The position numbers and the translations under genes were made by a program. A stretch of 41,480 bases of DNA from Cercozoa sp. M6MM (Eukaryota > Protista > Endomyxa: Ascetosporea), in assembly GCA_040357565.1 (NCBI GenBank), contig JBDODJ010000099.1; one strand, 5' to 3'. Shown here piece by piece: positions 1 to 41,480 of this stretch. Under the pieces are notes generated by a model. The model was not told where the DNA came from, did not search any database, and worked only from the letters and a program-made list of their open reading frames with translations. How positions within the stretch are numbered: the first letter of the stretch is position 1; the number at the start of each line of letters is the position of its first letter.

Positions 1-185
1 GGGTACAGGGGGTAGGGAGTAAAGGGTAGGAGGTAGGGGTAGGGGTAGGGGTAGGGGGCAGGGGTACAGGGGGTAGGGAGTAAAGGGTAGGAGGTAGGGG
101 TAGGGGTAGGGGTAGGGGGCAGGGGGTAGGGGGTAGGGGTACAGGAGGTAAATGGGAGAATGGGGAGGGGGGGGGGTAAAGCTAC
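1..185. repeat. G-rich telomere-like (GGGGTA/GGGTAAA) intronic repeat with a 61-bp tandem unit
   Basis: Bases 1-60 recur exactly at 62-121; dense GGGGTA runs. Lies in an intron of the minus-strand gene (donor GTAG at 185 on the minus strand). Confidence 0.85.
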
Positions 186-896
186 AGGTGACAGCGTCCA
201 TGTCCCAGGCCGAGAGCACGAGTCGACTGAGCGACTTGCAGGACAACAAGTCGGACACGGCGTGCCGCACGAAACCGTCGAAGCGTGCGCTACCGACTCG
301 TGCCAGTGCCGCAGCTGTGATCCGCGCGGACCGTCCGTGTGGTCGCGGGCGTTGGAGAAACGCTGCCCTCGCCTCGTGCTGCTGCTGCCAGTTCGCCTGC
401 AGTCGGATCAGCTGCTTCTGTATCAACACCGATATACATTTATCTTAGTTCTATACACATGGACATGTACAATAAAAACATCTATCAGTTTACAGACAAT
501 AACATATCGTGTACATTATATATAAGTTTATATATATATATATATCTATGTATATGGATATCAAACTGGAGAATTCAACAAAGCTACAGCAGTTTCCGAG
601 TCCACAGGGATGCCAGTCGTGCCAACGTACTCGTCGTACGTAATCACTTGACCCTTCTTGCGACACCTGTCGCTCGCACGGTACACTGCCAGCGAACTCG
701 TGTTCAGCACCTGTGCGCGCTGCTTCAGCGCCACGCGCAGTGGCTCGAAACTCTCCCTAAAACAGAGCCAAACAGTGTCTGTTAATTCATCATTCTTCCT
801 GTAGTTTTAGCAAGCACCGTACCCAAGCTCAGCTTGCGACAACGAATGAATATCATACATCCCTGCCCTAACCGCCATGGGTGTCTGAACGGTGAA
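186..896 (-). CDS. Uncharacterised intron-containing gene, partial (runs off the left edge; 5' end not resolved)
   Basis: Three exons join in frame via GT-AG: FTVQTPMAVRAGMYDIHSLSQAELG|ESFEPLRVALKQRAQVLNTSSLAVYRASDRCRKKGQVITYDEYVGTTGIPVDSETA|KQLIRLQANWQQQHEARAAFLQRPRPHG...LVLSAWDMDAVT. No family recognised. Confidence 0.55.
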
Positions 897-1133
897 CTGC
901 AGACACAAGATCAAAAGCGTGCCAGCGATCAGCAAACCACCCGACTGGAACAAACCAAGCAGTGTTCTTTGCCTCATACGCATCCTTTGAATGTGTTATC
1001 TGCACTGGCGGTCTCATTACTGCTAACAATGCAGTGAACGAGCAAGCACAACAATGAAGATCTTTGTTGTCTGACGTGGAGTACAATTGTAGCAAAATTA
1101 GTGCCCTTAGCGTGTGCATAGGTGTGCTGCTAG

Positions 1134-2331
1134 GATGGAAAGATGCCCCGAACTTGTTCACGGACGAGTTTCCGGAAGCCTGGTGGTCGTATGGTCATTT
1201 AAAGATGTTCTTGGTCACTTTTACAATTGTGTGGGCTTTTTCTGGTAATGTGCAACCCTTTTGTTCTTTGATGCAAGAAGGGCAAATGCTGGAAGCAATT
1301 CCCGTGCAGATTGCTTTGTCCGGAGCTATCAATGCATGGGTTGTGCAGCCATGCTGCCTGTCTTCTTCATGCGTCAAAACGTCGTCAGTGGCAAATTCGT
1401 GGCTACTTTCCAATAAATGCGTTGGCGTTGCTCACCCTTTGCACGAAGGTCACTATTTTACGGCAGTGCTAGACAGGCAAATTAGGGAGTTGCTCCGTCA
1501 CGATTCGATGGCTTACACCCACACTGTCTCCGTGCGTCGAGTGTATCTGTCTTTCAAGGACGACATGCTTCCTTGCAGTGCATTGCAAGCAATTCTGGAC
1601 ATGAGGTACCGGAAAAGGTCATCAAGTCTGTGCGTGTACGCAGACACGAAGCGCTTGGAGCGACAACAAAGTTGAAACAACCAAGTCGAAACGCCGTTGC
1701 AAAGGCAGCGAGTACACGTATCATATCACCCTGTTCGTTTGAGTCGCTTCCGCCCTTTCTCATTGCCCGCCTTTTCCGGCACTGGTGAGGAGAACGAGTC
1801 GGCGGCTCGCGCGGCGCTAGCGCTCCTCTCGGACCAAGCGACAAGTACTTCGGAAAGGCGCGTAAGCAAACGACTCATGGAAAGACTTGAAGACAACGCG
1901 AGTATGTTCCTTTCAAAATACTAAAGAAGCTTTCGAGCGTGGTATCGTGCCTGATGAAGATTGCTTGTTCGGCATCCTCGACGAATGCGATGTCAAAAGC
2001 GGCGGCTTTGTCCAGAAGGTATGAACTTCGAGACGAGTCCTATACCACAGAAAACTACATTATACACTGAAAATTCCTGCAGTTACTGTCGATACAGTCA
2101 CGACCCGGAGCGCGACGTTCCAGTGCCTTAGAAGCACTTGCAATGCTTCGACGAGAGTTGCTCGTCCCAGCAACGCAGTTCGTCAAACTGGTCAGAGCGC
2201 GTGCCTGGCGCCTCGAAGCCGCCGCCAAGCAGCGCATTCTCGAAGCCGAAGCAAAGGACGTGCTATTATCCTCCAGAAGTGGGACCAGCAGAACCACCAG
2301 TGGTGCGGTCCTAAGTTCGTCGTCTTACTAA
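1134..2331 (+). CDS. Putative uncharacterised multi-exon gene (boundaries uncertain)
   Basis: Protein-like, GC-rich segments separated by GT..AG spacers, e.g. EENESAARAALALLSDQATSTSERR, KEAFERGIVPDEDCLFGILDECDVK, MLRRELLVPATQFVKLVRARAWRLEAAAKQRILEAEAK...*. Full model not resolved. Confidence 0.35.
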
Positions 2332-2478
2332 GCAAGATCAGTCATGACGCAGCTAGCGTAGCAAAGCGGAGATCCAATTGGAGTACTGGTAGTTTTAGTT
2401 GAGTCTTTTATGGTTCTCGGTTTCCTATTTGATGCATTAAATCATGGGTCGCGTTGGTGATTTTGCCGCTGCCGGATC

Positions 2479-3393
2479 TCAGTCTTCCATAGACTGGGTT
2501 TCCTGATGTCCAGCCGTAACCAGGTCTTTGCGAGTAGAGGGCTGCAGATAGCACCCTGAGGGGTACTGCTGTTGTATGTTGTTAGTGTCATGTCGTGTCT
2601 TCTCACTGAGATAGTTCGAGGTCGAGCGTATATATGCAACGCAGTCAGTCACGGTACTCGTCAACATCGTCGTGACGGTCTGAATGGCGCACGAGAGCGT
2701 CGAGTTCGGGCACTGTGTAGAGTTGCCGTGCCTCGTGCAGCATCTGCGGCGACACGTGGCGCGCATCATCGACACGACGCAGCAGCGCGCGGCGTCGGCG
2801 CTTCTTTTCGCTCTCTGCAGTTACATCTTCCTGAGTCATCACAAGCACGGCAACACAGGACAAGGCAAACGTGTATACCCTCAGTGGCCTGAGAGGCCTC
2901 GGATCGACCACGCTTGTGGTGTGCGCGCATCACCTGTCGCGCCAGCAGGTACAGCAACTCGCTCAGTCGGTTGTCGTCCGAGTCAAGAGAGTGCCGGGAG
3001 CGAGAGGCGTGCGACGCAGCCAGTGCCAGCGACGACAGCGCAGAGTTGCCGCTACTTGACTCGCTCGTTGCCGATGACTGTGCATGCGTCGACTCGCCCG
3101 TGAGACGCAGAATATTGGCCAAGTCACTATGTGCGCACTCCTCCTTCGTCAGTTTCGCCTGTGACGACGGTGTTCCGCGCTGTCCCGTCGGCGCCTGTCG
3201 CAGCATCTGCGCTGCGGCTTTTCTCGTCTTTTTCCAGAAAGACACAAAATACGAAAAATAGAAATGCACCATCGATCTCGTCGTGGTCGACGCGTGTTCC
3301 TCCGATGCGAGAGTCTCGTGCGCACGCCGCCGATGGCAAGCTGGCTACCTGGTGATCCAGTCCAACCCGAGTGCGTCCTCGCCGACTTGACAT
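2479..3393 (-). CDS. Uncharacterised protein, Ser-rich and basic segments
   Basis: ATG at 3393 (MSSRRGRTRVGLDHQ). Exons splice in frame to AQMLRQAPTG...DNRLSELLYLLARQVMRAHHKR, then ESEKKRRRRALLRRVDDARHVSPQMLHEARQLYTVPELDALVRH. Probable stop at 2479. Confidence 0.5.
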
Positions 3394-3926
3394 CCAACCA
3401 CTCATTTCAGGACTGAGTCTCCAATCAAACCAATGGGCACTTTGAAGACTGTCAAACAGTTTGGGCACACCTGTACACACTCAGAAATGCCTAAGTTTTT
3501 AGTACACTCAATTTTGACGGTTTTCTTTTTTGTTTTGTTCTGAGCACGTTATTATGCATGACCGATAACATTACAGAAACGTTACTATAATATTACTGCC
3601 TAACTTACCGGATGTCACTGTAACCACGGCGACGGCCGAGTTCATCACAAAAACGCGGCACTTTCCCTCTGTCGTCCTGCTCCTGCAGGTCGAGAATTCC
3701 TGGTTTAGGGTTGGAATTCATAAAAGCACACGCTGTCGCTGGTCGTGAAGATAACGTATAAAAGTATTGTGTGTCAGTGCGGCCAGAAAGTGATCAAATG
3801 GGTCACCCGGTGAAACTCCTTTTCTGATGATCACAACATGACTTGCTCCTTTTCTGTCCAGCTTTTTATATCACTTGAGCTGCTGCTTAGGACATTCAAA
3901 CTGCAAGTGTGCCCTCTTTAGCCGCC

Positions 3927-4699
3927 ATGACCGTTCTGGTATCGTTGCCGTTTTTTGTTGTTTTCTTGTTTTCCCTTTGCTCTCGGAAACTCTTCATTTT
4001 TCCAGCACTATCGCCTCCTCACCGCTGCCGTTGCGTAAGTTGTGCAATCTCCTTGGGCTAAACGTAACATCTGTACTGTAGTGCCGGCAACGTTGTCGCC
4101 CTAATTTTTGCCGTAACACACCTTGAAAAAACTGCATCCGGCGGGCGAATGAGAAAGATACTGTATGGCTTGGTTGCGTTGCACAGTGGTCGCATATCGA
4201 CGACTTGCGTCAGTGGCACAAGGACACAGAGCCGCTTGATCCGCTGAGTACAGTCATCTCTTTCAGTGGTCTCACTCATTCAGTTGATGCTGATATTTGT
4301 GTTATTTCTCTAGTCGGCGATATGCGCAAAACCGTGGCGATTCAGGCTTATGCGCTCATGCTTGGTGCTTCCGTGATGTCGATCATTGGCGTTTTGGCAC
4401 TGGGCCTGACGACTTTCGCCTTGTCCAGCGGGTTCTCCAAGGTCGGCGGCGTCGTTGGCTTTTTTGCGTATACACTGCCCCCCCCCTGTGCTTGACTCTC
4501 TGTGTGGCAACAGTACGCATGTATTTTTAGTTCGATTTGGTGGCTCGCCGCCGCGATCCACGCGGCCGACAAGTTCAGCGACTCGGACTGGGGCACTGAG
4601 CCAACTGACGTCGACTCTTTCAACAGCAGCATTGCGAATATGTTTATGGCTCTCCTGATGAGCCTGACGGGCGGCTTTGTCTACAAATCCGTGGTCTGA
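3927..4699 (+). CDS. Small four-TM membrane protein (~150 aa; MARVEL/claudin-like topology)
   Basis: GCCGCCATG start; five GT-AG introns give MTVLHYRLLTAAVAAGNVVALIFAWSHIDDLRQWHK...AYALMLGASVMSIIGVLALGLTTFAL...VGGVVGFFASIWWLAAAIHAA...SIANMFMALLMSLTGGFVYKSVV*. Four hydrophobic segments; the family label rests on topology only. Confidence 0.7.
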
Positions 4700-4804
4700 G
4701 GGCTCGGAACACTCGATGGCGCTCCAATACGACGTTGATTTTTTCCATTATTTTGAGTTTGTGTTTGATCTGTCAACTTTGGTCCCGAGCGCTTCAAAAG
4801 CTAA

Positions 4805-7800
4805 ATGACGCTGCAAGCACTAGAAGTTTTAGTGTTTCCTGTGCTCAACTGGACACAGTAGTTATCTTTGGCAGCAGCCCTGTTGTCCCAAATGCAACAG
4901 AATCTGGACAACGGACAAAACGATGAACAACTGAGCGAGCTTCTTATTGTTGCGACTTTTTCTGTGCTGGCATTCACGTCGTTGCTGACGGTGTACACCT
5001 GCCTCGTAGCGTTTCTATCTCCAGAACAGTAAAACCAGAAATTGGGTTCGGTTGTCTTGAATTTGAGGAGTTTTGTGTTGTGTGCTCGCCGACTGTAGAG
5101 GAAGCGGAAGTCGGTGTGGCCGGTCTATTTCTCGAGATGGGAACTCTTTCTGCGGCACACGCAGCGGCGGCGACAGCGACGAAGCGAAAGCAGCAGCAGC
5201 AGCAGCAGCGGTCCGGACGAGATGTACACCATGAAATCCGTCGAAAGCATAGTGGCCCACGCCGCTTTCTCTCAGCCACCCGCCGTCTCGCAAGTGTTCG
5301 AGCTTGCTTTCTTCTCGTTGTCGCACCTCGTCTTTGGGCCTGTCGTACTGGGCAAGGAATACGTCGCATGGCTCAACTCTCGGCAAGAACTCATCGAAAG
5401 CAGCAGTCCGAGCGAAACCGCCGTCAGCGAAATCGAAATGATCGAAAACACTCGAAATTTTGTCCCTCGACGGCGTCGCTCTTCGCTCGTTAGTTTGGGG
5501 TACCTTATCGATAAGGTGTTTTGTTTGTCGTGTATGTTTCTCCATTTGCAAAATGCATGAAACAGAACGTCGAAACTGGTGCGAAAAATGCGCCGATTCG
5601 CTCGCAAAACGGCCGACGCCGGCGTCTATTTTCCGTCTGTTGGACTCGTGGCTTTTCTTGTTCTACGTTGTCATATTTTCGTCGAACTGTGCATATTTTG
5701 TTGGTCCCAGGACGGAGCAGCAATGTTGCATTTCCTGAAGTTGTCGCTTTTGCTTTCAATTGGACTGCTCGTCATCAACGCCGGCGTGCTCATTCCCTCT
5801 TTTCTGACCGGTAAAAATTTGACAGTAAATATTTATAAAAGTGTGAAAATGAGTTTGCCTTCAGTTGACAGTTTAAATTTAATTCAGAAAAGGACAGGAA
5901 TAATAACGATTTGGACAAACTGTCAGTTTTGTCACTCGCAAGCGACAATGGCAGGTGCACAAGACTATAATGGGACTGAACAACTGACATGCAGTTAATG
6001 TTTGTTTTTTGTTTAGATGGTGGCTCTTCACTTTTGCGGCTTTCTCCGTCGTTCTTGTGGTGAAACTGGCTTTGCTGAAGTGTGTTGTTTCACCGAGAGT
6101 TTGCGCAACACAGACAAGTTTCGGGTTGCGGTCGTTTTGGTCGAGTTACGTCATCATGCAAAAACTGTGGATGACAGTAAATTTACATTTGGACCTTCCG
6201 TTTAATTCGCTTCCTCTGTTTGGAGTTCAATTTGTGTATGTTCGAAGAGAAAGCTGTCCGGAGAAGACGGTCCAGTGACGGGTTTGGACTTGGAAGCTTT
6301 GCTGTCGACGGTGAGTTGAGCCAGAGTTTTGATTAAGTTTAATATTAATAAATCTCTTCAATTTATGCCAGTTTGTTTCAGAGAGTGGCCCTGATTCGCG
6401 GTTTGCCAGCACGCCTGCGATCGGCCGAAGCACTCGAGCACTATCTTCACACGGTAGTGTTTGTCAAAAGTACGGTGTATCGAGTGGTTTGACTTGTTGT
6501 GGGGTCAGTGCATTCCGTGGCTGAGGGGAAGTGGAAGAATACAAAAAATCGTGGTTCTTCACAGCGCCAATCAAGTTCGGTAATTTCTCGCTCAACGTTG
6601 TACCACAAACTGAGTTTTCTCTTGCTGGCAGACATCGACTGCGTGCTCTGCAAGCAGTAGCGGAGGACATTGTGCACAAAGTGCGCAAACACAATCGAAG
6701 GCAGAAGCGTTTTCGCTGGTGCAGCCGCGAGTCGGACCAAGAAGACTCAAACCTCGAGTTTCAGACTTTTGAGATTCGACCGCTCTTAAACGAACTTTCG
6801 TCACTCGTCGATGATTTTCGTAGTTTTCATTTTCTGGTTTGCTTTATTTTGCCCTTCCTTATTTTAACGTTCGTGTTTTTCGAAGGAATCGCGCTCGAAC
6901 AGGAGGACGATGTGTTCAAAGAGAGTCCGCATGCGCAAACTGTCGCTATTCTGTGCAGTGACATGGCCACTGTAAACTGACACTTGTTCGATCTCGTACC
7001 CTTTTAGTTTATACTTTAAAATTTATAGTTTGGTCTGCCCGTGTGACAGGCAACTGCAATCGGAAACATGTGGCTTTCGCCTGAGTCGGTATACAGCTTG
7101 CTCCTACATTTACTTCACGTACAGACTCGAAACCATACTTGTAGGACCAACTGTTGACACACGCAAACGTTGCCGCTAGAGACATTGACTGGAGTCAAGT
7201 GGACGTTCCGCCTGTCGTAAACGAGAAGAAACGACGCACTTCAAACGTACACAAAATGCACTTCATTGGGTCAGTTGTTTAGAACTGAATGTGTCACTGA
7301 CAGTGCCTGTTGGCTGGAGTGATTGTTCTTTGGAGTTTCCCGGTGGCGTTTGTGCTTTCGTGGGCTCGCTTAGACCGCCTGACTGATACGTTTGGCTTCC
7401 TCGGTTTTATCAACGATGCGCCGTCTGCTGTGCGAGCGACCGTTCAGTGTAAATTTGTGTTTCCAGTTTCTCTTTTTTGTTTAAATTTATTGTCGTCAGT
7501 TTCAGCTTGTTTTGATGTTTGACGTGCAGCTTTGCTGCCCGTGCTATCGCTAACGATTCTTCTTTTCATCATCAAACGGGTACTGTAAGTTACAGTAAAG
7601 TTGCCACATAGACAGGCTTCAGGGTTGTTGTTAACTTTAGTCGATCCTGATGCGACTGGCGCGCCGGGTATTCTAGCTTTTTTGATTCTTCCATTGTTTA
7701 ATTTTTGTCTCAGGTGAGTGCGATTCGACACCAACAAAACACCTGGGCGGCCGAAGCTTTCACTGTGAATTTTGCCTTCCTGTTTTGTGCTGAGTTGGAT

Positions 7801-9528
7801 TGAAACAACTTCCGAAATTTAGTCGCTACTGTTCGTGCACGGTTTCTTGCTCTTCTTGGTGTCGGTGACCTTCTTCAACGCCTTCGAAGAGATCGAAAAG
7901 GACCCGTCGAACCTGGTGGACATCTTTGCCTCCAACGTGCCGACAGCTTGGCGAACGATGGCGTTTTTCGTGCTGGTCAAAACGGCCCTTTTGCCGCTCA
8001 AGCTGCTACGATTGAAAACTTTGTTTCAGTATTTGTTTCTGCGCGCACTTCGCAAGGGTGCTCTAGTCTCACCCCTTCGCATTACCCCGATTGGTCTACC
8101 TTTGTTGCTGCGACACAGTGGCGAAACGGCAGAACGCATCGCAGGAGTTGGGTCCACCTTTGCCGCCAGTGGTGTCGCTGATGGATGGTGTGTTTTTTGT
8201 CTTTAGTTTTCTTGTATCTTTCTCATTTTGGTGCTAAACAACACAGACGAAGGCAAAGGTGCCGACTGGTCACAGTACACGTGTCCCAACATGTGGTAGT
8301 CGGAGGTAAGATTACAGCTCTGCCTTTCTTTCAATGTGCCTTTGCTTAAAGTAGATGATACTGATAGGTGCCCGAGTGGCTACTAATTCTGCACATATCG
8401 ATTCTGTTGGCTCCGATTGCTCCGTACACTTTTCAGTGTCTACCAAAGAGGTTCAGTTGCCTCTCATACGTCTTTGGTGAGTGCAGATTGATTCTCGTGT
8501 GCAGTACGATGTACTTGTGAGTTGTTCCTCTATCCCTATTGTTCATACGTGTCAGACAGATGTACTAGTAGTATATTTTCATCACTAGTCTATATAATTA
8601 CTGTTAACATGGAAATAAAAAATGATGCACTGGTCATATATCCCGGATTATGGATGCACAGTGCGGTAGCCCTTTGTGTCATGTCGGTCGAGTTGACACA
8701 CGTGCGACTGCCGGTGCTGCCGTACGCAGGAGGCACCGTGTGGCTACACCTGGCGCTGTGCTACACGCTGTCGATGTGCTTCTCACTGGTGGTGTGGATC
8801 GTCGTGATTGCCTCGCGTGCCACCGGCCTGCTGGCGCTGCTGTCGCTCGTACTGCTCGCCTTGGCCGCCATCGCTGTCTATAGTTTGTACCCTCCACTGT
8901 CCTTCGTTTTCCTAAAGTTTCGTACATCTTATTGCCTCGGTACAGGGGCAGCGAAACCAGAGCGAGATTCGCGCGTGCGACGGAGGCCATGCCACTCGAA
9001 ATCATCGCTCGATTGGACCGCTTTCATCAGGTGAAAACTCTGCTTTTCTTGTATCCTCCTGGGTCTATGTTTACCTTAACCCCCCCCCCCCCCCCATAGA
9101 TCCTCCCGGCCAGCGAAGAGAGTGACGAGAAAGAAACAGAAGAAACGCGACTTGAACTGCCCGTGTACGAGCGACCCGACCTGCTGCTTTGGAGGGCCGT
9201 CTTGCGCGACAGTATTGCTCTGTCTTTCTGACAATATTCCAGTACTTAAATGCATTTTGCCTTGTGCTCAGTGACGATTTGGCAGCAGCGTTTCTGGGAC
9301 TACGTTCGCGAGCACGACGTCGACCAGTCGCGAGGTGCTGCTGCCACTAACTCTGAAAGAAACTCCGACCTCTCCGACTAACGACGCGCGACTCTGCAGT
9401 TGAGTTTCTCAGTGTGTAGTATATCGATCACGGCCCAGCCAAGCATCTTTGATTTATGCCAAGAATTCTTCCCAGTTGTGATCGCGCAAGAAAAAGTTGG
9501 TCATGCTCGTACTTTCCTTGCGATTTAA
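4805..9528 (+). CDS. CSC1: CSC1/OSCA/TMEM63-family calcium-permeable mechano/osmosensitive channel (one in-frame TAG at 8297-8299)
   Basis: Spliced translation has family motifs in the expected order: VGLDGAAMLHFLKL...VLIPSFLT; LDKLSVLSL...RWW; RVALIRGLPARLRS..LEHY; ARDIDWSQV; VIVLWSFPVAFV; LLPVLSL; FVHGFLLFLVS..F...IEKDPSNLVDIFASNVP; VPEWLLILHISILLAPIAPLILVCSTMYF; ELTHVRLPVLPYAGGTVW. Start codon uncertain. Confidence 0.85.
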
Positions 9529-9573
9529 GCTGAGCACGTGCACTAATTTGCGTTGTATTTTGCCGGTAAAACG

Positions 9574-10838
9574 ATGATGAACCTGACCAAGGCACTGGTG
9601 TTGCTGGGCGTTGCGGCATCGACGCTCGCTGAGAGTGTGGTCGGCTGGATGCCGTTCCCGTTCTCTCACGCCGAGCACTTTGCCGAGCACGTCGACGTGC
9701 CAATCCACCAGTTGGAGCAGCTTGTCCGTGGGTACGTATTGAGTCAAGAACAAGTTGACTTTGACCTTTGAGTTCCTTGATGTTCCCTGGGCAGAGACGA
9801 AAACCTGCCAATTTGGCCGACTGCGTTCAATTCCACCCTGATTAAAGGTAATAATCTCAGGGTGGTGTGTAGTCTGATCTAGTGTGAGTTCCTGCAGTCG
9901 GCGAGCATCACAACAACGAGATCAAGTGGGCGAAACTCTACTACGACTACGGACTTAAGCGTAACTCAACTTCAGTTTTGCTTTGTTTTTTGTTTGCGTA
10001 AATTACTATAAGCGGCATTGCTCGTATTCAAACAGGCGGCGGTGCCTCTCGATTCGACTTTTTCCACGAGTACGTCGAAGTCGATCACAACAACGAATTC
10101 CGTCCGCAATGGTTCTTTTGTTTTCTCACCTTTTCGTATAGCGTAGTGTGAGAGGAAGAGATGCATCTCGTGTTGCAGGCCAATTCGCTGCAGTATCATC
10201 TTTAACGGCTTCGATGTCTGGCACGTCGATCCGGAGAAGTGAGTTTTTGCTATCTAAAATTTAGTTTGACATAATTTAGAGATACCAATTCTTTTCCAAT
10301 GTTGGCAGGAAGCAGTGCAGTCACCGCTCGTCGAATCTGCCGTCTGTGAACCCGGCCTTTGTGCTGCTGCTGGGTTTGTTCTCTCAGTTTCGTTCGTTTC
10401 TGTGTCACATAATAATATCCAAGTAACTTTTGTAGGTGCCGTTGAAGCTGGCGAATACAACTTCCGCGGTGTCAAGGCTTCGCGATGGCGCTACACTGTG
10501 CGTTGACACTTTCCACTTTAGCACAACGATGGTGATGATTTGACAACCATAGGACCCGGACGTTCCGTCACACCAAACGGCCTACTTTGCTCTGCGAAAC
10601 GACAACTCGATTCCGCTGCGTTCCATGAACCAGGTCAACGATCCAGGTACAGGATAAAGTACTCGAAGCTTGTTTTATTGTGTTTGCTGCTTTGAGCTTG
10701 AGGTCTGTCTTTGTGTCTCAACTCAACTCAGGTGCCACCGACTACGTTGATGTATACGTGGGTCCGCAAGACGAGTCCACCTTTGACATTCCCGACTACT
10801 GCTTCACGAACCCACAAATTCCAAGCTTTTGCGACTGA
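9574..10838 (+). CDS. Secreted ependymin-related / LolA-fold (At4g14100-like) protein
   Basis: Signal peptide MMNLTKALVLLGVAASTLA; motifs PIWPTAFNSTL, KLYYDY...SRFD, Cys after HVDPEKKQ, and C-terminal FDIPDYCF. Eight GT-AG introns; TGA at 10836-10838. Confidence 0.7.
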
Positions 10839-11429
10839 AGCGAGGCTCTCGTCTCTGGAGTCCCTCGCCTGCAGGCGGTACCGTACGGTAGCGAACGACG
10901 CGGATTGATTCGTGTTGATACAGCATATCGATATCGTATCGTATAGACGAGCACACTTTCCACCGTCGAGTAAAGTGCAGCGCAGTATAGCCCGTCCCCG
11001 CCCGAGTGCCTCAGCCGACGCGAGCCTACCGATCATCACCGATCATCGCATCAATTCGACTGCCTAACAAGAGACTGAAATCTATAATGCTCAGCTCAGT
11101 TCGGTTCAGTTCTGTCTGTCAGTTGCGTTGCGTCACGTCAGTTCGAATTTCGATTCACTCACGCGCAAAGAGGCTGGGTGCTTTGACTTAAAGTCGTCAC
11201 AGCCATAAATTTACAAGGCGCGCCATTGGCGCACTCGGTCCAGTGATCGACGCCTTCGAATTCGTTCGTGCGAAGTTATTTGGTTTTCTTCCAGTTATCC
11301 GAACCTGGGGCAAAAACTAAAATCCGACTTGGATTCCTTGCCTGAATCGGATTGGGCTTAAGTGCAATAAGGCACTGCACTGTATTTCAACGGCAATTTG
11401 ACACATCTATCCAGCACTGGCAAAGTTGC

Positions 11430-12741
11430 ATGCTGATGTTGGGGGAGCTACGACTCGTTTTGCCGTCGGCGAAAGAGCCACTAGTAGCTCCTGATTCTTC
11501 ACCAACAGCTCCGACTCAGGTCAGTATGCAGCTACAGAACTCATCTCAGCCAATACTGAGTTCAAACTCTGTTTCGACCGATCCCGAGGACAAAGTGGCG
11601 AGTGACTTCTCGAATCGTGCAGACGAAGAGGACAGCGAAAGTGACGAAAAGGAGCAGGCGGATCGACTGGTGGCGAAACGTGTGTTCCGAGAACGTGCAC
11701 TGGCTTTGATGCGACTCAAGCAGTTTAGCCAAGCGGCCGACTTGCTGCAACTGGCGACAGATCCGTTGTTTGATGGAACAGAGTTCGACACCACATGTGC
11801 CGAGTTGACTGCCTTCTGTCTACTGCAGCAGCAGCAATGGTCGCGAGCAGTGCGAGTTCTAAACGACATCGTCGAAGTGCGTCCAACTTCGAAATCTCGT
11901 CTGCGTCGTGGCTTTGCGCAGTTGCAGTTGCTGCTCGAAACAGCTTCTGCCGGTGCTTGCAGCGAAACAGCGAAACGAGCAAAGGCCGATTTCGAGTGGG
12001 TGCTCCAGCAACCGCGAACACCGGAGAACACGCGCTTCTTCGCCAAGGCGCAAAAACACCTCAAAACACTCGGTCGAATCGAAATTGACCACACGAAACA
12101 AGTCATTGAGAAACTCGACTTCAACAATGCCGATTTGACGGAGGTAAACTTGTTTCAGTCACACGCTTGTTATCCTGTTTCAAACTTCGCTTCTCCAGTG
12201 GAACTCGGCTCTCGAGATAGTACGAATTGCGCAAAGCAGTCTCGACTGGACAATGTGCTGGCAGGCACTGTTTGCCGTGCGCACACTTCTCCGACGGTAC
12301 CAGACTCTTTTGTACTGTTGGTATGGTACTAGCCAGTCCAGTAGTGTTAGCGTCGGAGAACCGCAAAGTGTCGACGTGGCACACTTGTGGACAGCGTCGC
12401 TGATACGCTTCGTGTGCTGCACACTGTGTGGTGTGAGTGAGAGTGCCACGTGGAAACGATGGACGCCGCCGCAGGAAGGTCGCAACACGCGGCGTCTCGT
12501 GTTTCGCTGCGTCGCCGACTGCATCGCTCTGCTGGCCGCGCAAGCGAACTTTCGTGCAACTGTGCGCTTCGACTTTGCTTCGGTACATTCAGTATAGTGC
12601 CGGCTAGTCTGAACTATCAAACGAAAAACTGGACAGAGTCTCGTGCTGCGACTGCGTCGGCTTTGCCTATTAGAGGACGTTTCCCAACACCTTGCCAACG
12701 AGACACGCGAACTGGTACTGCAGGTGTGCGGCGGCAACTAA
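11430..12741 (+). CDS. TPR-repeat protein, possibly with an RPAP3-like C-terminal domain
   Basis: TPR-like helices FRERALALMRLKQFSQAADLL, TAFCLLQQQQWSRAVRVLNDIVEVRPTSKSRLRRGFAQLQL, RAKADFEWVLQQP. Splices at 12144 to WNSALEIVRIAQ...IALLAAQANFRATVRFDFAS; TAA at 12739-12741. Start codon uncertain. Confidence 0.65.
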
Positions 12742-13346
12742 CTTGCACTTGACTGACAGTACAGTATAGTCCTACAACCAACGGAGCAGAGGGTAGTTAG
12801 TTCAGTCTACTAAGAAACCGACTCCGTTGTTTCCCGGCACCAGTCCTGGGGTGCGCCGCACCACTTCCAACCTCCCTATTAAAGTTCCCCAAGATATCTT
12901 CTTCAAGGTTGGTATTGCTTCTTCGCTGCTTTTCCTCACTCGAGTGTGTTGCTTCAGTTTTCTGTGATTCATGTTGAGTGCTATCCAGCTTTGTTTGTAC
13001 TTGCTCTGTCTGTCAGTGTTTGCTTGTTTGTCTGCGTTCGTTGAGTTGGATCTAAACGTGGGAGGGTACCCAGTGCATTGTGATTTGCATGCATGTCTTT
13101 TGTCAGCTCTCTCAGTTGGGCATCGATCATCAGGTTCTGCCTCTTGTGGCGTTGTGAGGGCAGAATGGTGGTAGAGCTATCCGTGTCTCTCCTTGTTCCT
13201 TTGCTTGTTTGATGCATTGACACAACGCAACAGTAGTACGCGTACTACCCCCTGCTTAAGCTCCGTCTTCTAGCTTCAGTCGATGAGAGACCGGACTGGA
13301 TACCGTCAGCCGTGAGCCCGTAACCGACCGCGAAGTGTAAATTTAC

Positions 13347-13586
13347 GGGTATGGCGGGGTTTTTCAAAGCAAAATCAGAAATCAAATCCCCTTTTACCCC
13401 CTATACCCCCTATACCCCCTAATCCCCTTTACCTCCCTTTACCCCTAGCCCTCTTTTACCTTCAAACCCCCTTTCGCCCCTAACCCCTTTTACCCGCTAT
13501 CCCCCTTTACCGCCATACAACTAATAAAAGCAGTTTGAGTGCGGTATTTTGGGGGTTCTGATTGCCTCGAAAACCTCGCCATACCC
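13347..13586. mobile_element. Non-autonomous Mutator-like MITE (240 bp) with a C-rich telomere-like interior
   Basis: Imperfect TIRs: left GGGTATGGCGGGGTTTTTCAAAGCAAAATCAGAA versus reverse complement of right end GGGTATGGCGAGGTTTTCGAGGCAATCAGAA. Exact 9-bp flanking duplication TAAATTTAC at 13338-13346 and 13587-13595. Confidence 0.8.
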
Positions 13587-13787
13587 TAAATTTACTTGCT
13601 TCGCTTCGCTTATAGTTACGCTACGCTAGCCGAGCAGCGCAGAAAGTCGGCTCGACTCACGTCACGCACATACTGTATCCCTAGAAGACTCAACTAACTA
13701 ACTCACGCACATATCGTATGCACTGCATCGCATGCGCATGCAGCGAAGTGCTTGCCCACGCGGCAGACGAGAACGGAAAACCCAAGA

Positions 13788-16367
13788 TTAGTCTTGCATT
13801 TCGTCGTCCGACGAGTCGAACTCCTCTGGAGCATGCTGTTGCCTTCTGCCGCCGTCTGTAGCAGCAGTGTCAGTCAAGCAACAAGCCGGAAGGTCACTAA
13901 ACGAATGATTGTACCGTTCCTGACGCGTTTCTGGTGTTGATGCGCGCTGCTGGCGTGCAGACGCACGTAGTCCTCGTTGTCGTGCTCGATGGCAAAGTCC
14001 GGGTTCTCGAACATGGCAGCGAAGCGCTCGTCGCGCCTGCCAGAAGGAAAAAATAAAACGAATATACAAACCAAGCTTATTGTGGCAAAAAAGATGGTGG
14101 TACATCGGGTTGAACTCGGCTGTAGCCTTGGCTTTCCTCTTGTGCTTCTTGCTGCGAGCGTCTTGTTCGCGTTGGGCCAGCTCGTCGGCGTAGTCGGCGT
14201 TGACCGTGGCCTTCTTGTGCACCTTGCGGGCCTGGACAAATACAACAAATCACGTGACTGGTTGCGACACCAGAAACGGCCAAAATGTACCACAGTGATG
14301 CGCTCGCCACGACGTGCCTTGATCTTGTCTTGAATGCGTTGCTTGACGTGCTGCTCAGACCAGAAACATCAACACACCAAAGCTGGCAGAGAAACAAAGA
14401 GACTGCACCTCCTTGAAAGCATCGGGTCGGATAACGGCCTGAGCTTCGCGGTACAGCTTGAGCGGCATGAAGAAACCGTGCATGTAGGTTCGCAGCATCG
14501 TGGATCCGATGAGGTGTGCCAGTCCCTGTTACGTACGTGTGTGTTTATTTGAGCGAAAATGGAAGCAAACAAATCGCGTAGTCTGTACCATCTTCTCGAG
14601 TTCCTCGCGAGTAACAAACTTGAAGTCCTCGTAAACGGAAGCTTCGTCCGTGTGTTTCTGGGCCTGTTCTTCCATCTCTTCCGTCATGCTGTCGAGGAAG
14701 CTGCACCTGAGAACAGCGAGGCAAGGGTTAAGAGTTACACAGAGATTGTTTGAAAGGTGGATTGATTACCATGCGGGTGCCGGAGCCAGTGCTGGAATGA
14801 AGTGTGCGTGCATTCGGTGCTGCTCGGCCGCACCAATCATCAGTCCCGTGCCTACAGCACTCAAACAGAAGTAGCATCCCACTGTCTATCAAAGAAAGGA
14901 AAGAAAACGGCAAAAACACTCACCCGGAACAACGCAGAGATCGTTCATCGGCGCAGATGGGTGCACCGAGGTCCACACTTGCGTGCTGTCCTTGTCCCAG
15001 ATCTTGACGACCTTGCTGTCCGCCGAGAGCACCTTGTTCTCGTCCAAGAAACGTCTACCAACAACGTTCACGATAAGTGTGCCCCAAAGAAAAAGGAAGA
15101 AACCCCCAAGTTTACACTGTGTGGATGCCCTTGCCCATGCGGTGATCGACGACACTCATCGGCACCGGCGATCGCATGTCGTACAGCAGCACATGGCCGC
15201 GCGAAGTACCCACTGCCATCGTTAGACCATCGTCATGGAAACGTAGCGCTGAAACCTCGCTGCAGAGTTAACCAAAAAGAAAAGTAACTAACCAAATCAT
15301 TAAACAGACAAAGTCAAAACACACCTGCCACGAAGCTTCTTGGCCAGTCGCGTACTTTTAGCTGATGCGGATTTCGCAACGTCCAGCGAGGCCTGGCATA
15401 AGTAAGAAAAATAAAACACAAAACAAAACAAGCGCGCCAAAGCTAAGGTGCACCAGACAGGTGGAGTCACGCGGGTCCCAGCACTCGACGGCACACGTGT
15501 CACTCGAGCCAAAAGCCAGCATGCCATGCTGCGGGTTAACGCCGATCTTGTTGATGCCGGTGAGTGACGTGCGCAGCGACGGTGCGAACTCGCCCTGCTC
15601 CAGATCGAGTCGGTAGACTTCGTTGGAATCGCCTGTGCCAATCAATACACTTGCAAGTTAATTTAAAAAACAAACAAACTCAAGTTGAATGAAGCAAAGC
15701 AAAGTTGTGAAAAAAAAAGACGTCAAGCAAGCCTACCACCAGCATAGAGTTGGCATGTGTCGTAGTGGTACGCCAAGTCACGGCCGAAACGCGGAATACG
15801 CACGATGTGGTGCTTGCCGTACTTGGCGTGGAATTCGATCGCACGGTCACACTGCAGAAACGCCAATAAACACAGGCCACACAAAGGTTGAAAATAAAAG
15901 GGTACGCGCAGAATCGCAAGCTTGCTGAAGTCGTCGCTGAGCACTTGGAACTGTCGCACTTCGTTGTCGAGATACCGTTCGCACTTGAGCGAGAGTTGCT
16001 GTAGCCACAGTAAAAATAAAAAACTGAACAAACTTAACAAAAGAAAAAGTTGGAGCACCTGAACGTCAAAGATCTTGATGCGTGGCTTGTACATGCCGGC
16101 AGCAAGCAGGAACTGTCCGTCCGGAGACATCTTCACCACTGTCGACAGATGCGGAAAGTCTAGGTCCTGGATCAGTTCGACTCGCCGTCTGTAGTCGTCA
16201 TTGTAGCGAAGCGCACGCGTGTTGCCACCTGAGTTCGTTTGCCCCAACATTTAAGAACAGATCACACAGAAGTAACCATTAATACCCGCCTCTTCGAGGA
16301 ACTGTGGCGTTGTCTTGCCTGCCGACAGACAGTAGGTCTTGATGCCGTTGAGCTCGCTCACCTGCAT
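13788..16367 (-). CDS. NOL10: Nucleolar protein 10 / Enp2 (SSU processome WD40 + NUC153 protein)
   Basis: MQVSELNGIKTYCLSAGK...RRRVELIQDLDFP..S..VKMSPDGQFLLAAGMYKPRIKIFD; RIPRFGRDLAY; EVYRLDLEQG; IPALAPAPAWCSFLDSMTEEME; VYEDFKFVTREEL; YMHGFF; DERFAAMFENPDFAIE. Junctions checked were GT-AG. Confidence 0.95.
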
Positions 16368-16673
16368 GTCTCCTCGGTCTCTTCAGTCAGCCCAGAGGCG
16401 CACCACAGTTATTCTGTGCGAAAAACCGGTCACACTGATCGACTCGACTCCTGCACGTGCCTGGAGAATACGCTGCTCTAAACACACTGCGCACACACGC
16501 TGGGAACCTATCGGCGACTCTAGAGGCCGACACAACTCGAGTTCTCGGAGCGCCGGTGCTTTCGTTTGACATTTTAAAGAGCAACTACTGTGGTGTACTT
16601 ACTTTGCGTTTTTCACTGTGGCTTTAGGGGTTTCCGACATGGGGATGTACACGAACTCAAATGTGCTGTTACG

Positions 16674-17823
16674 ATGCAACCAGAAGCTCGGCCGACAGAC
16701 GAGGACGAGCGCTGTGAGAGCTATATTTTATCGATTAATGCAGTTGGGTATCGGATCGATGTGATGTTGCAGGCCGAGACATCCCTGCTGACGTTGAGTT
16801 GGACCAAGAGCGTCGGGTAACGCTGTCGTTTGACAATGTCGTTGTCTCTGTACGTCGTGGTCGAGGCGAACACGCAGAAGGTACCGTGCCTGGGTGTCAA
16901 TGGTGTTTTTGCTGGAATTTGAGTCATTTTCTACCTGCCAGAAAAGCGGATCTTAGATGGAATCTCTGGCGTCGCAGTACCGAGGCGTTTGACCGCCATC
17001 ATTGGTCCCAGCGGATGCGGAAAGGTATCAATTAATACCGATGACAGATGTGCTATTTCTTTGAATACCCTCCAAAACTGTTAAATATAGACAACACTAT
17101 TGGACGCTTTGGCAGCGCGTATTTCGCGTCGTTCCGTGTCTGAATTGAGGTAAAGTGTTTTTTTTGTCTTCTAGTCTATCTCTACGTATACGTTGGACTG
17201 TTTCAGTGGCGATATCTGCATGAATGGCGCTCCTGCTCGCCGCTCCGTTCTCAAACATGTCTGTGCTTATGTCACCCAGGAGGTCAGTTCACTAACTGCA
17301 AACAGGTGTGTATTTTGTAATCACTTGTTATGTTGACGCAGGACCATTTGGTGGGCACACAGACAGTGACAGAGGCGTTTCGATTCGCTGCCGACGTGCA
17401 GTTGCCTGCCTCGACAGCGGAACGTGAGAAGATTTGTCGCGTACAGTCGACGGTCCGGCAACTCGGCCTGTGGCAATCGAAGGATACACGGATCGGTACC
17501 GTGTTCAAGAAGGGTTTGGTAGGACACTAGTACACGGATAAAGTGCAAGTTTCATGCAGCTGCTGAATCTTAGAGCGGCGGTCAGCAACGTCGTGTGTCG
17601 CTTGGTCTGGAACTCTTAAGACGTCCTTCACTGTACTCCAGGCACACTATCATGCATTATATCACACGTAGGTTGATTTTGTAGGGTGCTATGTGACGAA
17701 CCGACCTCTGGGTTGGATGCCGAGTCGGCACTACGTGTCATGCAGGTGCTGACCAGAATCGCACGTGCCGGTCATACTGTACGGTTGTCCATTGTGAGTG
17801 TGTGTGTGTGTGTGTGTATATAC

Positions 17824-17861
<38 letters not shown>

Positions 17862-20021
17862 GTGTGCGTGAACTGTGAATGATTGAGTCAGGTGGTCTGC
17901 ACTCTGCATCAACCGTCTTCGCACGTGTTTCAACTGGTGGACGATGTGATGATTCTAACCGACGGTCGTGTGGCCTACTGTGGTGAACGTGCTAGGCTGG
18001 CGCCGTTTTTTGCTGGTACATCGATACAACAATATTATTTCTGTACCTTATAGAATAAATGTTCGATGTTAGAGGCGCAACTGCCGGTACCAGAGTTGAT
18101 GAACGTCGCCGACCACGCCTTGGCCGTTGTCAATACTGACTTTGCAGTCGAGGATATGCACATTGCCAAAGGGGATGAAGAGACACAAAGTGAGGCTGCC
18201 ACCGAAATAGCAGGCGAACGAGTGGATCGCTTGGTATAATTTAAATTGTTTACTCACTTTGATGTTGTTTCTCCGACAGTACTTTTGTCGCACCTAGGTC
18301 GCCTACTATGCTTCGCGAAAAGACGAGTTTCAGCAGCACATGCGAGAGGCACCACTGGAAGGCGAAGAACAAGAAGGTTATACCTTTGCTGTCAGCGCAC
18401 TGCGACAAACGTGGCATCTCGTGAAGTACCCACCTCACTCCCAGTCGGACATTATTGTTTCATCTCTTGTCCGTGTATTTTGCGCAGACGTCAGTCATCA
18501 GAGAATGCGTGAGAACCTCCCAAGATTTGTTGTATTGAGTGGAAGTACATTATTCCAATGGACAGACGCAATCCAGGTGTCTACTGGATCCGGTGGCTCA
18601 TGTACTTCATGCTGAGCCTCATGGTGCGTATACGTTTCGTCAATTCACATAGAGTACCTTGTCTGTCAATGTGCCAACTGACACGCAGATCGGAACCTTC
18701 TACATCAACATCGGCAACACACAGAGCGAGATTCAGGACCGCATGTGCGTTGTGTTACCACCCGGTTGTCTCACCCACAGGTATCATGTTTACAGTATCG
18801 TTGTCCCTGTATTTGCACAGCTCGGCTTTGTTCTATGCCTGCGCCTTTCTGGTGTTCATGGCGATCGCTGTGATGCCAGCGATGATCGTCGATCGCGCCG
18901 TGTTCACCAAGGAGACGAGTAACGGGTAGTCTGTTCCGCACCTATGGAATTGTCGTTAATGCGAGGAATACCTTAGGTGGTACGGAGCTGGTCCCTACGT
19001 CATTGCACACGCTTTGTCGTCCATCCCGGGTCTGCTGGTGCATTGACTTTACTGGTATCTCTCTAGCCCTTGCACCACCTGTGTCTAGATTATCGCACTG
19101 ACGTCGTCGTTGCTGATCTACTTTCCGATGGGTCTCAGTACTGAGCGTGGTGCGTATGAATTTAACTGAGCTTACGCTCAGACATTGTCTTGTTACGCGT
19201 GTGTTTACAGACGGCATCCTCCAGTTCTTTTTGTTCCTTTTCAACTTGTTCCTGTCGCTGTTTGCCGCTGAGGCATTCATGCATGCTGTGGTATCTGGGC
19301 TCACCACCATTTCCAGTACTTTGAAGAATGGTCATGTGAGAAACAGGCCGCCATTGTGCCGTTCTACATCATTGGGATGGCACTTGCGGCTGGCTTCTTT
19401 GGCCTGATGATGCTTGTACAGTTCACTCTTGTCTGATACTACTACAAGTCGTCGTAGTTGTACATTTTTGTCAGGCTGAGGGCTTCTTTGTGCTCCCGTC
19501 TAACATGCCGGTGTTCTGGCTGTGGGCGTACTACATTGCCCTTCACACCTACTCATTCGAAACCTTCATGTGGAACGAATTCAATGGACTCTCCTTGGAG
19601 CCATGTAATAGCGACAGTCCTGTCTGTCTCGCCCCAAATGGTACCTACAGGAACGGCCGGCAGCGCTGCTGCTTGCGTGGGTTTTCTCGAGTTCTGCAAT
19701 ATGGTGTGGGATTCTGCACAGGTTCCGGGAATGAAGTGCTGGACTACTATGACATGGTAATTAAATTGATCCCTGCTTTGACTGGATGAGATAAATCAAC
19801 CTGACGTGCCAACCCGGCATACAATGTGCTAGGATGTATCAAGCGGCAAAATCATCATCAACCTTATTGTCTTGGTTGGGTAAATTTTGCGTCCGAATCC
19901 AGATCGATACAGTGAGTGAATAAATACCCTTCTGACAACGTCTCTGTTTTGTAGCATGGCCGTGTTCTACCGCTTCGTGGCCTACGCTGTGCTGCGCTAC
20001 TTCCGTTCTGGTAAGCGATAA
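16674..20021 (+). CDS. ABCG: ABCG (White/WBC-type) half-transporter, NBD followed by TMD
   Basis: Walker A GPSGCGK|TT, Q-loop AYVTQE|D, signature GL|SGGQQRRVSLG, Walker B LCDEPTSGLD, H-loop TLHQPS; TMD RNPGVYWIR, EIQDR, DRAVFTKETSNG, EGFF, NEF; ends YFRSGKR*. Confidence 0.95.
17798..17870. repeat. (TG)n microsatellite in an ABCG intron
   Basis: Interrupted TG run seen directly. Confidence 0.9.
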
Positions 20022-20433
20022 GCGATTGACCCAAATGGATACGGAGAATCTGACTCGACTCACGGCTTGCTCGCACTCGTCGGCTAACAAACTGAATTTG
20101 AATTATCCGAAGTAGGAAAACTGCCGTGTAGTACTGCGCTTTAACTTAAGATTTACTTTGTTACGCGAAGCCCAGTACAGCATCGTATTCCATCTATTCC
20201 ATGAATCAATTAACCGCCGGTGCCGGCCAGTGGGTGACTGCTGGCTGGTAAAACCCAGTCAAGATTCTTCCAGTCAGTTTGGCAACTCGACTTCCGATGG
20301 ATCTGTCAAGTGAATGATGGCGCAGTCCCCGAAGCCCGCGGACGTTTGACTTGACTGAGTTTTAAGTCCAATGAGGGATTGGATAGCGAGATAGAGACCT
20401 AGTCTGAGTGCTGTTCATGCTCTAAATCCGGAA

Positions 20434-20739
20434 ATGCGCAACAAAACCTCGTGCGTTCCAGAGTCACTAAAACGGAGAGATTTGTTTCCTTTGAACGAAA
20501 AGATCTCTTTGCGGATTGGTGGAAATGGGTTCTGGCTCTCATCGGACATCAGTATTGAAGTCATGACACGCCTGCTCAGAGAAGCGCTGGGTACTGTACC
20601 CTGGGCGCAGCAAATTGAATTCCTGCACAAAGTCAAGTTTGTAATTTTAAATATAAACTTACTGCGAAGGGTTTCGAGCAGTGAGAATACTCCCGGACAG
20701 AGGTACGTCCACGAACAAGAAACCCTTTGTCCCCTTTAA
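20434..20739 (+). CDS. Possible first exon(s) of a gene interrupted by the gap
   Basis: ATG-initiated 101-aa ORF followed by a GT donor and a C-rich intron-like tract just before the gap. No homology recognised; link to the GT64 exons unproven. Confidence 0.25.
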   Translation: MRNKTSCVPESLKRRDLFPLNEKISLRIGGNGFWLSSDISIEVMTRLLREALGTVPWAQQIEFLHKVKFVILNINLLRRVSSSENTPGQRYVHEQETLCPL

Positions 20740-20779
20740 TCCCTGACCCTTATAAGCCCCCATTCGAGCGTGTCAGAGC

Positions 20780-20908
20780 NNNNNNNNNNNNNNNNNNNNN
20801 NNNNNNNNNNNNNNNNNNNNNNNNNNNNNNNNNNNNNNNNNNNNNNNNNNNNNNNNNNNNNNNNNNNNNNNNNNNNNNNNNNNNNNNNNNNNNNNNNNNN
20901 NNNNNNNN
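20780..20908. other. Assembly gap (129 N)
   Basis: Run of N; flanked by C-rich repeat, most strongly on the right. Confidence 1.
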
Positions 20909-21039
20909 TTTACCCTTGACGCTTTATACCCATTTAACTTTACCCCTGTATACTCCTTACCCCCTTAAACCCTTAACCCCTCTTAACCCCTTAACCCCCT
21001 TACCCCCTTAACCCCTTTCCCCCCCCCCCCCCACCCCAG

Positions 21040-21583
21040 CTGGACGACGACCGTTGGCTCTCGTGCGGCGCAGTGCTGGCGCTGCAGGCGACGCGCGAGC
21101 GACTGGGTCGACTGAAGCTGCCGTTGCGACACACCAGCACACGCGAGATCGGCTGGCGACGCTCACCCGACCGCGCGGACGAAGTCTGCGGTGTCTACAC
21201 CTTTCGCGCGGACCGACAGACACACCGAGTGGCCCTGCCGCACGCCTTGTTTGTACCGCGTGCCGTCTTTCATCTCTACCACGCTGTCATGCCGCTGCAG
21301 GTACTTGGGGTTAAGGGGGTTTGGGGTAAGAGGGGAAAAGGCGGTAAAAAGGGGGTCAATGGGGGTCAGGGGGTTAGGGGTATAAAGGGGGGTCTCCACA
21401 GGTGCGCGAGCTGATCTCGCGCGAGCGCAACTGCGAAGACGTCGCGCTGAATTTTCTCGTGTCCGCGCTGAACGCCGACGGACGCGTCTATGACACACTG
21501 GACGCCGGCATGTAGTCTTCCTGTCCCAGAATCTCGGAACATTCCAGGAACACTCCAGGAACATTTCAGGAAGAATCTTCATT

Positions 21584-21623
<40 letters not shown>

Positions 21624-21811
21624 GTAGTGCCTGGGAGAAGAGTTTCGACGACCCGTCGACGGCGTTGACGACGGCCAACACGCTGCAGCGGCGCAGTGCG
21701 TGTGTGCAACTCATGACGGCGCTCTTCGCCTCGCTGCGCGTGCGCCCACGTGCGCCGGACGGCGCCACCAACCGCCACTTTGTGCTGCTCAAGCCGCCGC
21801 GTCTCGCCTGA
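21040..21811 (+). CDS. Glycosyltransferase family 64 (exostosin C-terminal/EXTL2-like) protein, 3' part
   Basis: LDDD (DxD motif), ALF..R....LY...MPLQ|VRELISRERNCEDVALNFLVS, and RRSACVQLMTALF match GT64 hallmarks (NCEDIxxNFLV; R..C...F). 5' end lost in the gap. Confidence 0.8.
21536..21622. repeat. 11-bp tandem repeat (GGAACATTCCA-like, x3) plus (TG)n in a GT64 intron
   Basis: ggaacattcca ggaacactcca ggaacatttca, followed by a TG run. Confidence 0.8.
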
Positions 21812-22122
21812 CCTACCCACCGTACGGTAGTCAGTTCAGTCTATTTTGACACAGTTAGTCAGACTGAGTGACTTCGCTTGAGTCTTATAAGACCAACCAC
21901 GTGTAAGCTCCCCTGCACCGGTCTGGTACCGTACTTCTCCGACAGTGACTTTACACAACAAGAGACACCGAGACTCGACTGTAGCGTAGTACGGTACTTA
22001 TAATACGTTGGTTCAGGCAGGCCGCGCTGCGCAGGCTGGGCATCACATCGCATAATTATGCTCCTCCAGCGGGACGTTAGACCGAGTTTAATGACCGAGT
22101 TTAAAGGAGAAGGTTACGTTAG

Positions 22123-23770
22123 CTAGTTTGACTCGGGCTGAGACCGAGGATCGAGCTGCTTCAGCAAGTGCAGCCAATTGTGCTCGAGCAGGTGTAAGGC
22201 ATGCAGACCGCCGCCTTTTTCGCGACGGTGTTCGACATGCACACGCACGCCACTGCTCGCAATCTCGTCTGCTGTATAAACGATTGAGACCAAGGTGGTC
22301 ACAAGAAAGCATGCATCTCAAAACGCAGCACCAGCACGATGCTGCCGAATTCTATCGGCGAGATAATGCGAAACTTGAGGTGTGCGCAGAGCATCTCGCT
22401 GAAATGCACACCCCCAGTGGAGATTGCTAGCCATTAAAAGCACCGTAGGAGCGTGTGGTTTGTTTTACCTCCGCGTGGAGGAAGTAGAAACGCGTGTTGG
22501 CAGGAATAGCTTCGAACAGACTGGGGAAGAGGAGAAACGCAGAAATCGATCACAAACAACGAATAAAAACAAAAGAGAGTGATACGAGACACCGTCGATA
22601 AGCCAAGGACGGTTGAATGAGAGACGCTCCAACTGAATGGCCTGCTCGATTCCGGTCTCGTTTTCGCAGTGACTGGCAACGAGAACGCGTCGCAGCGCTT
22701 CCTTTCTGTCGTCGCAGGCCGCGCGGAACATGTGACCGTAGAAACCAGCGGCCACTACGTCAATTCCCTCCTGTCGCAGCTTCGCATCTCTGTCCCTGGC
22801 TGAGGACAAAGGAAGGGCACCCATACAAGTCAAGTACCTACTTCTCAAGTGAGAATCAAACACTCTACCGATGGACCTAGAGTACCCTGCTTGAGCATGG
22901 TGTAGTCGACCAGACCGAGAGCGTAGAAGGCTTTGAGAAGTACACCACCGTACCGCATGTGCCACCACAGCGACAGCGGGTATTCTTCTTGCGGTCCCTC
23001 TGTACATCCAAGGGGCATCATCAATTCTCCTCTATTCTACCAGCAGAAAGTACAAGAATTCACCAGCTGCAATGCACGCGACAGAGTCCACCGAACGCTG
23101 CCAGCGTGCGGCACATTCCATCTGAAACACAGCTCAGGCAGGTAAGTACATACATGATATATATATATATATATATCTATAAGGTACCGCATAGGGCCCG
23201 CCACTCGAAAATCCAACGATCGAAATCAACGCCTGCTGAGACACCTCCAGCACGTCCAGCAAATGCTCCACTTTCGCCGCGAAACTTTCACGTGAATGTT
23301 CCGTATTTTCCGCTGGGACTGAGGATAGTCCTGTTTGCGCCCCAATAGCCAGGATAGCCAGCCAAGATCTAAAGTAAAATGCAAAAAATACAAAGGTTTT
23401 AACTTACCGTAGCCAGGGCGATCGACCCCGAGAATACAAAACTGATGCTGCAGGTAGTAATGCTGACACTGAGGCACTGCGACCTCGAGTCGACTGCAGC
23501 CCATGCCATGAAAGTACAGCACTACGCGCACGGCCTCTTGAGGCGAGACACCGCATCGATGCACTCCGAGCGTACTTCCACTGCAACACACACAGGATTC
23601 GCACTTCTTTGCCTCTTTTTTAAATCACAGCCCAAGGCACTCATCGAGTGTGACGGCAAAGGAACCGCTATCGTCGTACACAGGCGACAAGTGACGATCC
23701 ACCAGTTCTGTATCAAGGGCGCTTGTATCATTGGTTCTTTTAAACGCAGTGGTGTATGTGTACCTCGCAT
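22123..23770 (-). CDS. Alpha/beta-fold hydrolase
   Basis: TLDDGSTLG, VLYFHGMGCSRLE, GVDRPGYG|LS, nucleophile elbow GFSSGGPYA, candidate acid FLHAE|RD, candidate His in GGGLH. First exon is only ATGCGAG. Confidence 0.85.
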
Positions 23771-23922
23771 CTCGTAAGCAATCCACTGTCAAGCCCACAC
23801 TAGAATTACACAAAACTACAAAACTTGCAGAATGCTGATCAGGTGGCACTCCCTTAACAAAACTCTTATGGCGCTTTCACTCTGTCCCACGCTGACACGT
23901 AGAGTAACCAACCCAGTGTCCG

Positions 23923-25361
23923 ATGCCACAACAAGACGTAGATCCGCGCACCGTCTACTGTAATGCCACTATGACTGCTGATTGTATTTTGCATTATTTG
24001 TATTTTCGCAGTGGCCAACATCTCCTATGAGGCCACCAAGAGCGATGTGATCGCTCTGTTTGAACAGTACTATCCAGTGGAGAGTTTTGACTTGGTACCC
24101 TCTCTTACCCGAACGGTTAACATGTCCGTCACGGTTACACTCAGATCAGGGATAGCTATGGCAAGCCGCGCGGATTCGGCTTCATGGTTTTCCGCAATCT
24201 CAGGTAAATTCTGAGCAAACTGCAGCGTGCGATAGTGCGGTGAAGCACCTTTAAACTCGTTTGGATTTGTTAGTGATGCGCGTGCAGCTGTTCGTGAACT
24301 CAATGGTAAAATTATGATCTCGTTCGCTTTCGAGTTGAGTTGGTGTTTGCTTCATGCCGCAACTTTCCTTTCTGCAGGTCGAATCGAGATCAATGGGCGT
24401 CCAGTTCGCGTGCAGCAACATGGCGGCGGTGGCAAAGCTTCCAGTCGAAGAGTATAACACTTTTTCTTTTCTAATTATAACTGGTAGGTTTGACTGTTAG
24501 ATTGTTGTGAATACGGGTAGGACCGTTCAAGGTCACCAGAGAAGCCCGTGCCAGTTTCGGGCACGCATAAGCAAGTGGACGCAGTCCAACAGGTGATGCA
24601 AGAAATGAGCGACGCCGACAAAGCCGAAGTTCTCACTCGAGCGCAACAGCTCGTAGCTTTTTTTTTTTTGCTTTCTCTTTATCTCCCGATATTATCTGTT
24701 TTTCTTGGTGTTGCACAGGTGAAACAGGATCCGAATGCTGCGCGAACTCTATTGCGACGCAATCCGGCACTTGCTCAAGTACTACGTTTGTGCTTGTTGT
24801 GTCTTGCATGTTTCATGTTTACGTGCTTTGGACTAGGCACTGCTGATGGCACTATCGGACCTGCAGATCCTGCAGCAGGGTCAAACGAGCCCGCTTCTGG
24901 TGCGGCACGCCGGTGCCACACCTCCACCGCCTCCCGTTCCGATTCAGCCTGTGCAGGTAGCCTCCTGCCTCCGATAACACATGCTTTTTGTGATGCGTAC
25001 CTTGTGAGCGCAGCAGCAGCCGCCTGTGCCGCCACCGGTGAGACCTGCGCCTCCGATGCCTGCGCCGGCGCCTCCTGCTGTTCCGATGACACCTGCCACC
25101 GTGCCGATCGCCGGTCTCACTCTCGAGGAATACAACATGTTGCCGCCACTCGTTCAGCAGAAGGTGAGCCAACTCAATGCGCAGCAGCAGGCCATCTTCG
25201 TTCGTGTCTGTCGCATGACGGCCGAAACTGTTCGGTATCGACTCTTTACCCCTCCCTTCGTTGCTTGCAGACTGCCTTGTTCTGCCTGCAGAAACATGCC
25301 GGAAGCGCAGCAGAACCAGATTGTCACGCTTCGCAAGACCTTCGGCTTGCCGGCACTCTGA
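23923..25361 (+). CDS. CSTF2: Cleavage stimulation factor subunit 2 (CstF-64/Rna15)
   Basis: N-terminal RRM (TVYLANISY; KPRGFGFM; AVRELNG), hinge (DPNAARTLLRRNPALAQALL), Pro-rich linker, CSTF_C-like end (VCRMTAETVRNMPEAQQNQIVTLR). Confidence 0.85.
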
Positions 25362-25775
25362 GTGCCAGGCGGCCGCCTTCGTTTCCACCGCATTTCGGCC
25401 TGAAACCCAACGAACGCAAATTGGGTTCTGCTTTTCTGCTGAGTTCTAAGTCACATTATCATTTAGTACAATTATGTTCAGTAACGTTCGTGTGGATCTT
25501 AAAGCATTCAATCGAGAGGCTCCCTGTTCTGATTTGGAACGTCAAAGCTGCTGGGTGCACGCTGATAGCACTCATAGTAACTAAGCGTGATGTCAACAAA
25601 GTAAACCGGGGCTCGCCCTTTATTTCTAACGTAGAACCCGAATCGAACGCGGCGCGACGCCAGCGAACCAATCGAATCGAACGCCTGAAGGCACAGCTCC
25701 ACTCAGTGTCCAAAGCGTGCCGCTAAGCGAACTCATGCAGTAAGACGGGCTGCTTCAGCTGAGTTGGAAACGCGA

Positions 25776-28249
25776 CTACTCGTCGGCGAGAGGCACGCAG
25801 CGACTGCCAGGCAGAGGTACACCTGCACATACACATACCAACGTTAAAGGTGGCTACAATATCACACACGACCCAGGAGGCTACCGTTCTTGGCGTAAAC
25901 ATGCGGATTGTACACGCAGATCTCTTGCACGATGAGATCCCTCAACTCCTGCATTCAACACACGTCCGGTATAGCAGCGGAAAGGGGGGGGGGGGGTAGA
26001 GGGGAATACCTCGATCGGAATGTTGCGGTCCTCGAACTCGAACGGAATCGGCTCGTGGATCTGCTCCATCTCAGGGTCGCGCACGTCCGCCAGGTACGGG
26101 TGCACCAGTGCGCCTGCCAAAGAATACAAAGGGTACAAAGGGTACCAGGGGAGGGAGAGGTGTGAGATTACCATCAACATCGATACGTCGACGCGGGTCA
26201 AAGGTCAGAAGTTTTTCCAGCAAGTCATAGGCACGCTCGTCGCAGGCTACAGCAGTCAGTCACACTTACCCCTTTCTTCCCCTCAGGTTAAACCACTTCC
26301 CCTGCACTTTTTTACCAGGATAGACCTCGCTCCAAGGACGACGCGGTCGCGGTCGCTTGCGTCGAATGTAGGACTGTACACACACACGTTAGGTAACACA
26401 CCCCTTTAACTAAAATCGAATGTATAGGGAGGTACCCTTGCTTTAACACCCAGGAAGGAGATCTCATCGTCTGATGGTGTGCCTGTACCAGGGAGGAGGG
26501 GATAAAGGGATGAGTATCCAGGAGAGGGAGATCAGACTCACCCAGTATGTCAAAGATGACGTCGAGCTGATCGCGTCGCGACGACGACGCATCCGGGTCC
26601 TGACTGAGCGGGAAGCACGCGCCGCCCGGGAACTACTCCAAGGTACGGGTAGTAAGAGGGAGGTACACGTGCGTACTACGGCGGTAGCACAACACTACCA
26701 AAGGCTCGCGCAGTGCCGGATCGGGCAGACACGTCTGTTGCATGGCGAGCAGTTCCCCGAGAATACATCTAACACACGGAGCATGCATGATGGGGGGGGG
26801 GGCATTAGGGACATGGAAGCGGTAAAGGCTACCCAACACTCCACATATCCACCGCCGTGTCGTAGTTCTTGTCGAGTACAATCACTTCCGGTGCACGGTA
26901 CCACCTGGGGAGGGGGTAAGGGGGTAAAAGGGTAAAGTACGCAGAAAGCTACCTCGTGACAACGTGTTTCGTCAGTTGCCGCTGCAGCGACGGCATCGAC
27001 TCCTCTGTCACACACACATCTTTTTCTTTTACTTCCTCTACTCTCCAGTTGTGCTGTACCTTCGTGATCTTCCTCTTGCTGTTCGCGCTGCATACGGAGG
27101 GGGGTAAGTAGGATAGAAGAGGGTACGGGGGGGGGGGGCAAAATGGGAAGAAGCAACGTGTACTTGCAGCTGCTCGATGATGCGCTGCTCCTCGAGCTGC
27201 TGCGACGACTGCGACGCCGACGGCGATGAATTCAGTCCGCGTGACAACCCGAAATCGCAGATCTACCGAACACACCCAGAAATCCCTTATTTTGTTTGAT
27301 TGCTTAAAAGAAAGAGACCTTGACGGTGCAGTTCTCGTTGACGAGAATGTTGGCAGGCTTCATGTCGCGGTGCACGATGCCGGAGGAGTGCATGTACTTG
27401 AGACCAAGCAGCATCTGGTACAGCATGTACTGCACGTGCAGGTTGCCAAAAAACTGCGCAGACGTGATCAGTTTCGACAGGTCCGTGTCGACGAACTCAA
27501 ACACCATGAACAGTCTGCGGGGGTAAGGAAGCAAAAGGTTAAAGGAAGGTAACAGAGGGGTAGGGGGATAAAACTACGTGTTAAAAGTGGCCAGATCGGC
27601 CGGTGGCAACAAATCGAGCATGGACACGATGCACTCGTGATCTCGCATCAGTCGCAGAATGCGCATCTCACTACGCACATACTCACTCACAAGAGTCTTC
27701 CAATTTAAGTGTCTACTCAAACAGGGCTACCGAAGCAATCGTTTCGCGTCCACTTCGTTCAGAAAGACATTCGGCACCTTCTTGATGGCCACTCGCATGC
27801 CTGAGCTCACACTCGCATGCACCAAGTCAGTGAAAGTAAAGGGTAAATAGTGTACCATCCGAGATGCGAACAGCCTCAGCAACGTGGCCATAGCTGCCAT
27901 GTCCGAGGTACCGCTTGAAACGGTATTTTCCACACAGCATCTGCGGGATCAAGAGTGAAACTCATCGAAAGCAAAGCGGTCAAGTTTTGGGGTCACCTCA
28001 TCCGTGAACTCCGAGTAACCACGCTGCATATGGTGCGCCAGCGACGCACCTGCTTCACAGAGCAAATATCAGACTCACCAAATCTGTAGCACTACCTTTT
28101 GACACTTTAAAAACGCACCTGCATCGCCAAAACGCGGCGATGCGATCGGCGTCATTCCGCCCGGCTGCAGAAAAACCAAAAATCGTAAAAAATGGCGTCA
28201 TCGTCTCTGGTGACAGCCACGGGAAATTGGGGCTTACCTGGGGTGGCAT
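25776..28249 (-). CDS. Atypical MAP kinase of the Pfmap-2/alveolate MAPK2 type (TKH activation motif); 18 introns
   Basis: [99 protein letters not shown]. Alternative start at 28155. Confidence 0.93.
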
Positions 28250-28598
28250 ATGGGATCTAGACACTCCTGCACAAGCCTGCTTCCCCCGTGACCTCAGAAA
28301 CAGAAGCGGCTAGGCGTCAGGTGTTGAGGCGACGACGGCCTGATGTACTATTTCCCGCACACGGGATAATAATACGCTATCAACTGTAGCGGGAGCGTAC
28401 TGCACAATGCTAGTCACAGTCGAATTCAGGTCAAACAGCGATCGCTGCTCCTTGGGCTCCGCGGACAGCGTTTGATTATTGAGCCGACAAATAATGGTCT
28501 GTTTTGGGCTCAGAAAAAATATGGTACTGTATAACAGTACTGTAATTCCTGTGTTCGCATTACAGGCCAGCGTGTGTGCGCACAGAAGAGCAGCTTTC

Positions 28599-31500
28599 AT
28601 GTCGCGACTCCTGGGGACGCTGGACGAAGCGGAGGACATTCCGCTGGAGGTCAGCAGCGATGAGGGTGCACATCTATTTGTTTGTTTTTTTTTTGCCAGT
28701 GAAGCACCGTAGTTGACACGTGGGTCGATCCTCTTGTGTGTTCTGAGCAGAGGAGTTTAACTCTGACTTGGAGGCGTACGAGGTGCGTGAGAAACGTGCC
28801 AAGCAGGACCTAAAGCAGGATGCCGATGATGACTTCTTTGATGGCCTCGATGCTGACCACGAGAAACGCCAGGATGTGACGCGATCCGACAAGACAGTCG
28901 AAGCTGAGTCCGAGTCTCAACAGGAACAGGAAGGACCTGCTGAGATCTTCACATCGATCAAGCAGAAGGTTGCGAAGCTTGCACAGAAGGTTAGTTCTTT
29001 AAAGCACTCACACAGTTGCAACCCTCCGCGCGGAAGGTTTTCAATATCTGTGCAGGAAGAAACGTCTCTTGCTACCGAAGAGAGTGAGGCAGCCTCAGAA
29101 GAGACTCAACGACGCGAGAATGAACTTGCAGAGGTTCGCAAGGCGCGTCGACGCGCTGCCAAAACCGTGCGTTGCGTTTCTCGAGTTTTTTTTTTTTTTG
29201 TGTTTTCGTGCTTTTGGTGTGTTTTGTCAAAGTGGAAAAAACCTGATGTACCACAGACCACATGGTCGGCTCTCGCACTCTGTCCGGCACTTCTGAAGGC
29301 GATTCGTGACCAGGGCTTCCTGCGTCCCACTCCGGTAGTGCTTAGTACTTGTGTAGATTGTCTCTGGTGGATTCTTCATTTTGCGTGTTCTGGGACAGGT
29401 GCAAGCTGCTGCGATTCCGCGTGTCTTGGAAGGCAACGTAAGTTTCGTTTTGAGCCTTCTCACTGTGTGTATCTTACTGGTGCTTGACTGATGCTTGACT
29501 GGTGTTTGATTAACAGAGGGACGTTGTTGCGCACGCTGTCACTGGCAGTGGCAAGACCGCCGCCTTTGTGCTCCCGGTGCTGGAGCGCTTGTTGCGTGCT
29601 GATCCGCAGGGCAGGTGACTTTACCCCTCCTTCCACCCCGCCTGTTTGTTCCTCTATACGTCACTTTTTATTGGAGCAGACTACAAATGACGCGCTGTCT
29701 GATTGTACTGCCGACGCGAGAACTGGCGGCGCAGTGTTGCGATGTGGTACGCTTTCTTTGTGTATATTTGTGTATGTGTCTATGTATGTGTATATTTGTG
29801 TATGTATATGTATATTTGTGTATGTGTCTATGTATGTGTTAGATCACGTCGCTGGCCAAATATACGAAGCTGCAGTCTGCACTTGTGGTAGTCTTTACCC
29901 CCCCCCCCCCCCGTTTACCCCTAATATGACCCTCCTTTACCCTCTTCCCCCTGTGCAGGTGGGCGGTCTCTCGATGCAGCAGCAGGCAGCACAGCTGAGG
30001 CAGCGACCTGCCATTGTTGTTGGCACGCCGGGTCGACTGATCGACCACCTGCGCAACACTGTAGTCTGGCCTGTTTTATCCCCCTTTACCCACTTACCCC
30101 CTCCGCCCCACACAGGAAGGTTTTGATTGCGACGATGTGGCGCACCTCGTTCTCGACGAAGCCGATCGTCTTCTCGCTATGGTATGAGACTTTTGGTGTG
30201 GGGAAGTAAGGGGTATAGACACCTCGTGTGCTCGCAGGGTTTCGCCAAGGAGCTGCAGGAATTGCTGCGCCACCTTCCGCGCGGACGGCAGAACCTTTTG
30301 TTTTCAGCAACGATCACTAGAGAGGTCGAGGCGCTCGCCAAGCAGGCGCTGCAGGATGCCGTGCTTGTCAAGGTGCAAATCCTTTTTTATTTCCTCCCCA
30401 GCACAGTACGCATGTGTGATCAGGTCGATGCCTTGTACGACGTGGCCGACGCTTTAACGCAAGAGGTAGGGGCTACAGGGGGGTAGGGGGTAAAGATACT
30501 TCTGTCTGTGTAGGTCGTGCGTGTCAAGTTGCCAGAGGAGAAGGTGACGTCGTCGCACATCATGGGCCGCCAGGAACAGGTAACTCTACCCTTTACCCTT
30601 TACCCCTGTTACCCCTGTTCCCCCTGTTTCCCCCCTCCCCCAGGTGATTCGCGAGGCCACTGCTTTGGCGCTGGTGCGGCATCCCAACGCTGGCTACTCG
30701 CGTCGCACCATCGTGTTCTGTCCTACCAAGGCTGCTTGCGTACCTTTGTCCCTACCCCTTCACCGCCCTTTATCCTCCACCCCTTAGCGTACTTTATTCC
30801 TTGTTATCTACCTAGCACCGCTTGGCGATCTTGTTTGAAATGGCGGGTCTCAAGGCGGCCGAATTGCATGGTAGATTCCCCTGCCCCTTCACCCTCTACC
30901 CCTACCCTCTTGCGTAGGCGCTTTGACGCAGCAGATGCGTCTAGATGCCGTTCGTGCTTTCGATCGTGCCGAGGCGGATTTCTTGTAGGCATACTTTTAC
31001 ACCCCCCCCCCCTCTTTGACCCTTACCCCCTTACCCCCGTCCCAGGCTCTGCACGGACGTGGCGGCCCGTGGCCTCGACCTGCCCGGTGTGCACGCGGTA
31101 GTGTCCATGGTGATGCCGCGCGAGATCACTGTACGTCCTCTGTTACCCCCCCCCCCCACCACCTGTACTACTGTTGCATGCAGACCTACATTCATCGTGC
31201 CGGTCGTACTGCTCGTGCTGGTATGTAACCCTTACTCCCATCCCTCTGCCCTTTACCCCCTTTGCCCCCTTTGCCCCCGTTACCCCTTTGCCCTCTTTAC
31301 CCCTTGCCTCCTTTGCCCCCTTTACCCCCTTTACCCCCTTTACCCCTAGGTCTGCGCGGCAAAAGCTGCGTCATCATTGGCGATCGGCAGGCACACGAGC
31401 GCAAGCACCTCAAGCAGCTGCTCAAGACGGCCAAGTCGCCGATCCAGGTGCGCAAGATTCCGGGCAAGGTGCTGCAGCAGAACGCCGCCTGGGTCAAGTC

Positions 31501-32566
31501 CAACGAGGCCGTGAGTTTCTCACCCCCGACCCCCTTACCCCGACCCCCTTACCCCCTCCCGGTGTCTGCGCAGAACGTGAAGGAGGTGCTACAGATGGAG
31601 CGACTCGAGAAGCAGCTGCAGCGAGCCGAAATGGAGGCTCTCAAGGCGCAGAACATGATCGAACACAAGGTGCATTTCTCTTGTGTTTTTGTTGTTGTTG
31701 TTTCTGTGTGAAAAACAACAACATGTACTCTCGTGACATGTGTAGGACGAGATTCTTTCGCGTCCCAAACGCACCTGGTTCCAGAATGCCAAGGAGATCC
31801 GCGAGGACAAACAGGTACCAGAGGGGTAAAGGGGGATAAGGGGTAAAGGAGGGTAAAACACTGTACCAACGCAGAAGCGCCGCGACTCTCGCCACGTGAC
31901 CGAAAGCGTCGCCTCGGAAGTCGCCGGACTGACCGCCAAAAGCACCGGCACCTCGCGGCCGTCCAAGCGACCCGAGCAAGACGCCGGTGAGTTTTACCCT
32001 CCCCCATGTTACCCTCCCCATGTACCTCCCTGTTACCGACAACTATGGGCGCAGACAAGTACTCGTACAAGGAGCTGTGGCAGCGCGAGGCGCGTGACAT
32101 TGCCTTCCTGGCACCCGAGAAAAGCAAGAAGCCGAAGCGACCGCGTGTCGATGTCGAGGCTGCCTTGGACGCCGAGTTCGATCCAGGTACTGCCTTACCC
32201 TCCCCCCTCCCCCCAGGGTTAACAAAAGGAAGTGCATGTGTCGTAGCCACTGCCGAACCGGCCAGCAAGCGTTTCCAGCGAGCCGAAAGAAACCGCTTCG
32301 ACAACAAAAAGACGCGAAACGTCGAAGCTCTCGACGAGGTAGAAGAGCCTTCTCCCGCTGTATGCTCCCCTACCCCCCGGAGTACAGGACGAAGTGCTGC
32401 GGTTCGATGCGGCCGAACTGGCGCAGATCGCGAAGCGTGCGCGACAGTGCGTTTCTGCTTGTGTCTGTGTGACTGTGTGGACGATCCCTTCATCTTGTGC
32501 CTACGCAGGAAGCAGAAGGGAAGCGGTGCTTTCAAGAGCAAGAAGCGCTACCGACGACGCAAGTAG
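28599..32566 (+). CDS. DDX27: DEAD-box RNA helicase DDX27/Drs1 (60S biogenesis)
   Basis: Q motif [63 protein letters not shown]; family-specific [22 protein letters not shown] and terminal [11 protein letters not shown]. Confidence 0.95.
29759..29839. repeat. TG/TA-rich tandem repeat in a DDX27 intron
   Basis: tgtatatttgtgtatgtgtctatgtatgtg occurs twice, with a partial copy between. Confidence 0.8.
31221..31349 (+). repeat. Intron filled with (CCCCTTTA/CCCCTTTG)n telomere-like repeat
   Basis: GT..AG intron between RAG and LRGK of DDX27, consisting almost wholly of ccccttta/cccctttg units. Confidence 0.9.
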
Positions 32567-33061
32567 ATTTAAGAGCAAGGATCGCTTCAGTTTTAAATTC
32601 GTTTCAGTTGGTTGTTACCGTACGGCATAGCGTATGGTTATGAAGGATTTTATTTTGCTCGCTATCTCCTGCATTACCGTTACATACTGAGACTTCTACC
32701 TTGCATAGTCAAGTGTTGGTTGTGCAGACCTCCTTAGCTCGGGTCAAGCTTTCTACAGCTCGCGCACTTTGACTGCAGGTACCTCTGATCCAGCTTACTT
32801 CTACGGAGCTTCGTCCCTTCGCACCCGATACGTTCCGCCGTGATGATGCCTGGGCTGATTTAATTGACTTCAATAAAGCGTCCAAGCTTTCGACGAATTG
32901 ATCGAATATCTTATACGGTACGATACGATATTCGTTTCGGTTCCAGGGCGGTCGGGTTCCATTACCGTACGATGGTGTTTAAGCGCTGCGAAATGCAACG
33001 ATTGAATACTGTAAACGAAATTATCGTAAAGGGCGTCGCGTCGTATATTGTGCGGTCGAGC

Positions 33062-36000
33062 TCAATTAAAATTGCTGTCGCTTCGGCTGTACTCGTTCTG
33101 CGACGTTTGGTGCTGCTTCTGCTGTTGCTGCGTCAAGATCGATTGCTGCAGGAACATGCGGCGCAGTCGCACTGGCAAGTGCACAATGCGCGGCATTGCT
33201 TGCGACTAATTTACAATCCACAAGGGTTGTGCAGAAAACGAATCCAAGCTGAGGTGTCAGGTGCTCCAAGAACTAATGTTATACCAGCCAGCCGAGGACG
33301 TGTGCGCCTTTAATGCGCACTGTGTACTTCTATGCAAGCAGAGGAAATAGCGACAATGCACATGAAGACAGCAGGAATGTGTGTGCCGCACCTGATCGCT
33401 GTGACGCTCGTAGTCGGAATTTCGCAACGAAAACAGGGACGACAGGTGCGTGTCTCCTTCTCTGCTCAAAGTAAACGACATAAATGTCCTCACAAGACAT
33501 TTTCCAACCCTGTTTATGACATATGATCCTACTTGACTCTGTCGAGACAACTGCGAATGTCAATATCCTGCTCGTCAGTTTGCACATCATAGCTCACGTT
33601 GCGGGCCACCTGTGCATCATCCAAAACCTCGTGTGAATGAAGGTTGCCAGAGTGTAAAAGCTTACCAAGAGTGCAACTTTGTAGGTCGACAAAAGCGGTT
33701 CGATTGAGAGGCTGCGAAGCACTTGCAGTTCCTACAGCCAGTGTTTATGCGTGTGTTTGTGTGTGTGTGCGTATGTTTGAGTGTGTGTGTTTGTGTGTGG
33801 GGGTACAGTAGCATCGCCTGCTGCAAGCACCAGCTGCTGTTGCAACACTACGCAAACCCAAAGCAAACAGGTCTTAGGTCTTTTCTTGCTAGAAACGCAA
33901 TGTAGCTGTACTACCTTCATACTCGGCACCATCATCTTCTTCTTGCGGATCGTGCTGAACAGACCAAAGCGAGATAAAGCAGACAGGGCTGTACAGGTAA
34001 AAAAGGTCAAAAGTCAGTTTACATGAATCGTGTCCAGCTGCTGCAGTAGCCACTCTGCTGCCGAGTCACCATCTTCGCCACTGTCGTGCCCACGCTCTAG
34101 CTGTTTTCGCAAATACGCATCCCTTCTGTGCACAGTTGGCACACAGGAGTAGGGATCCCCGCGCATAAGAATTTTTAAAAAAAACTGGAGTTTACAAGTC
34201 ATCCGTAAGTGTGTCGACACGAAGTCCATTTGCGATCGTATCCAATCTTCAATATCCATTATTTGTTAACGCATTGGGCCAAGGCAGAAGGTTCGAACGC
34301 AGATAATTTACAGTGACACATCGAACCACGAACGCGAAATGTCGACCTAAGGAAAACATGGGAAATGGAGAATCGGGTGGTAAAAGGGAAGCGGCAAATG
34401 GTATTTTACCCGCATCACCTCCATCTGCACGGTGATTTTGAGTTTCTGGATGTTCTGCACCACAGGAGGCAGCTCATGCACAGGAGGCGGTGGTGTGATC
34501 AATGGCGCGTAGGAAGCGCGGTAGCCACTGATCACCAACAGATATAATTTCAGATAATTTATCGCACTGGAGCATGGATAGGTACGGCGGTGCGTTGAAG
34601 AACGGAAGGGCAGGCGGCGGATTGAAGCCTCCTGACATCGCAGCGGGAGCAGGAAAGCGAAACGTGTGTTGCCTCGGAAGGTTTCCTGCTGAGCACCGCA
34701 CTCATACAGTAAACACGCCAACTTGCAGAGGTAGATTTACACAGCAAGGTACCCAAGTCAGGAGCAAACTGGTAGTTGCCGTAGCTGTTCCTCGGGTTAT
34801 TGTTGACAATATTGTTGGCGCCGCTGTTGGTGTTGTTGGCATCGCTGACGCTGATATTAGACAGTGTGAACTGCACCTGCTGCCACTCGGCAGTCTTGTT
34901 AAAGTACTGCCGCAGACGGTTCAGATGTTCCGCCCACGCTTGTTCCACCTTGGCCATCTGCGCACATATTTGTACGGAACGGTCGATTCAACGCACATCT
35001 TTTAAGCAATGTGCATGTCCCCTTTACGCACCTCATTGATAATCTCGGCCATGCGAGTTTTCACTGCCACGAATGCCTACACCACACATACGCGTGTGCT
35101 CAGGGGTGTACTTGAAAATTCAAATTTACTTCTCGAATCTCGTCGGAAGCGTACTCCAGCGCTCTTGCTGCCACCTTAACGTTGAGGATTCTCTGCGCAA
35201 TTGACAGTAGATTTCTCACTTGCATCCACACAATCAGGGGACAACTACCTCCATGCGTTTCACTGTGCTTTGCACCACAGAGTTACGCATTTGCTCCTCC
35301 TGGTATATTTTACAAACACACATCGGGTCGTATTTTTACGTCAAGCAATGTAGTACCTGCATGACGACACGCAGGTTTTCATACATCGTCTCGTCCATCT
35401 CTCTGCCTTCCACTGTGGCCACCAAAGAAATTCTCTCAGTATGCGTTATGGGTGACAACTGAAGGCAAAGGGATACCAAAATTCTCTTGAAACAATTCGA
35501 GATGCATGATGGGAACCAAGTCGTGCCAGAACACGTCCTTGTGTTCATCCTTTGTTTACAAATGTGGTTATGAGTCAATGTGTATTTACGTGCGTACAAA
35601 CCAAAAAGTACTGAATCTAAATTTACCAAGTATTCGCAGGCTTTGATAATCTCGTTCAACGAGATTACAAATTCCATCTGTATTTTCAAGGTAGGATTGC
35701 ATTATTTACTTGTAAGGTACTGAAAAAAGATTAGTTTTACATGGTGTGTTGCACGTAAAGTAGCGCGAAGTGCCTGAAGGATCACGGTGTCCGCTGCCTT
35801 CTTCTCCATTTTCGGACCTTGTGTTGTTGTTCCGGGGCCGGCTAATCCCGGAAAGATAACGCAAACTCGCAGACACCTTTTCAGAATCAAGAAAGTTACC
35901 TGATCCCAGCAAAGGAGGGCGAGCAGCTCGTTCAATCTCTTTCTCTGCCTGCGCATACACAGTTGTGAGTGACCTTAGGTGACAACACAAGCGACAAACA

Positions 36001-37716
36001 ACGGAATCACCTGAACGTCGATGTTCATCGTGACGCGTGCAAGTTTCGACGAGACGTTCTGGAGCGCTTGTGCATCTCGTTGCAACTAAAAAAGTGCACA
36101 AAAATCTTGGGTCAACGTGCCAATATAAATGCAATCGTAAAGCTAGGTGCCACAACCGAAGCAAATGTACGCACTGCTCGGCCATCTCGCGCGTGATGTC
36201 GACAAACGAAATCAAGCGCTTGACTTGTGCCTTCCTCTGCTGTCGCAACATGTGTAACCATGTTTGCAGAGTCCGTGCCCTCGTGATTCTATGTATGTGA
36301 CGAACTTATGTGCGACACAACTCAACCACGAGGTCCATGCACCTCTTCTGCTTGTCTTCGAGGTAAAGTGCCCAGTCAGACGGCGTCATTGTCACAGGCA
36401 TGAACTGCAGGACGTCCAAAAAGTGTTGACTCATAATAGGTCTGTGGCTTTCTTCACTCAAAACACAGGATACTTGTGCAGCAGAGTCGACTGTAGGAAT
36501 GCTAACGAAGCGGAGAATAGACTTCGCTTCCAGAAGACTGCTGCAACTGATGCTCTAAGCAGACACAGGAGTTCTTCCATAAATATTTAAAAACGGCTGT
36601 GCATAGAGGGGTACCTCGCACATGTGCAGCATAGTCTCTGTCTCACGGCGGTTGCCATACACGGTCCACTGTCGAAAAGCTTCTTCCTCTGCCTCTGCTG
36701 TCGTTGTCTATTAAGCATATCAATTGCCTGGCTTGTGATCCTCAAGTAAGAGTCTGGCCGAGTTCGGATACCTCTCCCGATAAACGACTCTCACGAGCGG
36801 CATGATACCGATTGCGGTAAAGAGTGTACTGTCCAGGAAAACAAACGTTTTGTCCAAAATGAACTGACCAAAGTTGAAAGGAATCAAACGGCTTCGAGGC
36901 GAGTCATTGGAATTTGTGATTCCGGCAGGGTTGATGGTAGTTCTGCGAGGTCTGAAAGCCACTGGCGCGCTTGCTGCAGAGAGAGTTGATGACTGGGTAA
37001 GGGGGAGCAAGCATATTTCATACCTGAAGCCGGGTGGCACGCTCGTCGGTGAGTTTTCTCGGCGCAACTGAGTGCAAGACCGTTCGGTACTAAATTTGTG
37101 ACGCAGCAAAAGGCGATAGGAAAATGTGGAAAGCTGAGGTGAAGAAATTGATACAGCATCGCTCAGTCGACGGCCAGATGGCCAGGCAGTTGCGTTGAGC
37201 GGTAGCAAACCCTCGTCGGCGAGTCTGGCTTCACTCTACACATTTCCGTCAGCAGCGCCAATCGAAAAGAAACTCTCGGGAAAATCGTGACGTGGACCCC
37301 ATGTTTGTAAATTATACCTCTTGGACGTTTAGCGGCTTTCGCACACTCAATGTGTCGTACACGTAATCATCCACATTTAGCTGCAGCACAGGCGACTCGA
37401 TTTGGAGCGACAGCTGTAAAATACAGATTCACCTTGAAGCTTCTCCGGACCGGTCAATGAAAAGGAGAGAGGACACCTTTTCCATACCGACGGTGTTCGT
37501 GCCAAACACCACCTTTTTGAGAGCTGCATGAAGAGCATCGACTGGCGAGTCGTAAGTTTCCTCCGACTTCGAGCTCTCTTCAGTGTCCTGTTGCTGTTGT
37601 TGTTGTTGTTGCGGCAACTGCACGTTCTGCCCTTCTTGCACTGGAATCACTTGGGGAGGCGGGTTGAGATGCTGCTGCTGTTCCTGCTCTGCCTTGTGCT
37701 TCTTGCGCCGAAACAT
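33062..37716 (-). CDS. Uncharacterised protein 'A', paralogue of the divergently transcribed gene at 38422
   Basis: ATG at 37716, Gln-rich N-terminus. Spliced: LSLQIESPVLQLNVDDYVYD...KPLNVQESEARLAD...SGRRLSDAYRTVLHSVAP...QARQWL...TRLEAYTLYRNRY...FRQWTVYGNR...LLEAKSILRF...FMPVTMTPSDWA...WQQVQFTLS...ITVQMEVMRVDISRSWFDVSL. 3' end is less certain. Confidence 0.75.
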
Positions 37717-38421
37717 TGCTCAAAAGCAAAACCGCCACGCTCCGGGTGCTCACAAGAAATCGGCAGAACCCAGCTAGGAGCACAGGCAGCAAAAACTCCG
37801 TGCTTGACAACCAGCTTCCCTTTGGCGACACCCGATTTGTGGTATCTATTACTTTCTGATCGCCCGAATCAGCGACTTACGTTTTTTCTGATCGCTTGCT
37901 TGCAGTCACAGATCGATCAGTAATTGACGGTTCGTGGCTGCAGCTGACTGACTGACTACTCAATCCCAATCTTGATACAAGCACGCGTGCTCCCGCCAAG
38001 AGAAACCTTTGACTTGTATTTCTTGCTTTTGCATTTAGCGTCTCCAAGCGTACAAGGTATACATACCAGTTGCTTTGCAGTTCCGCACGAGTTACCCCAG
38101 CTTTGCGTTTGCTGCTTGTCTTTGCAAAGGTATTGCGCTTGTGCTTTTGCTAAAGGTCTCTGCTATTATGTGTTGCGTCATTGGTTTCGGTGTGTTTTTT
38201 GCGTCATTGGTTTCGGTGTGTTTTTGCAGCGTTTTTGCACCAACTTTATCCCCAGGGTGAATTTTTGTGCAAAAGTGTCTTTGCGCGTGTTTTTGCACGT
38301 GTTTTTGCACGTGTTTTTGCACGAAGCGGAAATTTAACGTGTAGGGAAACGCCTTTTAACCTGATCCATTGTTGTCTCATCACGAGCGAAAAGAACCACT
38401 GACTCTTCACCCGAAGCAAAG
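37717..38421. promoter_or_regulatory. Putative bidirectional promoter with tandem motif arrays
   Basis: Lies between two divergent ATGs. 26-bp unit x2 (38173-38224) containing TGCGTCATTGG; 12-bp unit TTGCACGTGTTT x~3.5 (38281-38323). Confidence 0.55.
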
Positions 38422-40627
38422 ATGTCCTCGAGCGCCCAGCTGGCCGAGCAGTAGCTTTATTATTTTTCCAGTTCCAGTGATTCCAACGACACTGATTTGC
38501 TATCCGAAGGAACGCCCAGAAGCAGAACGCTGCTCAGAAAGGCTCGCACGTTGCAGCCAAGCAGTTCTCCAGCATCATTCTGGTACCTTGCTGGATTTGT
38601 CTTCAGTTGCAGAGTTCATGTTTCCTCTTTTTTGCAGCAACAAATCTTCAAGGGCAACGTTCCCGACAGCGTCTCCGTGCAGTGTGAGATCCCCGGTCGA
38701 ATGCTGACTCCGACTGGTACAACACTCCCGGATAACGTTGTCCACACACACCAACTCTTGTGCAATTTAGACTACGAGTTCGACCTCGGAAACTCCGGTG
38801 TTGGCGCCAACTTTGCCAAGCCGGTGAACGTGCGTCTAAACGAGGCTCGCCTGGCTGATCGCATCTTTGACGTAATTTTCGACCTGCTACAACGACAAGG
38901 GGGAGGGGGTATATTTATCGAATTTGTACTTTAGACCTCGACGGACTCGATTGCGGGTGACACTGGCCGCACTGTCTCGGACTCCTACGTGGCAGCACTG
39001 AACTCGTTCGCGCCGACCCTGCCGGTAACACCGACTCAGGTTGATTTGATGAACCGACTGATGCTTCCTCGATGTTTGCAGTCGGACGAGCGCGGTCGCC
39101 TGGTGCAGGCCGCTCGTGCGTGGCTGGCCCAGAAGGCGATCAAGGGCGCCAAGGCCACCGACATGGAGGACTTCAAGCGCGCTCTCGGCGAGGATGACTT
39201 TGAGGAGAAGAGCGACGACGTCGAGTACATCCTCGGCGACGATGGCAAGCCGCTGTCGCGTGTTGAGAACTACGCCAAGGTAGCCATCTGTCTCACTGTG
39301 CTGTAATGTAAATTCACCTTTGTGTTCGGTAGTACCGCATGATGTACGCGACGGAGCTGCAGTCGCTGCGCGTGAAGCAACTTGCGAAGAAACAGGAGTT
39401 GTCGGCCGTGGATTACCTCGAGTGGTGGCGCCAAGAGGGCTCTGCCATGCGCATGCAGCTTGATGCGGTATATTCTCTGACCACCAAGCCGCTTCCTGCA
39501 AAACAACGCTAACGACGCTAACTTTTTGACTCCTATTAACTCCTAGGTCTACGATCGCTGGCTGATTGACGGTGACAAGGCTCGTTGCGAGTACGCCATT
39601 AGTACGCTTTCGTCATATTTTGCTTTCTAGTCTTCTTTGATGACGTGCGCGTTCTGTGCAGCCCTTGCTGACTTTGACATGCCGGGTCAGCAGCTCGAGG
39701 AGACTAAGTCGACTCTTCGGTACCTTTTCTGTGTTGTGCGTGTTGTTGTTGCGATGCATGCGTGTTTGTAGCTTCATCCAGGAGCTTAGCGAGGACGGCG
39801 CTCGCTTCTTCCCTGGTACGACTGAACACGAACCAGTCAGGCATTGTATTAATTTGTGTGCGTGAGCAGTGCGTCTCGATCCGTCGGACTGGGGCAACAG
39901 CCTGCGCGACTTCACCGATCCCGAATCCATCTCGCAGCAGATTGTGTATGTAGATACGAGAGTGCCTGTATCTTTGCGTGTGTCACACTTAGAACTTGGT
40001 CGTTTGCAGGATGATCCAGAAGCAAGAAGACGCATTGAACCTCAAGCTGGTCGACCTCAACCAGGTACAACATGCGACTCGGCCTGCATCCACTTGTTGA
40101 TGCTATGATATGTGTTTCAAACGCAGCAACTGGTCTACATGAGCGAAGATATGGAAGGTGTGTCGGCAGAAGCTGCCAAGCTGTCCGCAGCATCCGCGGC
40201 GATGCAGCAGGCGTCGATGGAAGTGGTAGGCGCGCACTTTTGTCCGATGTTGTCCACCACGTAAGTCATTCCCTTTGTGTGTAATGGCGTAGTCGAGCAA
40301 GGTGAACGCTGCCGCTGCCGCAGGCTTCGATTCTCTTGTCGGCGCCGTTGGAGAGGTAGAATAGGATGCTGCCTGCGCGGAAACGGGGTAGGAAGTAAAG
40401 GAAACGCTTGTGCGTAGGGTCTCAAGTTCGCGGCCAACCCGGCCAAGACGCCCGCCAGTGCTGGTGATCTCGTCAAGGGTATCGCCACGGCCATCAATGG
40501 CAGCGAGAAGGCGCAAGACGAGCTGTCGCAGGCGGCCATGGACCTTTGCAACAAGCAGGCCGAGTACCTCAAGTCGCTCTCGTCCGAACAGGACCGCAAG
40601 GTGATGCAGCAGAAGATTCGGTACCAA

Positions 40628-40685
<58 letters not shown>

Positions 40686-41405
40686 TCTCTCTCTGGCATG
40701 TATCACATCTGCACAGAGACGTGACAACGGAGATTGCGCGCGCCAAGACGCAGCTGTCGCAGCTCGCGTCGTCTCGCCAGCGCAAGCTGACTGAGTACGA
40801 GCAGGCCAAGCAGGCCAAGGAGGACCGCGATGAAGCGCGTGCGAAGGCGGGCGACGACGCCGAGCCTCCGCAGGCCGCCAACGACATGTGGACCGACATC
40901 AACTTCACCTTCTCCTTCAGTACGTGCTTTCCCGCAACTGCTACTTGGGCTCTACCTTACGCATGCGCGTGTCACAGGCGCAACGTCGTCGACCAATTCG
41001 TCCTCGGCGTCGGCTTCATCGTCGTCCTCGCGCGTCCGTGGCTGGTTCTACTCCAAGACCAAGAGCAAGTCGGAACAGGAGGCCGCCGTACCACTCCATT
41101 TCCTCATCATTCCCAGGAAGGGATGTATTTTTACATCCAAATTGTGTGTGTGTGTGTTTGTGTGGGTACAGAGCCATTCGGCGAGTGCAGAGCAAACGTA
41201 CGAAGTCGCGGTGTCGATGCGCGTGATGAAGGTCAACATCACTCGTGTAAGTTGTCTCCCTGCATCAGCGTACACACTGTGCGACTTGCTTGACTTGCTT
41301 GGACTTTACTTGGGACATAGGGTTGGCTCGACATGTCGCTTCTGCAGCAAGCGACATCTTTTGAGTGGGTTGCCGGTCCAGATGCCAAGAAGCGCGTCTC
41401 CTACG
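38422..41405 (+). CDS. Uncharacterised protein 'B' (coiled coil plus Ser/Thr-rich hairpin), 3' truncated by the window edge
   Basis: Spliced: SVQCEIPGRMLTPTDYEFD...KPVNVRLNEARLAD...TGRTVSDSYVAALNSFAP...AARAWL...SRVENYAKYRMMY...YDRWLIDGDK...LEETKSTLRF...FFPVRLDPSDWG...WTDINFTFS...VAVSMRVMKVNITRGWLDMSLL. Strongly C/G-ending codons. Confidence 0.85.
40631..40693. repeat. (CT)n microsatellite in an intron of gene B
   Basis: Long CT run seen directly. Confidence 0.9.
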
Positions 41406-41432
41406 GTACCCTCGTTACAACTCACTTGTCGA

Positions 41433-41443
41433 CGCGCGCGCGC

Positions 41444-41480
<37 letters not shown>
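41433..41480. repeat. (CG)n(TG)n microsatellite in an intron, at the window end
   Basis: Alternating purine-pyrimidine tract seen directly. Confidence 0.9.

Follow-up and report, generated by a model that had tools for sequence, protein, structure and literature searches.

Head-to-head paralogues in the marine amoeba Lemnamoeba sinaloensis and their homologues in gut Clostridia: an unnamed protein family

The stretch of DNA analyzed here (the window, 41,480 nucleotides) derives from Lemnamoeba sinaloensis (strain M6MM), a marine cercozoan amoeba with a compact genome (PMC13746701), and contains two neighboring genes of opposite orientation, gene A on the minus strand and gene B on the plus strand, that are arranged head-to-head. 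A and B are collinear, deeply diverged, very old duplicates. On sequence criteria, both belong to one family with proteins from uncultured Clostridia, the members of which are about 740-810 residues in length. The reading that is favored as a whole, an ancient inverted duplication in an unnamed family with a presumed common promoter region between the two copies, is assigned a probability of roughly 0.7.

The model of gene A was assembled by hand (Table 1). All 28 of its introns are bounded by GT-AG, the phases are consistent, and the coding length is a multiple of three. The introns span 47-108 nt with a single exception of 413 nt, and the junction of this outlier is thus the one in A that is most in need of confirmation. 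Exons 1-23 are firm. Exons 24-25, which constitute a 52-residue insertion, are putative exons placed by a short stretch of similarity to B together with splice signals and frame, and exons 26-29 are moderately supported by their match to the bacterial C terminus. An earlier candidate for a 3' exon of A, at 33954-33892, was discarded upon comparison with the bacterial C terminus. Gene B corresponds to NCBI MHM6MM_003342 / MES1910812.1, a 612-residue protein annotated as "partial"; its exon boundaries were obtained by mapping the NCBI protein back to the window, with the junctions set by hand from the sequence. The end of the contig truncates B inside a (GT)n run. As gauged from the bacterial homologues, the missing 3' end of B would comprise about 150 codons beyond the contig end; no 3' continuation was found when the amoeba assembly was searched. 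Both reading frames are intact, across 29 exons in A and 19 in-window exons in B. The preliminary description of this locus had noted that introns fragment both genes and had placed the start codons about 700 bp apart; the measured gap is 705 bp. This spacer contains two sets of tandem repeats, located about 100-250 bp upstream of the ATG of B.

Table 1. Coordinates of the two genes, their exons, and the intervening spacer within the window (exons of A are given from high to low coordinates)
Feature	Position	Strand	Remarks
Gene A	33062-37716	minus	hand model: 29 exons, 808 codons, 2424 coding bases
Gene A start and stop	ATG at 37716; stop 33064-33062	minus	
A exons 1-5	37716-37513, 37413-37318, 37235-37155, 37089-37024, 36973-36890	minus	
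A exons 6-10	36828-36772, 36707-36615, 36554-36474, 36404-36343, 36234-36171	minus	
A exons 11-15	36085-36011, 35948-35900, 35841-35741, 35677-35627, 35549-35477	minus	
A exons 16-20	35412-35357, 35299-35249, 35192-35130, 35076-35032, 34957-34753	minus	
A exons 21-25	34688-34586, 34527-34410, 34346-34312, 34246-34196, 34125-34023	minus	
A exons 26-29	33609-33586, 33538-33392, 33329-33285, 33205-33065	minus	
A exon 2	37318-37413	minus	conserved N-terminal block; correctly placed in family alignment
A exon 9	36343-36404	minus	best-conserved block of the family; contains PSDW
A exon 23	34312-34346	minus	conserved block, strand-like, close to the C-terminal region
A exons 26-28	33285-33609	minus	probably the C-terminal domain of the family in diverged form
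413-nt intron of A	33610-34022	minus	holds AC/GT microsatellite at 33740-33799
Spacer between start codons	37717-38421		705 bp; both 5' UTRs and presumed divergent promoter region
26-bp tandem repeat, two copies	38173-38225		in spacer; Tandem Repeats Finder
12-bp tandem repeat, four copies	38275-38323		in spacer; Tandem Repeats Finder
Gene B	38422 to contig end (41480)	plus	19 exons in window
B exons 1-5	38422-38450, 38510-38582, 38638-38716, 38771-38871, 38935-39024	plus	
B exons 6-10	39082-39279, 39333-39467, 39547-39601, 39662-39719, 39772-39815	plus	
B exons 11-15	39870-39945, 40010-40064, 40127-40225, 40293-40355, 40418-40620	plus	
B exons 16-19	40717-40919, 40978-41087, 41172-41246, 41321-41405	plus	

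The preliminary description had listed nine pairs of sequence blocks that align in the same order in A and B; all nine are present, their order is confirmed, and they are identical at about 71 of 128 positions by hand count. Matches that are scattered over many tiny exons escape standard searches, and chain-level statistics are needed to see them. None of the blocks is recovered by tblastn of A fragments against B, the best per-fragment E value of phmmer with B against six-frame fragments is 1.2, with no single exon significant, and A is also missed when B is searched against the whole genome. A was compared exon by exon throughout. The collinear chain of per-exon Smith-Waterman alignments between A and B scores 612-626, versus 453-492 +/- 12-14 for shuffled exons (z 10.9-12.9), and this score is reached by none of the shuffles (0/300 and 0/150). 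A model-free chain, built from stop-to-stop fragments of the minus strand at 33000-37800 with link costs of 15-25, scores above all 62 of the 62 control regions of the contig (z 5.8-7.1). Conservation is uneven along the proteins: exon 9 of A scores 50 against B and 53-56 against the bacterial proteins, exon 23 scores 37 and 42-44, respectively, and conservation between A and B is lowest in the central regions (exon scores 12-25). No third copy was found in the amoeba assembly with the queries used.

The motif of the exon 9 block retrieved the bacterial homologues, which are full-length, intron-free proteins of 739-785 residues from uncultured rabbit-gut Clostridia (for example, CANQIP010000002.1 and CANRKO010000003.1; loci L012-L016, L023, and L024). 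BLASTP aligns B with a Clostridia protein over 599 collinear residues (73.6 bits, E 1e-17, 24% identity), covering residues 53-610, with invariant columns in the family alignment. For A, a profile built from the bacterial proteins only places exons 9, 2, and 23 at ranks 1-3 of 1652 six-frame fragments and in collinear order, and the exon chain of A matches a bacterial protein with a z of 9.8. The Clostridia proteins run collinear with the amoeba proteins along almost their entire length, have short motifs such as PSDW, YLEW, and KRVSY in common with them, and follow the same order of an N-terminal region, a helical hairpin, and a strand-rich C terminus, with loops that are Ser-rich as in B. 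The differences are that the Clostridia genes lack introns, are single copy, and are unpaired, and that their products have an acidic, disordered N terminus and are just 22-24% identical to B. The C-terminal domain that follows KRVSY (about 150 residues) lies where B is truncated. In A, exons 26-29 match one bacterial clade in this domain with a z of 6-7; the chain of C-terminal exons gives z 6.1-6.9 against shuffles, none of which (0/500) reaches the score, and 0-6 of 184 control regions score equally high. Exons 26-28 are collinear with bacterial residues 627-667 and 710-721. The C-terminal exons give no signal against the divergent protein of G884, an eighth, more distant bacterial match, and are absent from the top matches of a profile scan limited to the C terminus.

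All seven Clostridia genomes with a close homologue hold one copy each, and G884 holds one frameshifted copy on a 2.9-kb contig. The bacterial neighbors vary, being purD, NUDIX, and amidase genes in one genome, spoIIE and metA in another, and carAB and an esterase gene in a third. A link to sporulation was considered, as spoIIE or an amidase gene adjoins the homologue in two of these contexts, and was rejected because the arrangement is not conserved. As every bacterial genome with a match has just one copy, in no conserved neighborhood, pairing is not a trait of the family. Homologues that are never paired, which the preliminary description had listed among the grounds for refuting its proposal, are what these seven genomes and G884 show.

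The family is rare. A match is present in 1 of the 401 genomes of the class sample and in 5 of the 401 genomes of the phylum sample, only 2 of which are true family members. No family member was found in the metagenome and viral scans, tblastn against plasmids and phages returned no match, and a HMMER search with one exon of B against 1.84 billion representatives returned only B itself and one repeat protein. Word-index searches of protein collections gave B alone. The ESM Atlas hints at fungal members, in clusters of 650-734 aa. An ancient transfer of the gene across domains of life is possible. The amoeba copies contain 18 to 28 introns, none of them at a shared position, and are thus long-standing residents of the genome.

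The family is predicted to comprise three parts, a description drawn from predicted secondary structure and from sequence pattern rather than from a trusted fold, as the AlphaFold models are poor (pLDDT 47.5 and 54.1). The N-terminal part is conserved and spans about 250 residues. The central part, about 200 residues, is helical in the AlphaFold secondary structure of B and of the bacterial protein, and takes the form of an extended antiparallel hairpin in the model of the latter. The C-terminal part is strand-rich, with low-complexity loops between the strands; B and the bacterial proteins have Ser-rich loops, whereas those of A are Asn/Pro-rich. Foldseek and other fold searches with these low-confidence models return generic long helical hairpins only, and all fold matches lie below the level that VIA itself treats as meaningful for helical proteins. 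In the bacterial model, VIA matches occur only within residues 289-513, and the C-terminal part, where pLDDT is mostly <70, is barely covered. No solved structure is matched by sequence. The searches of Pfam, NCBIfam, PADLOC, and PDB sequences were empty or gave coiled-coil noise (in PADLOC, only a coiled-coil-level match to LmuB, E 8.6e-4, 16.6 bits), which agrees with the earlier remark that no named domain could be assigned, and none of the sources examined gives a name for the Clostridia homologues. Neither A nor B has an obvious signal peptide or long hydrophobic stretch by eye, and on this reading of the N termini both are taken to be functional cytosolic proteins.

Under the favored reading, A and B are two ancient copies of one gene that would have come to lie head-to-head through inverted duplication. 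To judge from the layout, the 705-bp spacer may drive both genes, such that A and B would share their regulation. By analogy with other long-hairpin proteins, A and B would probably oligomerize through the helical stalk, alone or together, and a heterodimer of A and B is possible. The family does not require a partner subunit, since its bacterial relatives are single copy, and the adjacency of A and B would be a relic of duplication rather than the sign of a two-part machine.

Alternatively, like many paralogous helical-stalk proteins, A and B could form an obligate structural heterodimer, here with a housekeeping function (cytoskeleton, membrane traffic, or cyst formation). Both proteins retain a helical center of comparable length, both genes are intact, and the divergent orientation would favor balanced expression. 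The low conservation of the central regions speaks against a co-evolved pairing surface, although it is compatible with one, and the absence of the family from most sampled genomes is unlike housekeeping genes. An obligate heterodimer is accordingly considered unlikely.

The preliminary description had gone further and proposed a heteromeric toxin, defense, or sensor-executor module. Its observations of paralogy, head-to-head layout, and the lack of a named domain stand; the module is unsupported, as the bacterial homologues are single copy with no conserved partner, no toxin, pore-forming, or defense family is matched, and only helical hairpins are found with the low-confidence models. For this proposal, in which A and B would be co-expressed subunits that are active only together, one can cite the layout with its 705-bp spacer and the combination, in both proteins, of a long helical region with strand segments and low-complexity loops. 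Head-to-head orientation is, however, expected by chance for about one-quarter of neighboring gene pairs, and the genome is compact. The architecture recalls the XaxAB/YaxAB and the tripartite Smh/Ahl toxins of the ClyA superfamily, the related subunits of which are encoded side by side and have long helical hairpins without a classical signal peptide. The family described here is twice their length, has extra N- and C-terminal regions, shows no hydrophobic head segment by eye, and has single genes as its bacterial members. XaxB and SmhB do appear among the Foldseek rows, as do colicin and bacterial gasdermin (E 0.2-0.7, weak and non-significant); the XaxB and SmhB matches have E values of 0.2-0.6 and TM scores under 0.25, and those of the bacterial gasdermins have E values of 0.65-0.69 over 86-176 columns. 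Given the low confidence of the models, the Foldseek result is weak negative evidence with respect to a ClyA-type fold. Pfam gives no match to ClyA-type toxins (ClyA, Hbl/Nhe, XaxAB, Smh, and Cry6), including Bacillus_HBL/ClyA-type models. In the ESM Atlas, cytolysin and MACPF are the closest named clusters, a weak lead, as their scores of 0.77-0.78 are at a level that the tool calls often chance, and no MACPF or Thiol_cytolysin domain is matched in Pfam at E up to 10. The N-terminal LXG domain of type VII secretion toxins (LXG/WXG100 superfamily, Pfam PF04740) has no match in B, in the bacterial homologues, or in the amoeba genome, with a positive Bacillus subtilis control. Neither protein has a hydrophobic or clearly amphipathic hairpin by eye, and the Ser-rich loops are too polar, with Asn/Pro-rich sequence in their place in A. 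Paired plant NLRs resemble A and B in layout only, as two related genes that diverge from a short common spacer; no NB-ARC, LRR, TIR, or CC-NLR domain is detected, and nothing points to a division into sensor and executor. No tested result favors a two-part system, which leaves the module unsupported and, in our estimate, improbable.

The patchy spread of the family across bacteria and microbial eukaryotes, a pattern often seen in conflict genes, leaves room for a conflict reading. We give little credence to its broader form, in which a new membrane-active or conflict-related family would have moved between bacteria and microbial eukaryotes and the amoeba would hold a two-subunit version, in which A, with its altered loops and its insertion close to the C terminus, would regulate or complement B.

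A pseudogene reading, under which one copy is decaying and the similarity is a fading trace of duplication, is highly improbable: the protein of A is not found as an annotated entry in protein collections, and A has diverged loops, the insertion, and one unusually long intron, but its frame runs unbroken through the 29 exons and each splice junction has GT-AG, it is as similar to bacterial proteins as to B, which indicates continued constraint, and B is annotated and open.

Returning to the ancient inverted duplication, such a pair is nothing unusual as an outcome of gene duplication, and the novelty lies in the family. With members of about 750 residues and no Pfam, NCBIfam, or structural annotation, it could merit an entry of its own in the family databases; it is common to a marine cercozoan amoeba and to gut Clostridia of a narrow clade, and is seldom met in either setting. 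The bacterial homologues are tractable and intron-free, and any function established for them can be extended to the amoeba pair.

Gene B corresponds to the NCBI entry MES1910812.1 (MHM6MM_003342), a protein of 612 aa labeled "partial", and gene A, its head-to-head neighbor, was built by hand. All 28 introns of the A model have GT-AG borders and consistent phases, for a coding total of 2424 bases, and they are 47–108 nt long save one of 413 nt, which encloses a microsatellite. The window spans one complete contig, 41,480 bp long, from the first assembly made for Cercozoa sp. M6MM. M6MM, now Lemnamoeba sinaloensis, is a marine amoeba of the Rhizaria whose genome is compact, rich in introns, and replete with AC/GT microsatellites (PMC13746701), features that account for both the fragmented ORF track and the (GT)n run at the end of the contig and of gene B. 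Because one microsatellite ends the contig within an intron of B, the old assembly probably breaks at such repeats. Just past the 3′ end of A, overlapping long ORFs on both strands (31549–32566; 186 aa on the plus strand, 330 aa on the minus strand) are part of a neighboring gene.

Features of the A/B region (positions in the window)
Feature	Position	Strand	Remarks
Gene A	ATG 37716; stop 33064–33062	−	29 exons; hand-built model from minus-strand sequence
Gene B	38422–41405	+	19 exons; NCBI protein mapped back; last intron runs past contig end
Spacer between A and B ATGs			705 bp; presumed divergent promoter region, from layout
Tandem repeats in shared spacer	38173–38323		26-bp unit ×2 and 12-bp unit ×4; 100–250 bp upstream of B start codon
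Dinucleotide microsatellites	40631–40694, 41143–41164, 41446–41480, 33740–33799		(CT)32, plus several runs of (GT)n or (AC)n; inside introns of A and B

The nine pairs of blocks by which the preliminary description related A to B are all present in the sequence, in identical order. These blocks were missed by tblastn, single fragments reached a best E-value of 1.2 in phmmer, and a genome-wide search with B as the query did not report A. A was compared exon by exon throughout, by reference or window coordinates. When the top-scoring local match of every A exon in B was chained under collinearity, the score was 612–626 versus 453–492 ± 12–14 for residue-shuffled exons (z 10.9–12.9); no shuffle reached the observed score, and the excess was gone when the order of the A exons was reversed. 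In a model-free form of the test, all stop-to-stop fragments from the minus strand of 33000–37800 were chained, and the score at link costs of 15–25 exceeded that of all 62 controls, 4.8-kb stretches taken from elsewhere in the contig on both strands (z 5.8–7.1). The opposite strand of 33000–37800 scored inside the control range. These tests confirm the resemblance, which shows in how the matches are ordered, each block alone being weak.

Sequence searches of Pfam, NCBIfam, PADLOC, and the PDB returned coiled-coil noise at most, and metagenome scans, word-index searches, and HMMER with a single exon of B matched B alone. A two-row alignment of B and the best exon of A yielded a degenerate motif surrounding PSDW (A exon 9), which, in a scan of bacterial and archaeal genomes, matched five genomes of uncultured rabbit-gut Clostridia. 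The Clostridia proteins, for which no source gives a name, comprise 739–785 aa and are encoded by intron-free genes on long contigs amid ordinary bacterial genes. BLASTP aligns B with one of them over 599 collinear residues (73.6 bits, E 1e-17, 24% identity), and an eight-row family alignment contains ~70 invariant columns, scattered over the full length. A profile of seven bacterial proteins only, hence independent of B, was scanned over the remainder of the window, in 1652 six-frame fragments; exons 9, 2, and 23 of A were the first, second, and third hits, in the correct order, and the chain of A exons against a bacterial protein gave a z of 9.8. Judged by these alignments, A and B are members of one family, common with the Clostridia proteins. 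The "uncharacterised family" proposed previously stands and is now broader. In the ESM Atlas, B adjoins unnamed clusters of 590–734 aa with bacterial and fungal members (0.90–0.94), a lead that the Clostridia homologues render credible for bacteria.

A is almost as distant from B as from its bacterial homologues. Several blocks near the N terminus show A and B closer to one another, consistent with an old duplication in the eukaryotic line; with these queries, a third copy was not found in the amoeba assembly. Within alignable blocks, the 28 introns of A and the 18 introns of B in the window have no position in common; three pairs come close, at distances of 3, 3, and 5 codons, near the YxxYR, PSDW, and strand blocks. 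This pattern suggests that, after the duplication, introns were gained in large numbers or slid. Exons 24–25 of A (34023–34246), modeled from splice signals and frame only, seem to encode an insertion of ~35–50 residues relative to B and the bacterial proteins, between the conserved strand block and the KRVSY-like motif.

The 3′ end of A was revised with the bacterial C terminus as a guide, which has collinear matches at 33535–33416 and 33323–33288. The resulting exons are open to the stop at 33062, the left boundary drawn in the preliminary description. Against shuffles these exons have a z of 6–7 (0 of 500), with 0–6 of 184 control regions scoring equally high; they give no signal with the most divergent bacterial member and stay outside the top ranks in a scan with a C-terminal-only profile. 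Sequence support for the revised end is moderate. The corresponding part of B lies past the contig end, and a search elsewhere in the assembly did not find it.

The family is rare among the sampled bacterial genomes. Of 151 relatives of the first bacterial genome, 7 have it (mutual identity 59–100%). In a sample of 401 genomes spread evenly over the class, it is confined to the center genome, and a phylum sample of 401 genomes adds one copy, divergent and frameshifted. This most divergent homologue (L031, G884:C168:1–2867) fills a 2.9-kb contig with two overlapping minus-strand frames (1086–2855 and 538–1209), reflecting a frameshift in the gene or, alternatively, an assembly error, and on so short a contig its membership of the genome bin is uncertain. 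No family copy was found in plasmids, phages, or viral contigs.

The preliminary description read A and B as a heteromeric toxin/defense or sensor-executor module. This reading is unsupported: the relatives are unpaired, toxin and defense models have no match, and by eye A, B, and the bacterial proteins display neither a signal peptide at the start nor a long hydrophobic stretch. Each bacterial genome with a match has a single copy, and the neighbors differ among three groups: purD and deaminase, methyltransferase, NUDIX, amidase, and GNAT genes in the first, spoIIE and metA in the second, and an esterase gene and carAB in the third. Sporulation-type or cell-wall genes adjoin the family gene in two contexts (spoIIE, L032:2635–4935; a 172-aa Amidase_3, L012:7090–7608), a link that the third does not preserve. 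Head-to-head orientation is expected for about one-quarter of neighboring genes in any genome. Given this expectation, and with intergenic DNA making up 6% of the L. sinaloensis genome (PMC13746701), the layout of A and B is unremarkable. A conflict-related role of the family survives as a minority reading because its distribution is patchy across domains.

AlphaFold models of B (pLDDT 47.5) and of a bacterial protein (14 rows, pLDDT 54.1), both of low confidence, agree in predicting a mixed N-terminal region, a central, very long helix pair (residues ~308–513 of the bacterial protein), and C-terminal strands with low-complexity loops. The Ser-rich character of the loops of B is conserved in bacteria, and in A, Asn- and Pro-rich sequence takes their place; the Ser-rich loops are too polar to form a hairpin in a membrane. 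Conservation between A and B is lowest in the central region. The pair probably represents an ancient inverted duplication, whose two copies would still share the 705-bp putative divergent promoter region, with the tandem repeats of the spacer as possible promoter elements. By analogy, oligomerization through the helical hairpin, which may include A–B heteromers, is a reasonable guess.
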